Shown here: positions 1 through 64,000 of the stretch, one piece after another
Layout of the letters: each line of letters starts with the position of its first letter
Numbering within the stretch: the first letter of the stretch is position 1
NCBI GenBank assembly: GCA_964507115.1
Contig: CAZDOW010000001.1
Location: forward strand, 20,806-84,805
Length of the DNA: 64,000 nt
Direction of reading: 5' to 3'
From: an uncultured Maribacter sp.
GTDB lineage: Bacteria; Bacteroidota; Bacteroidia; Flavobacteriales; Flavobacteriaceae
Made by a program: the position numbers and the translations under genes
Notes under the pieces: model-generated
Database searches by the model: none
Seen by the model: only the letters and a program-made list of their open reading frames with translations
Told to the model about the DNA's origin: nothing

Positions 1-305
1 TAGTGCCTTGGAAGTTTTAATTTTTGGAAAGAACTGTCAACAATGGATACTAAATTATCTGGGTCGAAAGATAAAGGCTGTTGAAAGGATAATTCATATT
101 TGAATGCTTCTAATTCAATAACAGGTAAAACTAAAGATGAGCTATCCTGGTTAGATAACAATAATTGATGCCCAACATTTCTTAAAGATATTTTTGAACG
201 CTCTATAGACGCGATATCATTATCCCCTAAACATGAAACAACAGTCAAGAAAAAGCAAACAATGCTCAAAACAATAACCGAACTAAGAAGACTTTTTCTA
301 CTCAT
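1..305 (-). CDS. Partial CDS (N-terminal part only, continues past the window edge): predicted lipoprotein, function unknown
   Basis: Not in the ORF track because it is open at the window edge. The reverse complement from ATG 305-303 reads MSRKSLLSSVIVLSIVCFFLTVVSCLGDNDIAS... with no stop down to position 1. It has a hydrophobic signal followed by Cys. Confidence 0.5.
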   Translation of the reverse strand, partial: MSRKSLLSSVIVLSIVCFFLTVVSCLGDNDIASIERSKISLRNVGHQLLLSNQDSSSLVLPVIELEAFKYELSFQQPLSFDPDNLVSIVDSSFQKLKLPRH

Positions 306-395
306 AATAATGTAAAGAACATAAAATCAAAACACTTTTTACACTTGTTGACACTTCTTTTACATTTTTTTGACATGTTTTGGCAAGTGAGATCA

Positions 396-403
396 TAATT
401 TTG
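396..403 (+). promoter_or_regulatory. Bacteroidota-type -7 promoter box (TAATTTTG) upstream of the YceI-like gene
   Basis: Matches TAnnTTTG and lies 17 nt upstream of ATG 420. TTGACA occurs at 370-375. Confidence 0.4.
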
Positions 404-419
404 GAAGAAATTCTTAATA

Positions 420-1004
420 ATGAAAAAACATATTGTAGTATTTGTGTCTTTATTTACTATTGGCTATTTAACTGCTCAAAGTGAAATCCCAATCGACACA
501 AGCATGAGTTCTATTAAATGGACAGGCTCTAATCTTTTTAAATTGAACGAACATTATGGTACTGTAAAGTTTAAACAAGGTATCATATTTAAAAATGGAG
601 ATGCGTTAACGGGCGGTAGTTTTGAGGTGGATATGAATTCCATTACCAATACCGATGGCAAATACAATGAAATGTTAGTTTTCCATCTTAAAAATGAAGA
701 CTTTTTTAACGTAAAAAAACACGCAAGTGCACAACTAGAAATAACAGGGATAACCTATGCCGACAATGTTAACCTAGATGTTAAAGCTATGTTGACCATA
801 AAAGGCGTAACACAGGCTATCACGTACAGCGCTACTTTAGAACAGATAGACGGTAGAATCCGAATGGTTTCGAAATTTATAATTGACCGAACACGGTGGA
901 ATGTCAATTACGAGTCTAAAGGTCTGTTAAAAACCCTAAAGGACGATACAATTTCTGATGCCATAACATTTGAGGTTATTGTAATCTCCAAGCAAAATGA
1001 TTAG
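420..1004 (+). CDS. YceI-like (polyisoprenoid/lipid-binding) periplasmic protein
   Basis: 194 aa with a signal peptide ending TAQ. The segment IKWTGSNL...HYGTVKF..G......GGSFEVDMNSI is typical of the YceI family. Confidence 0.8.
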   Translation: MKKHIVVFVSLFTIGYLTAQSEIPIDTSMSSIKWTGSNLFKLNEHYGTVKFKQGIIFKNGDALTGGSFEVDMNSITNTDGKYNEMLVFHLKNEDFFNVKKHASAQLEITGITYADNVNLDVKAMLTIKGVTQAITYSATLEQIDGRIRMVSKFIIDRTRWNVNYESKGLLKTLKDDTISDAITFEVIVISKQND

Positions 1005-1020
1005 AAACAAAAACGCCGTA

Positions 1021-1983
1021 ATGGACCTAAAAACCTGTAGCCTTTTTTCCATACTTCTGTTAGCCTTTAATGTTGCTTGTCAAGAACAAAAACCCAAGCC
1101 AACATTATGGACTGTAGCTTGGAGTATGGATGGGAAATTTATTGCAGCGGGTGGAAACCAGGACGAGCTAAAACTATTTGATGCACATACGTTTGACTTG
1201 GTTAAAACCTATCCTATTAAAAATGTACAATTAAGCAGAATTAAATGGCATCCTTTTAAAAACATGCTGGCGCTAATAACTCAAAGCGGGACGATTAAGG
1301 CAAAAATTCTAAATCTTGATACGAATACTTGGATAGAACTAGATGGTTTAGCTTCAAGTTTTAGAGCTTTGGACTGGAACTATAATGGGGAGTTTCTTGC
1401 AGTTTCAGAGCTTAAAGATGCCGTATCTATTTATACTGTAGCTGGTAAACGCGTAAGTAGGTTTCTTGCAGACCCCAAGTCTGTAACTGGAATAGATTGG
1501 CATCCAAATAAAAACATCTTAACAACGGTAGGATCTCAAATAGGAATATATAACCATATGGGAGAGCCCATTAATAGGTTTCAACCTAGAACCAAAGAGG
1601 TAGTTTTACTTTGTGTGGCTTGGCACACTTCTGGTGATTTTTTTGTGGTTGGAGATTATGGCGACCTTGAAAATGCGGAAAACAAACTACTACAATTTTG
1701 GAGTTCTGATGGAGTCAAACAACATGAAATAAAAGGGAGTATTGCGGAATATAGAAACCTAAGATGGAACCCAAACGGAGAAAAACTAGCAACCGCCAGC
1801 GATGCTCTTAGACTTTGGACCAAGGACGGAAAACTATTAGCGGAATCTACATCTACTAACGATTACCTATGGGGAGTTGATTGGAGTCCTGATGGTGAAT
1901 TTATTGTAACATCAAGCAGTAAGGGTGAAATTATCATTTGGGATAAAAATGCAAATTTTGTTAGAGAGGTAACCTATAAATAA
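1021..1983 (+). CDS. WD40/beta-propeller repeat lipoprotein
   Basis: Repeated W(S/D)xDG..(I/L)A..(G/S) blades: WSMDGKFIAAGG, WNYNGEFLAV, WHPNKNIL, WNPNGEKLATAS, WSPDGEFIVTSS...IWD. The ORF opens at ATG 997 and overlaps the YceI gene by 8 nt. ATG 1021 gives the lipoprotein signal MDLKTCSLFSILLLAFNVAC. Confidence 0.75.
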   Translation: MDLKTCSLFSILLLAFNVACQEQKPKPTLWTVAWSMDGKFIAAGGNQDELKLFDAHTFDLVKTYPIKNVQLSRIKWHPFKNMLALITQSGTIKAKILNLDTNTWIELDGLASSFRALDWNYNGEFLAVSELKDAVSIYTVAGKRVSRFLADPKSVTGIDWHPNKNILTTVGSQIGIYNHMGEPINRFQPRTKEVVLLCVAWHTSGDFFVVGDYGDLENAENKLLQFWSSDGVKQHEIKGSIAEYRNLRWNPNGEKLATASDALRLWTKDGKLLAESTSTNDYLWGVDWSPDGEFIVTSSSKGEIIIWDKNANFVREVTYK

Positions 1984-2024
1984 AATGATTCACAACTTAG
2001 ATAATGTAAAAAACATATAGAATA

Positions 2025-2612
2025 ATGAAGAACCATATTTTAGTATTAGGTATCCTATGCTATTCCTTTTTACTATTTGGACAGGAAGAACAGCATTTAG
2101 AAATAGTAGTGGCAGATAGCACCTGGAATAAGGAGATTATTACGTTCCCTATAGCTTGGGCACCGGATTTGACGCTCAACGGTTTTGAGGAATTACGTTT
2201 TGCCCCAGAATGGGACCAACCGGATAGCCCACAATTTTGGTCTTTAGCGCTCGCATGGAAAGTGAATGCAAACAGTGCATTAACCCTAAAACAGATAACA
2301 TTCAATTTAGAGCACTATTTTGATAGTCTCATGAAGCCGAACCATTGGGCAACAAAATTTCCCGATCCTACTCTAACATTATTGCTTTCTACAGTAATAA
2401 ATGGTCAAACTACATTTACAGGACAAATGAGTTTTTTTGACGGCTTCCATACTGGAAAGTCAATGACTATAAAGATAAAAGCAACACAATGGTTTTGTGA
2501 GTCTACGGAAACGGCTACAGTACTTTTTCAGTTTTCTCCGCAACCAAAAAATCACGAAATATGGAAAAAATTAAACACTATAGTTCCAATCAAGACAGCT
2601 TGTATTCACTAA
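2025..2612 (+). CDS. Secreted hypothetical protein
   Basis: 195-aa ORF with an N-terminal signal peptide (MKNHILVLGILCYSFLLFGQ). No family recognised. Confidence 0.55.
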   Translation: MKNHILVLGILCYSFLLFGQEEQHLEIVVADSTWNKEIITFPIAWAPDLTLNGFEELRFAPEWDQPDSPQFWSLALAWKVNANSALTLKQITFNLEHYFDSLMKPNHWATKFPDPTLTLLLSTVINGQTTFTGQMSFFDGFHTGKSMTIKIKATQWFCESTETATVLFQFSPQPKNHEIWKKLNTIVPIKTACIH

Positions 2613-2679
2613 AAAATTCAAAATAGGGTGTCTGTACTTGACTAAACCTCTATTTCAACCGTATAATCAAAAATAGTAA

Positions 2680-4206
2680 ATGAACAGTATATTTATAAAC
2701 ACCAGAACCCATATGTGGGTAAGAGGAGCAGTACTTATTTTTATAATTCCCACCCTACTGCTTTGCTTTGGATGCAAACAAAAATCAGAACAAGAAACCA
2801 ATAAAACAGTTCTGCTGTCCAAAAAGGCACAAAAGATAGATGAACTTGTAGGTTTATACGCCGACTATGAAGGATTCAACGGTGCTATTTTAGTATCGCA
2901 CAACGGCGAAATCATTTATAAAAATGGTTTCGGATTTGCTAATATGGAATGGGATATTCCGAACCAATCGGATACCAAGTTTAGAATAGCTTCAATTACC
3001 AAACCATTTACATCAGTTTTGATTATGCAATTGGTTGCCGAAGGAAAATTGGATCTACATGAACCTATAAGTACATACTTACCAGATTATCCAAAAAAGA
3101 ATGGGGATCAGATTACACTTCACCATCTACTAAGTCACACCTCTGGGACGGTAAGGGACTATGAATCCGATATTCCATTAAATCCCTTTCCGGGTAAGCA
3201 GCGACCAGAACGATTGATACAAGAATTTTATGATTTACCGCTTGAATTTACTCCGGGAGAACGTTTTGTGTATAGCAATTCTGGATATATGGTATTAGGA
3301 TATCTAATTGAAACTGTAACAGGCCTTAGCTATGAAACTGTTTTGAAAAATAAAATACTATCTCCTTTAGGCATGGTAAACACTGGTATAGATAAACATA
3401 GACCACTGATTAAGAAGAGAGCCAAGGGTTATTTTAAAGGGTTTGGCGACTATTTTAACGCTAATTATATAGACATGTCCAACATACCCGCGGTAGGCAA
3501 TATATATTCTACCGTTGAGGATTTGTTTTTATTAGATCAGGCCTTACATACCGAAAAGTTAGTACCCAAAGCGTATTTAGATTTGATGTTTACCAAACAT
3601 GTTGCTGATGAAGAGTATGACGGGCACCAAGGATACGGCTGGGAGCTTATGCATAGGCAGGTTGGCAATACCAGAGATAAAGTAGCAACCATTGGACATA
3701 CAGGCGTTATTGATGGGTTTTGTGCCTTATTCACACGGATCCCTTCTAGTAACTCCTCTATTATTTTTTTAAACAATACACGCAAAGCCTTTCTAAATAC
3801 AATGACTACTGGGATAACCGGTATCTTGAATGATACCACCTATGATTTCCCAAAAAAACCTTTAGTTAAATTCATGTCTGAGGTTATTGCAGATAAAGGA
3901 ATTACAAGCGGTATTCTTTTTTACAAAAAGCATGTTGATGATGATGACTATTACAGTAGCGAACAAGAATTGATTGTAGCAGGATATCGTTTTCTTCATG
4001 CTGGGAATGCAAAAGACGCAGCTGCTATTTTTAAATTAAGTATTGATGTATTTCCAGACAGGGACAATCCATATGATAGTTATGCAGAGGCGCTCATGAC
4101 TTTAGGTAGAAATAAAGAGGCTATTGAAAATTACAAAAAATCCCTGGAGCTTAATCCAAACAACGGGAATGCTGTAGCCATGTTGAAGAAATTGGAAAAC
4201 AAGTAA
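2680..4206 (+). CDS. Serine hydrolase (beta-lactamase/transpeptidase-like, class C family) with C-terminal TPR repeats
   Basis: SxxK motif (ASITKPF) and a YSNSGY motif. The C-terminal part (AKDAAAIFKLSIDVFPDRDNPYDSYAEALMTLGRNKEAIENYKKSLELNPNN) is TPR-like. The signal is lipoprotein-like (LLLCFGC). Confidence 0.8.
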   Translation: MNSIFINTRTHMWVRGAVLIFIIPTLLLCFGCKQKSEQETNKTVLLSKKAQKIDELVGLYADYEGFNGAILVSHNGEIIYKNGFGFANMEWDIPNQSDTKFRIASITKPFTSVLIMQLVAEGKLDLHEPISTYLPDYPKKNGDQITLHHLLSHTSGTVRDYESDIPLNPFPGKQRPERLIQEFYDLPLEFTPGERFVYSNSGYMVLGYLIETVTGLSYETVLKNKILSPLGMVNTGIDKHRPLIKKRAKGYFKGFGDYFNANYIDMSNIPAVGNIYSTVEDLFLLDQALHTEKLVPKAYLDLMFTKHVADEEYDGHQGYGWELMHRQVGNTRDKVATIGHTGVIDGFCALFTRIPSSNSSIIFLNNTRKAFLNTMTTGITGILNDTTYDFPKKPLVKFMSEVIADKGITSGILFYKKHVDDDDYYSSEQELIVAGYRFLHAGNAKDAAAIFKLSIDVFPDRDNPYDSYAEALMTLGRNKEAIENYKKSLELNPNNGNAVAMLKKLENK

Positions 4207-4343
4207 CGTGCAGTCTTTACTGCTTATATATATCAACTTATTTGAATGTCATTAATAACTGTTGGTTTTACAAGACCCATTTTTTGGTATATTCGTTACT
4301 TATCGCTGTATTCATAAATTCCTTCCTGTAAAACTTTGATTTC

Positions 4344-5795
4344 ATGAGAACCACCTTAAGAATTTCTATCCTAACCTTGCTGTTTTGTATAACGTCTCCC
4401 CTAATGGCACAAGACAATTACCATTACCAAACTGATTTCTCTATTGAAAATTTTAAGGAACGTAGATTAAAAGTTTTAGCTGCTATAGGAAATAAGTCAA
4501 TTGCTCTTGTTCAGGGTGCTTCTGGACAGTCGGGGTTTAGTGTCTTTAGACAATCTAACACGTTCTATTATTTAACTGGCTTAGAATCAGATCATGCATA
4601 TTTATTGCTAAACGGAAAAAATAAACGAACTACTTTGTATTTACCACATAGAGATGCGGGACGTGAACAAGGGCAAGGAAAAATATTATCTGCGGAAGAT
4701 GCGGAGTTGGTAAAAGAGCTTACAGGAGTTGATACCGTAAAAGGCTATGAATATTTATCTTCCGACCTGCTCCTTACGGGACTCATAAAAGCGGACGCAC
4801 TTAAGTTATATACACCTTTGAGTCCTGCCGAAACCGGTAATGATAGTCGTGACGAACTTTTATTTGGTCAGGCACGGACAGCTGCAGACCCTTGGGATGG
4901 AACTGCTTCCAAAGAGGCTCTATTCGTACAGAAAATTAATTCCCAATTTCCACAGTTCCAAATCCATGACCTTGACCCCTTCCTGGATGAAATGCGACTC
5001 ATTAAAAGTAAAGAAGAAATAGAACTGATACGAAAAGCTACTCAAATTGCAGGATTGGGAATTATGGAAGCCATGCGCTCTACCCAGCCGGGTGTTTATG
5101 AATACCAACTGGATGCTGCAGCAAAGTATGTTTTCCATGTAAACGGGGCACGTGGCGATGGCTATGCCTCCATTATTGGCGGTGGAACCAATGCCTATAT
5201 GGGACACTATTTTCATAAAACCGATATACTCAATGCTGGAGATTTGGTATTGATGGACTATGCACCTGATTATAGGTATTATACCAGTGATGTCACTCGA
5301 ATATGGCCCGTTAATGGGAAATTTGATGTTGCTCAAAAAGCGCTTTATAATTATATTGTTGCGTACAGAGATGCGCTATTTAGCTATATAAAACCAGGAA
5401 TTACGTCCGATGAAGTTTTAGATTTAGCCGCTGCTGATATGAAACAATATTTGATTGGGAAAACCTTTGCAAATCCTAACCATTTAAAGGCGGTAGAGAA
5501 AGGAATACAATTCAGGGGACATTTTCAGCATCCTGTGGGTATGGCGGTTCATGATGTTGGAATCGTTCACCGGGTTTCCTTAAAAGCAGGGATGGTTTTT
5601 ACGATTGATCCCATGATCTGGATTCCAGAAGAACGACTGTACATTCGTATAGAAGATGTGGCCTTAGTGACGGAAAGTGGCGTGGAAAACTTAAGTGGAT
5701 TTGTACCTTCTTCTATAAAATCCATTGAAAATACCATTAAAGAAAAGGGATTGACAGAATTTCATCCGCCTTCAACATTACCCTTTAAAAACTAG
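4344..5795 (+). CDS. Xaa-Pro aminopeptidase (M24B family, aminopeptidase P-like), secreted
   Basis: Signal peptide, then an N-terminal creatinase/prolidase-type domain and a pita-bread catalytic domain. Metal-ligand context: LMDYAPDYRYYTSDVTR, HPVGMAVHD, IRIEDV. Confidence 0.8.
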   Translation: MRTTLRISILTLLFCITSPLMAQDNYHYQTDFSIENFKERRLKVLAAIGNKSIALVQGASGQSGFSVFRQSNTFYYLTGLESDHAYLLLNGKNKRTTLYLPHRDAGREQGQGKILSAEDAELVKELTGVDTVKGYEYLSSDLLLTGLIKADALKLYTPLSPAETGNDSRDELLFGQARTAADPWDGTASKEALFVQKINSQFPQFQIHDLDPFLDEMRLIKSKEEIELIRKATQIAGLGIMEAMRSTQPGVYEYQLDAAAKYVFHVNGARGDGYASIIGGGTNAYMGHYFHKTDILNAGDLVLMDYAPDYRYYTSDVTRIWPVNGKFDVAQKALYNYIVAYRDALFSYIKPGITSDEVLDLAAADMKQYLIGKTFANPNHLKAVEKGIQFRGHFQHPVGMAVHDVGIVHRVSLKAGMVFTIDPMIWIPEERLYIRIEDVALVTESGVENLSGFVPSSIKSIENTIKEKGLTEFHPPSTLPFKN

Positions 5796-5829
5796 TATAG
5801 CATTATAAGTACCAACGAAATTACACCCT

Positions 5830-7476
5830 ATGAAAAATTGGCTTTTACTACTACTTTTTCTTTTACCACTATATACTAGTTTTGCATTTCCTCCGTCGGA
5901 CAATTACCCAAAAAATCCCAATATAGATGCAGTCAACTATACGTTTCGTATAAGTGTATCGGATACTACGGATGAAATTAGTTGTGAGGAAACGATCGAT
6001 ATCCGGTACTTGGCGGAGGGTATAAATACGTTGCGACTGGATTTAATTGTGGCCTCGAAAAAACTAGACGGCAAAGGCATGATAGTTGGTAGCGTAATTT
6101 CAGAAGGGAAAACCTTGGAATATACACATGAGAATGATGTATTGACAATCCAACTACCAACCACTTCCATAGTAAATCAACGCAGTAGTTATACCGTTAC
6201 ATACAAAGGCATACCAGCCACAGGCCTTAAGATTGCAAATAATAAATACGGAGATAGAACTTTCTTTAGTGATAATTGGCCTAATAAAGGTAGAAATTGG
6301 CTGGCAACCATTGACCATCCCTACGACAAGGCCACCTGTGAATTTATAGTTACGGCTCCCGCACACTACCAAGTTGTTTCCAATGGATTAAAGATTGAAG
6401 AAAGTAATTTGGAAAATGGATCGCGTCTTACGCATTGGAAGCAATCCGTTCCTATTGCCACTTGGTTATATGTTTTAGGGGTTGCCGAGTTTGCCATTCA
6501 ATACGTAGATAAATTTAAAGGGAAATCCATTGAAACTTGGGTGTATAAGCAAGATAGGGATGCTGGATTTTATGATTTTACTATCCCTACAAAAAGTGCA
6601 TTGGAATTTTACAGCAATAATATTGGGCCCTTTTCCTATGAAAAATTAGCCAACATTCAATCGAACAGCGTAAGCGGTGGCATGGAAGCCGCTTCTGCCA
6701 TTTTATATAGCGAAAACTCAGTAGTTGGCGATAGAAACGAGCGTTGGCGAAACGTAATCATACATGAAATTGCCCATCAATGGTTTGGAAATGCCGTTAC
6801 CGAATACGATTGGGACGATGTCTGGTTAAGCGAAGGCTTTGCCACGTATTTCACTTTACTTTTTATTGAACATCAATATGGACGAGATGCTTTTATGGAA
6901 GGTCTCATGAAAAGCAAAAAAACCGTAGATGATTTTTATGTAAAAAATCCAGAGTATCGCATTGTCCACGATAATCTAACCGATATGTCAAAAGTGGTCA
7001 CGATACAGACCTATCAAAAAGGGAGCTGGATGCTGCATATGCTGCGTGGCGTAGTGGGTACTGACGTTTTCTGGAAAGGAATTCAATCGTATTATAAAAA
7101 ATACAAAGATTTAAACGCTACTACTGATGACTTTCGTAGGGAAATGGAGGAAGCTTCCGGTTTGAATCTTCAACAATTTTTTCAACAATGGTTGTATCAA
7201 CCTGGCACTTTGAAATATAAGGGTAATTGGGAATTCGACGCTAAGAAAAAGGAAATCACGATACGTCTTGATCAAGTACAGAGCGATGGTAGTTTTTTTG
7301 AAATGCCCTTAGAAATCGCTGTTTACGGACCAGAAAAAAAACAACTACTTATCAAAAAAATACAAATCGATAAAAAGTCAAATACATTTTCTTTTTTAAT
7401 TGATTTTAAACCAACAAAACTGATACTGGATCCTGATTTTAAAGTGCTAATGGAAGCTGATTTTGAGAAGAAGTAG
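5830..7476 (+). CDS. M1 family zinc metallopeptidase (aminopeptidase N-like), secreted
   Basis: GGMEAA exopeptidase motif and HEIAHQWFGN-x18-E (WLSEGFATY) zinc site. Confidence 0.9.
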   Translation: MKNWLLLLLFLLPLYTSFAFPPSDNYPKNPNIDAVNYTFRISVSDTTDEISCEETIDIRYLAEGINTLRLDLIVASKKLDGKGMIVGSVISEGKTLEYTHENDVLTIQLPTTSIVNQRSSYTVTYKGIPATGLKIANNKYGDRTFFSDNWPNKGRNWLATIDHPYDKATCEFIVTAPAHYQVVSNGLKIEESNLENGSRLTHWKQSVPIATWLYVLGVAEFAIQYVDKFKGKSIETWVYKQDRDAGFYDFTIPTKSALEFYSNNIGPFSYEKLANIQSNSVSGGMEAASAILYSENSVVGDRNERWRNVIIHEIAHQWFGNAVTEYDWDDVWLSEGFATYFTLLFIEHQYGRDAFMEGLMKSKKTVDDFYVKNPEYRIVHDNLTDMSKVVTIQTYQKGSWMLHMLRGVVGTDVFWKGIQSYYKKYKDLNATTDDFRREMEEASGLNLQQFFQQWLYQPGTLKYKGNWEFDAKKKEITIRLDQVQSDGSFFEMPLEIAVYGPEKKQLLIKKIQIDKKSNTFSFLIDFKPTKLILDPDFKVLMEADFEKK

Positions 7477-7498
7477 GTATTTATGCTAAAGGAACCTA

Positions 7499-8356
7499 TT
7501 ATTTTTTTGTGAAGCCCGCATGAAGCATTACTCCTGACGTATAAAGTATTACGGCAATAACTACCCACCTGAGAACATCCAATGGTAAGGACTTTACAAT
7601 AAAAGCAGCTATACATACCGCTACAATACCTGGGATTGCCATAGCAACAGCGGCTTTTCGATTATACGCTTTTTCACGAATAAAGCGCACAGAGGCTGGA
7701 GGCATCAAAAAAGCGCAGGAACCCATCATGATCGGAAAGGCGACTTGGGGAGACATACCCAAAGCAAAAACCAGTGCCATACAGGGAGCATATAAACCAA
7801 TACCAGCTGTCATTAAAGCACCTAAACCAAAGTTAGCAATAACCGCAATGGCTAATTTGCCATTACTAAGACCAATAGCATCTCCCCCACCTTGAATCCA
7901 TTCCATGCTGGTAGCTAACATAAAAAAAGCAGTAACCAACAGTGCAAAGCCCATTACCAAACGAATCTTTTTTTCTGATAGCTTAGCAACCACACCGGCA
8001 CCTAAAACGGCACCAAGAGCAGCCGATAGAAACATAGCCACCAAGGTAATAGGCTCTACTTCGATAATGGTAATAAAAATAAGAGCTTGTAACACTACAG
8101 GAAGCGTATTGGCTACGTTCATGGTCCCAGGGATATGTTTGTCCTTAGTTTGCTTTGTAAATTTTAAAAGGGCTGTTTGCGGCGCAAATGCGCCAATACC
8201 CAGGACATCAAAAAAATTAACTACGAATCCAATAATTGAAGTTTTTAACCAGCTACTGTCTTCTAATGAATTTCGGTGAGCTAAGAAGTCCCGCGTTAAA
8301 ACAATACCAAACCATAAACCTAAACCAGCCAATGAGACCCAAATTATTGTTATCAT
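7499..8356 (-). CDS. Polytopic membrane protein, TauE/SafE (DUF81)-like anion exporter family
   Basis: 285 aa with about 8 hydrophobic helices and a two-fold internal repeat carrying GIGAFAPQ / GIGLYAPC motifs. The family assignment is tentative. Confidence 0.5.
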   Translation of the reverse strand: MITIIWVSLAGLGLWFGIVLTRDFLAHRNSLEDSSWLKTSIIGFVVNFFDVLGIGAFAPQTALLKFTKQTKDKHIPGTMNVANTLPVVLQALIFITIIEVEPITLVAMFLSAALGAVLGAGVVAKLSEKKIRLVMGFALLVTAFFMLATSMEWIQGGGDAIGLSNGKLAIAVIANFGLGALMTAGIGLYAPCMALVFALGMSPQVAFPIMMGSCAFLMPPASVRFIREKAYNRKAAVAMAIPGIVAVCIAAFIVKSLPLDVLRWVVIAVILYTSGVMLHAGFTKK

Positions 8357-8432
8357 ACAAGTTTTATAAATGAAATAGAAAGCCCTAAAAGCAACAAAAT
8401 GCTAAAATATTCTATTAAGAGAAGCTCCTAAT

Positions 8433-10022
8433 CTAACAAACTTTAAAAAAAGTCTTATTCGTATTTATTTCTCCATTGGCTAACTTAGCCTCGATTTCCT
8501 TGGCGGTCTTTGTAATGGCTAGGCCTCCTAAACCGGTACAACAGAGTGTATTGGGTAGTGCATCGCCAACACGTTTCATAGTCTCTACCACTTCGTCTAG
8601 AGGAATTAAATGATCATAGTCTGACAAAGCCATGTTCGCGCAAGAAATAGCATTGGTGGCAGCCATTACATTTCTATTTAAGCATGGTGCTTCTACCCTA
8701 TCGGCAATCATATCGCAAATCATGCCCAAGCTGGATTGCAAAGCCATTGAGGCTGCTGAAATGGACTGATTCAAGGTTCCATTTTTTAATCCAACAATAC
8801 CTGCTGCTGCCATTCCTGATGCTGATCCACATTCGGCCATACATCCACCTACTTCAGCAGCAAAGGTAGCATGCGCTGCTATGAACACACCAATAATTCC
8901 TGCAGCTAGTAACGCTTTTATCATTTCGTCTTCTGAAAGCTCCAATGTTTTGCCTATACCAATTATTGCTCCTGGCAAAGCTCCGCAAGACCCTGCAGTT
9001 GGCGCTGCAACGATTACGCCCATAGAGCTTTTAACTTCCATCATGGCAGAAGTATATAGAATTACTTGGTTCAATACATCTCCGGCAACCAGTTTTTTGC
9101 CATCCATCTTTTCTTGAAAAGTCAAAGACTGTGGGCCAAGTATACGATCTGCATATTTCGTTCCTTGTAAACCAAGGTCGATAGCATTTCGCATAATTTT
9201 TAAAATATCCCGCATCTTTTCAAAAACTGCTTCCTCGGAAATAGCACCTCGCATACTTTCATAAGCAACGGCCAACTCCCATAATTCAAGATTCTTACCT
9301 GTATTATACTCTAGCATTTCGTTGCACGTAATAAAAGGAACCTTTAGATCCTTGCGTGCCATTACCGGAAGTACAGGCTTCATTTTTTTGATAAAAAGTA
9401 CCTCATTCATTTCTAGCAGGGCTGCCTCTAGATTGGCTGGAATAAATTGATTGGCTTTTATTTCTATGAAAGTAGATGTTCCTTCACGCAATGTAATCTC
9501 GTCACAATCAAAAGAAGCTTCAATATGTTTTATAAGCTGAACCGGGGATTTAACGTAAATCAAAGTTTGATAGAAATCTCCTGCCATCAATACCGGAGCA
9601 CCATCAATTTCAATAACTTCTATCATCCCACCTCCAGTTGAAATGGCCGTAACCATTCGGGTCTCTTTTTGGTTCTTTAGCGTAAGTTTATAGGTGTTTG
9701 GATGCGTTGCACCAATAGGATGAATATCGATTTTGATTTGAATACCTGCTTCATCAATGGCCTGTAAGTAATTAGGTAGGCGTTTCTCATCCGCTTCCCA
9801 CCCCATAAATCCACCAAAAAGCCCCATATCCGAACCTTGACCCTTATGGGTCGTAGCTAATGAACCGTTAGTATCAAACTCAATATGTACTTCTTTGATA
9901 TTCCCATCCATTAAATCGAGACACATTCTTCCAATTCGTAAAGAAGCTGCACAGTGAGAACTGGAGGGTCCTCGCATAACAGGACCTATAACATCATTAA
10001 ATATGCTAGGATATTTTTTCAT
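8433..10022 (-). CDS. sdaA: L-serine ammonia-lyase (iron-sulfur-dependent L-serine dehydratase), single-chain beta+alpha
   Basis: N-terminal IFNDVIGPVMRGPSSSHCAA plus the C-terminal alpha-domain motifs SCGALPG and GGCMAECGSASG. Confidence 0.85.
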   Translation of the reverse strand: MKKYPSIFNDVIGPVMRGPSSSHCAASLRIGRMCLDLMDGNIKEVHIEFDTNGSLATTHKGQGSDMGLFGGFMGWEADEKRLPNYLQAIDEAGIQIKIDIHPIGATHPNTYKLTLKNQKETRMVTAISTGGGMIEVIEIDGAPVLMAGDFYQTLIYVKSPVQLIKHIEASFDCDEITLREGTSTFIEIKANQFIPANLEAALLEMNEVLFIKKMKPVLPVMARKDLKVPFITCNEMLEYNTGKNLELWELAVAYESMRGAISEEAVFEKMRDILKIMRNAIDLGLQGTKYADRILGPQSLTFQEKMDGKKLVAGDVLNQVILYTSAMMEVKSSMGVIVAAPTAGSCGALPGAIIGIGKTLELSEDEMIKALLAAGIIGVFIAAHATFAAEVGGCMAECGSASGMAAAGIVGLKNGTLNQSISAASMALQSSLGMICDMIADRVEAPCLNRNVMAATNAISCANMALSDYDHLIPLDEVVETMKRVGDALPNTLCCTGLGGLAITKTAKEIEAKLANGEINTNKTFFKVC

Positions 10023-10485
10023 CTAATCAAATATAAGTTTAAGTAAAACTAAACGCTATGCCCCCAATATCTAAGTGGTAAATCAATGCTATTAATCCAT
10101 TAATTGAAACCAAACGTCATGAAAATTGAGATTACGAGATTAAGATAGTTAAAAAGTAATAAGAGATGTTCGATTATTTTATTAAAACAGAATAATTATT
10201 TGTCTGGTCTCAATAAATTTAAATAAGTATCTAAAATTGGTAGAAAGGAATATCCTTGAAATTCACTTGAACCCATCTTCCTAGCTTAAGAATTATATTC
10301 TTACCGTAAGACGGTATGCCTATTACTTCAAACAAACGCTACAAAAATTTGGCAAAAATAGTACCTTCAAAATCTATTTGTTTAATGGTATAACTGCTAG
10401 AAACAGAAGAAAATAATCACCGCCTTCCTTCACATTTAAAAACTCGAAAATAGGAACTATGATTTCAGCATCCATTCTTGCTTAG

Positions 10486-10493
10486 TATCTTTG
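10486..10493 (+). promoter_or_regulatory. -7 promoter box TATCTTTG upstream of the half DEAD-box gene
   Basis: Exact TAnnTTTG, 41 nt upstream of ATG 10534. Confidence 0.4.
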
Positions 10494-10533
10494 TCTAAAA
10501 TCTGTTAAAGCATCAATTCCAATCGTAAAAACT

Positions 10534-11145
10534 ATGCCTTTCAAAAAATTACATCCAGAACTACTCGAAAGACTGGAACAATTTGAAATTTCTGAACCTA
10601 CATCTTTTCAAAAAAAAAGTATTCCGGTGGTAAAAAGTGGCGCCAATGTATTTTGTGTAGCACCCAAAGACAATGGAAAAACAACTACACTCATCCTTAC
10701 CACTTTGCAGAAAATTGGCTATAAAGCAGAGGGGAATGCACCAAGGGCAGTTGTAATTGTAGAAAATAAGACAAAAGCACTTGAGCTCTACAATACTTTT
10801 CTAAATTTCACCAAATACAGTAATGTAAGGGTTTACGTTGGGTATGAGGAACTTCATATCGATATTCAAAAATCAGAAATATTTGAGGGTATTGATATTT
10901 TAATTTCCACTCCAAAAACCTTGAATAAGTTATTCTTATTAAATGGCGTAAGCACTTCACAGCTAAAACTTTTTAGTATTGATGATGCTGATTTTCTATT
11001 GCAAAAATCAGATGGTAGCGCAATCATTTCTGTAACACAGAGTATTGAAAAATGCCAATATGTGTTATACTCAGAAACAATACACCCAAAGCTAAAGCGG
11101 TTCGAATCCTATTTTATGGAGCGGGCGAAAATGGTGAAAATATAG
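10534..11145 (+). CDS. Stand-alone DEAD-box helicase domain-1-like protein (degenerate motifs, no helicase C-terminal domain)
   Basis: 203 aa. Q-motif-like FQKKSIP; motif I APKDNGKTT (canonical AxTGSGKT); motif Ib STPKTL; motif II IDDAD (canonical DEAD); motif III SET (canonical SAT). Motifs IV-VI are absent and only 186 nt separate it from the next gene. Confidence 0.6.
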   Translation: MPFKKLHPELLERLEQFEISEPTSFQKKSIPVVKSGANVFCVAPKDNGKTTTLILTTLQKIGYKAEGNAPRAVVIVENKTKALELYNTFLNFTKYSNVRVYVGYEELHIDIQKSEIFEGIDILISTPKTLNKLFLLNGVSTSQLKLFSIDDADFLLQKSDGSAIISVTQSIEKCQYVLYSETIHPKLKRFESYFMERAKMVKI

Positions 11146-11331
11146 CCTATAATTTAAATGAGTTGCGCTATAAATACGTTGCCATTGCAATTGTTATTGA
11201 ATTCTCAAGCTAAATAAGGCTGGTTCTAGTGTGAATGGAATGGTCTTTCACAACGTTAATAGCATATTTAACGGGATAAGTTTTTGAACTGAATAATCAA
11301 GAAATTTAATTGAAAAACTATCTTCGCGGCC

Positions 11332-12237
11332 ATGTGGATGTATTTAGGACTTTTGGCAGCGTTATTCTTAGGATTACACAACTTATGTAAAAAACATGCG
11401 GTACGTGGAAACGAAGTGTTTCCTGTTCTTTTAGGTACTATTTCTTCGGGTTTTCTACTTCTTTTACCCTTGTTCCTTGGCTCTTTGTATGCGCCTAAAT
11501 ATATGGATACCATTGGGCTTACCGTTACCAGAATCCCCTGGTCTCATCATGGTTTTATTTTCATAAAATCTATATTAATGACGGGGTCTTGGGTACTAGC
11601 ATATCAAGCCTTAAAACATTTACCTATTACCATTGTAACCCCTATTCGTTCGGCTGGTCCATTTTTCACATTTATTGGGGCAATTTTCATTTACCACGAA
11701 CAGCCAACAGGTTGGCAATGGATCGGTTTTTTCTTGATTATCTTTTCAGTTTTTCTTTATTCTAGGATTGGAAAAAAAGAGGGTATCAATTTTAAAAATA
11801 ACAAATGGGTTTTTGCTATCATCGGGGCTACCTTCTTAGGCGCATCCAGCGGACTATATGATAAGTTTCTTATTCAAAACCTACAGCTAAACCCTCAGAC
11901 GCTGCAGTTTTGGTTTTGCTGGTACACGGTACTGATACTATTGGTAATTTTAGCAGTAACGTGGTTCCCTTTTGCTGTAAAACGAAACGCATTTATTTGG
12001 CGATGGTCTATCCCAGCAGTGGGAATACTATTGCAAGCGGCAGATTACTTTTATTTAAAGGCTTTAGAAGACCCAGATTCTCTTATTATGTTATTATCAG
12101 CTATAAAAAGAAGTCAAATACTAATTTCAGTAGTCATTGGTGGACTCATTTTTAAGGAACAGAACAAACGACAAAAACTAATTCCCTTGGCCGGTATCAT
12201 AATCGGCGTTGCACTTATCCTTTATAGCAACAGCTAA
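11332..12237 (+). CDS. EamA/DMT family transporter
   Basis: 301 aa with about 10 TM helices in two EamA-like halves. Confidence 0.7.
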   Translation: MWMYLGLLAALFLGLHNLCKKHAVRGNEVFPVLLGTISSGFLLLLPLFLGSLYAPKYMDTIGLTVTRIPWSHHGFIFIKSILMTGSWVLAYQALKHLPITIVTPIRSAGPFFTFIGAIFIYHEQPTGWQWIGFFLIIFSVFLYSRIGKKEGINFKNNKWVFAIIGATFLGASSGLYDKFLIQNLQLNPQTLQFWFCWYTVLILLVILAVTWFPFAVKRNAFIWRWSIPAVGILLQAADYFYLKALEDPDSLIMLLSAIKRSQILISVVIGGLIFKEQNKRQKLIPLAGIIIGVALILYSNS

Positions 12238-12292
12238 TTTCCTAAACCTGGAAGCATGCTGCAACAAAAAAATAGCTACCTAACTCCGTATA

Positions 12293-13429
12293 CTAAATAC
12301 CAAGTAGTCCAAAAGCGCCCTTAACCAAAAATTTCGCGTCCTCTGAAAACGCTTCTATCCCTTCAATACCCATATATGCCGCTCCGGTAGCACTAATAGT
12401 TACTTCTTGGGGATGAAAATAAAAAGCGTCTCCTTCCCTTTTGTCCAAGACCAAAACATAAGGGATTGCACCTACAAAGACTACCGCTTCACTTGGTAAC
12501 GCGTTTGCAGTTATAGCACTAGTTACAATCCTAGCATCTACAAACATCCCAGTCAGGAAATTATTCTTTGATTCGTCCATTAAGTGCCCGTGTACTTTTA
12601 TTGTGCGGTTTTCCTCCATAGCAGCACCTACTAGATAGACTTCAGCCTTAAAGCTTTCTTCTGATGCTTCAGGAATTTTAAAATCAATAGTTTGACCCTT
12701 TTTGATCTTCATAATATCTTTTTCAAAAACGGATAATTCTAAATGAATATGCTCGTTGTCTATAATCTCCAAAATGGAAGTAGCTGGTGAGACGTAGCTT
12801 CCCTTAGTAATATTGACCTTGGTAATACTGCCAGAAATGGGAGCGTAAACGACAGCTATAGCACTAATACTTCCTTGTGCTACTTTTGCAGGAGAAAAAT
12901 TGAGCATCTGTAATCGTCTTGCCAAACCTGTATGCCTAGCTACCGCTGATTTATACTCACTTTCTGATTTTAAAAGTTTTTTTTGTGAGGTAATGTTTTC
13001 TTCCCTCATTGTCTGATGCCGATTGTATTCGGCTTTCAAATAAGTTAATTGTTGATGCACTTCCATATACTCCTGTTGCAAGGCTAAGAATTCTGGATTT
13101 TCAATGGTTACCAGTACTTGACCCTTTTTGACGGTATCTCCTTCCAATAAAGGGGTAGTTTTTATATAACCGCCCATGGATGCGCTTACGATAGCCCTAT
13201 TTTCTGGGGGCACATCAATACGCCCATTTACCGTAACCGAAACCGAAAATTGCTTTTCTTCCAGAGTACCTATCTGCATATTATTTGTTTTAAACTGCCT
13301 TGCGGTCACTTGGATAAGACCATTATCAACTTCCTCATTTTGAGAGTCTGAGTTCTGGGTTTTATCTCCACAGGCTGTAAAAACAGCGATAAGACTTAAG
13401 TATATAATTTTAGGTATCGAACGATTCAT
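12293..13429 (-). CDS. Efflux RND periplasmic adaptor subunit (CzcB/CusB-like membrane fusion protein)
   Basis: Lipoprotein signal (LIAVFTAC). Has lipoyl/barrel-sandwich motifs (V.KGQVLVTIENPEF) and a coiled-coil hairpin. Starts 10 nt downstream of the RND gene. Confidence 0.85.
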   Translation of the reverse strand: MNRSIPKIIYLSLIAVFTACGDKTQNSDSQNEEVDNGLIQVTARQFKTNNMQIGTLEEKQFSVSVTVNGRIDVPPENRAIVSASMGGYIKTTPLLEGDTVKKGQVLVTIENPEFLALQQEYMEVHQQLTYLKAEYNRHQTMREENITSQKKLLKSESEYKSAVARHTGLARRLQMLNFSPAKVAQGSISAIAVVYAPISGSITKVNITKGSYVSPATSILEIIDNEHIHLELSVFEKDIMKIKKGQTIDFKIPEASEESFKAEVYLVGAAMEENRTIKVHGHLMDESKNNFLTGMFVDARIVTSAITANALPSEAVVFVGAIPYVLVLDKREGDAFYFHPQEVTISATGAAYMGIEGIEAFSEDAKFLVKGAFGLLGI

Positions 13430-13439
13430 AAGATGCTGT

Positions 13440-16400
13440 TTATAAGGTTAGAAAATTGACGGCGATTGCAGTCTCATTGTACAGTTGGAGCTTATCCAAG
13501 TAATCTAGGGTTATTTCGTAAGCGCTTTCTAAGCTTTGGAGATACTGATAAAAATTAATTTCTCCATTCCTAAAACTACCATGTGCCGTTTTTAAGATTT
13601 CTTCGGATAAGGTAGCTCCATCATTTTCATAATAGTCTAGCGTTTCTTGCAACTGAGAAAGTTCTGTTTGCAAGATGCGGAGCTTACCATTTAGCTGAAC
13701 GGTATATTCTTTAGATTCAGCAATGGCTATATCTGCTGCTATGCCTGCCGCTTTTATACGAGAAGACGTACCTCCAAAAAGTAGGGGAATCTTAACCCCG
13801 AGCTGATAACCCGTCAAACGATCATTGGTATTTGCAGTGGTACCCTGAAAATACTCCAAACCAATATCGGGCAATAATTGTTGCTTTTCAAAACGTTTTT
13901 CCGCCTCAGACAAAGAAATACGGTTCTGGTAGTACTCCATTTCCGGACTGTTCGCTATTTCAATATTGCTTAGTGTAACCTTAAATATTGGCTCGTCCGC
14001 TATGCGTATACTGTCTTCCGTCTGTATTGTTTTTAGCAAGTTTGTATAGGCAATTTCCACCTCTTTTTGTGATGCACTGTAGTTGAGATGTATTTGCTTT
14101 TGTTTGGAGGCAGCGGTAATCTTCTCTAAATAATTAGTTTCTCCCAACTCAAAGCGTCTGGCTGCCACATTGGCAAAATTAGCATACATACTGTCCAATC
14201 TTTTATACACCCTTTCCTTTTCCCTAGCCACTTGAAAATTATAATACGCCGTAGTAAGCCTTCTTTCTAGCCCTTTTTTCTGAATTTCAAAAGTATTCTC
14301 AGAGAGGGTATACTTGGCCTTATTTAATTTCCTTTCTGAAAAATAAACCGTGGGGAAACGAAAATCCTGCTGAATACCAAACACGCGTAAGGGCTCGTTG
14401 TTTATGGTAATGTTGTTCTCGTCAAAATGATAATAGACTTGGGTTTTATCAAAAAGATAGGCACTTTCTACCATAGCGTCCGATCGTTCTACTTGTAAAC
14501 TACTTGCCCTTAATCCTGCATTATTTTCTAGGGCTATGGGAATAAGTTCCTGTAAGTTTTTAGGAGTTTCTTGCGCCATACTAGGTACTGCACAAAGAAA
14601 CATTAGCAAAGCCAACCCCGTAATCGGAAGTTTGGTTACCGTTTTTTGTTCCGGTTGTTTCCTGTTCAGATAGGCATACAATACGGGAAGTACCAACAAC
14701 GTCAGTATCGTAGCACTAATCAGGCCACCAATAACGACTGTAGCCAATGGACGTTGCACTTCCGCACCCGCATTGGTAGAAATCGCCATAGGTAAAAAGC
14801 CAAGCGCCGCTGCGAACGCTGTTAATAATACGGCTCGTAAACGATCTTTCGTACCTTGTTTTACTAGAGCCTCTATGGTTAAAAAACTACTGGCCTTTAA
14901 TTCCTTAAAATGCTCAATAAGTACAATTCCGTTAAGCACCGCAATACCAAAAAGTGCAATAAAACCTACACCTGCCGAAATGCTGAAGGGCATATCCCTA
15001 AGCCATAATAGGAAAACGCCTCCTACTGCAGCCAAGGGAATAGCAGAAAATATCATTAAAGCCTCGGTAACCGATGAAAAAGCGAAATACAATAGAATAA
15101 ATATGAGAATCAAAGCAATGGGAACCGCAATTAGCAAGCGTGACTTCGCACTTTCTAGATTCTCAAACTGACCACCATAGCTGATACTATACCCTACCGG
15201 TAATTTTATAGTTGAATTTATGAGTCCTTGAACATCCTCCACGACTGATTGTAGGTCGCGGTTTCTCACATTGACGCCCACAACGATCCTTCGCCTGGTA
15301 TCATCCCTAGAAATTTTAGCAGCTCCTGTTTTATATTCAATAGTTGCCAATTCCGAAAGCGGCACCTTTCCGCCATCTGGTAGGTCTACATAGAGCTGTT
15401 TCAGATTATCAATATCCTTTCGTTTTCCTTTATTCAAACGTACGACCAAATCAAAACGTTTTTCCCCTTCAAAAACACTTCCCGCTTCTTTTCCTGCAAA
15501 ACCCATGGAAACCATATCGTTGAGCGCTTGGATATTAAGCCCATATCTTGCAATTTTGGCACGGTCATATTGTATGTTCATTTCAGGTAGTCCATCTACT
15601 TTTTCAACCGAGATGTCGGCCGCACCAGGAACTTCCGAAATCAAAGCCCCAATCTCACTCCCCATTTTCGCTAATACCTCTAAATCCTCCCCAAAAATTT
15701 TAATAGCAATGTCCGCGCGTACTCCAGTAATCAATTCATTAAAACGCATTTCTATGGGTTGAGTAAATTCTACTTCCATTCCCGGAATCACCGTCAAAGC
15801 TTCTTTGAACTTCTCTGCCAATTCATCCTTTGTTCTGGCCGAAGTCCATTCTTTTTTCGGCTTTAGAATAATAATAACATCACTCTCCTCCATAGACATG
15901 GGATCCGTAGGTACTTCCGCAGCTCCTATTCTGGTAACTACTTGTTTTACCTCTGGAAACTCCTGTAAAAGGATGCGTTCTATTTTGGTGGTAATTTCTA
16001 CTGTAGTACTCAATGAAGTTCCCGTTTTTAGTATAGGTTGAATCACAAAGTCACCTTCATCCAAAGTAGGAACAAATTCTGCCCCCATACTGGCATAAAG
16101 ATATATGGATACTGAGAGCAGAGTCACCGCAATACCTAAAACTATTTTTTTACTTCTTAATGCCCAATCGATAAGCGGTTCATAACTCGTATTAAGCCAT
16201 TTCATTAAACGTACCGATACATTCTTGTCCGAATTTATGGATGGCCTCAAAAATAACGAAGCAGCTACTGGAACATAGGTGAAACATAATACCATCGCAC
16301 CTACTAAAGCAAAACTAAAGGTAAGTGCCATAGGTTTAAACATTTTGCCTTCCACACCGGTTAAAGAGAGTATGGGAATAAAAACGATTAAAATAATCAG

Positions 16401-17771
16401 CTGACCAAAGATGGCGGATTTCATCATTTTTGATGCTCCTGAAAACACAATAGTATCCTGGAACTCCTGCCGCTCTTTTATATCAAGTACGACCAACGCT
16501 TCTTTCTGTTGGGTAATCTTAAAAGCAATGAACTCTACAATAATTACTGCACCATCTATAATAATACCGAAATCTATTGCACCAAGACTCATTAAATTAG
16601 CATCCACACCAAAAATATACATGAGGGAAAGTGCGAAAAGAAGGCATAACGGAATGACGGATGCTACTACCAAACCAGAACGGAAATTCCCCAAAAGTAA
16701 AACCACTACAAAAATAACAATCAAACAGCCCAGAATAAGATTTTCAGAAACGGTAAAGGTTGTCTTTGAAATTAACTCGCTGCGATCTAAAAATGCATTT
16801 ATATATACACCTTCCGGTAGTGATTTAGAGATTTCTGAAACACGTTTTTTTACAGCATCTATTACATTTTTAGAATTAGCATCCTTAAGCATCATTACCT
16901 GCCCCAGCACTTTTTCTCCTTCACCGTTTCCGGTAATGGCACCAAACCGGGTGGCGTTACCAAAACCTACTTCCGCTACATCCTTGATGTAGACTGGAAT
17001 TCCGTTTCTATTTACAACTACAATAGCCTCGATATCTTTAAGCGATGAAATCAAACCTTCGCCACGAATAAAAAATGCCTGATTTACCTTCTCTATATAT
17101 CCGCCACCGGAAACACTATTATTTTGTTGCAAGGCTTTGAAAACAGCCTGTGCAGTAATATCCATGGCATTGAGTTTTTCCGTATTTATGGCAACTTCAT
17201 ACTGTTTTAATAAACCGCCCCAAGTATTTACTTCTACCACCCCGGGAATTCCTGACAGCTGCCGTTTTACAATCCAATCCTGAATAGTTCGTAAATCTTC
17301 TGCGTTGTACTGGTCTTTATATTCTGGTTCAACATCAAGAATGTATTGGTATATTTCTCCCAACCCTGTGGTTATGGGACCCATTTCTGGTGTACCAAAA
17401 CCATCTGGAATCTTCTCGCTAGCAGATTTTATTTTTTCAGCAATCAATTGCCTAGGTAAGTAAGTACCCATATCGTCTTCAAAAACGATAGTAACAACCG
17501 AAAGTCCAAATTTGGAAATCGACCTAATCTCTTTTACGCCAGGTAGATTGGCCATTTCCAGCTCCACAGGGTAGGTGATAAACTGCTCCATATCTTCGGT
17601 AGCAAGGTTCCTAGACGTGGTTATAACCTGCACCTGATTGTTGGTAACGTCGGGTACGGCACCAATTGGAATTTGGGATAAAGCATATAACCCATAACCA
17701 ACAATGAAACTGGTAAACAAGAGTATTAGAAACTTGTTCCGTAAACTGAAATTAATAATATAGGATAGCAT
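13440..17771 (-). CDS. CzcA/CusA-type heavy-metal RND permease fused in frame to a TolC/CzcC-type outer-membrane factor
   Basis: Continuous frame. The track ORF of 1454 aa begins at TTG 17804. ATG 17771 gives the canonical RND N-terminus MLSYIINFSLRNKFLIL. The 12-TM RND body covers about 1035 aa. An internal signal-peptide-like segment ends ...CAVPSMA/QE at nt 14571/14570. The last 376 aa (13443-14570) look like an OMF. Confidence 0.85.
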   Translation of the reverse strand: MLSYIINFSLRNKFLILLFTSFIVGYGLYALSQIPIGAVPDVTNNQVQVITTSRNLATEDMEQFITYPVELEMANLPGVKEIRSISKFGLSVVTIVFEDDMGTYLPRQLIAEKIKSASEKIPDGFGTPEMGPITTGLGEIYQYILDVEPEYKDQYNAEDLRTIQDWIVKRQLSGIPGVVEVNTWGGLLKQYEVAINTEKLNAMDITAQAVFKALQQNNSVSGGGYIEKVNQAFFIRGEGLISSLKDIEAIVVVNRNGIPVYIKDVAEVGFGNATRFGAITGNGEGEKVLGQVMMLKDANSKNVIDAVKKRVSEISKSLPEGVYINAFLDRSELISKTTFTVSENLILGCLIVIFVVVLLLGNFRSGLVVASVIPLCLLFALSLMYIFGVDANLMSLGAIDFGIIIDGAVIIVEFIAFKITQQKEALVVLDIKERQEFQDTIVFSGASKMMKSAIFGQLIILIVFIPILSLTGVEGKMFKPMALTFSFALVGAMVLCFTYVPVAASLFLRPSINSDKNVSVRLMKWLNTSYEPLIDWALRSKKIVLGIAVTLLSVSIYLYASMGAEFVPTLDEGDFVIQPILKTGTSLSTTVEITTKIERILLQEFPEVKQVVTRIGAAEVPTDPMSMEESDVIIILKPKKEWTSARTKDELAEKFKEALTVIPGMEVEFTQPIEMRFNELITGVRADIAIKIFGEDLEVLAKMGSEIGALISEVPGAADISVEKVDGLPEMNIQYDRAKIARYGLNIQALNDMVSMGFAGKEAGSVFEGEKRFDLVVRLNKGKRKDIDNLKQLYVDLPDGGKVPLSELATIEYKTGAAKISRDDTRRRIVVGVNVRNRDLQSVVEDVQGLINSTIKLPVGYSISYGGQFENLESAKSRLLIAVPIALILIFILLYFAFSSVTEALMIFSAIPLAAVGGVFLLWLRDMPFSISAGVGFIALFGIAVLNGIVLIEHFKELKASSFLTIEALVKQGTKDRLRAVLLTAFAAALGFLPMAISTNAGAEVQRPLATVVIGGLISATILTLLVLPVLYAYLNRKQPEQKTVTKLPITGLALLMFLCAVPSMAQETPKNLQELIPIALENNAGLRASSLQVERSDAMVESAYLFDKTQVYYHFDENNITINNEPLRVFGIQQDFRFPTVYFSERKLNKAKYTLSENTFEIQKKGLERRLTTAYYNFQVAREKERVYKRLDSMYANFANVAARRFELGETNYLEKITAASKQKQIHLNYSASQKEVEIAYTNLLKTIQTEDSIRIADEPIFKVTLSNIEIANSPEMEYYQNRISLSEAEKRFEKQQLLPDIGLEYFQGTTANTNDRLTGYQLGVKIPLLFGGTSSRIKAAGIAADIAIAESKEYTVQLNGKLRILQTELSQLQETLDYYENDGATLSEEILKTAHGSFRNGEINFYQYLQSLESAYEITLDYLDKLQLYNETAIAVNFLTL

Positions 17772-17852
17772 TTTACATAAAATAATTAACGTGAATAGAC
17801 CCAAATAGCAGTTGATGCTTGGTGCTAAAAAAAATGAATGTTCGTAATTATG

Positions 17853-18251
17853 TTATGCTCTCCGGGGAGGCTGAAGAATACCCTCAGAGTGAAGTGAGGA
17901 CAAGGGTGCCCTATAATAAAAATCGAAGGTTCTAAATTCTGATAAATCTAAAGTATTTAGGTCTGTAACAGAGATATTCATGGTAAAATCCATTACGGAT
18001 ATAGTATGGGAATGGTGCTGAAAAGGCAATTGATCATGATCTTCCTTTTCCTCTTGATGTTCTTTGTCATGTGCAGCCTTTAGCTCCCCGTAATGCTTTG
18101 AAATGAACACCACCACATTATCTCCATATTGTTCACTGTGGAACTGAGCATGTTCAATGAACTCGTCTATTTGTACCAAATCATCTATATGCATCCCGAA
18201 GCTTTGAAGCAGGATAACGGAAGATAATAGAATGGAAAATAGTTTGCTCAT
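17853..18251 (-). CDS. Secreted His-rich small protein (candidate metal-binding component of the RND operon)
   Basis: 132 aa with signal peptide MSKLFSILLSSVILLQSFG. It has 11 His, 10 of them in residues 21-82, including HDKEHQEEKEDHDQLPFQHHSH. It ends 81 nt upstream of the RND ATG on the same strand. Confidence 0.6.
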   Translation of the reverse strand: MSKLFSILLSSVILLQSFGMHIDDLVQIDEFIEHAQFHSEQYGDNVVVFISKHYGELKAAHDKEHQEEKEDHDQLPFQHHSHTISVMDFTMNISVTDLNTLDLSEFRTFDFYYRAPLSSLHSEGILQPPRRA

Positions 18252-18342
18252 CTATCCAAAGTTAAAAAAATATGGCGAACTAGAGGAAAAACAATACAAG
18301 AAAATAACGAACGCTAACCAGAGTATCTACTACAACAGAAAA

Positions 18343-20703
18343 CTAAAAATCGATTACAACGCCAATACCGGGAATCACTTGTCCTGCTTCTTGTTCTATA
18401 ATTGCTAGGCTTCTCGGTTGAACAATCATACCACTAGGATCTCTAGTTAATCCGTAATCCGGTGGACTAGGATTGTTCTGACTCAATACATTTTGAGCTT
18501 CAATAAAAAGGTTCAAGGCGAATTTTTCAAAATTCCATTTTTTGTCTAAACGGATATCCAACTGACTAAAAATCTCTAGTTTATCATCTCCTAACCTGGA
18601 ATAATCCAAAATAACCTCTGGATAATTCTCTAGGGTTGCATCCAAATCAGCGGGTACAAAAGGAGTTCTACCAGCAAAGCGATATCTGGAACTCAATTCC
18701 CAATTGCGATTAAACTTATAACCGCCAACAAAGGAAACCAAGTGCCTACTATCCCAAACCGATGGGATATAATTACTAGTATCAAAGCCAGTGAACTCAC
18801 TGTAGAAATAGGTATAGGCAAAAATGCCATAGAAGTTATTCGATAATTTTTGCTGAAATTGAAGTTCAGCACCGTAGCTGCGACCTTTCCCTACAGTTTC
18901 AATAGGTTCACTACCTAAAACTTCAAATCCACCTCCTTTATTTGCTAGGGAAACCTCGTCACGTACAGAAACTGGATAATCATCATAACGTTTATAAAAA
19001 CCTTCCACCGAAATACTGGAGGATGGTGTAAAATAATGTTGTAATCCCACAACGAAATGGTCACTCAGGGTATAATCCACATTTTGATTGATTAACTCAT
19101 CTGCATTATTTCTAAAACCCAAAATGGTGTACGGTGGTATTTTAAAATAGCGCCCTACGGAACCGTTTAAACGCCAGTCAGGTGCGAACTCATAGGAGGC
19201 AGACATCCTTGGGGAAAATGTGCTTAGTAAATTATCGTTTTGAGTAAAGGTATCGTCATCCATTCTAAAACCAAAAGAAAGATCTAGCTTGTTATTTACA
19301 AACGAACGGGTAATATTGGCAAAAACACCATACTTTATAAAATCAATATCCGTAGTAAAGACAAGATTGTTTCTAATGTCATTGGTCGTATTGTTGTAGT
19401 CCGAATGTTGCAAATTTAGACCTGTACTCAATTTCCAACCATCAAAAAATTGGGTAAGCTCATAACGAAGTTTTGTTTCTGATTCTCGAGCATCGTTGCC
19501 GAAAATAACCCCAGTTTCATTAACGGGGTCAGAATATCGCGTAAAGTTGTTGTAGAGTGTATTGTTACTTAATGTTGTAAGCATAAACCCATTACCTTCC
19601 TTAAAACGATTACGCCAAGTAACCCCCATAGTGTTGGTGCGTTGTTTAATAAACGGAGTTTGTTCAATTTGAGCTTGTTGCTCTTCGTCAAACTCTTCTG
19701 GTGGACTCACAGAAAAATCATCTATAGATCCTAAACCCAAAAAGGTTAGGGTATTATATTCATCCAACTCATGATTCACTTTGTATTGGTAATCCCAATA
19801 ATCGGGGCGTATGGGCAAACCAATAGCTTGAAAAAGAAACTGTAGATAACTTCGTCGTACAGATGCCAAAAACGTAGTCTTGGAGGCTTCTCCTTGTTGT
19901 TTAAACAAGGGTCCTTCCAAAGTTAGAGCAGCCTCACTTGAACTTAACCTGAAGTTACCAGCAAAGTTCCTAGCGTTACCATTTCGTTGCTGAAACTGTA
20001 ACACCCCAGATAAGGGATTATCATAACGAGCATTAAAGGCAGATGTAGATAGGGTTACATTCTCTATAAAAGATACATTGATAAGACCCACTGGCCCACC
20101 AGCACTTCCTTGGGTAGCAAAGTGGTTGATATTAGGAATCTCCATACCGTCCAAATAGTAAACTGTCTCATTGGGCGCACCCCCACGAATAATTAAATCG
20201 TTTCTAAAACCTCCAATAGAAGGGGATACACCAGGCAAGGTTTGTGCAACCTGAACTACATCATTATTACTCCCGGGATAGGTTGCAATCTCTACTGCGG
20301 AAAGCGTTTGAGTAGACAAAGGGGTCTCCTTAGGCCGCGTAATAATATTGGCATTAGAAAGCACCACTTCATCCAATTGCTCAGCTGCTTCTTCCAGTAT
20401 AAAGTTATAAGTAGGTGTACCCTTAGAACGAACAATAATATTAAACTGTGTTTGTGATCCATACCCTAAATAACTGGCAATTAAATTATAAGAACCCGGA
20501 GCAACTCCTTTAATCTCATAATTACCATCAAAATCGGTCTGGGCTCCCAGTTCGGTTCCTTCCAAAAAAACAGAGGCTCCACCAATAGGCTCTCCAAAAT
20601 CATCTTTAACGCTACCATAAAAGTTTACGGTAACTTGGGCACTGGAATATGTTGTAACCAAAACTAAGACAAGGAGGGTAATTGACTTGATATTTTCGCA
20701 CAT
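18343..20703 (-). CDS. TonB-dependent outer-membrane receptor with N-terminal carboxypeptidase-regulatory-like domain
   Basis: CarboxypepD_reg-like start (GSVKDDFGEPIGGASVFLEG...GNYEIKGVAPGSYNLIASYLGY), then plug and a beta-barrel ending in aromatic ...VVIDF. The track ORF opens at TTG 20760. ATG 20703 gives signal MCENIKSITLLVLVLVTTYSSAQ. Confidence 0.85.
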   Translation of the reverse strand: MCENIKSITLLVLVLVTTYSSAQVTVNFYGSVKDDFGEPIGGASVFLEGTELGAQTDFDGNYEIKGVAPGSYNLIASYLGYGSQTQFNIIVRSKGTPTYNFILEEAAEQLDEVVLSNANIITRPKETPLSTQTLSAVEIATYPGSNNDVVQVAQTLPGVSPSIGGFRNDLIIRGGAPNETVYYLDGMEIPNINHFATQGSAGGPVGLINVSFIENVTLSTSAFNARYDNPLSGVLQFQQRNGNARNFAGNFRLSSSEAALTLEGPLFKQQGEASKTTFLASVRRSYLQFLFQAIGLPIRPDYWDYQYKVNHELDEYNTLTFLGLGSIDDFSVSPPEEFDEEQQAQIEQTPFIKQRTNTMGVTWRNRFKEGNGFMLTTLSNNTLYNNFTRYSDPVNETGVIFGNDARESETKLRYELTQFFDGWKLSTGLNLQHSDYNNTTNDIRNNLVFTTDIDFIKYGVFANITRSFVNNKLDLSFGFRMDDDTFTQNDNLLSTFSPRMSASYEFAPDWRLNGSVGRYFKIPPYTILGFRNNADELINQNVDYTLSDHFVVGLQHYFTPSSSISVEGFYKRYDDYPVSVRDEVSLANKGGGFEVLGSEPIETVGKGRSYGAELQFQQKLSNNFYGIFAYTYFYSEFTGFDTSNYIPSVWDSRHLVSFVGGYKFNRNWELSSRYRFAGRTPFVPADLDATLENYPEVILDYSRLGDDKLEIFSQLDIRLDKKWNFEKFALNLFIEAQNVLSQNNPSPPDYGLTRDPSGMIVQPRSLAIIEQEAGQVIPGIGVVIDF

Positions 20704-20920
20704 AACTTTGTTTAATTTTTTTAAACTAATAATCAACAAAAATAAATACTTAATTACCAAGATTCACCTTAATGAGATGTTAAAATCAGAGATTACTTGA
20801 CTAAAACTATTCTAGTAGAAATTTCCTAACCTTAAACCGTATGTAATGTTTTGCTGTAAACCAGGGAAAAACATGGCATGAGGCGACATGGGTATAGCGC
20901 AAAGCGAATAGTCCATAATT

Positions 20921-22471
20921 TTACCAAGAAATGGGAAAATAATCCTTGAGAAACTTCCCGCACCAGTGCTTTCCTGTATTGATACCATCGAATAAGGGAT
21001 CCATTACCCTAGCAGCACCATCAACAATATCCAAAGGCGGTTGGAAATCGTGTACTTCTTGTTTCTTTTTCGCCAGCTCTGCCGGGTCCTCGTCAGTAAC
21101 CCATCCAGTATCCACGGCATTCATATAAATACCATATTTAGCTAGTTCTCCAGCAGAAGTATGCGTGAGCATATTGAGTGCAGCTTTTGCCATATTGGTG
21201 TGTGGGTGTCTTGCTTCCTTGAAAAAACGATGGAATTTACCTTCCATAGCCGAAACATTTATAATATGTTTCTGCCCTGTGTTCTCTTTTTTCATAAGTT
21301 CTGAAAGACGATTACATAGTACGAAGGGAGCAACGGAATTTACGAGCTGTACTTCTACCATTTCGGTAGTTTCAATAGCACCTAATTTCAAACGCCAGCT
21401 ATTGGTCTTTCTTAAATCTACCTGTTGCAGGTCGGCATCCAATTCTCCTTCTGGAAAAACTTCTTGCGGCACTAAACTTGCATCAAAGCTATATGGAATT
21501 TGGGAAAGCTTAGCGGAAGCACTTAAACCTATACCTGGTTGCGGTCCGTGCCAAGAAACAGGCATATTTTTTTGGGATGAAACACTGGCCGTTATGCCTC
21601 TCAGTTCTTCCAAACAACTTTTATGATTCGCCAATAAATCTTTCGCAAACTTAGGTAGGTTTTCTAACGGTATTTCCTCATTGGCCATTAAATGACTATA
21701 GAACCCAGAAGGCCTGCGAACCGTTTGCGCTGCGTTATTAATGAGAATGTCTAGTTTGTCATAATTCTGTTCAACATAATTACAGAAAATTTCTACACTG
21801 GGTATATGTCTTAAATCTAGACCATGTATGTGTAAACGATGCCCCCACTCCATAAAATCAGATTCCTTTGAAAAGCGTAAAGCAGAATCTATAGGGAAAC
21901 GCGTTGTTGCTATTACAGTCGCTCCACCTCGCAGTAACATAAGGGTAATATGATAGCCTATTTTTAACCGAGAACCTGTAATTACGGCTACTTGACCCTT
22001 TACATTGGCGGTTTGGAAACGTTTTAAATAATTTAAATCGCCACAAGCTGTACACATGGTATCATAGAAATGGTGTAGTGTGTCAAATTTGGCTTTGCAA
22101 ACGTAACAGTCCCTTTCAGATTCTAATTTTAAAATATCTCTTTTTTGTAAATCCGCCGCACTTAGAAGCTTTGGTGCTACAAACACCGTGTTCTCTCTGG
22201 CATACCGTATACCTGTTTGGTTTCTAGCACTCTTATCTTTGGCCGCTTGCTTTCTTTTAGCAGCTTTTTTACCATCCTTAATACGTCTAGAAAATTCTTC
22301 CCTACTAGGTCTTGATAGTTGTCCAGCAGACTTAATAAGTGCGACCCTAAGGTCTTTTGGAATCTCAAATATTTTATCGGTATCACTTACCAAACCTTCC
22401 AAGGTCGCAATACACCGTGTTATTTCCTCAACATCGATCTCAGAATTATTATTAAACTCACTCTTATTCAT
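20921..22471 (-). CDS. Atypical SDR-family oxidoreductase with a basic N-terminal extension and CX2CX14CX2C zinc-ribbon-like motif
   Basis: Rossmann TGSRLKIG and NNAA motifs. Cys122/125/140/143 fall at nt 22043-22108. The active-site region reads SAMEG...[11 protein letters not shown], followed by [11 protein letters not shown]. Confidence 0.75.
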
Positions 22472-22626
22472 TACTAAAATTTTAAGCTAAAACACTATGA
22501 CAGCTATTTACAAATACTGTTTACGGATAAATCACAAAAAACAAACTTATTTCTTTGGCTGACTGGCGTTTATGAATCGATTTTATATTGGACGCGAAAC
22601 TACGATTTTAATAGTCTGGTTAATGG

Positions 22627-22668
22627 AGAAAAAACAAAGAAAAGCGTTCATCCTCATAGATGAATGCT
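22627..22668 (-). terminator. Rho-independent terminator downstream of the OYE-family gene
   Basis: Minus strand: AGCATTCATC-TATGAG-GATGAACGCT (10-bp stem with one G.U pair), followed by TTTTCTTTGTTTTTT. It lies 33 nt after the stop at 22701. Confidence 0.7.
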
Positions 22669-22700
22669 ATAAATCTATAATCTGATGTACATTGTAAAAT

Positions 22701-23795
22701 TTATGCCTCTTTCATAGTTGGATAATCGGTATATCCCTCTTTTCCGGGCGTATAAAATGTATCCGTATCCCAATCCTGCAATTCCGCATCTTGTTTAAAC
22801 CGTTCCACTAAGTCTGGATTTGATATATAAAGTTTTCCAAAGGAAACTAAGTCAGCATTGCCTTCACCAATAATTTTATTTGCTTTTTCTTGGTCAAAAC
22901 CGCCGTTTATCATTAGCGTACCTTTATAAATAGGTCTAAAATGTTTGGCAATATCCCTTACTGCATATGGTACATTGGACACATCTGTAAATGGTTCAGA
23001 AAGATGTATATACGCTAGGTCATAGTCGTTAAGCTTTTCTACTATATATTCAAAGGTTGGAATGGTTTGTTCATCCATTTCCATTCCGAACATTCCGTGT
23101 AAGGAAGGATTAAACCGCGCGCCAATTTTAGTAGATGAAATTTCTTGTTGTACTGCTTCCAATACTTCAAAAAAGAATCGAGCCCTATTTTCAATACTTC
23201 CTCCGTAGGAATCGGTTCGTCTGTTAGATGTAGCATTAAAAAATTGATGGAATAAATATCCGTTTGAAGAGTGAATTTCAACCCCATCAAATCCTGCCGC
23301 CACAGCATTTTTGGTAGCTTTTTGAAAATCGGTAATCGTTTTATCAATATCAGCTTGTGTCATTTCCTTGGGTGTTACGGTATCTTTGAATCCCTCTGGT
23401 GTATACGCCTTTGCATTAGGATTTATGGCAGATGGTGCCAAGGGCAAACCTCCCTTATGAAAATCGGGATGTGACATACGTCCAACATGCCATAATTGGA
23501 TAAATATTTTACCACCGGCATCGTGTACTTTGTCCACAACTTCTTTCCAACCAGCAACTTGCTCTTTTGAATGAATTCCTGCAGTATTAATATAACCAAC
23601 AGCTTCTTTTGAAACCTGAGATCCTTCAGTAATCAATAATCCAGAGGAGGCTCTTTGCGCATAATACACACCATGAAGGTCTTTCAAAGGCTTATTTTCC
23701 TCATTATTGGCCCTATTTCGGGTCAAGGGTGCCATAACTATTCTATTGTTAAGGGTTAAATTTTTGCTTTGATAAGCTTGTAATACGTATTTCAT
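22701..23795 (-). CDS. Alkene reductase / NADH:flavin oxidoreductase (Old Yellow Enzyme family, NemA-like)
   Basis: NRIVMAPLTRNRA, ITEG, IQLWHVGR and GFDGVEIHSSNGYLFHQF are hallmark OYE motifs. Confidence 0.9.
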   Translation of the reverse strand: MKYVLQAYQSKNLTLNNRIVMAPLTRNRANNEENKPLKDLHGVYYAQRASSGLLITEGSQVSKEAVGYINTAGIHSKEQVAGWKEVVDKVHDAGGKIFIQLWHVGRMSHPDFHKGGLPLAPSAINPNAKAYTPEGFKDTVTPKEMTQADIDKTITDFQKATKNAVAAGFDGVEIHSSNGYLFHQFFNATSNRRTDSYGGSIENRARFFFEVLEAVQQEISSTKIGARFNPSLHGMFGMEMDEQTIPTFEYIVEKLNDYDLAYIHLSEPFTDVSNVPYAVRDIAKHFRPIYKGTLMINGGFDQEKANKIIGEGNADLVSFGKLYISNPDLVERFKQDAELQDWDTDTFYTPGKEGYTDYPTMKEA

Positions 23796-23920
23796 TAATT
23801 CCTTATATTTTTAGTTGGATACTGTTTTAAAAGTATACTCTTATGTCCATTGTCCAAAAGAAAATGTTAGTATAAAATTCAAAGTGGGCCAATAATGAGG
23901 TTTATATGTGCCTATCTATT

Positions 23921-24814
23921 TTACAAAAACCTTTGCAAATTATTTTTAAAGAAATTGGCACTATCCGTAATGCTTTGTATGGAATTGTGGGCAAAATTAC
24001 TGCCTTGCTCTAAGTAGTAAAACTTCAATCCTGAGGTGTCCAATGTGGGAAGTATTTCAAGGTAATCTATAGAACCATTGCCTAACTCGCTATAATCGCG
24101 TGTAAGCTTATCCATATCCTTAATGTGCCACATTACAAAACGCTCAGGGGCCATTGCTATTAGCTCCTTAGGAGTCTTTTGAGAAGAATGTACTGCCCAA
24201 TACAAGTCCAGTTGTAATTTTACTAAAGTTGGATCGGTACCACTAACAATGATATCAAACCCAGTACTTTCTCCATAGTTGTGAAATTCAAAATCATGGT
24301 TGTGGTAGGCAAAACTTAAACCAGCTTTATTTACTTGTTCGCCAATACGGTTCAGTAAGTCTGGTAAGTGTTCAAAAGTTTTACGGTTTCTGTATTCCGG
24401 TGCCATCCAAGGCCAAGTAATGTAACTATTGTTTAGTGCGAGTGCCCCTGTTATACAATTGTCTACAAATTTGTCCAGTTTGTCTTTAGAAGAATAGACA
24501 TAGTCAGTGAAACCATAATGACAACTAGAGGAGGATAAACCTAAATCATCTAATACACTTTTAAACTCGGTAGCTTTGTAGCCATAATACGCAATGTTTT
24601 TTGCATCAAAGCCATAGAGTTCCAAATCTTCATACCCTAAGGATTTTACGATTTTTAAACTACCAATGAGGTCCTTTGCCATGGCATCCCTAATGGTAAA
24701 TGCCTGAAGTCCCATTTTATACTTTGGCTTTTCTACCACTGAAAATAAAGGTGTTGGCAATAAACTAGCAGACAACAATAATCCTGAATTTTTAACAAAG
24801 GTCCTTCTTTTCAT
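23921..24814 (-). CDS. Sugar phosphate isomerase/epimerase (xylose isomerase-like TIM barrel) with Tat signal
   Basis: Twin-arginine signal MKRRTFVKNSGLLL. Also carries AP-endonuclease-2/TIM-barrel-type motifs (LELYGF, YHNHDFEF, WHIKD). Confidence 0.75.
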   Translation of the reverse strand: MKRRTFVKNSGLLLSASLLPTPLFSVVEKPKYKMGLQAFTIRDAMAKDLIGSLKIVKSLGYEDLELYGFDAKNIAYYGYKATEFKSVLDDLGLSSSSCHYGFTDYVYSSKDKLDKFVDNCITGALALNNSYITWPWMAPEYRNRKTFEHLPDLLNRIGEQVNKAGLSFAYHNHDFEFHNYGESTGFDIIVSGTDPTLVKLQLDLYWAVHSSQKTPKELIAMAPERFVMWHIKDMDKLTRDYSELGNGSIDYLEILPTLDTSGLKFYYLEQGSNFAHNSIQSITDSANFFKNNLQRFL

Positions 24815-24945
24815 CTATTCTACTTTTATTAGATTAACTAGAACTTACCAGCCTGTGTAATCTTTCACATATGAAAAATAATACATTAATTTTTGCTTTG
24901 CAGAGTCTAAAACTAAATTTTCGTTTAAAGTTCTCATTTTCAGCT

Positions 24946-25527
24946 TTACAAAATGTTTTTTAGTTGAATATATTGCAGGAGCATTATCGTTTTACCGTCC
25001 TTAATAGCACCACTTTCGACCATTTGAATCGCTTTATCAATTTTCATCTCTAAAACTTCGATTTCTTCCTGTTCGTTATCGGCTCCTCCACCTTCGCTGA
25101 TTTTCATCGATTTGGTGTATTCTGCAATGAAAAAATATACAATTTCCGTAACCGAACCTGGGGACATATACGCTTCAAAAATCTTTTCAACGGCTGAAAT
25201 CTTATAGCCAATCTCCTCCTCGGTTTCTCTTTTAATACAATCTTCCGCATTATCCTTATCTAACAAACCCGCACAAGATTCAATAAGCATTCCAGAATCA
25301 TTACCATTTAGATACGTTGGAACTCGGAACTGTCTCGTAAGAATCACAGTTCTATTTTGTCTATTATACAAAAGAATTGTAGCACCATTACCCCTATCAT
25401 AAGCTTCTCGGTTCTGGACTTCCCAATTACCATCCTTCTTTTGGTATTCGAAAGTAACTTTCCTTAGGGTGTACCAATTATCAGAAAGAACTTGGGTCTT
25501 TAGGTTTCGGACTTTATTATTCTGCAT
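24946..25527 (-). CDS. nudK: GDP-mannose pyrophosphatase, NUDIX hydrolase
   Basis: Collinear with E. coli NudK as I recall it: ILSDN.(Y/F)TL, REVYDRGNGATILLYN, LIESCAGLLD, the Nudix box E.EEE.GY, YMSPG.VTE..(H/Y)FFIAEY and IRDGKT..LL. Confidence 0.85.
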   Translation of the reverse strand: MQNNKVRNLKTQVLSDNWYTLRKVTFEYQKKDGNWEVQNREAYDRGNGATILLYNRQNRTVILTRQFRVPTYLNGNDSGMLIESCAGLLDKDNAEDCIKRETEEEIGYKISAVEKIFEAYMSPGSVTEIVYFFIAEYTKSMKISEGGGADNEQEEIEVLEMKIDKAIQMVESGAIKDGKTIMLLQYIQLKNIL

Positions 25528-25876
25528 TTGGTATTTCTTTCAAATTATAATAGATTTTCAAACCTAGCTCTTGGGCTATCTTCACATCTTGGTCTGCACC
25601 TTTAGAAGCGCCTTCTATTCTCAAAATTGCATCACATTTTGACAATAATCTGTGTGCACTTGGGTATTGGATTTCATTAAAAATAGCATCCCCAATTTCT
25701 CTTGAGCCCGCAAGCGCTATCAATGGATTTGCTACCCACTCGCCAATCATTGGAATATGCCCTTTGCGAAATATTGGCAACGAAACGGCTTCTAGTCTGT
25801 CCATATTTTTTTTAATAAGCTTTAGGTCGTTGTTCGTTCCGCTTCGGTAAGGCCCAGCAATTAATATTAACATCAT
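25517..25876 (-). CDS. Conserved hypothetical protein (small Rossmann-like; possibly DUF4406 / nucleoside 2-deoxyribosyltransferase-like fold)
   Basis: 119-aa ORF starting MMLILIAGPYRSG and ending ...SKGADQDVKIAQELGLKIY. Its stop overlaps the nudK start by 11 nt. The fold assignment is from memory and weak. Confidence 0.5.
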   Translation of the reverse strand: MMLILIAGPYRSGTNNDLKLIKKNMDRLEAVSLPIFRKGHIPMIGEWVANPLIALAGSREIGDAIFNEIQYPSAHRLLSKCDAILRIEGASKGADQDVKIAQELGLKIYYNLKEIPNAE

Positions 25877-25944
25877 ATCTCTTATTTTTGATAAAGAACG
25901 TGAATTGTTTGATCTTAAAAATTAAGATAGTTTAAGATTCAATA

Positions 25945-26514
25945 CTACTTCCTTTTGACGGAACTTAAAAATTCTGGAGTCACTCCAAGATAAGATGCTA
26001 TTTGTTTCTGTGTTACTTTTTCGACTATTTCAGGGTAATTTTCAATGAACTGCCGATATCTTTCCTCTGTAGTAAATGATATATTATGGAGTGCCCTTAA
26101 TTGTTCACGTATATATGCATTTTGGAACAGAATTCTGAAAAAACGCTCTAACTTTGGTATTTTATGATAAAGTTTTTCAAGTAAATAATAATCCCATTCT
26201 ATTATCTTACTATCCTCAAGTGATTCTATAGATAATAGTGCTGGTTTTTGATTTACAAAACAATTCATATCTGTAATCCACCAATCTTGAACGGCAAACA
26301 TGATCGTAGATTCTTTCCCATCACCATTAACATTGAAAGCCCTTAAACTACCAGATTCAACAAAATATAACTTTTTGCACATTTTTCCTTGTTCCAGAAT
26401 AAGCTCTTTCCTATGAATATGTCTCACCGTCAAAGAAGATATTAACTGCTGTTCTTCAAAATCACTTAGCAAAATATGTCTTTGAATATTCTTTAATAGT
26501 TGATAATCATTCAC
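25945..26514 (-). CDS. Crp/Fnr family transcriptional regulator (cNMP-binding domain + C-terminal HTH)
   Basis: 189 aa with a beta-roll segment (KLYFVESGSLRAF) and HTH TQKQIASYLGVTPEFLSSVKRK. The first codon is GTG (plus-strand CAC at 26512-26514). The next in-frame Met is at residue 45. Confidence 0.8.
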   Translation of the reverse strand: MNDYQLLKNIQRHILLSDFEEQQLISSLTVRHIHRKELILEQGKMCKKLYFVESGSLRAFNVNGDGKESTIMFAVQDWWITDMNCFVNQKPALLSIESLEDSKIIEWDYYLLEKLYHKIPKLERFFRILFQNAYIREQLRALHNISFTTEERYRQFIENYPEIVEKVTQKQIASYLGVTPEFLSSVKRK

Positions 26515-26707
26515 AGACGGAAAATATGTTATAGATTAATTTAGATAAGTTCATCAAAACCTTAGTACTTTAAATCACCACAATTTAATACACTGCACAT
26601 ACGAATTCATAGGCTAGGATATGACATGCAATAAACAAACGGGCTTCAGGATAAAATTCAGATTTTGCTTCGTTAACTTTAAATTACACCTATAAAATTA
26701 GTGAAAT

Positions 26708-27961
26708 TTAAACAATGATTGATTCATTAATAGTTTCAATAACCGCGTGTGCTGCCATTTCTCCGCTCACCATTGCAGCATTAAGGGAACCATTTAGAAG
26801 TTGATCACCTGCTAGAAAAGTGCAGGCTGTTAGCCTAGTCTCGGAGGGTGCCAGTTCATACTGAATATTGGATAGATCTGGTAGTGCCCTTTTAATCAGA
26901 TACCTTTTTAAAAAAGTTACACCAACAATATCACATAAAGAAGCTAGCTCATCTGTGATTTTACGCACCAGCTCTTCTTCATTAAATTGGTGTGATTTTA
27001 CTACTGTTACCGATAGCAATTGGTCAACTCCGGAATGCTCCATGGGTAATGAAGAATGATAAAAAATATTATTTATAAGGGCATCTGAATTTGTAATAAG
27101 ACCAATCAAAGGATTTTGAATTGTCCTTTTCTTTATCGTGAAATATAGTGTGTCGCAAGATTTCCAATCTACTTCCTGATTTCTTAGATTAGGCACCAGA
27201 TGGGATGCTTCAGTCGCAATTATAGTATAATCTATAATCTCTTCCTTTCCATTACTAAGTATCAATTTTTCATCGGTACAGGCGACAACTTTACTTTTAT
27301 ATATGATTTTTGTTTTTGTTAATTTGGATACCAACTGTTTTGGAATTGCCTCTATACCTGCTTTAGGAAGCACAGCTTTACCGGTTCCAAACATTTTGTA
27401 AACGAACTGAAACATTCTAGACGAGGTGCTTAAATTGGCCTCTAAAAAGATACCGCTAAAAAAAGGAGTAAAAAAATCACTAATAATCTCCTCGCTAAAC
27501 CCTTTGTCCTTCAAGTACGTTAATGTAGTAGTTTCCCGAGCGTCGAAAATAGTATCTATTGCCTTTTTGTTTAGCTCTAGGTTTAATTTGAAAATCTTTA
27601 ATTTATCACCAAAGGTTCCTATCCCCGATAGGAGTGTTGGAAATAATAAAGAAATACTTCTTAACGGATCTCCTAACGTTACGTTCTTCCCATTTTTAAA
27701 TAGTGTTGCTCCGGGAAGAAATTTGCTTAACTCTAAACTAGCATAGTCCAAATGCTTTTGTGCCATAGGATAGGCATCCAATAAAACTTGAAAACCGTGA
27801 TCTAGTTGATAACCGTCTACAATATCTGTTTTAACACGCCCTCCTGCCCTATCGGATGCCTCGTAGATAGTTGGGGAATAGCCCTTAGATTCTAATACTT
27901 TGGCGGCAATTAACCCACTTATTCCAGCGCCAACTATAGCGATTTTTGTATGCTTTTTCAT
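26708..27961 (-). CDS. NAD(P)/FAD-dependent oxidoreductase (amine oxidase / phytoene-desaturase-like)
   Basis: N-terminal dinucleotide fold KIAIVGAGISGLIAAKVLESKGYSPTIYEASDRAGGRV. Confidence 0.75.
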   Translation of the reverse strand: MKKHTKIAIVGAGISGLIAAKVLESKGYSPTIYEASDRAGGRVKTDIVDGYQLDHGFQVLLDAYPMAQKHLDYASLELSKFLPGATLFKNGKNVTLGDPLRSISLLFPTLLSGIGTFGDKLKIFKLNLELNKKAIDTIFDARETTTLTYLKDKGFSEEIISDFFTPFFSGIFLEANLSTSSRMFQFVYKMFGTGKAVLPKAGIEAIPKQLVSKLTKTKIIYKSKVVACTDEKLILSNGKEEIIDYTIIATEASHLVPNLRNQEVDWKSCDTLYFTIKKRTIQNPLIGLITNSDALINNIFYHSSLPMEHSGVDQLLSVTVVKSHQFNEEELVRKITDELASLCDIVGVTFLKRYLIKRALPDLSNIQYELAPSETRLTACTFLAGDQLLNGSLNAAMVSGEMAAHAVIETINESIIV

Positions 27962-28120
27962 AGTTGTAAAAATAAGAAATGTATGGCTTTATCGTATGAA
28001 ACCTGAAGTAATTTACCTCTAAAACCAAGAGGTGATTTTATAAAGTTTAAGGTGAAAAAAAATGGTAGAAAAAGGGTGTTAAAAATGAGTTTACCTCGCT
28101 AAAGGCGATAGGCTATGCTA

Positions 28121-29674
28121 TCAATCCTCAGGAGGATGGCCGTGAATATCCTCAAAAACGGTATCAAAATTCTCACGTAAATAAGCGTTCAATTTTTTCT
28201 GATAGTCATCTTTAAGCCAACTTAAAAAGTTATAGGTACTCTTGCTGATACATTTTGCGTATACCTGTATCCTATTATCAATATCTTCTTTTAACAGCTT
28301 GGCCAAAGCTAGAGCGTCATACACGTCTTCGCTATTTTCAATACATATATAGGCATGGTGTGTTATAGACTTTTCTAAGACCACTTTAGAGGATTCTCCA
28401 GAAAAAGTTGCATCCTTATAAACAGCTTTAATATCAAAATAAGTATTCTCCGATTTGGAAAATTCTACCTTAATTTCTTCGGAAAGGTCATGCTTAAAAA
28501 CGCCCTCAATTTCCTCATCATCTTTAATACGATCTATGTAGTAATTTGGAGACTTAAAGATAGCCTGCCAATCCAAATCTGCCCCCCAAGGACCAAAACG
28601 GTAGATATTGTTACCCAGGTCAATGACCGTAAATTTTGATTTATTATTAAGTATCCTGGAACCCCTTCCTATCATTTGATAATACAAGGTCAAGGATTTT
28701 GTTGCCCTGTTTAAGATGATGGTATCGATTGTGGGTTCATCAAAACCGGTAGTCAGTATACTTACAGAGGTTAAAATAGCATTTGGAGTTTCCTTGAACC
28801 ACTTTAAGATTTGCTTCCGTTGTTTTTTTGTAGCTGTATTGTCTAAATGCATTATAGGCAAGCCAGCATTTTGAAAAGTATAATATACCTGTATAGATGT
28901 TTCAATACCATTATTGAAAATCAGGGTCTTTTTGCCATTGGAATGTTTAACATAAGCTTCCAATAGTTTATTCAACATAGACGGACTCGTGTAAAGATCC
29001 GCAGAGGACTTTACCGTATAATCCCCATTGGAACCAACCTCCAAGGAAGTAAGGCCCATATCATATTGAAAAGTTTCTGCTTTGGCTAGGAACTCGTTTT
29101 CTATAAGGTTTTCTATGGATTCTCCAGTAATAAGCTCCCCGTAGTTGCCGTTCATAGGCAAGTCTTTGTTGGAACTTAACGGTGTTGCGGTCACCCCAAG
29201 TAAAAAAGCGTTCTCAAAAAACTTGAATAACTTAGTAAAGGAATTGTAATGCGCTTCATCTATAATGACCAAGCCTACATCTGAAATATCTAATTTATCG
29301 TCGTTAAGCCTATTATTTAAGGTTTCCACCATGGCTACATAACAACTATAGTGCTTGTGGTCATCCAAATTGGCCTTACTATTCACCACTTTGTTTACGA
29401 CACCAAAACTGGTAAGCATGTCAGACGTTTGCTTACAAAGCTCCACCCTATGCGTCATTACCAGCACCTTTTTTGAGTGATTCTTAAGGTATTGTCTTAC
29501 AATTTCGGAGAATATTACCGTCTTCCCACCCCCGGTAGGTAATTGATACAGCAAATGATAATCATCACGCTCATTATCAAACTTTTCAAAAATGTTCTGA
29601 ATAGCACCTTGCTGATAACTGTAGAGTTCCTTATCGGTTTTTCGCTCTTTTAACTCGTAACTGATCTCTTGCAT
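28121..29674 (-). CDS. SF2 DEAD/DEAH-box helicase (ResIII-like N-domain + helicase C) with an uncharacterised ~150-aa C-terminal domain
   Basis: Motif I LPTGGGKT, II IIDEAHY, III TATP, VI QMIGRGSR. The track ORF starts at 29752. ATG 29674 (MQEISYELKER...) removes a hydrophobic, non-helicase leader. Confidence 0.8.
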   Translation of the reverse strand: MQEISYELKERKTDKELYSYQQGAIQNIFEKFDNERDDYHLLYQLPTGGGKTVIFSEIVRQYLKNHSKKVLVMTHRVELCKQTSDMLTSFGVVNKVVNSKANLDDHKHYSCYVAMVETLNNRLNDDKLDISDVGLVIIDEAHYNSFTKLFKFFENAFLLGVTATPLSSNKDLPMNGNYGELITGESIENLIENEFLAKAETFQYDMGLTSLEVGSNGDYTVKSSADLYTSPSMLNKLLEAYVKHSNGKKTLIFNNGIETSIQVYYTFQNAGLPIMHLDNTATKKQRKQILKWFKETPNAILTSVSILTTGFDEPTIDTIILNRATKSLTLYYQMIGRGSRILNNKSKFTVIDLGNNIYRFGPWGADLDWQAIFKSPNYYIDRIKDDEEIEGVFKHDLSEEIKVEFSKSENTYFDIKAVYKDATFSGESSKVVLEKSITHHAYICIENSEDVYDALALAKLLKEDIDNRIQVYAKCISKSTYNFLSWLKDDYQKKLNAYLRENFDTVFEDIHGHPPED

Positions 29675-30028
29675 GCTGTCTTTTTCGGAGGTTGGCAAAG
29701 ATACGACCTTAAGCCACCTTATGCTAATGTTAAAGATTAAAAGCAGCATCATATCGACAAACTTGCATGTTTGAATCTGCTCAAGATAAATTATAGCTTC
29801 TTTTACTGGTTTTTGAACCTCTTATACCGATTGAAAGACATTATAAACTACTAATTTGGAATGAACAACTAGCTGATAGATCAAAAAATTACAACAAGTA
29901 AAAAAAGGTGCTAAAAAGTGATTTTTCTAGGAGTAGGTCTTCAATATTTTAATAACTATATATCAAAATAAATATATAGATGTCCTTCTAAAAAGTACCA
30001 TGTCTAAATCTAACCACAGAAGCTTGCT

Positions 30029-30036
30029 TATCTTTG
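30029..30036 (+). promoter_or_regulatory. -7 promoter box TATCTTTG upstream of the pseudouridine synthase gene
   Basis: Exact TAnnTTTG, 13 nt upstream of ATG 30049. Confidence 0.4.
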
Positions 30037-30048
30037 TAAGAACAGTAT

Positions 30049-30636
30049 ATGGACCAAAAACACATTCATTTTAAACTATATAAGCCCTTTGGCTTTTTAA
30101 GTCAGTTTACCTCCGGGGAAGAACGTCAGTTAAACAAGAAACGTTTTTTAACTGAACTTTATGACTTCCCTGAGGAAATGATGCCTGTAGGTCGTTTGGA
30201 TGAGAAATCAGAAGGATTATTACTATTGACCACCGACGGCAAACTCAGCAATAGGATTAACGGCAGCGAAATAGAAAAGGAATATATAGCTCAACTTGAT
30301 GGTGTTATACCACAAGAGGCCACATTGCAAATGCAACAAGGAGTGACCATAGGTGTATTTGGTACCAAGTACAGTACAAAGCCTTGTTTTGTGCAAAGAA
30401 TTGACACCCCTACTTATTTACCCCATCCCAATCAAAAATTGCGCATAGGTGTGCACAGGCCAACATCTTGGATTAGAGTTGTTATCTCCGAAGGGAAATT
30501 CAGACAGGTACGTAAAATGACTGCAGCTGTAGGGTTTCCGACGCTGCGCCTAGTTCGCATGCGAGTAGGGTCTATTACCTTAGAAAATATGTTGGAAGGA
30601 GATTTGCTACCTATACCGGAGCTTAACTTTGATTAA
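30049..30636 (+). CDS. Pseudouridine synthase, RsuA/RluE family (no S4 domain)
   Basis: Catalytic motif GRLDEKSEGLLLLTTDG plus KEY..........G and EGKFRQVRKM motifs. Confidence 0.85.
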   Translation: MDQKHIHFKLYKPFGFLSQFTSGEERQLNKKRFLTELYDFPEEMMPVGRLDEKSEGLLLLTTDGKLSNRINGSEIEKEYIAQLDGVIPQEATLQMQQGVTIGVFGTKYSTKPCFVQRIDTPTYLPHPNQKLRIGVHRPTSWIRVVISEGKFRQVRKMTAAVGFPTLRLVRMRVGSITLENMLEGDLLPIPELNFD

Positions 30637-31562
30637 AGTTTATTCCTTGATGAAGAAAACCTAGAGAATAAGGTTAGTTTTTTCTTTGTATTAATGAAAT
30701 AAACACCAGTAAGTAATACGATTGCTGCGATACCAGATTGTGTGGTAATCTCTTCTTGGAGAAAATACCAACCTAAAAGCATTGCAATTAAAGGATTTAC
30801 ATAGGATGAGGTTGCCACTTTCTCTGGCGAAACAACCCGTAATAAATAATTAAATGCTGTAAATGCAACAATACTACCAAAAATAACCAACATAAACATG
30901 GACCATTTTACAGGACTACTCCAGTGCAAAGGAGAAATCCAATGCTCCCCAATGATAAAGCTTATTATAAAAAGCATGATGCCGCCTGTTAGCATTTGAT
31001 ATCCAGTATTTACAAAGTAGTTGGCAGGCAAATCCGCCTTACCCACAAATAGACTACCATAGGCCCAACTGATCATACATGCAAAAATAAGGGCCATTCC
31101 TAGAATAGCTCCTTCTTGATTGATGATTTGTTTTTGACTTACCAATAGATAAATACCTATAACTCCCAAACCTACTCCTACCAGCGACATGGGCTGAATT
31201 TTCTTTCCCTGTAAGATGAGCATTAACAAAAGTACAACCAAAGGTTGCGCGGAGACTTCTAAAGCAGCAAAACCACTGTCCACATACTTTAAAGCCCAAA
31301 CGACTACTCCATTTCCAAAAGTTAGGAACAGGAATCCAGCAATAACAGTATTTATAAACTGCTTTTTGGAAATTTTTAAGGAACGTCCAGATAATTTAGC
31401 GATACTAAAAATCAATAATCCTGCTACAACAAAGCGTATTCCCGCCAACATAAAGGCCGGTAGCTCGGTAACCGCTATTTTGTTTAAAAGATAAGTAGCG
31501 CCCCAAATAACATATATCGCAAAAAAAGCCAATACGATAAGAAAAGAGTTTCGCTTGGCCAT
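30633..31562 (-). CDS. EamA/DMT family transporter
   Basis: 309 aa, 10 TM helices, two EamA repeats. Converges on the pseudouridine synthase gene with a 4-nt overlap. Confidence 0.75.
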   Translation of the reverse strand: MAKRNSFLIVLAFFAIYVIWGATYLLNKIAVTELPAFMLAGIRFVVAGLLIFSIAKLSGRSLKISKKQFINTVIAGFLFLTFGNGVVVWALKYVDSGFAALEVSAQPLVVLLLMLILQGKKIQPMSLVGVGLGVIGIYLLVSQKQIINQEGAILGMALIFACMISWAYGSLFVGKADLPANYFVNTGYQMLTGGIMLFIISFIIGEHWISPLHWSSPVKWSMFMLVIFGSIVAFTAFNYLLRVVSPEKVATSSYVNPLIAMLLGWYFLQEEITTQSGIAAIVLLTGVYFINTKKKLTLFSRFSSSRNKL

Positions 31563-31595
31563 ACTACTGTATTCCTTTATTGAGTACGTTTAAGA

Positions 31596-32054
31596 TTAAA
31601 TCTTCTTAACACGAACGGCATTCATGCCCTTCATACCTCTCTCTAACTCGTAGGATACTTTGTCGTTTTCAAAAATCTCATCGATAAGACCGCTTACATG
31701 CACAAAGTATTTTTCATTGTTTTCCGTATCGATAATAAAACCAAAACCTTTGGAAGAATCGAAAAACGAAACTTTACCGCTTCGTACAGGGTTAAACTCC
31801 TCAACGTCTCCTTCTTCTTTTTTAGGAATTCCTAAAATGATATCCTCAGCTTCTATCTCTACCTTCATAGACGGATCTGGTGGTGTATCTACTAAGTTTC
31901 CATTGAAATCAACATAAGCCAATGGTATCCCAGAAGTTCCACTTTCCTTTACAGCAGCCTTCCTGGCAAGCATTTTTTTCTTTTTTTCCTCACGTTTTTT
32001 TAAACGCTTTTTTTCTTTTTCAGTTTTGTTAAATGTCTGTTGCGATTTTGCCAT
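31596..32054 (-). CDS. Cold-shock-domain protein with ~90-aa Lys-rich N-terminal extension
   Basis: The C-terminal CSD carries RNP1 KGFGFI and RNP2 YFVHV. The N-terminus reads KTEKEKKRLKKREEKKKKMLARK. Confidence 0.85.
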   Translation of the reverse strand: MAKSQQTFNKTEKEKKRLKKREEKKKKMLARKAAVKESGTSGIPLAYVDFNGNLVDTPPDPSMKVEIEAEDIILGIPKKEEGDVEEFNPVRSGKVSFFDSSKGFGFIIDTENNEKYFVHVSGLIDEIFENDKVSYELERGMKGMNAVRVKKI

Positions 32055-32206
32055 TCGTAATTTTAAATTTTTTTTAAATCAATGTTATATGGGAAATAGA
32101 CATAATTTGTTGACTTGTATCTAATGGAGAATTATAGTGGAGTACTATAAAATTATTCCATCTTAAGGTCATTGCAAGATTGTTCCGCATCCCTTTAAAA
32201 CGGTAA

Positions 32207-32214
32207 CAAAGATA
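32207..32214 (-). promoter_or_regulatory. Candidate -7 promoter box (TATCTTTG on minus strand) for the cold-shock-domain gene, implying a ~145-nt leader
   Basis: Plus-strand CAAAGATA is the reverse complement of TAnnTTTG. It is the only match to the consensus I found upstream of ATG 32054. Confidence 0.3.
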
Positions 32215-32901
32215 CATTATGTATTTGGATTTTGAGGTATAATCACTTGTAAGTATTGGTAAGTTTATCTTGATTTTGAGGCTGTCTAGTAAACGCTAAA
32301 GTAATTTTAGATAGCACTACCCTCAAACCAATCAATACTACTTTTTTTGATTCATAATCTAAACCTGTAACCAAAAAACTCATAGATTTTAAAAAAAAAT
32401 GTAGCCGACGATCTACGTAACACTACTAAAACAAAACATAACTAACTGAATAAAAGTATTTTAGATGTCTATCTACAAAGTGCAATGATTGCCTATTGTT
32501 AAATAAAGAACCTTTTAATACATAGTACTGTAACAAAATTTAAACTCTCTCGTCTTTTAAAAAATAGCACTAATTGCGAAACTTATAAATCAATCAATAA
32601 ACGAATAGATATGAGAATTTTTAACGGACAAACACCAACGGATTCTAGAAGACATTCTTTCTTTTCTGCTTCTAGAAATAGTAAAAGGCTACAATGGGTC
32701 GAAATTAGACAGCACAACCATCAAATTAACCTATAGCAATCAATTCATCAACTATCAAAAAAGAATAGCAGGAAAATAAAGCAGATTGGTATCCCAAAGT
32801 TTCTACACGATTTTAGCATTCTTCTGCATTTTAAAGGCAAAACCAAGTGTTTGTTGGACTAAACCAAAAGAACTTATTTTTAAGTAAGTAGAACTTTTAA
32901 A

Positions 32902-32940
32902 AAAATTGGGCTATGACTTCATCAATCATATCCCAATTTT
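32902..32940. terminator. Terminator-like interrupted hairpin inside the ORF-free region
   Basis: AAAATTGGG-C-TATGA-CTTCATCAA-TCATA-T-CCCAATTTT, i.e. 9+5 bp with one mismatch. It is flanked by an A-run on the left and a T-run on the right, so it is U-tailed on both strands (7 T on the minus strand). Confidence 0.35.
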
Positions 32941-33089
32941 ATATGAATAAATTCGTTTTTAATTTTTTATAAAAATTAATCTTTTCGCTCTTAAGGTAGT
33001 TTTATCGCTATGCTATCAGTACATGTAATTTTACGAAATTCTAATACTATCACTATACCTTTTTGTTTAGGAGTACTATAATTTTATAA

Positions 33090-33105
33090 AAATCGTATAC
33101 GATTT
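33090..33105. promoter_or_regulatory. Perfect 16-bp palindrome AAATCGTATACGATTT; candidate GntR-family operator
   Basis: Self-complementary with core GT-AT-AC. It lies immediately upstream of the TATCTTTA box (33108-33115) and 19 nt before the GntR ATG. Confidence 0.55.
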
Positions 33106-33107
33106 AG

Positions 33108-33115
33108 TATCTTTA
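33108..33115 (+). promoter_or_regulatory. Near-consensus -7 box TATCTTTA for the GntR gene
   Basis: 7 of 8 match to TAnnTTTG, 9 nt upstream of ATG 33124. Confidence 0.35.
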
Positions 33116-33123
33116 CATATATT

Positions 33124-33753
33124 ATGGCTAAAAAAATCAATTTAAGAGATCAGGTCAGGGACCACTTATTAAAAGAGATGACTACGGGGTCTTTAGAACT
33201 AGGGAAAACAATAAATTTAGCTGCGGTCTCCAGAGCACTGAACGTAAGTGTTACGCCTATTCGTGAAGCTTTGGCCCAATTGCAACAAGCTCGTATCATC
33301 AAAGCGGTACCCAACAGGGGTTTCATTATTGCCGAGTTGGATGTAAAGGAAGCTGAAGATTTATATGAATTAGTTGCCAGCTTAGAGGTAATGGCCATTG
33401 AAAATTCCGAATTTAGCGAAGAGCATATTATCGTTTTAAAACAACAACAAGAAGTATTTGAAAATGCACCGAATGCTATTTCTAGAATACAGGCCGATTT
33501 GGAATTTCACCGGTTACTAACCAAAGGTTTTGCAAACGATTTAGCACTTCAATTACTACTTGACCTAAAAACCAGGGTTTTCTTTTATGAGCGCGCCTTT
33601 ATGTCAGACGATTCTTTTTACAATAAATCAAATAACCAGCACGAAACCATTATTTCAGCAATTGCGGATGATAACGTCCCAACGGCTTCCCTCCTATTAA
33701 AAATGAACTGGATGCTAATTTTAAACTATATTCAGAAAAAACTAACGGAATAA
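33124..33753 (+). CDS. GntR family transcriptional regulator (FadR/FCD subfamily)
   Basis: Winged HTH (LAAVSRALNVSVTPIREALAQLQQARIIKAVPNRGFII) followed by an all-helical FCD-like C-terminal domain. Confidence 0.85.
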   Translation: MAKKINLRDQVRDHLLKEMTTGSLELGKTINLAAVSRALNVSVTPIREALAQLQQARIIKAVPNRGFIIAELDVKEAEDLYELVASLEVMAIENSEFSEEHIIVLKQQQEVFENAPNAISRIQADLEFHRLLTKGFANDLALQLLLDLKTRVFFYERAFMSDDSFYNKSNNQHETIISAIADDNVPTASLLLKMNWMLILNYIQKKLTE

Positions 33754-33760
33754 ACGAGGA

Positions 33761-34360
33761 CTACTTTAAATCCTCTAATAGTAAAGCCGCAGAATTCGTA
33801 ATCTTCTGATAACTTCTATAGCCCCATCTAGAGAAAAACAACGCCCCTATAAAGACGATCAAAAAACCTATCCATTGCTCTGCTTTTAAAGGTATTAAGA
33901 ATACATCTTTATCATCAAAAATTTTAGCAGTTGTTGGAATAATTAAAAACATCATTATAAAAGATAGCGTAATACTAATCTGCTGTAAGCGCAATAATCG
34001 GGTTTTTGACTTTGTATACCTCACTAAGTTTTCCTTGTATGTTCCCTTAAAAATATCGAAATCTTGAATTTGTTTTAAAGCGGAAAGCACTAATATGGGC
34101 ATTATAATTAGGAAGCCTAAACAAAGTGTACCACACGCCTGAAGATACCAAGTATCCAATTTGTTGAAATTAATTAAAATAAGCAGTGCTACTCCAAAAC
34201 ATACTACCGTCCCGGCCTTTTCGTAAGTACTTATTTTTCTAAACTTGTTCTTATACTTGGTACGTGTCATTTCCATTATTATGTTATTTGTAAGTTTCTT
34301 CTGTGTCTCTAGTTCTGCGCCCATTTGGGTCCAAGCTAGTTGTAGTTCTTCCAGTTCCAT
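33761..34360 (-). CDS. Membrane protein downstream of the ECF sigma factor (candidate anti-sigma / partner)
   Basis: 199 aa with a short cytoplasmic N-terminus and 4 TM helices. It starts 4 nt after the sigma-factor stop. Confidence 0.5.
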   Translation of the reverse strand: MELEELQLAWTQMGAELETQKKLTNNIIMEMTRTKYKNKFRKISTYEKAGTVVCFGVALLILINFNKLDTWYLQACGTLCLGFLIIMPILVLSALKQIQDFDIFKGTYKENLVRYTKSKTRLLRLQQISITLSFIMMFLIIPTTAKIFDDKDVFLIPLKAEQWIGFLIVFIGALFFSRWGYRSYQKITNSAALLLEDLK

Positions 34361-34363
34361 ATG

Positions 34364-34852
34364 CTACGGTTTAACTATGTTATTTTTTATTTTTATTTTA
34401 ATGCGGGAAATCCTGGTTCCCACATTTGAATCTGTTAAGCCTGTTATTTCAGCAATTTCACCATAACTTTTACCTTCTAATAACAAAAGCATAAGTCCTT
34501 TCTCCAAAGGATTTAGCTTTTGAATGTATTTGTAAATCCAGGTTAAACGCTCCTCATAAAGGTCATCTAGCGCATCTTCTCTTATCGTAACAGCTACTAC
34601 CAGTGAATCAGCACTAGGATGTTTTTTGGATTGTTTTAAGTAGGTAATGGCAGTGTTCATACCTACACGATACATCCAGGTAGTAACCTTAGATTCTCCT
34701 CTAAAAGAATCAAAACCCCGCCAAAGCTGATATACAATTTCCTGAAAGAGATCTTCACGATCCAAAGGGGAATTGGTATATACGGAAGCTACCTTAATGA
34801 GCAGTCCTTGATGTTCTTTTATCAAGTTTGTAAATTCTGTCTCGCTTGCCAT
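34364..34852 (-). CDS. RNA polymerase sigma-70 factor, ECF subfamily
   Basis: Region 2 (DREDLFQEIVYQLWRGFDSFRGESKVTTWMYRVGMNTAI) and region 4 HTH (SYGEIAEITGLTDSNVGTRISRIK). Confidence 0.9.
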   Translation of the reverse strand: MASETEFTNLIKEHQGLLIKVASVYTNSPLDREDLFQEIVYQLWRGFDSFRGESKVTTWMYRVGMNTAITYLKQSKKHPSADSLVVAVTIREDALDDLYEERLTWIYKYIQKLNPLEKGLMLLLLEGKSYGEIAEITGLTDSNVGTRISRIKIKIKNNIVKP

Positions 34853-35127
34853 TTAACGCTTTGGTTTTTGAAATAGGTGTGCCTAATCAGAAAAAAATCA
34901 CATAAAGTTTAAACTATTTTTCAAAAAAACTATGCAACATGCTAAAATATAGTGCGTTATACACTTAAAACTATCTTATGCAATTCTTAAATAAAGAAAT
35001 AGCAGCATTGACCAAAAGGAAAAGAACCAAATCCCTTATTAAGCCAGAAATTTCCTGTGGTATATTTCAAGATGTAGAAAAATGGATAGAACCTAAGTCA
35101 AATTCTTTTATAAAGTAAGAGCAAACA

Positions 35128-36225
35128 TTATTCAAATAGTGATGCATCCAATCCCGGAACAAGTTGGAGCGCATTTTTATAGTAAACTTTCTTAAGTACC
35201 TCGTCCGGAAGATTTAAACCATACATGGACCAAAATGCATGATACTTTTTGTAGTAAGGAAAATACTCATCATTACTTTCCAACACTCTAAAATAAGTGG
35301 GAAATTCTTCTGGTTTCCAACTATCCTTACCAAATAGTATTCTGTCTTGATGCTGAATGAAAAAAGCCCTAGCATTTTGAGGTTGCCTTCCCAATTCGGC
35401 AATTACAGCTGCAATACCCACATACATATTTGGCATTTCAGCCATGAGTTCGCTAAGCTTTGTTAAATTATTAGCGTACCAGCCCATATGGGCATTTATG
35501 AATTTGGTTTTTGGATGCCTTTTAAAGATGTTATGCTGTTCTTTTATAATTTGTTCCCATGGCGCAGGATCTGTGGCAGAACGTTTTCTCCTTGAATGTG
35601 TTTTCAATTCTAGCCATCTTTCATTATCACTGTCCATCTCATCCCAAAAAGATTTAGGATCGGCAGCATGAATAAGTACAGGTATCCCCAGTTCTCCGCA
35701 TTTAGCCCAAACAGGGTCTAAACGTTTATCATCTATAGCAAGCCTATTGCCGTTTACGTCTTTATAGCGTAGACCAAGGCTTTTATATATTTTGAGTCCT
35801 TTTGCACCGTTGCTAACGTCCTTTTCTAACTGTTTTGCTGCTTTAACTCCCCAATCTGAACTACCCACACCCTCAAAATCTACATTGGCAAAGACGGCAA
35901 AACGATTAGGAAAGCTTTTTTCTATATTTTCAATCTTACTTTTTAGACTGGCTCCAGAACCGCCGCTAAGATTTACCATAATACCTTCGTTTAAGGCATC
36001 CATATCCTTTAGCAAACTAGTTAACTTCTCAACAGACATATCCCTTTGATGGCTATGTATATCTATAAATGGGAATTTAGCCCTTTGTATTTTCTTTCCT
36101 GGAACCACCAAAGTAGGCGTAGGGTTATATTCCTCAAAGCTCATTTCTTGGGCTGCAACAGACAGTGCACTTATTGATACTACTGATAAAAGGAGTATGC
36201 TTTTAAAAAGGTGAAAATTCTTCAT
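35128..36225 (-). CDS. Secreted amidohydrolase-family metallohydrolase (TIM-barrel, amidohydrolase_2-like)
   Basis: Signal peptide, then IDIHSH metal motif, IHAADP and NAHMG. Its ATG overlaps the upstream stop (ATGA). Confidence 0.7.
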   Translation of the reverse strand: MKNFHLFKSILLLSVVSISALSVAAQEMSFEEYNPTPTLVVPGKKIQRAKFPFIDIHSHQRDMSVEKLTSLLKDMDALNEGIMVNLSGGSGASLKSKIENIEKSFPNRFAVFANVDFEGVGSSDWGVKAAKQLEKDVSNGAKGLKIYKSLGLRYKDVNGNRLAIDDKRLDPVWAKCGELGIPVLIHAADPKSFWDEMDSDNERWLELKTHSRRKRSATDPAPWEQIIKEQHNIFKRHPKTKFINAHMGWYANNLTKLSELMAEMPNMYVGIAAVIAELGRQPQNARAFFIQHQDRILFGKDSWKPEEFPTYFRVLESNDEYFPYYKKYHAFWSMYGLNLPDEVLKKVYYKNALQLVPGLDASLFE

Positions 36226-36845
36226 TTTTCTTCTGAATTATATTTTTTGTATTGCGTATTATATACTTCTTGGGTATCAATATCAACGGTTTGTTCATCT
36301 GCATCCAAAACTATCATTTTATCCTTGTATTTGGACATGACATACCTAGCTCCAAAATCTTCTTTCAAATGTATTAATTCCCGTGCTATTTTTATATCAA
36401 AAATTGCAGGAACACCTGGTTTTTTTTGATATTTAGTAGCTACTATAGACATATCACCAGCCTTAAATACCTGTAGTATTTCTTTATAATATTCACTGGT
36501 CAATAGTGGCTGGTCTGCCAAACAAATCAGTATTCCATCAAGCTGGTGCTCTAGTTTTAAAACAAAATCAACCCCATGAGAAATACTACTGCCAAGTCCG
36601 TTTCGCCACTGGTCATTTTCAATAAGAACAACAGGTTGCGAAGCCAATCTGGTTTTTGTCTTAATTACATCCGAATTAGCGCCCAATACCATGTATATAT
36701 GTTCTTGCTGTACTTCTAAAAGTATGTTTAGGCTATGCAACAACAAGTTAGTGCCTTTCCAAGGCAACAACTGCTTTATATCTTTCATACGAGAAGATTC
36801 GCCTGCGGCCATAATCAAGATCGCTATATTGATACGGTTTTTCAA
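36222..36845 (-). CDS. MobA/MocA-like nucleotidyltransferase (molybdenum cofactor cytidylyltransferase-like)
   Basis: N-terminal IAILIMAAGESSRM..KQLLPW motif and central CLADQP. It has a TTG start within a TTGA overlap with the XdhC stop. Confidence 0.7.
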   Translation of the reverse strand: MKNRINIAILIMAAGESSRMKDIKQLLPWKGTNLLLHSLNILLEVQQEHIYMVLGANSDVIKTKTRLASQPVVLIENDQWRNGLGSSISHGVDFVLKLEHQLDGILICLADQPLLTSEYYKEILQVFKAGDMSIVATKYQKKPGVPAIFDIKIARELIHLKEDFGARYVMSKYKDKMIVLDADEQTVDIDTQEVYNTQYKKYNSEEK

Positions 36846-37852
36846 TTGTGAATTCCTTGTTTTTTATCTCGTAACATCATGGGGTGTTGCTTGCGTATGA
36901 CTGCCAGTATTTCAGCAAGAATGGCAATGGCAATTTCCTCAGGTGCCTCTGCCCCAATATTTAATCCGGCGGGACCATGAATCGTATCAAAAAACTCGAA
37001 ATCATCTTCTGGATAGCGTTCCATGTATTCGCTGAATAGTTTTTCTCTTCGTTTAGAGGGTCCCAAAAGGCCAAAATACATGGATTGTGTATTCTTAAGA
37101 GTTTGTAAATATTTTAGATCCTTCACATAGCTATGAGTCATGAGTACTAAAGCGGTCTGGCCATCAATCTGATCAATAGGTAATGCAGCAGGTTCTACAT
37201 TCCATAGCTCCTGGATGCCTGGGAAATCGCTAATAATTTTCTCCTCAGCGGGGATGGTCGCTACAACTACTTCCCAACCAAGACCAGCAGCTAAATGAGC
37301 TAGTTTTACAGTATCGTGCTCGCCCCCAATAATAACCAACTTATATATCGGCTGCATAGTTTGTTGAAAAAGTTCTATTTCGGAATTAAATTCAATATGA
37401 GGTTGAAAATGAATAAGTGCCCCGCCTATTTCAAGATAGGAACCTAAATTAGTAAGCTCGCCATACTCCTTTATATATTGCGAACTTACTGTAAAACTGG
37501 TTCTTTCACTAAAGGCAGCTTGCACTGTATTTAAATCTGTTTTGTTTAGCTCAAAAGGTTCTAATAAAATATAAAGAATACCTTCGCATCCCAAGCGAAA
37601 TCTTCCATCATACGTCATCATTTTAGCCTTTCCGGTAGTAAAAACACTTGCGGCTTGGAACATAACTTCCTTCTCTACACAACCACCGCTTACAGCCCCG
37701 GTGAGCTTCCCATTATCGGAAAGCAACATACGTACTCCAGGTCTTCTATAGGATGAACCATCCAAAGCCACTACGGTGGCCAAAACAGATTTATTTCCCT
37801 GTTTTTTATTGCTTATAAATCCCTCAACAATTTTTTTGAATTCGTGCGTCAT
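36842..37852 (-). CDS. XdhC/CoxI family molybdoenzyme maturation factor
   Basis: LATVV..DGSSYRRPG, then GAVSGGC.E and a Rossmann-like KLVIIGGEHD. The track ORF opens at TTG 37900. I prefer ATG 37852 (MTHEFKKIVEG...). Confidence 0.8.
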   Translation of the reverse strand: MTHEFKKIVEGFISNKKQGNKSVLATVVALDGSSYRRPGVRMLLSDNGKLTGAVSGGCVEKEVMFQAASVFTTGKAKMMTYDGRFRLGCEGILYILLEPFELNKTDLNTVQAAFSERTSFTVSSQYIKEYGELTNLGSYLEIGGALIHFQPHIEFNSEIELFQQTMQPIYKLVIIGGEHDTVKLAHLAAGLGWEVVVATIPAEEKIISDFPGIQELWNVEPAALPIDQIDGQTALVLMTHSYVKDLKYLQTLKNTQSMYFGLLGPSKRREKLFSEYMERYPEDDFEFFDTIHGPAGLNIGAEAPEEIAIAILAEILAVIRKQHPMMLRDKKQGIHN

Positions 37853-38029
37853 ATATTCGACCAAGACTTTTAATTGAACAATCAATTCAATATGTGTCAA
37901 ATTACCTTTTTTCCGTTTGTTCCGAAGGTGGATTGAGCTTCTTTAACAATGTTTAACATAATAAATAAAACTACCGATAATTTCTGAGCGGAAAGTGCGT
38001 TAATTTTGTTGAACACAAAATGTATAATT

Positions 38030-39121
38030 ATGAAATTGTTCTTTAGAACGTTTACTACCCTATTATTTGTTTCTCTTTTTGTTTCCTGTGGAAATGCAGA
38101 TGATGATATTGATTTAAACTTGAACCTAGGTGATGGTTTAGGACAAGGAAAGCCAGTTGACGATTGTTTAGGATTAGATGAGGGAGAACTGGTATTGTCT
38201 ATACAGGACCAATTTACAACTGCTCCAGGTAAAGTATCCATTTTTTTTAAGGTATCCGATACCAATGGAACTCCAGTTCCTGGATTAACAGCAAATCAGT
38301 TTACAATTTACGAGCAAGGCAGGAACGATGATTGTTTCAATACCATTTCTACCTCTGAATCTTTTGCACGTATTTCGCCCAATTCGCAGATATTCAACAA
38401 TAACACCTTATTGGTACTAGACCTTAGCAATAGTGTATTGAGCAGTAGTCTGGAAGAGTTAAAGGTTGCAAGTACCAGTTTTGTTAATAATGTGATGCCA
38501 GAAACACCACAGGAATCAAACAAAATGGCTATTTATTGGTTTGATGGTGAAGACATATTACACCTGTTGAATGAACTAAGCTCTTCTAGATTGGAATTAA
38601 TTGCTTCCATTGACGGAATTACGAACGAAATCAGCTCCGATCCTTCAACAGACCTTTACGGCGCTGTAATAAAATCTACGGATATCGCTTCTGACCTAAT
38701 TAAATCAACAACAGCCAATGGTAATATTGGTGCAGCGTCTGTAGTCATCTTTACCGATGGTACAGATCAAGCCTCTCGTTTTTCAGAGACCGCAGCCTTG
38801 AAGAAGGTAAATGATGCTAATTCTAACATTTCGTTTTTCAGTATAGGATTGGGAAGTGAGATTGATGCGCAAGTTTTAACAGATATTGGTAAAACCGCAT
38901 CTGTTTTTGCTACGAATAAAGAGCAGCTAGAAGATACTTTTAACGATATTTCTGATAAGGTATCTCAAAGAGCAAACAGCTTTTATCTTTTTGAATATTG
39001 TAGCCCTAAACGTGATGGTAGTGGAGAAAACAATCTTGCCATACAAGTAAAAACTGGAGCTAGTGAAGGTGCTGTACAGACTAAATTTAACGCTAAAGGT
39101 TTTACTGGAGGGTGTGAATAA
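38030..39121 (+). CDS. von Willebrand factor A (vWA) domain lipoprotein
   Basis: Lipoprotein signal MKLFFRTFTTLLFVSLFVSC. MIDAS motif LLVLDLSNSV, then ...VIFTDGTDQ. The track ORF begins at TTG 38006. Confidence 0.75.
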   Translation: MKLFFRTFTTLLFVSLFVSCGNADDDIDLNLNLGDGLGQGKPVDDCLGLDEGELVLSIQDQFTTAPGKVSIFFKVSDTNGTPVPGLTANQFTIYEQGRNDDCFNTISTSESFARISPNSQIFNNNTLLVLDLSNSVLSSSLEELKVASTSFVNNVMPETPQESNKMAIYWFDGEDILHLLNELSSSRLELIASIDGITNEISSDPSTDLYGAVIKSTDIASDLIKSTTANGNIGAASVVIFTDGTDQASRFSETAALKKVNDANSNISFFSIGLGSEIDAQVLTDIGKTASVFATNKEQLEDTFNDISDKVSQRANSFYLFEYCSPKRDGSGENNLAIQVKTGASEGAVQTKFNAKGFTGGCE

Positions 39122-39142
39122 AAGATACATAACGATTTAAAA

Positions 39143-39167
39143 AGAGGCCTATCGGCCTCTTTTTTTA
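39143..39167 (+). terminator. Rho-independent terminator after the vWA gene
   Basis: AGAGGCC-TATC-GGCCTCT followed by TTTTTTT. Confidence 0.85.
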
Positions 39168-39323
39168 TGCCGAATATTTAAGTATTAACCAACTAGAAAC
39201 CAATTATTAAGAGTTAAAAACGGAACGAGTTCTAAGAAACTAAAAAGATTATAAACGTCCGTTCATCGATTTTTCCCGTAAATGGATTTGAGAATACGCG
39301 TATAAATCTTAAATAACGATAAA

Positions 39324-40151
39324 ATGAAAAAAACAGCAGTAGTAGGAATAGTTTCCATAGCCCTTTTAGCTTCATGTGTATCTAAAAAGAAATATGTAGC
39401 CCTAGAGGACAATTTGTCCCAGACTAAGAGTATGCTAACCAAGACCCAGGTAGAAAAGGAAGAATTGGAAGGTAAGTTCGCCAAAATAGAAACACGTGTT
39501 GCAGAGTACAACTCCAAAATAAACTCTTTAAAAGAGATTAACGACTCGCAGTATACTTCCGTTGGCGATGTTGCCGTAATGAGCAACAACACAAAGGCTA
39601 ATATGCGTAAGACCTTGAAAAATGTTGATCAAGCTAAATTGGCGCAAGCAACAAGTCTGCAGGATTCCATGAATTTGGCTGTTTCCTATAAACTTCAGCA
39701 GTCTATCTCCGATGGTAACGAAGATGTAAACGTTAGCATAGATAAAACAGTAGTAATGATTAACATTTCCGACGAGCTTTTGTTTAACACCGCCAGCTTT
39801 AAAGTGAGTAATAGGGCTGAGAAAATCCTTAGCAAGTTGGCAGAGGTAATCAAATCTGAGCCTAGTATGGAAGTTATGGTAGAGGGACATACCGATGCTA
39901 GAACTATTAACACTCCCATGGTAACCGATAACTGGGACCTTAGCGTAAAAAGAGCCACGTCTATTGTTCGTGAGTTACAAAAAAAGTACGATGTAAACCC
40001 TAAGCAATTGATTGCGGCTGGTAGAAGTAGCTACCTACCTTTGGTAGAAAACGATTCAAAAGAGAACATGGCTAAGAACAGAAGAACAAAAATTATTATC
40101 CTTCCAAATTTGGATAAATTCTTTGCCCTATTGGATTCAGAAACCTTGTAG
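39324..40151 (+). CDS. OmpA/MotB-family peptidoglycan-binding lipoprotein with N-terminal coiled coil
   Basis: Lipoprotein signal (LLASC). The C-terminal OmpA_C motif reads VEGHTDA....TPMVTDNWDLSVKRATSIV...AAGRS...P......ENMAKNRRTKIII. Confidence 0.85.
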   Translation: MKKTAVVGIVSIALLASCVSKKKYVALEDNLSQTKSMLTKTQVEKEELEGKFAKIETRVAEYNSKINSLKEINDSQYTSVGDVAVMSNNTKANMRKTLKNVDQAKLAQATSLQDSMNLAVSYKLQQSISDGNEDVNVSIDKTVVMINISDELLFNTASFKVSNRAEKILSKLAEVIKSEPSMEVMVEGHTDARTINTPMVTDNWDLSVKRATSIVRELQKKYDVNPKQLIAAGRSSYLPLVENDSKENMAKNRRTKIIILPNLDKFFALLDSETL

Positions 40152-40175
40152 AAAGTATCTTGAAAATAGTAAAAA

Positions 40176-40200
40176 GGGAGGCTTTGGCTTCCCTTTTTTT
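40176..40200 (+). terminator. Rho-independent terminator after the OmpA-family gene
   Basis: GGGAGGC-TTTG-GCTTCCC (one G.U pair) followed by TTTTTTT. An A-run precedes it. Confidence 0.8.
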
Positions 40201-40364
40201 ATGACAAATTTTGAAAATCTTTAAATAACAAGCAGTTGAGATATGATATGATTTCAGTAGACTTTAAGTAGGGTTTTCCAACTCTTAGTTGTTTTACTAA
40301 TGACCCCAAACAAAACCAATACACATCCTAAAAACTATGATACGAACTCTTAAAACTAAAAATC

Positions 40365-40532
40365 ATGGATGTATTCAACGAAATTATCAGAAATAGCGCC
40401 GTAAGCTTACTCTCAACACTATATAAGAATCTTGTATTACTGCTTTTTTCTTTAATCATAGTAACCTTATTCGCTATGTTGGTCATTTTATTGCGCTACG
40501 GTTCACAAATGACACTTCAATTTGGCTACTAA
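40365..40532 (+). CDS. Candidate small membrane protein (55 aa, below the ORF-track cut-off)
   Basis: ATG 40365 to TAA 40530-40532 reads MDVFNEIIRNSAVSLLSTLYKNLVLLLFSLIIVTLFAMLVILLRYGSQMTLQFGY, with one clear TM helix followed by a basic residue. No promoter box was recognised. Confidence 0.3.
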   Translation: MDVFNEIIRNSAVSLLSTLYKNLVLLLFSLIIVTLFAMLVILLRYGSQMTLQFGY

Positions 40533-40537
40533 TAGCT

Positions 40538-42001
40538 TTACTTATAAATCATAGCATTAGGAATTGTAGGTTCTCCCTGTTTTAAATCAATTAGAAAACC
40601 ATTGATAATAGCATACGCTAGAACACCTTCTTTTTCAAGGAAAAAAGTAGGGTTTGAACCAGGTTGTAATCGAAGTTCTGGTATTTCATATGCTTTTCCA
40701 ATAATATGAAATGGCAAAGGAGAATTCAAAATAGTAGAAGGAATTTTTACCATTCTAATGTATCCATAACCCTTTCTTAAAACCTCAGAAAAATTAAGGT
40801 CTTTCGCATCCTCCAGAGTGTATAGCACCTTCGGATACAGTTTAGCGGGTTTAATTTTAAAGTCACTCGCATCCAAGGTTTCATAGCCATAATACGTAGA
40901 TAAATCGCCCTGATCCACAACGCGACTACTGTACCAAAAACTATTGTGCCCTTCATAATCCACTTCCAATTGATTAATGCCCAAATCAATTTTATAATCA
41001 TTTCCTAAGAGTTTGTATTGCGCTCCAATAAGTTTTAAATCAAATAATTTTCTGTCATTCTCGGGAATTTTCTCATATTCTGAAATTGGAATATCCTTGT
41101 AGTTTCCTTTTGCTATTGTATAAATGGCAGACAAGATTGAAACGTAATTAAGCTTTCTAATTTCCTGTTTTTCAGTATCATTTGGATAACCGCCCGACTC
41201 AATTAAAATAGTGCTTGTTCCCCATTTTTGAATATTATCCCCAAAGGCCCTTGGCTCAAAATCATCATTATATCTTCCTACCTGCCCTGGTGCATATTGC
41301 TGTAAAATGTTATTCATAAAAACAATAATCTTCATAGCATTACCCCTAACTTCATTAATATCCTTCTCATAGTTATACGCTGGCGCTAAATATGAAATCG
41401 TAGCCGGTTTCTCCGTGCGATTGGCGTTGTAATAAGTACTTTGATCGTGGAGGTTAAAACCGAAGTCGGCATCCAAACTATCCCTAACTCTTTTTAAGGT
41501 CTGTCCTTCGGGAGATTGCAAGCGTAAGGCATCCCTATTTATATCAATACCCAAAAGATTTCTTCTCTGAAACAGTTCCGCACCGTCCGGATTGAGCATG
41601 GGAAGAAAATGAATAGTAAGGTTATCCAATATGGCTTTCTTTTCTTGTTTAAAATCTGAGCTATCAAAGAAATTCAGTATATCAAAAATAGCCTGTGTAG
41701 CGGTTGGTTCGTCACCATGCATTTGCGACCATAGAAAGACACTGGTTTGTCCTTTTCCTAAACTAATCAAAGACAAACTTTTCCCCTCAATGGACGTTCC
41801 TACTTGAGACACTTTAAATCTTGAATTTGTCTTTATTTTTCTAAGTAATGGAGCTAAATCGGAATGCTTTATCCTTCTCTTATTCAAGGATTCCTCCTTA
41901 TAACTATCATAGGTATCGTAAAGTTCTGTGGTAATATCTTGAGTCTGGGCTATTCCTAAAAAGGGAAATAAGGAAATGAGAAAGAGGGCTAAATATTTCA
42001 T
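40538..42001 (-). CDS. M14 family zinc carboxypeptidase, secreted
   Basis: Zinc motif QMHGDEP (HxxE) and a downstream LHDQ region. ATG 42001 gives signal MKYLALFLISLFPFLGIAQ. The ORF opens at ATG 42046. Confidence 0.75.
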   Translation of the reverse strand: MKYLALFLISLFPFLGIAQTQDITTELYDTYDSYKEESLNKRRIKHSDLAPLLRKIKTNSRFKVSQVGTSIEGKSLSLISLGKGQTSVFLWSQMHGDEPTATQAIFDILNFFDSSDFKQEKKAILDNLTIHFLPMLNPDGAELFQRRNLLGIDINRDALRLQSPEGQTLKRVRDSLDADFGFNLHDQSTYYNANRTEKPATISYLAPAYNYEKDINEVRGNAMKIIVFMNNILQQYAPGQVGRYNDDFEPRAFGDNIQKWGTSTILIESGGYPNDTEKQEIRKLNYVSILSAIYTIAKGNYKDIPISEYEKIPENDRKLFDLKLIGAQYKLLGNDYKIDLGINQLEVDYEGHNSFWYSSRVVDQGDLSTYYGYETLDASDFKIKPAKLYPKVLYTLEDAKDLNFSEVLRKGYGYIRMVKIPSTILNSPLPFHIIGKAYEIPELRLQPGSNPTFFLEKEGVLAYAIINGFLIDLKQGEPTIPNAMIYK

Positions 42002-42070
42002 TTTACTAGTTAGTTTAAATCGTATTGTAAAAATAACGCAATCCATTTGAACCTTGTGCTACAGAAGATG

Positions 42071-42730
42071 CTATGATTTTGGTAAAGGTTTAAAATTGAG
42101 ATCTACTACCGCATGTCTTACCTTTCCCATAAAATCGATTCCAGGATCCGTTTTTACCGTACGGTAACCACTATCTTTCTCCAACCAAAGCTGATGATTT
42201 TCAAAAAGAGTGTATTCGTAGTGCCCTATAAGATATTCTATATCGTATTTATTTGACAAATAGCGCACCAACAATATATTGGATTTTAATTGTGCTTTGG
42301 TCAAGGGTTGGCCAGTATCGCCACCAACATTCTCAACACCAATAGCACAATGATTTAATCCTATAACATGCCGCGCCATTGTAGTTTCTGGTAACAATCT
42401 ATAAATAGTACCATCCCGATCTACCATAAATTGGGAGGAAACATTCAGTGAACTTACATTTTTAATATCCGGGCGCCAATTTGGTAGTTTTGAATTTTCA
42501 AAAGCTTCGAACGATTTTTGTAGTGTTGGAATAACGGTCCAGTGCAACACAATTATTTTAGGTACTATTTCCGGGCTATCGGTTTCAAGACCATAGCGTT
42601 GTTGAAGATACTCTAGTGTCAATAGTTTGCGTTCCTCATCAAAAACTATAGGTTTATCTATGATACTTACTGCCGATTTGCATGACAAAACAACTAACGC
42701 ACTACTGATAAAAAGTAAAAATATTCTCAT
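42071..42730 (-). CDS. N-acetylmuramoyl-L-alanine amidase (amidase_2 / AmpD-PGRP fold), secreted
   Basis: IVLHWT...ARHV.G.N...IG.E..G and GH.E...... KTDPG pattern. Lipoprotein-like signal (VVLSC). Confidence 0.7.
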   Translation of the reverse strand: MRIFLLFISSALVVLSCKSAVSIIDKPIVFDEERKLLTLEYLQQRYGLETDSPEIVPKIIVLHWTVIPTLQKSFEAFENSKLPNWRPDIKNVSSLNVSSQFMVDRDGTIYRLLPETTMARHVIGLNHCAIGVENVGGDTGQPLTKAQLKSNILLVRYLSNKYDIEYLIGHYEYTLFENHQLWLEKDSGYRTVKTDPGIDFMGKVRHAVVDLNFKPLPKS

Positions 42731-43155
42731 TTTTTAAGTGTATTAAAAGTGTCCTTTTTTACTCTGTACTTAATTTCTACTTTCCTTCTACCCCATTGCG
42801 TTGCATTTTTAATATTTTCACCCATGTAAATATCTATTCGATTCCTCCATCTTGGATGCATTTTATCTTTTACGACGTAAACCCCTTTAAAAGTATCGAT
42901 TTTGACCAAGGTATTATAGCCTAATCCTTTTTTTAAAAGATCTCTGGATACGGCAATCCACTTTACGCCCGGTTTTATGGAGTCTCCCCATGCTGTAATT
43001 CCAGGATGTTCATAGGATGTTTGTGCTGGGGTTGAATTATACGCCGTTGAGCTCACAATTAAAGGCAACCATTGATACACGTCCTCTTGCTCAACTGATT
43101 CCTTACAAGAACAGCATAAACAAATCGCCAACAGGAATAGAATTACTTTACACAT
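42727..43155 (-). CDS. 3D-domain (MltA/RlpA-like double-psi beta-barrel) lipoprotein
   Basis: SSTAYNS....T........GITAWGD.I.PG...IAVSRDL and IDIYMG, typical of 3D domains. There is a 4-nt overlap with the amidase gene. Confidence 0.65.
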   Translation of the reverse strand: MCKVILFLLAICLCCSCKESVEQEDVYQWLPLIVSSTAYNSTPAQTSYEHPGITAWGDSIKPGVKWIAVSRDLLKKGLGYNTLVKIDTFKGVYVVKDKMHPRWRNRIDIYMGENIKNATQWGRRKVEIKYRVKKDTFNTLKK

Positions 43156-43183
43156 AGTGCATGTTTGAGCTAAATATCTACAT

Positions 43184-43201
43184 AATAAAAACTAGTTTTT
43201 A
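43184..43201. promoter_or_regulatory. Perfect 18-bp palindrome ATAAAAACTAGTTTTTAT in a divergent promoter region
   Basis: Self-complementary. Lies 29 nt upstream of the 3D-domain gene ATG (43155) and 123 nt upstream of ATG 43324. Confidence 0.3.
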
Positions 43202-43307
43202 TCGATGGATTAAAATATACATTTTTTTACAAAGTATTTAATTTAAGTAGCAATAAGTTCTTCTACTTCTAAAGCCCCTTTTCTTTTCGAGAATTCCGGT
43301 GTTTTGG

Positions 43308-43315
43308 TTAATTTT
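43308..43315 (+). promoter_or_regulatory. -7 promoter box TAATTTTG
   Basis: Exact TAnnTTTG, 9 nt upstream of ATG 43324. Confidence 0.4.
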
Positions 43316-43323
43316 GCACTGCT

Positions 43324-43725
43324 ATGGAGAAAAATAAAAAACCAGATTACATCGTTTTTGATGAGAAGACCCAATCCTACAATGGTAAGTTACTGCCTTA
43401 TTCCAGTAGTGTTGCTGCGCCAAAGATTACCCCGCCAGATGTCACTTCTTGGAAAAACACAAATATTGTTAGTGCAAATAATCAATTTAAGGCGCAATAC
43501 GAAGCCATACAGGAAGAATACAAACGCATGATGAATGAGTTTGAATACAACAACTTGGTGTATAGCGCAAAATTTAATTTTGAACCGATAGTAGGTAAAA
43601 TTTATCACTTATATCGTTCTAAAGACGATAGTACTTTTCTATCATTGATTTTGCCAAATGAGTGTACTTTTGAGCATTTGGGTGGTTTTAGGTTAGGGCC
43701 AAATAGAACTTGGGAAAAATTATAA
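43324..43725 (+). CDS. Conserved hypothetical protein
   Basis: 133-aa ORF with coding-like composition and its own -7 box. No motif recognised with confidence. Confidence 0.55.
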   Translation: MEKNKKPDYIVFDEKTQSYNGKLLPYSSSVAAPKITPPDVTSWKNTNIVSANNQFKAQYEAIQEEYKRMMNEFEYNNLVYSAKFNFEPIVGKIYHLYRSKDDSTFLSLILPNECTFEHLGGFRLGPNRTWEKL

Positions 43726-44595
43726 GCCAGGTAAGGGTACATAGCTAGAATCTCCTTGAATCATTGGAAAGGTTTTGTCTTTCCACTGAGTCTTCGCTTT
43801 TTCTATCTTCTCCTTGTCATGCGAGACAAAATTCCAGTATATATGAGGTTCTTCAGGAAAAGGTTCTCCCCCAAAAAGTAACAAATGTGTATTGGCATGC
43901 ACAATAGTTTTACAAGTATCCTCTACCTTACTCACTAATATATTTCCTTTTTCTACAACTTGGCCACAGGCTTCTATACTACCTTCTACAATACAAATTC
44001 CTATTTCTCCCTTTAGATTGTCCAAGGTATTCAGTTTATAGTGCGTTGTGGTTTTAATTTCAATCATAAACAAGGGCGAATGAACAGGAACTGGAGATTT
44101 TTTCCCAAACCCTTCCCCGGCGACTAAAGTGAAACTGGCAGGGCCATCCTGCCAAGCAGGTAAGTCCTTCCCTTCAATATGATGAAATTCAGGCGCTATG
44201 TCCTCCAAATGTTTTGGAAGGGCAACCCAAATCTGGTACCCATGGGCAGTAAAAACAGTGTTATTTCTAAGGTGATTTGGAGTACGTTCTGTATGAGAAA
44301 CACCGCTGCCAGCTACCATCCAATTTACTGATCCTGGCTGTATCAACTGTTTTGTGCCAATGCTATCTTCATGTAACACTTCACCCTCCAACATAAGGGT
44401 AAGCGTAGAAAGACCTATATGAGGATGTTGGTCTACATCCATATACGATTTTGGACCCAGTTGTGTTGGTCCCATATGGTCTATAAATATAAAGGGACCT
44501 ATCATTCGCTTCTTTCGGAAGGGAATCAACCTACCTACCAAAAAATCCCCGATATCCCTACTCCGCTCAGCTATAATCAATCCAATATTTGACAT
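43720..44595 (-). CDS. Pirin family protein (cupin; quercetinase-like)
   Basis: HPHIGLSTLTLMLEGEVLHEDSIG matches the pirin metal-binding HPH...E signature. It has two cupin halves. Confidence 0.85.
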   Translation of the reverse strand: MSNIGLIIAERSRDIGDFLVGRLIPFRKKRMIGPFIFIDHMGPTQLGPKSYMDVDQHPHIGLSTLTLMLEGEVLHEDSIGTKQLIQPGSVNWMVAGSGVSHTERTPNHLRNNTVFTAHGYQIWVALPKHLEDIAPEFHHIEGKDLPAWQDGPASFTLVAGEGFGKKSPVPVHSPLFMIEIKTTTHYKLNTLDNLKGEIGICIVEGSIEACGQVVEKGNILVSKVEDTCKTIVHANTHLLLFGGEPFPEEPHIYWNFVSHDKEKIEKAKTQWKDKTFPMIQGDSSYVPLPGL

Positions 44596-44891
44596 TCTAG
44601 TTTTTGATTAAATCTAAAAAAGTCTATAAAAAGAGGTTTTAAAAAAAGTTAGTTTATGAGACTAATAGCATCTTATATCTTAAGTTTACTTACTAATGAT
44701 CAATCTAAAATTCAGTTATTAAGTACATTCAAAAGAACGGTTTGACTTATAATTGTGCACTTAATCTTATACACCACAAAATTCCCTTAGTTCACAACAA
44801 TAGTTTCGCACATCTTGTCTTTCGTACTACTTTTACTATGTAATAAAAACGAAATATAATTTTTTCATTTTCATATAGTGTTCTCGTAAAG

Positions 44892-44922
44892 GAGTCTAAT
44901 CTTAATTGATTGGACTCTTTTT
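44892..44922. terminator. Strong hairpin + T-run, plus-strand polarity, in the menB/pirin intergenic region
   Basis: GAGTCTAATC-TTAATT-GATTGGACTC (10 bp with one G.U pair) followed by TTTTT on the plus strand. On the minus strand only CTTT follows it. Confidence 0.5.
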
Positions 44923-45002
44923 AGTTTACAGCAATAGTTAGCAAAAAAAATAGCTACGTTAACTTATAATCAGCATTAATAATCCTATATTTTAATACTG
45001 TT

Positions 45003-45845
45003 TTACGGCAACCAATTATCCTTCCCAAAATCTGGTTTTCGCTTCTCTAAAAACGCATTCCTGCCTTCCTTGGCTTCCTCGGTCATATAAGCTAAGCGGG
45101 TAGCTTCACCCGCAAATACTTGCTGACCTACCATACCATCGTCAGTAAGGTTCATAGCGAACTTGAGCATTTTTATAGATATAGGTGATTTTTCTAATAC
45201 CTCCTGCGCCCATTGGAAGGCTGTATTTTCAAGATCATCATGCGGGATTACCGCATTCACCATACCCATTTCAAATGCTTCTTGAGCGGAATAACTTCTT
45301 CCTAGGAAGAAAATCTCCCTAGCTTTTTTTTGCCCTACCATTTTTGCCAAATATGCAGATCCATATCCTCCGTCAAAACTGGTGACATCAGCATCGGTCT
45401 GTTTAAAAATAGCATGCTCCTTGCTAGCTAAAGTTATATCACAAACGACATGAAGGCTATGCCCTCCACCAACAGCCCATCCCGGAACCACTGCTATGAC
45501 AACTTTTGGCATAAACCGGATCATACGTTGCACTTCTAGAATATTCAAGCGGTGTTGTCCATCCTGACCAACGTATCCTTTCTCTCCTCTAGCTTTTTGA
45601 TCTCCACCACTGCAAAAAGACCATATTCCGTCTTTGGTAGAGGGACCTTCCGCTGATAACAATACCACACCTATTGACGTATCCTCTTGGGCATCATAAA
45701 ATGCTTTTATGAGTTCACTGGTAGTATTTGGCCTAAAGGCATTTCGCACATCAGGCCTATTAAAAGCAATACGGGCAACTCCATCACATTTGGTATAGGT
45801 AATATCATCGAACTCAGTGGCGGTTTTCCAGATTGGACTTTTCAT
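45003..45845 (-). CDS. menB: 1,4-dihydroxy-2-naphthoyl-CoA synthase
   Basis: Crotonase fold with MenB-specific stretches: ITYTKCDGVARIAFNRPDVRNAFRP, FCSGGDQ, VVPGWAVGGGH and a C-terminal ...FLEKRKPDF. Confidence 0.9.
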   Translation of the reverse strand: MKSPIWKTATEFDDITYTKCDGVARIAFNRPDVRNAFRPNTTSELIKAFYDAQEDTSIGVVLLSAEGPSTKDGIWSFCSGGDQKARGEKGYVGQDGQHRLNILEVQRMIRFMPKVVIAVVPGWAVGGGHSLHVVCDITLASKEHAIFKQTDADVTSFDGGYGSAYLAKMVGQKKAREIFFLGRSYSAQEAFEMGMVNAVIPHDDLENTAFQWAQEVLEKSPISIKMLKFAMNLTDDGMVGQQVFAGEATRLAYMTEEAKEGRNAFLEKRKPDFGKDNWLP

Positions 45846-46229
45846 CTATATATATTTTGTTGTTTTCAATTTGTTTGATCTACTTACGAATAAAAGTTAA
45901 CTTAGTTTCAGCAGCATAGAGCATGACTAATTTTTGTAAAAATATTTATTGACAGTTTGAGAAAAAATCATCGAATTGAGAACGTCAATTTTTAAATTTA
46001 CCTTGTATTACACATCTATGTAATACACCTTTGCAGTACATCCGTAACAAAAATAAGACTCTGTTGGGAATAATAAGAAAATTGTTTCTTGTATTCCATT
46101 CCTAGCCGGAAGGAATTAGCCAGTAATTACAGATGCTAACAACGGTATGTATTCCGCAATAAGTTCTTAACTATAGGAGTTTAGAAATTTATATGGAAAG
46201 TGCTTATTAAATTAAAAGCTCCTTATTGG

Positions 46230-47855
46230 CTATTCTCCGGTGACCCTAAAAATCCATGTTTTCTCTTGGTATTTACCTCCAAATTTAGAATCTCGCGCTT
46301 TTCTTGCTTCGTCTATGGAATTGTACCGTGCCAAATACACATAATTATACTTGTTAGAGTCACGATAAAAGGACTTAGGTTCAATCCCCTTCTTTGTTAA
46401 ATCCGTTTTGAAAATTTCAAAATAACGTTTTGTACCAAAAACATTTGCTATTAGGTAGTACCCTGGTTCTAAAGAGCCTTGTTTAGTTACTTCTTCATAG
46501 CGTTCGCCCGCTTTAGGTTTTACCACCTCATTTTTCAATGCTAAGCGTTCGGCCTCTATTTTTGCATTGGCTACTTCTGTTAAGGAATCCTTTTCTCTTT
46601 GAAGCTCCAGCACAATAGCCTCCTCCCGTGATTTATTGATTGCAGTAATAGAATCTTGTCGCTGTTGTTTTTTTAAGGTAATCATTGCCTGAAAGGCAAG
46701 GGCCTCTTCAGCGCGACTAATGGAGTCTGCTTTTCGTCTAAGATCTCTTTTCGATAACTTAACTGTTGCAACTGAGGTCTTGCCAGACTGTCTTACAGAA
46801 TCCTTAAATTGAGTCGCTCTTTCTTTTTCTAATTGTTCTTCCGCCTTTCTTTCCTCCTTGGCAGCAAGCTCTTCAGATTTTTCTAATTCTTCTTGTAGCG
46901 CATTCTCCTTTTCTTCTTGCTCGGCTAATAGCTGCTCTTCTAATTCTTCAGGCTTGCTTAAGTTTCCAAATCGGTAGGAAGTTACCAACTCAAAAGTAGG
47001 ATCGGTATTTTTCAACTCCGGGCTTGTCCCTATCTCTACCAATGCACCTACTGAGAAACGCTTTAAGAAACGTCCGCCAACACCTCCAGAAACACCGTAA
47101 AAACTATTATAACCTGCCTGTGCCCAAAATTTTTGAGTGCTCAAAATAGAGTTGAAACCATATTGGGTATCAAAACCAGGTATAGACTTGAAGTAAACCC
47201 CTGGGCGTAAATAAGAATTACCATCCAAATTCAAAATACTCATTGGAATATCATAACTGGCAAGTCCAAAAAACATCCGGTCAGACGGACTAGAATTTCG
47301 CTCGCTCGTAGTTAGGTTATAATCGAACATATTTTCGGAAACAAAACCGATGTTAAATTTATCTACTCTTAGGTTAATTCCTGGGGCCAATTGCAACACC
47401 ATATCTTTCGGTGGAGTCATTTGTATAGGATTGGGTTGAAAAAAACGCTCATCAGCCAATTTCTGCTGAAAGACAAAAAGATTCAAACCTATTCCTAATC
47501 TTACTTTTGGGCTAAAATCAATAGCATAGGCATAGTTTAGTGTGCCACCAGTGTTTAGAAAGATTCCAGTATTATTCTGAAAAAATGCCCCACCTATTGC
47601 GGATGCTTCGTTTAATTTATGCGTATAGTTGAAGAAAAGAGAGGTAGGGTCCGCATCGAACGTTTGCCATTGCCATCGTGCCCAAAGTGCCGCTGAAGGC
47701 GCATTATTTCTGTCTAAAGCATATGCAGGGTTTACAAGGCTGGAGTTATACTCAGTAATGTTTTGTTGTCTGAAATCGTTAGGTAAGTTTGCCGTTTGCG
47801 CCCTTGCACCAAAAACTACAAAACCGATAAGAAGTGCCCCACAAAAATTTCTCAT
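46230..47855 (-). CDS. PorP/SprF-family T9SS outer-membrane protein fused to an E/K-rich linker and a C-terminal SPOR-like domain
   Basis: PorP/SprF start (FRQQNITEYNSSLVNPAYA...WARWQWQ), with the barrel running to about track residue 320. The charged coiled-coil-like linker is at nt 46467-46964. The SPOR-like part is at 46239-46466 (GYYLIANVFGTKRYFEIFKTDLTKKGIEPKSFYRDSNKYNYVYLARYNSIDEARKARD). ATG 47855 gives signal MRNFCGALLIGFVVFGARAQ. Confidence 0.75.
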   Translation of the reverse strand: MRNFCGALLIGFVVFGARAQTANLPNDFRQQNITEYNSSLVNPAYALDRNNAPSAALWARWQWQTFDADPTSLFFNYTHKLNEASAIGGAFFQNNTGIFLNTGGTLNYAYAIDFSPKVRLGIGLNLFVFQQKLADERFFQPNPIQMTPPKDMVLQLAPGINLRVDKFNIGFVSENMFDYNLTTSERNSSPSDRMFFGLASYDIPMSILNLDGNSYLRPGVYFKSIPGFDTQYGFNSILSTQKFWAQAGYNSFYGVSGGVGGRFLKRFSVGALVEIGTSPELKNTDPTFELVTSYRFGNLSKPEELEEQLLAEQEEKENALQEELEKSEELAAKEERKAEEQLEKERATQFKDSVRQSGKTSVATVKLSKRDLRRKADSISRAEEALAFQAMITLKKQQRQDSITAINKSREEAIVLELQREKDSLTEVANAKIEAERLALKNEVVKPKAGERYEEVTKQGSLEPGYYLIANVFGTKRYFEIFKTDLTKKGIEPKSFYRDSNKYNYVYLARYNSIDEARKARDSKFGGKYQEKTWIFRVTGE

Positions 47856-47939
47856 ATGCAAAAAAACAAAAAATAGACTATTGAACGTAATTTTTTCGAG
47901 TATTTTTAGTTTTATACTCACCAAAACAATAGTACGTAA

Positions 47940-48482
47940 ATGAAATTTCTAAAGCTAATCTTACTTACTGGATTTATTATTCTGCAATCTTGTAAAGAAG
48001 AGCAACCCGTAACCGAAATTAATGTAGACAGTGGTATTACTACCTTTTATTTCATCCGGCATGCAGAAAAGGACAGAAGCAACCCGGAAAATAAAGACCC
48101 AGAATTGAGTCAAAAAGGATTGGGTCGTGCCATGCATTGGGCAGAAATATTTAAAGAGGCCAACATTGACGCTATTTACTCTACGGATTATGCCAGAACC
48201 TCAATGACAGCAGCACCTACATCAGTTAAAAATAATTTAGATGTGCAATATTATGATCCACGCTCATTGGATATTGAACAGCTTAAAACAGATAACTTAG
48301 ACAAAAATATTCTCGTAGTTGGCCATAGTAACACCACCCCTCAAATGGTAAATCTCCTGCTGGGTGATGATAAGTACCAAACCATAGACGATAGTGAAAA
48401 CGGCACTCTATTTATTGTTAAAATTGTTAATGGCGTAGCTACCGACTCCAGATTGGTCTTTAATTGTAATTGCCCGGACTAA
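47940..48482 (+). CDS. Histidine phosphatase family protein (SixA / phosphoglycerate-mutase-like), lipoprotein
   Basis: RHAEK (RHG-type) motif and downstream VVGHSNT. Signal ends in Cys. Confidence 0.75.
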   Translation: MKFLKLILLTGFIILQSCKEEQPVTEINVDSGITTFYFIRHAEKDRSNPENKDPELSQKGLGRAMHWAEIFKEANIDAIYSTDYARTSMTAAPTSVKNNLDVQYYDPRSLDIEQLKTDNLDKNILVVGHSNTTPQMVNLLLGDDKYQTIDDSENGTLFIVKIVNGVATDSRLVFNCNCPD

Positions 48483-49209
48483 CTAGTATGTTTTCTAGTT
48501 TAATTTCCGATAACAGTTCCAAGGCATTGCTTTGGTATAGACTATCTATGCTGTAGATAGAATGATTTAATTGTGGATTTTTATAATTCTTATAGTCTAC
48601 AAAGCGAATACCTCCTACGACCCGCTCGTTAAACGCTTTTCTAAACCGCTGACCACCTCCGTTTATGTGAAATTCATAGGCTAAATAGTCTGGCTTAAAG
48701 GTTTTGGTATTGAACCAATACACATAGATATCATCATAATCATCTCCACCTCCTTTTTGATCGAAAGTTACTTCAATCTTGTAATATTCAGTTGAATCGA
48801 TAGTTACCATACCCAAAAACTTTTTGTTTACTGCTGCATCATGCAAGCCATAAGGGAGTAACGCAAAATAATGCACTGAGTTTACGGAGTTGGTATACAC
48901 ATTTGCCAAAGAATCTGACAAGGTTACTATAGTATCGTTCACAAAACGTTGAAAACCTTTGGGACTCTTTACATCTATTATTCGCGCGGAATCATTTTGA
49001 AAACTTCTATTCATCGTTCTTTCATTTCCACTTAACTCTGAACTATAGTCAATATCTCTAAATCGAAAAGAAATATCCATTTCGTTGTAATTTTCTCCGC
49101 CGCTAGCAGCAATACTTTTATCTATAACTTCTTTTACGCTAGGTTCTCTTGCTTTTTCATTACAAGCAATTACTAACAGGGTAGTAAAAATGAAATACCA
49201 TCTATTCAT
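48460..49209 (-). CDS. Hypothetical lipoprotein
   Basis: ATG 49209 gives MNRWYFIFTTLLVIAC. The ORF opens at 49251. Its 3' end overlaps the convergent phosphatase gene by 23 nt. Confidence 0.55.
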   Translation of the reverse strand: MNRWYFIFTTLLVIACNEKAREPSVKEVIDKSIAASGGENYNEMDISFRFRDIDYSSELSGNERTMNRSFQNDSARIIDVKSPKGFQRFVNDTIVTLSDSLANVYTNSVNSVHYFALLPYGLHDAAVNKKFLGMVTIDSTEYYKIEVTFDQKGGGDDYDDIYVYWFNTKTFKPDYLAYEFHINGGGQRFRKAFNERVVGGIRFVDYKNYKNPQLNHSIYSIDSLYQSNALELLSEIKLENILVSPGNYN

Positions 49210-49307
49210 GAAAACTAATTTTATACTTATTCGTAAAAGAGCATCGTTCATTACAAATGAAGTGCTTTAATTCTTTTTAAAAGACAAGCCGATTATTTAA
49301 TTGTGCT

Positions 49308-49315
49308 TATTTTTG
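49308..49315 (+). promoter_or_regulatory. -7 promoter box TATTTTTG immediately upstream of smpB
   Basis: Exact TAnnTTTG, 7 nt before ATG 49322. It lies inside the TTG-extended track ORF, which argues for the ATG start. Confidence 0.4.
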
Positions 49316-49321
49316 CTGTGT

Positions 49322-49783
49322 ATGCAAAAGAACATCAACATAAAAAATAAAAAAGCACGGTTTGAGTATGAACTGTTGGACAAGTATACGGCAGGTATTG
49401 TTCTGGGAGGTACCGAAATTAAATCTCTTAGATATGGAAGAGCTTCTATATCCGAAAGTTTTTGTGAGTTTAATGATAGAGGGGAGCTTTTTGTTATCAA
49501 CATGCAAATTGATGAATACTCCCATGCATCACACTACAACCACAAACCCAAGGCTGAACGAAAGCTTCTCTTGCAAAAAAGGGAATTGAAGAAATTATTT
49601 AAAGAAGTGAAAGCTTCCGGATTAACCATTGTACCCTTAACACTTTTTATAAACGACAGGGGATTTGCGAAAATACAAATAGCGCTTGCAAAGGGTAAAA
49701 AACTCTACGACAAACGGGAGAGTATGAAGGATATGGACAACAAACGCGATCTAGCTAGGATTAAAAAAAGTTTTAACAACTAG
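49322..49783 (+). CDS. smpB: SsrA-binding protein
   Basis: NKKARFEYELLDKYTAGIVLGGTEIKSLR, with a basic C-terminal tail. Confidence 0.9.
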   Translation: MQKNINIKNKKARFEYELLDKYTAGIVLGGTEIKSLRYGRASISESFCEFNDRGELFVINMQIDEYSHASHYNHKPKAERKLLLQKRELKKLFKEVKASGLTIVPLTLFINDRGFAKIQIALAKGKKLYDKRESMKDMDNKRDLARIKKSFNN

Positions 49784-49791
49784 GCTTTTTC

Positions 49792-50433
49792 CTAATTTTT
49801 ATCTTCCAACAAGGGCACAAACTTAAAAGAACCAAATTCTTCTTTTTTAAATTCCTTTTCGCTAGTTCTCACGTATAGGGTCATGATTTGTTCTTCAAAA
49901 CCTACAGGAATAACCAACCTACCTCCTACTTTTAATTGCGAGAGTAAGGCTTTAGGCACTTCTGGCGCGCCGGCGGTGACAATAATTCTATCAAAAGGAG
50001 CGTTTTCAGGAAGACCTTTGTATCCGTCACCAAAAATAGTTTTTTTGGGCCTGTATCCCATTTTCGCAAAAAACAGACTCGTTTTCTTAAAAAGTTCTAA
50101 TTGGCGTTCTATTGTGAAAACTTTGGACCTACACTTTAAAAGTACCGCTGTTTGATAGCCACTACCTGTACCTATTTCCAATACAGTCATAGAAGGTTCT
50201 AGCTCCAATAATTGCGTCTGAAAGGCTACTGTATAGGGTTGTGAAATGGTTTGGTTCGCGGCAATTGGAAATGCTTTATCCTGATAGGCATGTCCCTCAA
50301 AACTACTATCCATAAATAAGTGCCTTGGGATGTCCCGGATGGCATCTAACACTTTAGAATCAGTTATTCCCTTGGCTATCAATACTTGCGCTAGTTGGTT
50401 ACGCATTCCCCTATGTTTTAAGGTATCTTTCAA
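49792..50433 (-). CDS. pcm: Protein-L-isoaspartate O-methyltransferase
   Basis: QTISQPYTVA and the SAM motif VLEIGTGSGYQTAVL, then GGRLVIPVG. The first codon is TTG. The next ATG is at 50406. Confidence 0.9.
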   Translation of the reverse strand: MKDTLKHRGMRNQLAQVLIAKGITDSKVLDAIRDIPRHLFMDSSFEGHAYQDKAFPIAANQTISQPYTVAFQTQLLELEPSMTVLEIGTGSGYQTAVLLKCRSKVFTIERQLELFKKTSLFFAKMGYRPKKTIFGDGYKGLPENAPFDRIIVTAGAPEVPKALLSQLKVGGRLVIPVGFEEQIMTLYVRTSEKEFKKEEFGSFKFVPLLEDKN

Positions 50434-50555
50434 TGGTCGTTAGTTTGAAATTCAAATGTAGCAAAGTTACCTGTACGAAAGAAACACAATAAAAAAAACG
50501 TACCGAAAAAGCTGTATTTTAATAGGGCCGTTCCCTTTAATTTATAAAGTATGCT

Positions 50556-50563
50556 TATTTTTG
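50556..50563 (+). promoter_or_regulatory. -7 promoter box TATTTTTG upstream of the Gfo/Idh/MocA gene
   Basis: Exact TAnnTTTG, 15 nt upstream of ATG 50579. It overlaps the TTG (50561) used by the track ORF. Confidence 0.4.
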
Positions 50564-50578
50564 ATAAAAACGAAAATC

Positions 50579-51565
50579 ATGCTAAAAGCAGGTGTTTTAG
50601 GAGCAGGTCATCTTGGAAAAATCCATTTGCGTTTGCTTCAGGAATCCAAGAAATTTGAGTTAATCGGGTTTTATGATGCAGACATTATCATAGGTAAAAA
50701 AGTAGCCGCGGAATTCGGATATACCTACTTTGATAATATAAATGAATTAATAGCCGCTGTAGATGTTGTAGATATTGTTACGCCAACACTTTCCCATTAC
50801 GACTGTGCTAAAAAGTCCATGGAAGGCGGGAAACATGTTTTTATAGAAAAGCCCATTACCAATACATTAGAAGAGGCACAAGAACTTTTGGTATTGGAAG
50901 AAAAATTTGGAGTAAAAGGACAAGTAGGACACGTAGAACGATTTAACCCTGCCTTTACGGCTGTAAAAGATGCCATACACAAGCCAATGTTCATAGAAAC
51001 ACACCGTTTGGCAGAATTTAATCCTAGAGGAACTGATGTTCCTGTGGTGCTAGACCTCATGATTCATGATATTGATGCTATACTTAGCGTAGTTAATTCC
51101 AAAGTAAAACAGATCAATGCAAGCGGTGTTTCTGTTATTAGTAAATCCCCGGACATTGCCAATGCTCGACTGGAGTTTGAAAACGGTTGCGTAGCCAATT
51201 TGACAGCCAGCAGGATTTCTTTAAAGAATATGCGCAAATCCCGTTTTTTTCAGAAAGACGCCTATATATCGGTCGATTTTTTAGAGAAAAAAGTGGAAGT
51301 GGTAAAAATGAAGGATGCGCCTGAAAGTCCAGGAGATTTTGATATGGTACTTCAAAATGCAGAAGGAATAAAAAAACAGATTTATTTTGAAAACCCTTCA
51401 ATTTCTGCGAATAATGCCATTTTGGATGAACTGGAAGCATTTGCGGATGCAATACAAAATGATACGGTACCTGTAGTATCTTTAAAACAAGGTACGCAAG
51501 CTTTGGAAGTAGCTTTACGAATCATTGCTTCTTTTGACGAAAATAAAATAAAGATAAATGAATAA
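50579..51565 (+). CDS. Gfo/Idh/MocA family oxidoreductase
   Basis: N-terminal Rossmann GVLGAGHLGKIH and the EKP motif (HVFIEKP). Confidence 0.85.
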   Translation: MLKAGVLGAGHLGKIHLRLLQESKKFELIGFYDADIIIGKKVAAEFGYTYFDNINELIAAVDVVDIVTPTLSHYDCAKKSMEGGKHVFIEKPITNTLEEAQELLVLEEKFGVKGQVGHVERFNPAFTAVKDAIHKPMFIETHRLAEFNPRGTDVPVVLDLMIHDIDAILSVVNSKVKQINASGVSVISKSPDIANARLEFENGCVANLTASRISLKNMRKSRFFQKDAYISVDFLEKKVEVVKMKDAPESPGDFDMVLQNAEGIKKQIYFENPSISANNAILDELEAFADAIQNDTVPVVSLKQGTQALEVALRIIASFDENKIKINE

Positions 51566-52451
51566 TATAGCAGTAATTGGGGCCGGCACCATGGGTAACG
51601 GTATTGCACACGTTTTTGCACAGGCGGGTTTCAATGTTAATTTAATCGATGTTTCAAAAGAATCATTGGATAAAGGTCTTGCTACCATTTCCAAGAATTT
51701 AGATAGAATGCTGTCTAAAGAAAAGATAACAGAAGAGGAAAAGACAAACACCTTGTCCAATATCAGCTTGTTTTCTAATCTAAAAGAAGGTCTTACACAG
51801 ACCGATCTTGTGGTGGAAGCTGCTACTGAAAACGTAAACCTTAAACTGAATATTTTTAAGGATTTAGATGCGCTTTGTGACCCGGAGACTATTTTAGCTA
51901 CAAATACCTCTTCTATATCCATTACCAAAATCGCTGCAGCAACGTCACGACCGGGAAAAGTAATAGGAATGCACTTTATGAATCCCGTACCTATTATGCA
52001 GTTGGTGGAAATTATAAGGGGCTACAGCACATCGGATGAAACTACCGCTACCATTATGGAACTTTCCAAAACATTAGGAAAAACGCCAACGGAGGTTAAT
52101 GATTATCCCGGTTTTGTAGCCAATCGTATTTTAATGCCTATGATTAATGAAGCCATAGAAACGCTTCATCACGGAGTGGCCGGAGTTGAAGAAATAGATA
52201 CGGTAATGAAATTAGGAATGGCACATCCTATGGGACCGTTGCAACTAGCAGATTTTATTGGCTTGGACGTATGTCTTTCTATATTAAATGTGATGTATAC
52301 TGGTTTCAAAAATCCAAAATATGCCCCTTCGCCCTTGCTAGTTAACATGGTAACGGCAGGTAAGTTTGGTATTAAATCTGGTGAAGGATTCTATGACTAT
52401 ACCAATAATAGAAAGGCGGAAATAGTTTCCAAACAGTTTGTAAACGGATAA
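51558..52451 (+). CDS. hbd: 3-hydroxyacyl-CoA / 3-hydroxybutyryl-CoA dehydrogenase
   Basis: IAVIGAGTMGNGIAHV, NTSS, HFMNPVP, GFVANRIL and a C-terminal dimerisation domain ending GIKSGEGFYDY. Confidence 0.85.
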   Translation: MNNIAVIGAGTMGNGIAHVFAQAGFNVNLIDVSKESLDKGLATISKNLDRMLSKEKITEEEKTNTLSNISLFSNLKEGLTQTDLVVEAATENVNLKLNIFKDLDALCDPETILATNTSSISITKIAAATSRPGKVIGMHFMNPVPIMQLVEIIRGYSTSDETTATIMELSKTLGKTPTEVNDYPGFVANRILMPMINEAIETLHHGVAGVEEIDTVMKLGMAHPMGPLQLADFIGLDVCLSILNVMYTGFKNPKYAPSPLLVNMVTAGKFGIKSGEGFYDYTNNRKAEIVSKQFVNG

Positions 52452-53681
52452 ATGGCGACGGTAAAACCTTTCAGGGCTATTAGACCAACGAAGGACAAAG
52501 CCCCTTTTGTGGTCTCCCGTTCCTACCAATCTTATTCTAAAAAGGAGCTGAATGCAAATTTGGAATTTAATCCCTTTTCCTTTTTGCATATCATCAATCC
52601 AGGCTATAAATTCTATAAACAGGTATCTGGAAATAAACGTTTTTCTTTAGTAAGAAACAGGTATCTAGAATTTTTGGAAGATGATATTTTAAAAAAGGAT
52701 ATGCAACCCGGGTTTTATTTATATCAAATTGAACAGGACGATTTAACATGCTGTGGGCTTTTTTGTGCTACATCAGTAGCCGATTATAGGAACAACATTA
52801 TCCAAAAGCATGAGGATACTATAAAAAGGAGGGAAACTCTATTTGCCAATTATCTTAAAACCGTCAAATTTAATGCGGAACCTGTTTTAATGACCTACGC
52901 GGATAATTCCGAGATAAAAGCTCTTTTAGATACTGAAAAAAGTAAAGTTCCGGCCTATCACTTTACAACTACAGACAAGGTTTCACACAAACTTTGGGTC
53001 ATTTCGGATGAAATGGTAACCAAGAACATACAAAATAGATTTGCTAATGTAGGTAAGCTTTACATTGCTGATGGGCATCACAGAAGTGCTTCTTCCAATT
53101 TATTGTCCAATATGTTTAAAACCCAAGGTGCATTAGAAGAAAAGTCTTCCGACTATTTTATGAGTTATCTGATTCCCGAATCGGAAATACGCATCTATGA
53201 GTTTAATCGCATGGTAAAAGACCTGAATGGTTTAAGTAAAGAAGAGTTTTTAATTCAATTAGACACCTATTTTAGAATAGAAAATAAAGGAAACGTACTA
53301 TACAAACCTACCAAAAAACATCATTTTAGTATGTACTTGGACGGAGAATTCTATTCGCTGTACTTGAGAAAAACGGTATATGATTTTTCGGATGCCTTGA
53401 GCGAATTGGATACCCAAATATTATATACTACCGTTTTACATCCAATTTTAGGTATATCCGACTTGCGAAACGACAAACGAATTTCCTATGGTTCTGGTAA
53501 ACATAACATCATCCGAATGAAAAACGAAATCGATACTCAGCAATACATCGTAGGTTTTAGTATGTTACCGATAAGTATTTCTGAAATAAAAAAGATTGCC
53601 GATGCCGGCTTGGTTATGCCTCCAAAAACCACATATATAGAGCCGAAACTAAGAAGTGGTATGGCTATTTACGAACTTTGA
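52452..53681 (+). CDS. DUF1015 domain-containing protein
   Basis: N-terminal MATVKPFRAIRP and central ADGHHR motif, as I recall for DUF1015. The ATG directly abuts the hbd stop (TAAATG). Confidence 0.7.
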   Translation: MATVKPFRAIRPTKDKAPFVVSRSYQSYSKKELNANLEFNPFSFLHIINPGYKFYKQVSGNKRFSLVRNRYLEFLEDDILKKDMQPGFYLYQIEQDDLTCCGLFCATSVADYRNNIIQKHEDTIKRRETLFANYLKTVKFNAEPVLMTYADNSEIKALLDTEKSKVPAYHFTTTDKVSHKLWVISDEMVTKNIQNRFANVGKLYIADGHHRSASSNLLSNMFKTQGALEEKSSDYFMSYLIPESEIRIYEFNRMVKDLNGLSKEEFLIQLDTYFRIENKGNVLYKPTKKHHFSMYLDGEFYSLYLRKTVYDFSDALSELDTQILYTTVLHPILGISDLRNDKRISYGSGKHNIIRMKNEIDTQQYIVGFSMLPISISEIKKIADAGLVMPPKTTYIEPKLRSGMAIYEL

Positions 53682-53711
53682 ATTTCCTAATTATAGTTTA
53701 TAATTTTATTT

Positions 53712-54371
53712 ATGTCCATAAAGAAGAATTTAGCACAAATACGTGAATCCATTCAGGAAGAGGTTACGCTGGTAGCAGTTTCTAAGACAAAACCTGTTTC
53801 TGATTTACAAGAGGCATATGATGCTGGTCAACGGATATTTGGAGAGAATAAAATTCAGGAAATGACCCAGAAATGGGAAGTACTACCTAAAGACATCCAA
53901 TGGCACATGATTGGTAATGTACAAAGGAACAAGGTCAAATACATGGCAGAGTACGTGGACCTTATCCATGGGGTGGATAGTTTAAAGTTGTTAAAAGAAA
54001 TTGATAAGCAAGCTAAAAAACACGAGCGTTGTATTTCCTGTCTTTTACAAGTTCATATTGCTGAGGAAGACACCAAGTTTGGTTTTAATAAGGAAGAGCT
54101 TCTAGCATTAATCCAAGACTCGGATTTCTCTACGTTAGAAAATATAAAGATTAAAGGGTTAATGGGTATGGCTACTTTTACAGAAAACAAGTCTCAAATA
54201 CGGAAGGAATTCAAAACCTTAAAATCACTTTTTGAAATACTCAAATCTAACTTACCGACTATCGAGGTACTTTCCATGGGTATGAGCGGTGATTATCCAA
54301 TAGCGGTTGAAGAAGGTAGTAGTATGGTGCGTATAGGAAGTAGTATCTTTGGAGCAAGAAACTTCAAGTAA
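53712..54371 (+). CDS. yggS: YggS family pyridoxal-phosphate homeostasis protein
   Basis: VTLVAVSKTKP (PLP Lys), FGENKIQE, WHMIG.(V/L)Q.NK, SMGMSGDY and VRIGS.IFG. Confidence 0.9.
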   Translation: MSIKKNLAQIRESIQEEVTLVAVSKTKPVSDLQEAYDAGQRIFGENKIQEMTQKWEVLPKDIQWHMIGNVQRNKVKYMAEYVDLIHGVDSLKLLKEIDKQAKKHERCISCLLQVHIAEEDTKFGFNKEELLALIQDSDFSTLENIKIKGLMGMATFTENKSQIRKEFKTLKSLFEILKSNLPTIEVLSMGMSGDYPIAVEEGSSMVRIGSSIFGARNFK

Positions 54372-54418
54372 TCTTTACAAGAATAACCCAATTTAGAATA
54401 TAACACAGAGAAAGGACG

Positions 54419-55786
54419 ATGTACGCAGTTTTGGATATTGAGACGACGGGAGGCAAATACAATGAGGAAGGTATCACAGAAATTGCCATACATAAATTTG
54501 ATGGACAGACAGTCGTGGACACATTTATTAGTCTAGTGAATCCAGAAAAAGATATTCAGCCTTTTGTAGTAAAACTTACGGGTATCAATGATAAAATGTT
54601 ACGTACTGCACCTAAATTCCATGAGGTGGCCAAACGCATCATAGAAATAACCCAAGATACAGTGATTGTTGCCCACAATGCCCAGTTCGACTATCGGATA
54701 TTAAGAACGGAATTTAGACGATTGGGCTACAACTATCAGCGCAAGACCTTGTGCACTGTAGACCTCTCTAAAACATTGCTCCCTGATGCGGAATCGTATA
54801 GTTTAGGTAAATTGGTACGTTCCTTAGGCATTCCTGTAAGTGATCGTCATAGGGCCAACGGAGATGCCTTGGCTACTATAAAGCTTTTTAAGCTATTGTT
54901 GGCAAAAGACAGCGAAAAAACCATTATCCAAGACGTTATCCGAAAAGAAACACATGGTGAACTTTCTGAAAAACAATTGGATATCGTTAAAAGTATGCCA
55001 AATGAAATAGGGCTTTTCTACATGCACAACAAGGATGGGGAAATTATATATTTAAGCAAAAGCACTGATATAAAAAAGCGCGTTAATCAACTATTTACTA
55101 AAAGTGGTAACAGGCCGAGAAAATTGGTAAAAGAAACCAAAAAGGTGACTTTTGAACGTACGGGAAGCGAGTTGGTCTCCATTTTAAAGGAACACCAAGA
55201 ATTACTTAAAAACAGGCCTAAATATAATGCTTCGCCAAGAAAACGAATGTTTACCCACACAATATGCCAATCTACTAACGAAAATGGATACATAGAATTA
55301 AGGGCGACTGCGGTTGCGGATTGTAAACAGCCCATGGGCTTTTTCAATGGTGTTTTTAGTGCTAAAAACCATTTATACAAAATAACAAAGGAATTTAAGC
55401 TTTGTGATAAGCTCAACGGTATAAGTGAGGCTAGAGGCAACTGTGCAGCCTATGACGATAACCAATGCAATGGAGCTTGTATTAAAGAGGAAGCACCAGA
55501 GATTTATAATGAACGTTTGTTGGAAGCACTAGAAAAACACACCTTAAAGGGAAAAGACGTCCTGTTAATAGACAAAGGACGGGAAATCGGTGAAAACAGT
55601 GTTATTTTGATTAAAAAAGGATCCCTTGTTGGCTTGGGTTATTACGATCTAAACCATCAAATAAATAATATGCCTATCTTAGAATCCTTAATCACCCCAA
55701 TGAATGGGACTGTAAACACTAATTTTATCATAGAATCCTATCTTAGAAAGAAGCGTATACTAAAAACAATTCCTATTAACACGTGA
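54419..55786 (+). CDS. DnaQ-like DEDDh 3'-5' exonuclease fused to a GIY-YIG / UvrC-N-terminal (Cho-like) nuclease module
   Basis: Exo I DIETTG, Exo II AHNAQFD, Exo III HRANGDA. GIY-YIG: GLFYM...IIYLSKS..(R)VNQ...E..LKEHQELLKNRPKYN. A UvrC-like Cys cluster follows: C.AYDDNQCNGAC. Confidence 0.8.
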   Translation: MYAVLDIETTGGKYNEEGITEIAIHKFDGQTVVDTFISLVNPEKDIQPFVVKLTGINDKMLRTAPKFHEVAKRIIEITQDTVIVAHNAQFDYRILRTEFRRLGYNYQRKTLCTVDLSKTLLPDAESYSLGKLVRSLGIPVSDRHRANGDALATIKLFKLLLAKDSEKTIIQDVIRKETHGELSEKQLDIVKSMPNEIGLFYMHNKDGEIIYLSKSTDIKKRVNQLFTKSGNRPRKLVKETKKVTFERTGSELVSILKEHQELLKNRPKYNASPRKRMFTHTICQSTNENGYIELRATAVADCKQPMGFFNGVFSAKNHLYKITKEFKLCDKLNGISEARGNCAAYDDNQCNGACIKEEAPEIYNERLLEALEKHTLKGKDVLLIDKGREIGENSVILIKKGSLVGLGYYDLNHQINNMPILESLITPMNGTVNTNFIIESYLRKKRILKTIPINT

Positions 55787-56661
55787 AATTAAAAGGGAAA
55801 AAATCAAAATCCAACTGGAAAAGCAAACTTCATGAAATCATTTATGAAGCGGATACGCCTGTTGGAAAATGGTTTGATTTAGTACTCATTATTCTTATTA
55901 TTCTTAGCGTTATCCTAATAATGCTAGAAAGTGTACAGGAAATTGATATAAAATACCACAAAGAACTTCTATTTTTAGAATGGTTTGTGACCATCTTTTT
56001 TAGCATCGAATATATTGCCCGCATCATCTCTATTAAAAAACCCTTCAAATATATATTCAGTTTTTACGGCATCATAGATTTTATCTCCACCATTCCGCTG
56101 TATCTGTCATACTTATTCGCGGGCTCTCAAGTACTGTTGGCATTTAGAATTTTTAGAATGCTCCGTATTTTTAGAATCCTTAAACTGGTGAAATTCATTG
56201 GCGAAGCCTCGCAATTAAAAAAGGCTATGAAAGCCAGTAGAACAAAAATTGTCGTTTTTATCTACGTGGTGCTCATACTCTCTGTAAGTATGGGAACCAT
56301 TATGTATTTGATAGAAAGTGAAGAAGCTGGTTTTACCAGTATTCCAAGAAGTATCTACTGGACTATAGTGACGCTTACTACAGTGGGTTATGGAGATATT
56401 GCCCCTCAAACCAATCTTGGCCAGTTTATCGCCACTATTATTATGGTTATGGGTTATGGTATTATTGCCGTTCCTACGGGTATCGTTACCGCAGAATTTG
56501 CAGGGCAGGACAAGGTCGGAGAAAAGAAAAATGAAAGTCCCACTGCTGTAAATAATCACGGAATACATTTAAATACCCAGAACTGTCCTTACTGCACCAA
56601 AGAAGAACATAGAGACGATGCAAGACATTGCTATAACTGTGGTAACCTTTTAAATGAGTAA
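55783..56661 (+). CDS. Voltage-gated-type (6TM) potassium channel with C-terminal CX2CX11CX2C zinc ribbon
   Basis: S4-like FRIFRMLRIFRILKLVKF and the selectivity filter TTVGYGD. The C-terminal CPYC...CYNC is at nt 56584-56640. The GTG start sits inside a GTGA overlap with the upstream stop. Confidence 0.8.
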   Translation: MKLKGKKSKSNWKSKLHEIIYEADTPVGKWFDLVLIILIILSVILIMLESVQEIDIKYHKELLFLEWFVTIFFSIEYIARIISIKKPFKYIFSFYGIIDFISTIPLYLSYLFAGSQVLLAFRIFRMLRIFRILKLVKFIGEASQLKKAMKASRTKIVVFIYVVLILSVSMGTIMYLIESEEAGFTSIPRSIYWTIVTLTTVGYGDIAPQTNLGQFIATIIMVMGYGIIAVPTGIVTAEFAGQDKVGEKKNESPTAVNNHGIHLNTQNCPYCTKEEHRDDARHCYNCGNLLNE

Positions 56662-57574
56662 AATTCTTATTTCCATAGTAGGTCCTACAGCAATTGGAAA
56701 GACCAAGCTTGCCGTAGTGTTAGCACAACGGTACCAGACAGAAATTTTATCTGCGGATTCAAGACAGTTTTTTAAGGAAATGACTATTGGTACCGCGGTA
56801 CCAGACCCAGACGAATTGACCGCTGCTCAACATCATTTTATACAACACAAAAGTATTACGGAAGCCTATTCAGTTGGAGCATTTGAAAGAGATGCTATTC
56901 AACTACTGGATACCCTCTTCAAACATCATGAAATTGTTATTATGGTTGGTGGTAGTGGCTTATATGTTGATGCAGTAACCAAGGGCTTAAACGAATTTCC
57001 AAAGGTAGATTCGCAAATACGCGAACAGCTAAGCCAAGAATTAGCGAAACATGGTATTGAAAAACTTCAAAACAAATTACAGGAACTGGACGCTACGTAC
57101 TATGAAAAAGTAGACCAAAACAATCCGCATAGACTCATACGAGCTCTAGAAATATGTATAGGTACCGGAAAAACATATAGTAGCTTTTTAGAAAAACCCA
57201 CAAAAGAAAGAAATTTCACGACATTGACGGTTGGACTACAGACAAAACGCGAACATATTTACGATACAATTAACCGAAGGGTAGACATAATGATGGCTGA
57301 TGGCCTGCTTAGCGAAGTAGAGGCGTTGGTAGATCATAAGCGTTTAAACGCACTACAAACTGTAGGTTACAAAGAGCTATTTAGCCATTTAGAAGGGAAA
57401 TGGAATTTGGATATAGCCCTATCAGAAATTAAAAAAAATACCCGACGGTTCGCAAAACGGCAGCTTACTTGGTTCAATAAAAACAAGGACACCCTTTGGT
57501 TGGATACGGATACCAGCTCCGACCAAAAACTACAGCGTATTGCTACGGCATTGAAAGAACTTAGAAATGAATAA
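56654..57574 (+). CDS. miaA: tRNA dimethylallyltransferase
   Basis: P-loop GPTAIGKT, SADSRQ.(F/Y)..M.IGTA and RFAKRQ.TWF. Confidence 0.9.
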   Translation: MSKILISIVGPTAIGKTKLAVVLAQRYQTEILSADSRQFFKEMTIGTAVPDPDELTAAQHHFIQHKSITEAYSVGAFERDAIQLLDTLFKHHEIVIMVGGSGLYVDAVTKGLNEFPKVDSQIREQLSQELAKHGIEKLQNKLQELDATYYEKVDQNNPHRLIRALEICIGTGKTYSSFLEKPTKERNFTTLTVGLQTKREHIYDTINRRVDIMMADGLLSEVEALVDHKRLNALQTVGYKELFSHLEGKWNLDIALSEIKKNTRRFAKRQLTWFNKNKDTLWLDTDTSSDQKLQRIATALKELRNE

Positions 57575-58061
57575 GCCAATGATTATATACGTTATGGGAG
57601 TTTCTGGCAGTGGCAAATCTACCATTGGCAAACTATTGGCTAATCGGTTAGGGTATATATTTTTTGATGGTGACGATTACCATCCTGAAGCTAATATAAA
57701 AAAAATGTCAAACAAAGAAGCATTGAACGATACCGATAGAAAAGGTTGGTTAGATCGCCTTCATAACATTGCTTTTGAAAACCAGGAAAAAGGAGCTGTG
57801 ATTGTATGTTCTGCGCTTAAGCAGGCGTACAGAAAGCAGCTAACAAATAATTTAATCGACCAGTGTAGATTCTTATACTTAAAGGGCAATATTGAAGAGA
57901 TTACCAGACGGCTTTCAAAACGAAAAGGTCACTTTATGCCACTTGTGTTACTTCAATCTCAATTCCATGATTTGGAAGAACCTAAGGAGGCGGTAACCCT
58001 ATCTATCCTTAAAACTCCTGAACAAATCGTAACAGAATTTATAGAGACAATCACAATATGA
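57567..58061 (+). CDS. gntK: Gluconokinase (GntK/IdnK family)
   Basis: VMGVSGSGKSTIG..LA, F.DGDDYHP..N..KM, L.D.DR..WL, VCSALK..YR. Confidence 0.8.
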   Translation: MNKPMIIYVMGVSGSGKSTIGKLLANRLGYIFFDGDDYHPEANIKKMSNKEALNDTDRKGWLDRLHNIAFENQEKGAVIVCSALKQAYRKQLTNNLIDQCRFLYLKGNIEEITRRLSKRKGHFMPLVLLQSQFHDLEEPKEAVTLSILKTPEQIVTEFIETITI

Positions 58062-58134
58062 GACTGGGTTATTCGTCGCACATATACTACCGGTACAGCA
58101 TTAATATAATATACAAACTCAATTTTGAAGTATA

Positions 58135-58187
58135 GCTTTTAGTAATCCAGAATAATTTTCTTTAAATTATTCTGGATTACTAAAAGC
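58135..58187. repeat. Perfect long inverted repeat (23-24-bp arms, 5-7-nt loop) between convergent genes
   Basis: GCTTTTAGTAATCCAGAATAATT (58135-58157) pairs perfectly with AATTATTCTGGATTACTAAAAGC (58165-58187). No U-tract follows on either strand. Confidence 0.8.
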
Positions 58188-58194
58188 AACAACC

Positions 58195-58905
58195 CTATTC
58201 CTCTGTCTTAATGACCAAACGGAAACCTTCACCATGAATATTTAATATCTCCACGGTATCGTCTACCCTTAAATACTTACGCAGCTTGGCGATATAAACA
58301 TCCATACTTCTGGAAGTAAAATAATTATCGTCTCTCCAAATCTTCGTCAGGGCCAATTCCCTCGGCATTAAATCATTCTCATGCAAAGCTAACAAACGCA
58401 GCAGTTCGTTCTCTTTAGGAGATAATTTTATCGACTCATCTTCTTTATACTTTAGGAACCTTAGTTTAGAATTTAAGTGGAAACCACCAATAGTAAACTC
58501 AAACTTCTTACTATCCGCAAGACTATTAGATGCTTTTCGTTGTAAAATAGCTTTGAGCTTCATTAAAAGGACTTCAGAATCAAAAGGCTTATTCAAATAA
58601 TCATCTGCCCCAGCCTTATAACCTTTTAGCACATCCTCCTTCATGGTCTTGGCTGTAAGAAAAACTATAGGAACGTTCTCATTCTTTTCGCGAATCTCCT
58701 TAGCCAAGGTAAATCCATCCTTATACGGCATCATAACATCCAATATACAAATGTCATAATTATCCTTTTTAAACTTTTCAAAACCTTCCATCCCATTTTT
58801 CGCCAACGTAACGTCAAAGTCGTTCATGGATAGGTAATCTTTAAGAACAATTCCAAAATTTGGATCGTCTTCCACCAAAAGTATTTTCTTGTTTATTGTT
58901 TCCAT
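58195..58905 (-). CDS. Response regulator transcription factor (OmpR/PhoB family)
   Basis: Receiver domain (LLVEDD, ILDVMMP, TAK) plus a winged-helix trans_reg_C (LSPKENELLRLLA...YI..LRKYL). Confidence 0.9.
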   Translation of the reverse strand: METINKKILLVEDDPNFGIVLKDYLSMNDFDVTLAKNGMEGFEKFKKDNYDICILDVMMPYKDGFTLAKEIREKNENVPIVFLTAKTMKEDVLKGYKAGADDYLNKPFDSEVLLMKLKAILQRKASNSLADSKKFEFTIGGFHLNSKLRFLKYKEDESIKLSPKENELLRLLALHENDLMPRELALTKIWRDDNYFTSRSMDVYIAKLRKYLRVDDTVEILNIHGEGFRLVIKTEE

Positions 58906-58911
58906 ACTATT

Positions 58912-60492
58912 TTAAATTAAAGGTAGTTTAATAAAGAAAGTGCTTCCTTTTCCTTTTTCACTTTCTGCAAAAACTTCTCCTTGATGATCTTCTACTATTT
59001 TCTTTACGTATGCGAGCCCTAAACCATGCCCTTTTACGTTATGTACGTCACCGGTGTGCTCTCTATAGAACTTTTCAAAAACCCTTTTTAGAACTGCCTT
59101 TCCCATCCCAGCTCCCTGGTCTTTGATCTTGATAATAATATAATTGTTTACTTTCTCAGTATACACATCTACTTGCGGTGCCTCATCTGAATACTTAATG
59201 GCATTGTCCAACATATTTACAATCACATTGGTAAAATGCATTTCGTTTGCCAATACCTCTGAACGTTCCGCTACCAAATGCGTACGAATATATCCTCCCC
59301 TATCCTTAGCAATTAAATCTACATGTGTAATAGCATCCTCTATTATGTCGTGAACATCTACCCTATCCTTACTAATATCCAACTGATTTTTCTCTAGCTT
59401 AGAAATTCTAAGCACATTTTCCACTTGGGCATGCATTCTTTTGTTTTCCTCTCTAATCATTGTAAGGTACCGGTTTACCTTTTCATGATCACCTATAATT
59501 TTTGGGTTCCTAATCGCCTCTACCGCTAAATTTATCGTTGCTATAGGGGTTTTGAACTCATGCGTCATATTATTAATAAAATCCGTTTTTATTTCGGATA
59601 TCTGCTTTTGCTTAATCAATTGATAAATTGCCCCTGAATAGGCAATAACAATAATAAGAGTAAATAGTAGGGACAACAGTGCCATACCTAAAATAGACCC
59701 TACCAAAAAACGCTTCTTTTCAGGAAAAGAAACCAACAAATCAAAATTGGAGCTGCCTTCCATATCCATAAACATATGGGCCTTATAAATATTCTTTTCA
59801 GAATACTTAAACTTTTTGGATTTTATCTTTGTAGGCAATCCGTTGCTATAGACGCCATATTCAAAACTAATTCCTACACCTCTATTCTCCAGTTCCCTTT
59901 GCATCAAGAGCTCTATCTCTTGTTTTGAAACCCTTTGATGAATTGGCACTTTTTTAGCGTACGAACTAAAAAGTTCCTCCATTGCTAATTTATCAAACTT
60001 AGATAGACCACCTATTTTCTCTACTTTCTGTAATGGTGTCAGCTTATAGCCTTTACCATCCAAATCATAGTCTTCTTTAAAAATAGACGTTCTTCGCTTA
60101 CTGGTGTAATTTTTAATTATGGTAGAATCACTGCCATCAGGATTGTCTAAGAACGTTGAGGAAATACTATAATCCTCCTCTAGAATGCCATGCTCATATA
60201 GCAATATATCATTGGAATTTACATCCCTATCAATAAAAAAGAAATTTTTAAATTGACTGTTCACCAATTCTCCAACACTATCTTTTGCTTGTATATACCT
60301 ATCAACATAATTTTTAGTTTCCCGTTCTGTAATTTTTTCAGTTACACTATTTAATGCTTCTGATACAATACCTGAAAACTGTTCCTCCTTATCTTCTACC
60401 GATTTTTTAATCCAAAAACTTTGAACAAATATCAGTCCTATAAGCGCTGTGCTCATTAGAATTACCAAAAGCACAAATAACCTCTTGTTCAT
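58912..60492 (-). CDS. Sensor histidine kinase (two TM helices, ~250-aa extracytoplasmic domain)
   Basis: H-box MTHEFKTPIATI, N-box MLDNAIKY, G1 DQGAGM, G2 GHGLGLA. Confidence 0.9.
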   Translation of the reverse strand: MNKRLFVLLVILMSTALIGLIFVQSFWIKKSVEDKEEQFSGIVSEALNSVTEKITERETKNYVDRYIQAKDSVGELVNSQFKNFFFIDRDVNSNDILLYEHGILEEDYSISSTFLDNPDGSDSTIIKNYTSKRRTSIFKEDYDLDGKGYKLTPLQKVEKIGGLSKFDKLAMEELFSSYAKKVPIHQRVSKQEIELLMQRELENRGVGISFEYGVYSNGLPTKIKSKKFKYSEKNIYKAHMFMDMEGSSNFDLLVSFPEKKRFLVGSILGMALLSLLFTLIIVIAYSGAIYQLIKQKQISEIKTDFINNMTHEFKTPIATINLAVEAIRNPKIIGDHEKVNRYLTMIREENKRMHAQVENVLRISKLEKNQLDISKDRVDVHDIIEDAITHVDLIAKDRGGYIRTHLVAERSEVLANEMHFTNVIVNMLDNAIKYSDEAPQVDVYTEKVNNYIIIKIKDQGAGMGKAVLKRVFEKFYREHTGDVHNVKGHGLGLAYVKKIVEDHQGEVFAESEKGKGSTFFIKLPLI

Positions 60493-60574
60493 TTAATGTT
60501 AAAATTACAGATTTAGTATAAGGGAAATAGTGTGTTTAACCTAAGCTTAACATAAATGTTAAAATCATGGGACG

Positions 60575-61159
60575 CTAGCAATATTCAAGCAGAGCCTTGT
60601 CTAGTTTCTGCACTTTTACTACTGTTTTTGTTAAGTTTATATTCTCTAACACAAAATCGGCTAAGGATACTTTTTCCTTATCCTCTAATTGGTTTTGTAT
60701 CCGTTCCAAGACCTTCTCCCTAGTGCTTCCGTCTCTTGAAATAATCCTAGCAATACGAATATCTTTTGGTGCTGTGACCAAAATAGTCTTATCATAAAAA
60801 TCCTTAGTACCATTCTCAAATAAAAGAGCAGTCTCTTGCACTACATAGGGGTGACTTTGGTTTTTACACCACATTACAAAATGTTTTCGCACCGCTGGAT
60901 GGACTATGGAATTTAATTTTTGTAACAGCTTCTTGTCCTTAAATACCTGAGTGGCTATATAAGGTCTATTAAGCTTGTGGTTTATATAGGACTCTGCACC
61001 CAAGAGGCTTACTATTTTTCTTTTTAAAACCTTTGAAGTCTCCATCATCTTTTTTGCCTCTACATCAGAATTATAGACAGGCACCCCTAACTCCAGTAGT
61101 AGTTTTGCTACAGTGGACTTGCCACTTCCTATTCCACCAGTAAGGCCTACAACCATCAT
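60575..61159 (-). CDS. coaE: Dephospho-CoA kinase
   Basis: GLTGGIGSGKST P-loop at the N-terminus, with typical CoaE length and layout. Confidence 0.85.
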   Translation of the reverse strand: MMVVGLTGGIGSGKSTVAKLLLELGVPVYNSDVEAKKMMETSKVLKRKIVSLLGAESYINHKLNRPYIATQVFKDKKLLQKLNSIVHPAVRKHFVMWCKNQSHPYVVQETALLFENGTKDFYDKTILVTAPKDIRIARIISRDGSTREKVLERIQNQLEDKEKVSLADFVLENINLTKTVVKVQKLDKALLEYC

Positions 61160-62121
61160 TGTCTTCTTAATATAAATTCGATTTCTTTAGTAAGTAAAGT
61201 CGCTTTACTGAGATTTTTAGGAAAACTATCCAACTCCACTTCTAGCCTATTTTCATTGGCAGCTTCAATCTTATCATAATCCACTACTACCTTTAAATCG
61301 ATAATTTTAAGGTCTTTAAGTGCATCAATTTTCCCTTGACATAAAACGTTTACATGGTCAGGGAACATACGAACCTTGACATCCTCCGGAACGTTAATCA
61401 TTTTCACTGGCACGGAAAATACCTTTTCAGAAAACCGATATACCTTTCCAGAAACGATAACAGAATTGGGGGTTACACTTGTTTTCTTTAGTTCCTTCGG
61501 CAGCAATAAGGGGGTCTTTTGGGAAAAATCGCTACTTACGTTTGGTAAATCTACATAAGAAGTCCTTATAGAATATATGGTATCCACCTCGTTCTTTGGA
61601 CCTTTTATAATTACGTAATCAGGAAATATTAGCACCCCATCTTCTAGCATATAATTTGTAGTCAAATCAATATTAGTCCTTGACAGGACGGGTACTCTCT
61701 TTGATATTAATGGTGTTAAATCAATAAACAAAGTATCATTCTCCATTTCTAGCATTTCCATGCGTTTAGACAACTGACTTTCTATTTGTTTCCTATATAT
61801 TTTAGGCAAGATATAATAGGTTGAATCCTTAACATTTATCTGGGAAAGATCTATTTGTACTTTGCGTTTTCGAATTTCAAAGCCCATAAATTGAAACCCC
61901 AAAGCCTTCAAGCGCACATCGATGGTCTTCTTTGGAGCTTTTTCCAATAAGAAATCTTCAGGAGCATTTACATACTCCAAAGCAAAGGTTGTATTGCTAA
62001 TAACTGTCTGTGATAGGTTATCTATGAGCCAAGCAAGAGTAGCAAAAAGTAAAAAAAGCAAGAACACTTTAACTTTTCGTTTTTTCAATCCAGTTTTTAC
62101 TCGCTCTAATATCAAAATCAA
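61156..62121 (-). CDS. YbbR-like (CdaR-family) domain-containing membrane-anchored protein
   Basis: One N-terminal TM helix, then repeated beta-rich ~80-aa modules (V.V....G.......). The TTG start sits in a TTGA overlap with the GT2 stop. The family call is from general resemblance only. Confidence 0.5.
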   Translation of the reverse strand: MILILERVKTGLKKRKVKVFLLFLLFATLAWLIDNLSQTVISNTTFALEYVNAPEDFLLEKAPKKTIDVRLKALGFQFMGFEIRKRKVQIDLSQINVKDSTYYILPKIYRKQIESQLSKRMEMLEMENDTLFIDLTPLISKRVPVLSRTNIDLTTNYMLEDGVLIFPDYVIIKGPKNEVDTIYSIRTSYVDLPNVSSDFSQKTPLLLPKELKKTSVTPNSVIVSGKVYRFSEKVFSVPVKMINVPEDVKVRMFPDHVNVLCQGKIDALKDLKIIDLKVVVDYDKIEAANENRLEVELDSFPKNLSKATLLTKEIEFILRRQ

Positions 62122-63128
62122 GAATTTGTTTTAAAAAATAAATTAGGAAAAATATCCTGCGGGGAACTAGCACTAAATGTAGTGTAGAGGGTAGATTTCA
62201 AAAAGCCGTACCCATAACCAAAAAACTGTACTACTGCAGCGTATAAGGCTAACAAGGCTACTTTTATACTTTTTGTTTTCAGAATGGCATCCACAAACAA
62301 TAGTAAAAAATAGAGACCATAACATGCTAGGGGAAGCCAAAGACTCCAAAATAAAAGCATTATGGAAAGTACGAGTCCTAAACAAAACACACTTGGAAAC
62401 CAGTAGGTTACTTTTGAAGTTCCTGGATGCCATTTGTTTAAAATAGGACGAACCATTCCAAACTTATTTACTTGCACATAAAACTTGTGCCAATCTATTC
62501 GTCTTTTATGATAAACAAAAGCTTCGGGTATCAACTTGGTCTCATAGCCTTTGTTCCATATTCGTATGGTCAAATCAGGATCCTCCCCAGGGTGTATGTT
62601 TCCGTAACCACCAACGGTCTTGAATGCCTCCTTGGATATGCCCATATTAAAACTTCTTGGCTGAAATTTATTTATGGTTTTTTTACCGCCCCGTATACCA
62701 CCAGTAGTCCAAAAGGAAGTCATGGCATAATTGATAGCCTTTTGAACATCGCTAAAAGATTCGTGTGCGGCATCTGGGCCTCCATAACAGTGCACAAAAT
62801 ATTTTTTTAGACTTTTCTCTGCTTGTTCCAAATAAGATGGGGGTAGAATACAATCAGAATCAAGAACAATGAAATAATCACCCTTTGCCAAGCGCATGCC
62901 ATAATTTCTGGAATCTCCAGGACCCGAATTGGGTTTTTCATAATAGGATATATCCAAAATGTTCAGATACTCTGAAATTACATCCGCAGAGGATAAAGAA
63001 GACCCATCCTCTACGATAACAATTTCGTACTCCTTTGTATAGGTCTGTTTTGTAAGACTATTCAGCAGCTCCTTAATCTCCTGAGGCCTGTTATACACCG
63101 GTATAATAAAAGAAAAAGATAGTTCCAT
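62118..63128 (-). CDS. Family 2 glycosyltransferase with C-terminal TM helices
   Basis: FSFIIPVYNRPQEI, VEDGSS and LDSDC (DxD), followed by 3-4 C-terminal TM helices. Confidence 0.85.
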   Translation of the reverse strand: MELSFSFIIPVYNRPQEIKELLNSLTKQTYTKEYEIVIVEDGSSLSSADVISEYLNILDISYYEKPNSGPGDSRNYGMRLAKGDYFIVLDSDCILPPSYLEQAEKSLKKYFVHCYGGPDAAHESFSDVQKAINYAMTSFWTTGGIRGGKKTINKFQPRSFNMGISKEAFKTVGGYGNIHPGEDPDLTIRIWNKGYETKLIPEAFVYHKRRIDWHKFYVQVNKFGMVRPILNKWHPGTSKVTYWFPSVFCLGLVLSIMLLFWSLWLPLACYGLYFLLLFVDAILKTKSIKVALLALYAAVVQFFGYGYGFLKSTLYTTFSASSPQDIFPNLFFKTNS

Positions 63129-63188
63129 TTTAACTTTTATTTAGTCCAAAGCATACTAGTAATCAATTAAAATACGAGCGTATTTGTA

Positions 63189-63995
63189 TTAAAATTTTTC
63201 TATTACCTCTTGACTAACTCCCGTATTTGAAAACCCGCCATCATGGAAGAGGTTTTGCATGGTTACCTTTCGTGTTAAGTCAGAAAACAAAGTCATGGTA
63301 TAATCTGCACAATCTTGAGCAGAAGCGTTTCCTAACGGAGACATTTTTTCAGCATAACTAATAAAACCGTCAAATCCTTTTACCCCTTGTCCTGCAGTGG
63401 TAGGCGTTGGCGATTGTGAAATGGTGTTTACGCGAACATTTTTTTCTTTTCCAAAGAAGTAACCAAAACTACGTGCTACGGATTCCAAATATGCTTTATT
63501 ATCTGCCATATCATTATAATCCGGAAATACACGTTGTGCTGCCATATAGGTTAGGGCTACTATACTTCCCCACTCCTTCATAGCATCTGCTTTATACAAG
63601 GATTGCATTACCTTATGAAAGGACAATGCAGAAACATCCCATCCCTTTGTAGTGAAATCATATTTTTCATCGGTATACGCTCTCCCTTTTCTTACGTTTA
63701 CAGACATTCCAATAGAATGTAGTACAAAATCTAATTTACCTCCAAGAATCTCTTGAGCCTTGGCTATTAAATTTTCCAAATCCTCAACACTTGTGGCGTC
63801 AGCAGGTATTATTTGAGAACCCGTTTTTTCGGCCAACTCATTAATCTGACCCATTCTCATGGCAATAGGAGCATTTGTTAAAACAAATGTACCGCCTTCT
63901 GCGTGTACGCTTAATGCTGTTTTCCAAGCAATTGATTTTTCATCCAATGCTCCAAATATAATTCCTCTTTTACCTTTTAATAAGTTATATGCCAT
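63189..63995 (-). CDS. fabI: Enoyl-[acyl-carrier-protein] reductase (NADH)
   Basis: LKGKRGIIFG......SIAW, HSIG, and Y-x6-K (YNDMADNKAYLES region). Typical FabI length. Confidence 0.85.
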   Translation of the reverse strand: MAYNLLKGKRGIIFGALDEKSIAWKTALSVHAEGGTFVLTNAPIAMRMGQINELAEKTGSQIIPADATSVEDLENLIAKAQEILGGKLDFVLHSIGMSVNVRKGRAYTDEKYDFTTKGWDVSALSFHKVMQSLYKADAMKEWGSIVALTYMAAQRVFPDYNDMADNKAYLESVARSFGYFFGKEKNVRVNTISQSPTPTTAGQGVKGFDGFISYAEKMSPLGNASAQDCADYTMTLFSDLTRKVTMQNLFHDGGFSNTGVSQEVIEKF

Positions 63996-64000
63996 GATGC

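Follow-up and report, generated by a model that had tools for sequence, protein, structure and literature searches.

An RND-type heavy-metal permease and its outer-membrane factor encoded in one reading frame, a probable polyprotein, in an uncultured Maribacter and other Bacteroidota

Gene content of the locus

The window analyzed here is a 64,000-nucleotide stretch of DNA from an uncultured Maribacter sp. (GCA_964507115.1, CAZDOW010000001.1:20806-84805). Its minus strand carries a tripartite heavy-metal RND efflux operon composed of a small His-rich ORF, a gene that joins an RND permease to an outer-membrane factor (RND::OMF), and a gene for the periplasmic adaptor. The features of the locus, in window coordinates, are as follows.

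12293..13429 (-), periplasmic adaptor, CzcB/CusB type (HlyD_D23, E 6.9e-32; TIGR01730)
13440..13442 (-), TAA stop of the fused gene
13443..14573 (-), OMF moiety, residues 1067-1443, 377 aa, 43.4 kDa, TolC/CusC fold (OEP, AF2, Foldseek)
14574..14585 (-), c-region, P1063-S-M-A1066, followed by a predicted signal peptidase I site, A1066/Q1067
14586..14630 (-), h-region, L1048-V1062, LPITGLALLMFLCAV, a short hydrophobic span by hydropathy
14631..14666 (-), n-region, N1036-K1047, NRKQPEQKTVTK, net charge +3, predicted cytoplasmic loop past TM12
14667..17771 (-), RND permease moiety, residues 1-1035, CusA/CzcA/ZneA type (ACR_tran, TIGR00914, 12 TM)
17853..18251 (-), small ORF, conserved, 132 aa; hydrophobic segment at the N-terminus, His-rich motifs

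The fused ORF (13440..17804, minus strand) measures 1454 aa when counted from an upstream TTG and 1443 aa from ATG 17771 to the TAA. Because every complete ortholog opens with ML[ST/E/N/A]xII at the position of ATG 17771, this codon is taken as the true start. From there, a single frame encodes three parts, namely the RND permease (residues 1-1035), a signal-peptide-like segment (1036-1066), and the OMF (1067-1443). The adaptor gene follows 10 nt past the fused stop, and its product scored 130.6 bits against NCBIfam model TIGR01730 (cut-off 94.9); an adaptor gene adjoins the RND::OMF gene on its downstream side in every related locus that reaches far enough. No regulator of the CzcRS, MerR, or ArsR type was found within ~8 kb. 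The uninterrupted frame, the 10-nt spacing, and the lack of an adjacent metal-sensing regulator had all been reported in a preliminary description of this DNA and were confirmed here. The 132-aa ORF upstream had no family match in Pfam or NCBIfam, aligns with ORFs located directly upstream of the RND gene in two loci where RND and OMF genes are split (L040 and L044, see below), and was detected by tblastn in the 30 complete fused Flavobacteriaceae loci; it is probably the first gene of the operon.

The permease assignment is supported by profile matches and by hydropathy. Pfam ACR_tran spans residues 5-1035 (E 1.9e-276; model positions 1-1020 of 1021), NCBIfam TIGR00914 (CusA/CzcA) aligned over model positions 1-1043 of 1051 with 1172.1 bits (cut-off 701.45), and the nearest solved structures are ZneA (4k0e, 658.7 bits) and CusA (588 bits). 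A Kyte-Doolittle scan, which provides a crude TM count, yielded the 12 expected peaks in the RND part (residues ~14-34, 345-363, 366-393, 399-417, 453-471, 489-507, 540-561, 879-897, 898-922, 934-952, 980-998, and 1012-1030), with a large periplasmic loop behind each of TM1 and TM7, and a 13th hydrophobic peak at 1048-1062. The full-length 12-TM CzcA/CusA-type permease of ~1035 residues proposed earlier is thus upheld. Divalent-cation HME pumps typically carry the TM4 proton-relay motif DFGxxxDGAxxxVEN. The window protein has DFGIIIDGAVIIVE at residues 400-413, and the stretch extended to residue 414, DFGIIIDGAVIIVEF, keeps the D, D, and E and ends in F, not N.

For the C-terminal moiety, Pfam OEP (PF02321) matched in two stretches from L1073 (E 2.4e-21; 76.8 bits versus a cut-off of 22). 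An AF2 model of this part (pLDDT 91.2, pTM 0.85) contains four strands (76-82, 93-102, 267-276, and 283-292) and four long helices (105-173, 179-214, 298-366, and 372-404). When compared with the PDB by Foldseek, the model matched TolC, TOprJ1, SilC, CusC, and OprM with E 1e-16 and TMq values of 0.70-0.76, and its best 39 PDB matches were all OMFs (TMq 0.65-0.76); sequence identity to solved OMFs is only 13-17%. The OMF homology on which the earlier reading of this region depended is therefore present in both profile and fold, with its extent corrected from 376 residues (nt 13443-14570) to 377 (nt 13443-14573).

The junction between permease and outer-membrane factor

The 31 residues that link the two moieties (nt 14574-14666) have the n-, h-, and c-region layout of a Sec signal peptide, as the preliminary description had recognized, but not its coordinates of 14571-14666; codon 14571-14573 encodes the predicted +1 residue, Q1067. 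Unlike a standard Sec signal peptide, the segment is not N-terminal but starts at residue 1036, past TM12. The best 11-residue Kyte-Doolittle window of the h-region is 2.7, and the OEP profile begins six residues beyond the A1066/Q1067 site. We compared this region across 36 fused orthologs. The net charge of the n-region was positive in all 36 (+1 to +9, mean +4.1), position -1 was A in 25, G in 6, and S in 5, and position -3 was small (S, G, T, or A) in 27. In the remaining nine, -3 was V, I, M, or L, and no ortholog had a charged or aromatic residue there. Gln occupied position +1 in 36/36. The uncharged h plus c stretch was 15-19 residues long. In 137/138 fused proteins of a wider set, a small(-1)/Q site adjoined the aligned position, and such a site was present in 56/59 of the stand-alone proteins. 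The h plus c length was essentially equal in the two groups, with medians of 17 residues in the fused proteins and 16 in the N-terminal leaders of the stand-alone ones. Sites were assigned by rule, and the wider survey is biased because it preferred Q among the candidate sites. Identity between fused orthologs was 22% at the junction versus 87% for the adjoining TM12; the junction evolves like a signal peptide.

The Q-rule of Bacteroidetes describes Gln at +1 in signal peptidase I substrates and covers a mean of 71% of sites, and a pyroglutamate N-terminus was observed after ...FCAMA/Q in the stand-alone Tannerella forsythia outer-membrane efflux protein Tanf_07615 (PMC5837995). The Q-rule substrates likewise have a small -1 residue and Gln at +1, with subsequent pyroglutamate formation, but all those described carry N-terminal leaders (PMC5837995), whereas the RND::OMF leader sits 1035 residues into the protein.

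Fused and split relatives

One frame of ~1440 aa is kept in 35/35 complete related loci (from 39 species-level genomes, Flavobacteriaceae to Roseivirga). These comprise nine independent Maribacter-clade assemblies, in which the junction has the same length and frame as in the window and holds no remnant start codon, and 26 more distant loci, with the junction frame open in all. The fused orthologs share a pairwise identity of 0.80 in their RND part and of 0.53 in their OMF part. This conservation indicates that the fusion is real and under selection. Among the 150 closest cluster representatives of the OMF, about half also have RND sequence upstream, in agreement with the earlier remark that similarly long CzcA annotations occur in Bacteroidota. 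Both fused and split orthologs were recovered when the two architectures were surveyed, as the preliminary description had suggested, and from these genomes the fusion is judged to be widespread and evolutionarily labile, not rare.

The split relatives have the operon order RND-OMF-adaptor. A 4-nt ATGA stop/start overlap separates the two genes in Lacinutrix algicola (LIQH01000036, L040) and an 11-nt gap does so in a metagenome locus (L044). In both loci, the genes are orthologous to those of the window and identically ordered, the small ORF is likewise found upstream, and the OMF starts with the corresponding signal peptide; they differ from the window in having a stop between RND and OMF and an OMF with its own start and a truly N-terminal leader. 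Stand-alone relatives (among them P0110, P0053, and P0114) have a classical leader that ends in A, G, or S followed by Q and is homologous in position to the internal segment. The Algibacter junction (fused) reads TTA AAA ATG AAA AAG and that of Lacinutrix (split) reads TTA AAA TGA / ATG AAG AAA AAG, a one-A difference in the A-run at the ATGA overlap, and the old OMF start Met is still present in the linker of 10/36 fused proteins. The order A::C-B, noted earlier as a departure from the classical C-B-A, stands for this locus, but A-C-B is already found in the split relatives; by this comparison, it did not arise by rearranging C-B-A when the genes fused. On a 227-tip NJ tree, the fused and split states required 41 Fitch changes versus 52.6 for random labels, although mistakes in the NJ tree and wrongly called homopolymers in metagenome assemblies may have raised the number of transitions. 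Such frequent switching argues for functional equivalence of the two forms, as would be expected if both yield the same mature products.

Processing of the precursor and significance of the fusion

The reading we consider likely is that the fused protein is a polyprotein precursor cleaved by signal peptidase I at A1066/Q1067, which would free the OMF. The RND gene has lost the stop codon that set it apart from the next gene, that of the OMF, and the two are translated as one 160-kDa precursor. The RND part would insert co-translationally with TM12 ending in the cytoplasm, and the former N-terminal signal peptide of the OMF, now internal and consisting of a basic loop and a ~15-residue hydrophobic core, would re-enter the Sec translocon N-in/C-out and thread the OMF moiety into the periplasm, much as TM1 and TM7 would export the RND's own periplasmic loops. 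After signal peptidase I cuts behind A1066, the freed 43-kDa OMF would start with Gln, probably cyclized to pyroglutamate as in other Bacteroidota secretory proteins, and would be chaperoned to the outer membrane to trimerize. The 117-kDa RND would be left with a short tail at its C-terminus, the 31-residue remnant of the signal. The finished pump would be an ordinary RND3-adaptor6-OMF3 assembly and would probably export divalent cations of the Zn/Co/Cd type.

A precedent may exist in the cytochrome b/c1 precursor FbcH of Bradyrhizobium japonicum. Its processing was reportedly demonstrated experimentally by Thony-Meyer et al. in 1991, and it is said to combine a polytopic inner-membrane protein and an exported protein in one precursor that is separated at an internal signal peptide. 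The products of FbcH both stay at the inner membrane in one complex, whereas the second product here would have to traverse the periplasm and enter the outer membrane; FbcH processing is experimental, that of RND::OMF deduced from sequence. Fused cytochrome b-c1 genes exist in Bradyrhizobiaceae (PMC4986455).

We regard it as unlikely that the fusion stays uncleaved, with the segment acting as a permanent 13th TM helix and the tethered OMF forming a periplasmic duct or other non-canonical assembly. The segment does register as a 13th peak of hydropathy, and signal peptidase does not always gain access to an internal signal peptide located behind a TM helix; full-text searches of the literature found no published study of the fusion and no experimental evidence of cleavage for any member. 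Nevertheless, the uncharged stretch, even with the c-region included, is only as long as in stand-alone leaders and is short for a stable anchor, and the invariant small -1 residue and +1 Gln would have no reason in an uncleaved helix. Distance also speaks against tethering. By the established dimensions of RND pumps, an OMF inserted in the outer membrane would have its N-terminus >100 Å from the inner membrane. The AF2 model has ~31 helical residues between the mature N-terminus and the first barrel strand, and its long helices measure ~69 residues (roughly 100 Å). With only six residues between the predicted cleavage site and the first OMF helix, the tether would be too short for the four barrel strands to arrive at the outer membrane. 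The ease with which fused and split operons interconvert points to identical end products. On comparative evidence, clipping by signal peptidase is strongly favored over tethering.

Separate synthesis of the OMF by internal translation initiation, with the read-through fusion a minor or irrelevant by-product, is very unlikely. The Met retained at the ancestral OMF start in 10/36 fused orthologs could contribute in those lineages, but the full frame is open in every locus, and no in-frame ATG, GTG, or TTG precedes the hydrophobic core in the window or in the whole Maribacter clade. In the window, V1045 is encoded by GTA and L1048 by CTT, and TTG codons occur only inside the core, where they would yield a leader lacking an n-region; with no in-frame start ahead of the core, the OMF could come only from the precursor. 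Release of the OMF as a lipoprotein by signal peptidase II at C1060, in the manner of the NodT/OprM/CusC family, is highly improbable. Lipoproteins are frequent among proteobacterial OMFs, and the window protein does have a Cys in its h-region (LLMFLC/AV), but the M-F-L before it does not fit the lipobox L-[AS]-[GA]-C, the Cys is missing in most orthologs (e.g., L001, L003, L006, L007, and L009), and the invariant feature is the A/G/S-Q pair further downstream. Although fused and split junctions can differ by one A in a homopolymer and this operon is frameshifted in at least one public genome (CP107030.2, L046), a sequencing or assembly artefact (a missed stop or one-base indel between what are really two genes) is excluded for practical purposes because the nine Maribacter-clade and 26 distant loci keep the frame, and the linker of the window protein, NRKQPEQKTVTK, is by now far removed from a plain stop/start overlap.

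Compared with the proteobacterial HME-RND systems CzcCBA, ZneCAB, and CusCBA, the Maribacter operon encodes the same three components, which should assemble into the same machine. It differs in joining RND and OMF in one polypeptide, in the order A-C-B rather than C-B-A, in its short, non-lipoprotein OMF, in lacking an adjacent two-component or MerR regulator, and in the small His-rich ORF upstream.

We conclude that the locus encodes a known type of pump whose RND and OMF are joined in one frame, probably as a polyprotein, and that this fusion is real and common in Bacteroidota. Obligate 1:1 stoichiometry is conceivable as a selective reason for the fusion; the frequent switching between fused and split forms argues for functional equivalence of the two. 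It is doubtful, but conceivable, that the fusion is a biogenesis device, a regulated pro-pump, or a source of a 13th-helix modulator instead of a neutral stop loss. As a biogenesis device, the ribosome docked for the RND could deliver the OMF co-translationally, enforcing 1:1 production, and the OMF might be released locally beside its own pump. Alternatively, the uncleaved precursor could be regulated, with cleavage as the control point, or the signal-peptide remnant on the RND C-terminus could, by analogy to AcrZ, modulate the pump as a 13th helix. If any of these three versions is true, this would be the first polyprotein in nature to unite an inner- and an outer-membrane protein for a functional reason.

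The fused gene and its operon

The ORF listing of the window gave a single minus-strand frame at 13440..17804, encoding 1454 aa from a TTG and translated without interruption, just as the preliminary description had claimed. Because all complete orthologues begin ML[ST/E/N/A]xII at the ATG equivalent to 17771, the protein is 1443 aa long from that ATG. The full Pfam ACR_tran model aligns to residues 5-1035 (E 1.9e-276), NCBIfam TIGR00914 (CusA/CzcA heavy-metal RND) reaches 1172 bits (cut-off 701), and a hydropathy scan of the fused protein displayed the 12 expected TM peaks plus a 13th, shorter one at 1048-1062; the proposed full 12-TM CzcA/CusA permease is thus borne out. Two stretches from residue 1073 match Pfam OEP (E 2.4e-21), and a CzcB/CusB-type adaptor gene starts 10 nt downstream of the fused gene, the spacing originally reported; all three components (RND, OMF, and adaptor) passed their family tests. 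The coordinates first assigned to the ORF stand, but the start of the OMF had to be corrected: the Q1067 codon is 14571-14573, and therefore the signal-like segment occupies 14574-14666 and the mature OMF 13443-14573 (377 aa).

A single-sequence phmmer search of the PDB with the OMF part returned nothing at E ≤ 0.01, and a profile search was dominated by the RND tail in the alignment; the fold was assigned by structure prediction and Foldseek. The AlphaFold2 model of residues 1036-1443 (106-sequence alignment; pLDDT 91.2, pTM 0.85) is a canonical protomer with four β-strands and four long helices in two repeats, its first 30 residues (the signal-like segment) being of low confidence. The top Foldseek matches in the PDB were only outer-membrane factors (TolC, TOprJ1, SilC, CusC, OprM, CmeC, OprN, VceC, and MtrE; E-values ~1e-16, TM-scores 0.65-0.76). 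Together with the OEP match, the modeled fold identifies the C-terminal part as a complete OMF, in line with its earlier assignment as TolC/CzcC-like. The closest solved structures to the RND part were ZneA (658.7 bits) and CusA (588 bits). Its TM4 carries DFGIIIDGAVIIVE, a motif that, from what is known of heavy-metal efflux (HME) pumps, may point to a divalent-cation exporter, and divalent cations are the predicted substrate of the pump.

The operon appears to comprise a small His-rich ORF, RND::OMF, and the adaptor. The following features accompany the fused gene:

17853-18251, minus strand: small conserved ORF, 132 aa, hydrophobic near its N-terminus and bearing His-rich motifs (EHxxFHxExYGD...HYG...H..H.E...H..LPF...QPP)
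18343-20760, minus strand: TonB-dependent receptor with an N-terminal CarboxypepD_reg domain, the upstream neighbor of the efflux operon
25945-26514, minus strand: Crp-family (Crp/cNMP-binding) regulator, ~8 kb from the operon

Pfam and NCBIfam gave no family match for the small ORF. Fused Flavobacteriaceae loci have it immediately upstream of the RND gene, as do the split loci of Lacinutrix algicola (L040), a metagenome (L044), and CP107030.2 (L046); the Roseivirga and HGW loci gave no tblastn match to it. Its product may assist the pump by binding metal. Some 8 nt before its ATG, TAACTTTG at 18252-18275 (minus strand) fits the Bacteroidetes -7 promoter element TAnnTTTG, and this candidate element suggests that the operon transcript begins very near the start codon of the small ORF. 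A sigma-70 promoter and terminator scan gave background levels and is uninformative for Bacteroidota.

Synteny with the TonB-dependent receptor was confined to Maribacter-clade loci (90-92% aa identity), and the downstream neighbor is a convergent EamA transporter gene. A 203-aa ORF at 10534-11145 (plus strand), which a gap separates from the EamA gene, has a DEAD domain only and no Helicase_C, and looks like a truncated or decayed DEAD-box helicase gene. A 516-aa ORF at 20921-22471 (minus strand) has a short-chain dehydrogenase match at residues ~368-468 only, its N-terminal 360 residues matching no family. No metal-sensing regulator of the CzcRS, MerR, or ArsR type occurs within ~8 kb of the operon, as had been noted for its immediate surroundings. 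Related loci adjoin a P-type ATPase, or ZIP and DtxR, or Crp and thioredoxin/ApbE genes, neighbors consistent with metal homeostasis. A regulatory link between this Crp-family regulator and the pump operon is possible. At the metagenomic locus L042, a Crp-type regulator (8363-9064) directly follows the adaptor gene.

Distribution and origin of the fusion

Scanning one genome for each GTDB species yielded 39 loci, which were found in Maribacter (76-82% identical), Dokdonia, Nonlabens, Aquimarina, Polaribacter, Cellulophaga, Hyunsoonleella, Poritiphilus, Algibacter, Leeuwenhoekiella, and Flavimarina, and at 41% identity in the Cytophagales genus Roseivirga. One open frame of 1438-1469 codons crosses the junction in 35/35 whole-gene loci, and the frame stays open through the junction in three of the four truncated loci. 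A stop or frameshift at this point, the flaw of which the preliminary description had been wary, was found in none of the 35, and the single frame is not a sequencing or assembly artefact.

With the mature OMF alone as the query, a HMMER search that read all 1.84 billion cluster representatives showed that at least 42 of the best 150 matches have RND TM12 sequence immediately ahead of the OMF and that ~8 more have the VLPVLY tail; 54 were stand-alone OMFs with an N-terminal leader and the remainder fragments, so that about half of the closest OMF clusters among these matches were fused. Full-length fused representatives (1447-1457 aa) reach down to 28% identity. Given these counts and the low-identity representatives, the fusion is a major architecture of the OMF clade. 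Both fused and split forms exist, the fused one is widespread, and by these sequence surveys RND::OMF is common among marine and soil Bacteroidota. A word-indexed protein database search returned no full-length ~1440-aa fused protein, which we took as a limitation of the index in view of the many in the genome scan.

At L046 (3501-8991 of CP107030.2, a 4.5-Mb genome), RND::OMF is frameshifted into 845 + 611 aa and the adaptor into 97 + 284 aa; either the assembly is error-rich or the operon is decaying. This frameshift accounts for odd 600-770-aa "RND tail + OMF" database proteins. A third architecture of half an RND plus OMF (600-770 aa, e.g., proteins P0023 and P0046, on long contigs) was rejected when P0023 (CP107030.2), the one checked, proved to reflect a frameshift inside the RND gene.

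The stand-alone relatives of the OMF have ordinary N-terminal leaders that end where the internal segment ends, with these leader/site sequences:

MKKKSIITIIILLLTFNIQA / QNKPLTIHETLELALENN, Lacinutrix algicola
MPKKIISVVLLLCTFSVFG / QE..., stand-alone OMF
...KKALTILLFMVSLSGFS / QQ..., stand-alone OMF

Their loci are ordered small ORF, RND (1034-1041 aa), OMF, adaptor, with RND and OMF overlapping by 4 nt in Lacinutrix and separated by 11 nt on the metagenome contig; the A-C-B order (RND-OMF-adaptor) is therefore older than the fusion. At the Lacinutrix junction, the RND frame reads ...TTA AAA TGA and the OMF frame ATG AAG AAA AAG, and the fused Algibacter junction, TTA AAA ATG AAA AAG AAA, differs by one extra A in the A-run. 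The Algibacter fused protein, ...EEKSILK-MKKKNIISFIIL..., matches in layout a head-to-tail joining of the two Lacinutrix ends. Of the 36 fused proteins, 10 keep a fossil start Met; those of the Maribacter clade, the window protein among them, lack it.

On an NJ tree of 227 OMF domains, parsimony required 41 fused/split changes vs 52.6 with shuffled labels (minimum 46), so the state is weakly clustered on the tree, and part of the count is certainly noise from tree error and metagenome homopolymer errors. The simplest reading of these sequence data is repeated interconversion between fused and split forms. The frequent switching shows that, with an ATGA overlap and a downstream signal peptide of compatible topology, the fused architecture arises cheaply. 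In L042 (4982-5899) and L043 (1295-2212), an IS1595-family transposase gene stands in place of the RND, directly upstream of a stand-alone OMF and adaptor; this metagenomic lineage has an operon whose pump subunit is lost.

The junction segment and its likely processing

Across 36 fused proteins, pairwise identity is 0.87 for TM12, 0.53 for the OMF, and 0.22 for the junction. The physico-chemical pattern of the junction is invariant despite this low identity: the first part carries a net positive charge (+1 to +9, mean +4.1), an uncharged stretch follows (15-19 residues, c-region included), position -1 is A (25), G (6), or S (5), and position -3 is small (S, G, T, or A) in 27/36 and V, I, M, or L in 9/36. 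Of the signal-peptide layout recognized earlier, the basic n-region, the h-region, and the small -1 residue are retained throughout this set. When more proteins were surveyed, 137/138 fused and 56/59 stand-alone ones had a small(-1)/Q site adjoining the aligned position; the survey favored Q among candidate sites and so shows its presence with a biased frequency. The h- and c-regions together have the same length in both (17 residues in fused vs 16 in stand-alone proteins).

By the Q-rule, Gln occupies +1 in on average 71% of predicted Bacteroidetes signal peptidase I sites, and a glutaminyl cyclase that faces the periplasm converts it to pyroglutamate (PMC5837995). A pyroGlu N-terminus after MKQFIFLWMAVILPFCAMA/Q was observed for an outer-membrane efflux protein of T. 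forsythia (PMC5837995 supplementary data). All 36 fused proteins have Gln at +1. The only role known for this residue requires a free N-terminus, and its invariance at an internal position is therefore the strongest single argument for cleavage.

We consider it likely, from the sequence pattern, that the precursor is cleaved by signal peptidase I. The 160.0-kDa precursor would insert co-translationally with the end of TM12 in the cytoplasm; the basic 12-residue loop would remain inside, and the 15-residue core would re-engage SecYEG in the N-in/C-out orientation and export the OMF moiety, much as TM1 and TM7 already export two ~300-residue loops of the same protein. Signal peptidase I would then cut between A1066 and Q1067, freeing a 43.4-kDa OMF and leaving a 116.7-kDa RND that keeps 31 residues of the signal segment at its C-terminus. 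The freed OMF, with the predicted N-terminus pyroGlu-ETPKNLQELIPIALENNAGLR, would probably be pyroglutamylated and then follow the normal outer-membrane assembly route. This mechanism, the most likely one, is simple and probably close to neutral under selection.

That the OMF stays tethered to the RND while in the outer membrane is implausible. The OEP profile starts at L1073, six residues past the site, and six residues span at most ~20 Å. In the model, the mature N-terminus leads to the first barrel strand through ~31 helical residues, and the long helices have ~69 residues (roughly 100 Å). The RND periplasmic domain is ~70 Å tall (AcrB, CusA, and ZneA structures). From the helix length and this height, the N-terminus of an outer-membrane-inserted OMF would lie well over 100 Å from the inner membrane, these distances being estimates from secondary-structure lengths. 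Production of a free OMF through internal translation initiation is excluded for the window, since no ATG, GTG, or TTG lies in frame in the linker ahead of the hydrophobic core (V1045 = GTA, L1048 = CTT) and the TTG codons inside the core would yield a leader lacking an n-region. Lipoprotein processing at C1060 was also rejected, M-F-L-C not being a lipobox and the Cys not being conserved.

Relation to known systems

Tripartite efflux pumps are textbook three-gene machines. By function, the locus encodes an HME-RND pump of the CzcCBA/ZneCAB kind, with all three component families; what sets it apart is that RND and OMF form one polyprotein that has a signal peptide inside it. The nearest mechanistic precedent known to us is the FbcH cytochrome b/c1 precursor of Bradyrhizobium, which is reportedly split at an internal signal peptide. 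The cytochrome b/c1 gene fusion itself is confirmed (PMC4986455). Full-text literature searches found no description of RND-OMF or CzcA-CzcC fusions or their processing, and the portions consulted of a 2021 Chem Rev review of tripartite pumps mention no RND-OMF fusion.

Public databases already contain fused proteins, named "CusA/CzcA family heavy metal efflux RND transporter" (one UniRef case is "TolC family protein"). Under such RND names the OMF goes unlabeled, and genome surveys based on names would overlook it in genomes carrying the fused gene. The RND::OMF architecture, in which one polypeptide supplies both the 12-TM transporter of the inner membrane and the channel protein of the outer membrane, is striking, widespread, and apparently unstudied. 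If cleavage is confirmed, the fusion would be a natural, widespread bacterial case in which signal peptidase I processes a signal peptide lying 1000 residues inside a membrane protein, and would offer a ready-made system for internal signal recognition, the Q-rule, and the pyroglutamate step, as well as for outer-membrane protein hand-over from a co-translationally inserted precursor.

Follow-up and report, generated by a model that had tools for sequence, protein, structure and literature searches.

A probable unannotated small-protein gene as the main content of a 1-kb intergenic gap between csp and gntR in a Maribacter genome

The window analyzed here is a 64,000-nucleotide stretch of DNA from an uncultured Maribacter sp. 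in which a csp-like gene (31596-32054, minus strand) and a GntR/FCD gene (33124-33753, plus strand) are transcribed away from each other. The gap between them spans 1069 nt (32055-33123), and both its coordinates and the lack of any ORF of 60 aa or more, as given in an earlier note on this DNA, are confirmed, the longest ORF inside it being 47 aa at most. With genes called by a simple ORF-based method, no other gap in the window is as large: the next measures 511 nt, the median is 48.5 nt and none but this one exceeds 800 nt. Its sequence is single-copy in the genome. The description of the gap as AT-rich holds against the window as a whole (27.9% GC compared with 36.8%) but the composition is ordinary for intergenic DNA here and unremarkable, because the remaining intergenic DNA of the window has a GC content of 29.1%.

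On the csp side the promoter is marked by a -7 box, TATCTTTG, at 32207-32214 (minus strand), which is of the TAnnTTTG type, the consensus of Bacteroidota sigma-A promoters, and each column of which is either invariant or conserved to 90% or more over 34 aligned loci. A start site near 32200, inferred from the -7 box, gives a 5' leader of ~145 nt to the ATG at 32054 (32055-32206, minus strand) that is conserved across Maribacter and near-invariant in the region 32161-32250. The proposal that the gap is a long regulatory leader of the cold-shock gene finds support only over its first ~150-200 nt (32055-32260), with the -7 box and conserved leader, and leaves the other ~800 nt unexplained. The neighboring csp resembles cspA-type genes with a long 5' UTR in that its promoter is conserved and its leader reaches this length, but the leader covers only ~15% of the gap and is without a demonstrable consensus structure, RNAalifold giving none over the 34 loci and core Maribacter showing only a weak local hairpin (-5 kcal/mol). 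The encoded protein also differs from CspA in having a 90-aa Lys-rich N-terminal extension. Beyond the csp promoter is an unconserved AT-rich spacer (32261-32493) separating two divergent promoters, with no ORF and no Rfam match, for which significant similarity to relatives was not found beyond the closest clade.

At the opposite end of the gap the 16-bp operator-like palindrome at 33090-33105, AAATCGTATACGATTT, is perfect, real and conserved among loci, with 92-100% identity in blastn. In 38 of 47 loci its core, ATCGTATACGAT, lies no more than 60 nt from the gntR ATG; seven of the other nine have a one-base variant of the core (ATCATATACGAT or ATCGTATATGAT). A -7-like box, TATCTTTA (33108-33115, plus strand), read from the sequence and conserved in close relatives, starts 2 nt after the palindrome. 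With its A/T flanks, its GT-N-AC core and its overlap with the regulator's own promoter region the palindrome fits a GntR/FadR-type operator, and AAATCGTATACGATTT is assigned as the putative autoregulatory operator of gntR.

Between these two ends lies a plus-strand ORF encoding 41 aa, MRIFNGQTPTDSRRHSFFSASRNSKRLQWVEIRQHNHQINL (32611-32736), recognized by codon-position statistics and six-frame profile matches. The earlier note had counted it as the longest ATG ORF with 44 codons (32611-32745), whereas it is composed of 41 codons and a stop. Maribacter small ORFs occupy the same csp–gntR locus as in the window, and relatives carry one to five copies in tandem, each with its own start and repeating every ~175 nt. 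The family consensus is 36-37 aa long (MRTFIRNTPTESRRNSFFSSFKNSKRVQWASSRNHTH), and in the window copy the ancestral stop has changed to CAA, adding four codons. The 5' UTR of the predicted mRNA (32555-32610, plus strand), delineated from the sequence and from relatives, is A/C-rich and without a Shine-Dalgarno sequence; AAAAACGAACATC is conserved ahead of the ATG. The 3' untranslated stretch between the ORF and the terminator described below (32737-32901, plus strand) is about one repeat period in length. A decayed second repeat unit in this stretch was ruled out, as 111 of 500 shuffles align equally well.

The ORF is preceded by a predicted ECF-sigma-type promoter, TGTAACAAAATTTAAACTCTCTCGTC (32529-32554, plus strand), defined by a genome motif scan and by relatives and formed by a -35 element GTAAC (32530-32534) and a -10 element CGTC (32551-32554) with a 16-nt spacer, all three matching the consensus exactly. 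The first copy of each small-ORF array is preceded by TGTAACAAA-N-CGTC with 16 nt from AAC to CGTC, and TGTAACAAAA-N-CGTC with exactly this distance is present in 41 of 44 arrays, the window included. The distance from CGTC to the ATG is 56 nt in the window compared with 45-51 nt in most relatives. Directly upstream an additional promoter element (32496-32528, plus strand), defined by the consensus in relatives, comprises TGTTAAA and, after it, a pair of ATAGTAC-type direct repeats. Of 44 first units, 41 have the consensus tTGTTAAAaATAGTACCTTTTtaTgCATAGTAC abutting the 5' side of the -35 element, and other genera carry it as well; in the window the distal repeat is degenerate (AAAGAAC, 32505-32511) and the proximal repeat is placed at 32522-32528.

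Downstream of the ORF the terminator-like hairpin at 32902-32940 is borne out by folding z-scores and by relatives as a candidate bidirectional intrinsic terminator, with an A-run on the 5' side, a T-run on the 3' side and consequently U-tracts on both strands (-13.3 kcal/mol, z = -3.9 for the plus strand; -16.9 kcal/mol, z = -4.3 for the minus strand). A simple terminator scanner made no call at this position because it requires at least three G-C pairs in an uninterrupted stem, and a scan of the gap for sigma-70-type promoters and terminators gave counts equal to those of shuffles, with models that represent neither Bacteroidota nor ECF promoters. In many Maribacter species a lipoprotein gene is resident at the csp–gntR position, convergent to the small ORF, and terminator-like sequences follow the last array unit and/or the 3' end of the lipoprotein gene in loci L074, L103, L115, L118 and L119. 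In the window a minus-strand segment at 32994-33068 (KQKGIVIVLEFRKITCTDSIAIKLP, followed by a stop) aligns with the conserved C-terminal motif of the relatives' lipoprotein, DKNGL.VLVDFGDGTCDDSA.ITYP, with 25.4 bits, a score that none of 60 shuffles reaches, and its strand and distance from the terminator are those expected for the lipoprotein gene. An intact copy of this gene was not found in the assembly, which is incomplete (~91%). This segment of ~75 nt is probably what remains of the 3' end of a lipoprotein gene since lost. The earlier suggestion that an inserted element had decayed here captured the decay but not its kind, as a resident gene would have been lost, leaving the terminator and the probable stub.

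The 12-nt direct repeat at both ends of the gap is exact but incidental, since 49 of 300 shuffles contain one as long or longer and relatives show no conservation of it, and on these grounds an insertion scar or conserved site was ruled out. A mobile-element footprint with a target-site duplication was likewise rejected, the repeat being within chance and the interior syntenic with relatives. The sequence ATAGTACT clusters in the gap, which contains three of the window's four copies, and two reverse copies are genome-specific.

A promoter motif common to the upstream region of a sigma gene and to its targets is a hallmark of ECF regulons. The motif found here has four sites genome-wide compared with 0-1 for a reversed control, and one of them lies 46 nt upstream of an ECF sigma gene of the window's own genome that matches the NCBIfam model NF058625 (239.7 bits, cutoff 130) and has anti-sigma-like and DUF4252 (GFO_1090) partners, the anti-sigma-like neighbor being 148 aa long. 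Across the genomes examined, 38-53 nt separate the motif from the GFO_1088/PG0214-family ECF sigma gene downstream of it; the motif is present at 10 of 10 Maribacter sigma-gene loci, the sigma-gene site is kept in 12 of 12 genera, and the pairing of promoter and small-ORF array recurs in other genera. As in autoregulated ECF regulons, the GTAAC-type -35, the CGTC -10 and the 16-nt spacer are common to the sigma gene and its candidate targets, and from this motif sharing and the logic of autoregulation we infer that the NF058625 sigma drives the small-ORF promoter. An ABC ATPase gene elsewhere in the genome bears the same motif. In a difference with the sigma gene of the autoregulated operon, the small-ORF promoters carry the extra ATAGTAC direct repeat, which is absent at the sigma gene's promoter and confined to small-ORF promoters, and to which a second regulator may bind. 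The sigma gene is found in 27 of 27 small-ORF-positive and 19 of 20 small-ORF-negative genomes (46 of 47) and, being near-universal, its co-occurrence with the small ORF does not discriminate. This sigma family is near-universal in the sampled Flavobacteriaceae, and Bacteroides thetaiotaomicron and P. gingivalis have it too. Another ECF sigma, encoded within the window itself (34364-34852), was rejected as regulator of the small ORF because the motif is absent upstream of its gene.

Several features of this genome bear on whether the window copy is a working gene. The alternative that survives best, although it is unlikely, is that the gap is decaying sequence made up of a dying single small-ORF copy, spacer and relics. 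The copy is single, with its stop displaced by four codons and the distal ATAGTAC repeat degenerate; drift of the -35 element and two disrupted ORFs are seen in the sister M. antarcticus clade, the relatives nearest to this genome in csp identity (G017, G007, G020 and G001) are without a small ORF at the locus, and the adjoining lipoprotein gene is already gone. Given the atypical copy, whose 5' UTR of 56 nt also departs from the usual ~47 nt, the drift in the sister clade and the relatives without the ORF, this copy could be disappearing. However, the ORF runs uninterrupted through its 41 codons, with a chance of ~3% for an open frame at such composition, the core promoter elements are those of the consensus without deviation, and a paralog with the same promoter is located on contig C109 of this genome.

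The family to which the window ORF is assigned is present in 59 of 61 Maribacter genomes and in 49 of the 49 of high quality, with 1-13 copies detected by a six-frame profile search. It occurs in 29 of 200 Flavobacteriaceae genera (~15%), and in an order-level sample all matches fell in Flavobacteriaceae genomes. Named Maribacter loci contain 66 distinct intact peptides, and the small ORFs of other genera are likewise 36-37 aa in length. Members are annotated only as a few "hypothetical protein" calls, and no Pfam or NCBIfam model matches the family. In the cultivable M. dokdonensis DSW-8, which has an array, two copies bear the locus tags I600_276 and I600_278. Searches of the PDB with the small protein, by sequence or profile and by fold, gave no relative, ribosome entries included, and word-based searching for homologues, with the peptide of the window as query, returned zero candidates. 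An exhaustive search of 1.84 billion representatives gave one true match; the top match, P0001, is a 52-aa perfect-repeat protein and is spurious. The proteins are very basic (pI ~12), hydrophilic and Cys-free, they are rich in Ser and Thr, and conservation is uniform along the peptide. A structure model is of moderate confidence, with a pLDDT of 72 and a pTM of 0.33. Recurrent neighbors of the arrays are a gene for a Lys-rich protein with a cold-shock domain and, in certain genera, an EF-G paralog.

RiPP precursors are typically encoded by arrays of short ORFs in several tandem copies, and the tandem short ORFs here, their cationic, Ser/Thr-rich peptides and the ABC ATPase gene with the same promoter motif would be compatible with precursors of a secreted or modified peptide, either a RiPP or a cationic antimicrobial. 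This reading is quite improbable, as the peptides contain no Cys and no signal or leader followed by a hypervariable core, being instead evenly conserved, and neither in Maribacter nor in 16 arrays from other genera is a modifying enzyme, protease or exporter a consistent neighbor.

The pattern of variation among the copies separates a coding from a non-coding origin of the conserved block. Codon-position entropies are 0.38/0.30/0.85, so that third positions vary most, and among single-base codon differences 71% are synonymous in frame compared with 7% and 10% off-frame. The ATG, the length and the stop are retained in 43 of 46 copies (36-37 aa), the length of 37 codons is fixed in the family, and all frames other than the coding frame contain stops. 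These statistics show a family under purifying selection and indicate that the ORF at 32611-32736 is a real gene and the main content of the csp–gntR gap. The gap as a whole is probably a compound intergenic region built around this unannotated small-protein gene.

The earlier note had proposed unannotated sRNAs, and the block is indeed short, intergenic and tandem and has its own promoter and terminator, while both the unit and the spacers have some capacity to form local stems. That it is a non-coding sRNA or tandem sRNA family with an incidental open frame is nevertheless very improbable, slightly more so than the peptide-precursor reading, in view of the third-position variation, the excess of synonymous differences and the retained start, stop and length; the sole conserved block is thus protein-coding by codon statistics. 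An Rfam scan of the gap at permissive E-values gave best scores of 14-24 bits compared with gathering thresholds of 37-60 (E 0.3-4), with no family near threshold, and a tRNA and tmRNA search of the gap found none. The 9-bp inverted repeat noted before is present but incidental: the in-ORF stem is merely formed by Arg-Arg codons opposite Phe-Phe codons and its 9-bp form is specific to this genome, for which reason a conserved RNA element was rejected. The hairpin of the array spacer is weak and missing from several species. The small-ORF transcript could still be a dual-function mRNA. A regulatory leader peptide acting as an attenuator for a downstream gene, to which the short ORF, its upstream promoter and the downstream hairpin might point, is hardly credible, as no same-strand gene lies before the terminator, the next gene in relatives is convergent, the amino acid sequence is conserved over its full length across genera and tandem complete units misfit an attenuator.

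With the small-protein gene as the preferred reading, the Maribacter family resembles other unannotated bacterial small proteins (<50 aa) that Ribo-seq or genome comparison has uncovered, in that it escaped gene callers because of its length and is recognized by conservation of start, stop and codon pattern. Most described bacterial small proteins are hydrophobic membrane peptides or products of single-copy genes, whereas this family is hydrophilic, polycationic, usually tandem and confined to a subset of Flavobacteriaceae. The function suggested for it is a guess from composition. Speculatively, the product would be a soluble polycationic two-helix protein binding a polyanion (RNA, ribosome or DNA) under stress, and the recurrent csp and EF-G paralog neighbors hint at a role in translation. 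The SRA protein (RpsV/S22) of E. coli is a 45-aa basic, stationary-phase, sigma-S-dependent ribosome-associated protein. Both proteins are tiny, strongly basic and soluble and have an alternative stress-sigma promoter, predicted in the case of Maribacter, making SRA a reasonable functional analogue for binding of a polyanionic machine at times of stress. SRA, however, has no sequence similarity to the Maribacter protein, is single-copy and not tandem, and depends on another sigma class; an association of the Maribacter protein with the ribosome is pure conjecture.

In the mechanism proposed, envelope or oxidative-type stress would release the ECF sigma from its anti-sigma partner, and the freed sigma would transcribe the small gene or array, with the transcript terminating at the hairpin at 32902-32940; the ATAGTAC direct repeat abutting the -35 element would add a second layer of control. 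More broadly, these 36-37-aa polycationic proteins of marine Flavobacteriaceae might be stress effectors of a class not recognized before, amplified via tandem arrays, induced by the GFO_1088/PG0214-type ECF sigma and acting on ribosomes or nucleic acids, a possibility that is doubtful at present. We know of no regulon defined for this sigma family, and to our knowledge a tandem array of tiny basic proteins has not been described before as its conserved target. The P. gingivalis papers report only changes of the PG0214-0218 cluster in mutant and nitric-oxide-stress transcriptomes (PMC11018363).

For annotation, what appeared as an empty 1-kb gap is here one gene together with the remnants of a lost one. 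Small proteins are systematically overlooked, and the conserved family described here spans dozens of marine flavobacterial genera with up to 13 copies per genome. The small gene is a concrete candidate regulon member for the GFO_1088/PG0214 ECF sigma family with its DUF4252 partner, and the motif TGTAACAAA-N-CGTC, with 16 nt from AAC to CGTC, may be used for predicting the sigma regulon elsewhere. If the stress-effector proposal is true, this type of sigma, widespread in Bacteroidota, would gain its first defined target.

The divergent genes csp (31596-32054, minus strand), encoding a cold-shock-domain protein with PF00313 at residues 92-151 preceded by a Lys-rich N terminus, and gntR (33124-33753, plus strand), encoding a GntR/FCD regulator, are separated by 1069 nt. 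The 1.07-kb gap described in the earlier note is confirmed, its coordinates agreeing and its longest ORF being no more than 47 aa (none of 60 aa or more), and it exceeds every other gap in the window when genes are called simply from ORFs (runner-up 511 nt, median 48.5 nt). Records matched by the csp flank include M. arcticus, M. antarcticus and many further Maribacter. Its GC content of 27.9% is close to the 29.1% of the remaining intergenic DNA of the window, so that the AT-richness is ordinary for non-coding DNA here. The gap sequence occurs once in the genome, one 49-nt piece excepted, and the gap is large across Maribacter (853 to ~2,500 nt, with a few loci bigger). Comparison of the locus with 40 relatives shows three conserved parts, comprising ~200 nt by csp, ~30 nt by gntR and a central block (~32494-32776); the spacer 32261-32493 is unconserved. 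The csp protein carries an N-terminal Lys/Glu-rich extension of ~90 aa, an architecture kept with 76-95% identity in Maribacter, Croceitalea, Saonia, Muriicola, Spongiimicrobium and Aggregatimonas.

In many relatives the central block is repeated in tandem (2-5 copies, one every ~175 nt), invariably in the gntR orientation. All units begin with ATG and almost all stop 37 codons on, with 43 of 46 copies giving a 36-37-aa peptide (consensus MRTFIRNTPTESRRNSFFSSFKNSKRVQWASSRNHTH). The window has a single 41-codon small ORF (32611-32736, plus strand; MRIFNGQTPTDSRRHSFFSASRNSKRLQWVEIRQHNHQINL), in which the ancestral TAA is now CAA and the frame runs four codons longer. Across 38 distinct intact units the column entropy is 0.38, 0.30 and 0.85 at codon positions 1, 2 and 3, the synonymous share of single-base codon differences is 71% in frame compared with 7% and 10% in the two alternative frames, and stops are present in every other frame. 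The codon-position entropy and the in-frame synonymous excess argue for translation under purifying selection and identify the central block as a predicted small-protein gene. An unannotated sRNA, as proposed for the gap, is dismissed on this protein-coding signature of the conserved block and on an Rfam search of the gap, which gave no match. A 9-bp inverted repeat noted earlier is present inside the small ORF but is an outlier peculiar to this genome (-10.5 kcal/mol, where the remaining units mostly give -3 to -7). The short stem common to the units is formed by Arg-Arg codons (AGAAGA) opposite Phe-Phe codons (TTCTTT). The inter-unit spacers are A/C-rich with CATCAATCA-like repeats and end in a conserved AAAAACGAACATC right before the ATG. 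A weak hairpin of 4-6 bp is found in many of the spacers, its pairing retained despite varying stem sequence; because several species have none, it is regarded as optional.

Searched with a six-frame profile, 59 of 61 Maribacter genomes carry the ORF (1-13 copies each; 49/49 of the high-quality genomes), as do 29 of 200 sampled Flavobacteriaceae genera, most with tandem arrays; matches in an order-wide sample are confined to Flavobacteriaceae genomes. A paralogous type (MKAS..TESKTGQYFSSF..SKRAQWAQYRNFNR) with the same core motif is carried by other genera and also by contig C109 of this genome. Neither Pfam nor NCBIfam has a model for the family, the PDB contains no relative by profile or by fold, and 1.84 billion representative proteins yield one true match, its start over-extended. 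Exact look-ups return a few records termed hypothetical protein, e.g. M. dokdonensis I600_276 and I600_278 and M. litoralis WP_159304015.1. The top-scoring representative (P0001) is rejected as a homologue, being a spurious predicted repeat protein of 1477 aa with 28 perfect 52-aa repeats, and its E-value of 6e-44 against the 41-aa query arises because weak repeat matches are summed. Such matches are a trap for searches using short basic queries.

A promoter sequence, TGTAACAAAATTTAAACTCTCTCGTC (32529-32554), is placed 5' of the single unit in the window and likewise 5' of the first unit in arrays. The main finding is a predicted small-protein gene family that is unannotated, conserved and linked to an ECF-type promoter. 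The motif TGTAACAAAW-N12-15-CGTC has four sites genome-wide compared with 0-1 in a reversed control, preceding the window small ORF, the C109 paralog, an ABC ATPase gene and, 46 nt upstream, an ECF sigma gene. The latter belongs to NCBIfam NF058625 ("GFO_1088 family ECF-type sigma factor", sigma_PG0214; 239.7 bits, cutoff 130) and has downstream of it genes for an anti-sigma-like protein of 148 aa and a DUF4252/GFO_1090 protein. An ECF sigma factor usually drives expression of its own operon through the kind of promoter that it recognises, which makes the NF058625 sigma a candidate regulator of the small-ORF promoter. In Maribacter 41 of 44 arrays have the motif, with exactly 16 nt from AAC to CGTC and usually an interval of 45-51 nt between CGTC and ATG, and the sigma-gene promoters are identical to these in -35, -10 and spacing. 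The sigma-gene motif is kept in 12/12 genera examined, and the promoter-array pairing in other genera is canonical in 8 of 14 cases, with three more showing near variants or a longer leader. The NF058625 sigma is present in 27/27 small-ORF-positive genomes tested and also in 19/20 negative ones, so that co-occurrence holds but is non-discriminating. In the searchable literature PG0214-0218 figure only as an ECF sigma with hypothetical proteins that show expression shifts in mutant and nitric-oxide-stress transcriptomes (PMC11018363).

An upstream element, TGTTAAA-ATAGTACC-N10-ATAGTAC, abuts the -35 of small-ORF promoters, is absent from the sigma gene and could be bound by a second regulator. 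The second small-ORF locus of this genome (C109:9545-9630) has an identical extended promoter (…CATAGTACTGTAACAAAATATATCTTTGTGCGTC) and, 58 nt past it, ATGAAAGCATCAAGTAACAGAAC (MKASSNR…) of the paralogous type, which the contig end cuts off. On contig C45 (16620-16645) the motif lies 5' of the TTG-start ABC transporter ATPase gene (LEHILTVKNLTKKFGY…), and this site is shared by at least three further genomes of Maribacter (L042, L052, L058), so the gene is probably a further regulon member. The ECF sigma gene of the window itself (162 aa, 34364-34852) forms with a gene for a 199-aa membrane protein that may act as an anti-sigma factor a minus-strand pair (33761-34852) convergent with gntR; this sigma is rejected as the small-ORF regulator, the lack of a TGTAAC…CGTC motif upstream marking a separate ECF system. 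A 12-nt direct repeat reported at the ends of the gap is present, but repeats at least this long turn up in 49 of 300 shuffles, and the 12-mer is not conserved. Its reverse complement contains the promoter-element word ATAGTACT, found four times in the 64-kb window, three of them inside the gap (32139-32150, 32522-32529 and 33070-33081). The promoter-proximal copy alone is kept in relatives and the two reverse copies form the genome-specific 12-mer repeat, the clustering being a genome-specific curiosity.

The window copy retains an intact promoter core and ORF; it is single, with a shifted stop and a degenerate distal repeat in the upstream element. In the M. antarcticus sister clade (L071, L072, L073, L146), nearest to the window, the -35 has changed to TTTACC and two of the ORFs are disrupted (an M. 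antarcticus copy without ATG and a MAG copy with an in-frame stop), which looks like pseudogenisation underway. The small ORF of the window is likely to be functional.

In many Maribacter species a minus-strand gene for a ~260-aa lipoprotein lies between the array and gntR and converges with the array. Lipoprotein gene and array each occur alone in some species, the presence of the gene at csp-gntR loci (e.g. L074, L075, L078, L087) being independent of the array across species. The protein termini are characteristic (N-terminal …SCS(T/N)D…, C-terminal …DFGDGTCD…ITYPNG…). The gene is missing from the csp-gntR locus of the window, and no intact copy was found elsewhere in the assembly, which is incomplete (~91%). 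A minus-strand segment at 32994-33068 (KQKGIVIVLEFRKITCTDSIAIKLP*) scores 25.4 bits against the conserved C-terminal motif, a score reached by 0/60 shuffles, and is a probable 3' relic of the lost gene. The suggestion of a decayed inserted element holds in so far as a relic is present, but the gene concerned is the lipoprotein gene resident at the locus in relatives. Just downstream of the relic on the minus strand lies the hairpin noted earlier (32902-32940), for which stable folding is predicted on either strand (z = -3.9 and -4.3), with U-tracts each side. It resembles the sequences of relatives just past the last array unit and/or the lipoprotein 3' end, which accounts for a terminator that seemed to serve no gene, and it is predicted to end the small-ORF transcript and formerly the lipoprotein transcript too.

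The proposal of a csp regulatory leader holds in part. A -7 box (TATCTTTG, 32207-32214, minus strand) is almost invariant and together with the conserved leader implies a 5' UTR of ~145 nt, in which no consensus structure is demonstrable; the main content of the gap is, however, the predicted small-protein gene. By gntR, the palindrome AAATCGTATACGATTT (33090-33105) is kept in 38 of 47 loci with a one-base variant in 7 of the 9 others, consistent with an autoregulatory operator.

The small peptide has a pI of ~12 (Lys+Arg 7-8 compared with Asp+Glu 1-2; GRAVY -1.1 to -1.5) and lacks both Cys and any hydrophobic segment. AlphaFold2, supplied with 40 aligned sequences, models it as a two-helix hairpin with moderate confidence (pLDDT 72). 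At 16 array loci in other genera there is no constant neighbour and no modifying enzyme or exporter nearby; recurring neighbours are the same lipoprotein family (3/16), csp (2/16) and an EF-G-like GTPase paralog (3/16; 701 aa, at L181, L187 and L188). The last may hint weakly at a link to translation or may be no more than shared synteny. The searchable literature yielded nothing on the small proteins. From composition alone, a stress-induced soluble polycation binding RNA, ribosomes or DNA is a tentative suggestion, with E. coli SRA as the proposed functional analogue. The protein family is new, and its general kind is known, that of small stress-regulon proteins overlooked by annotation.
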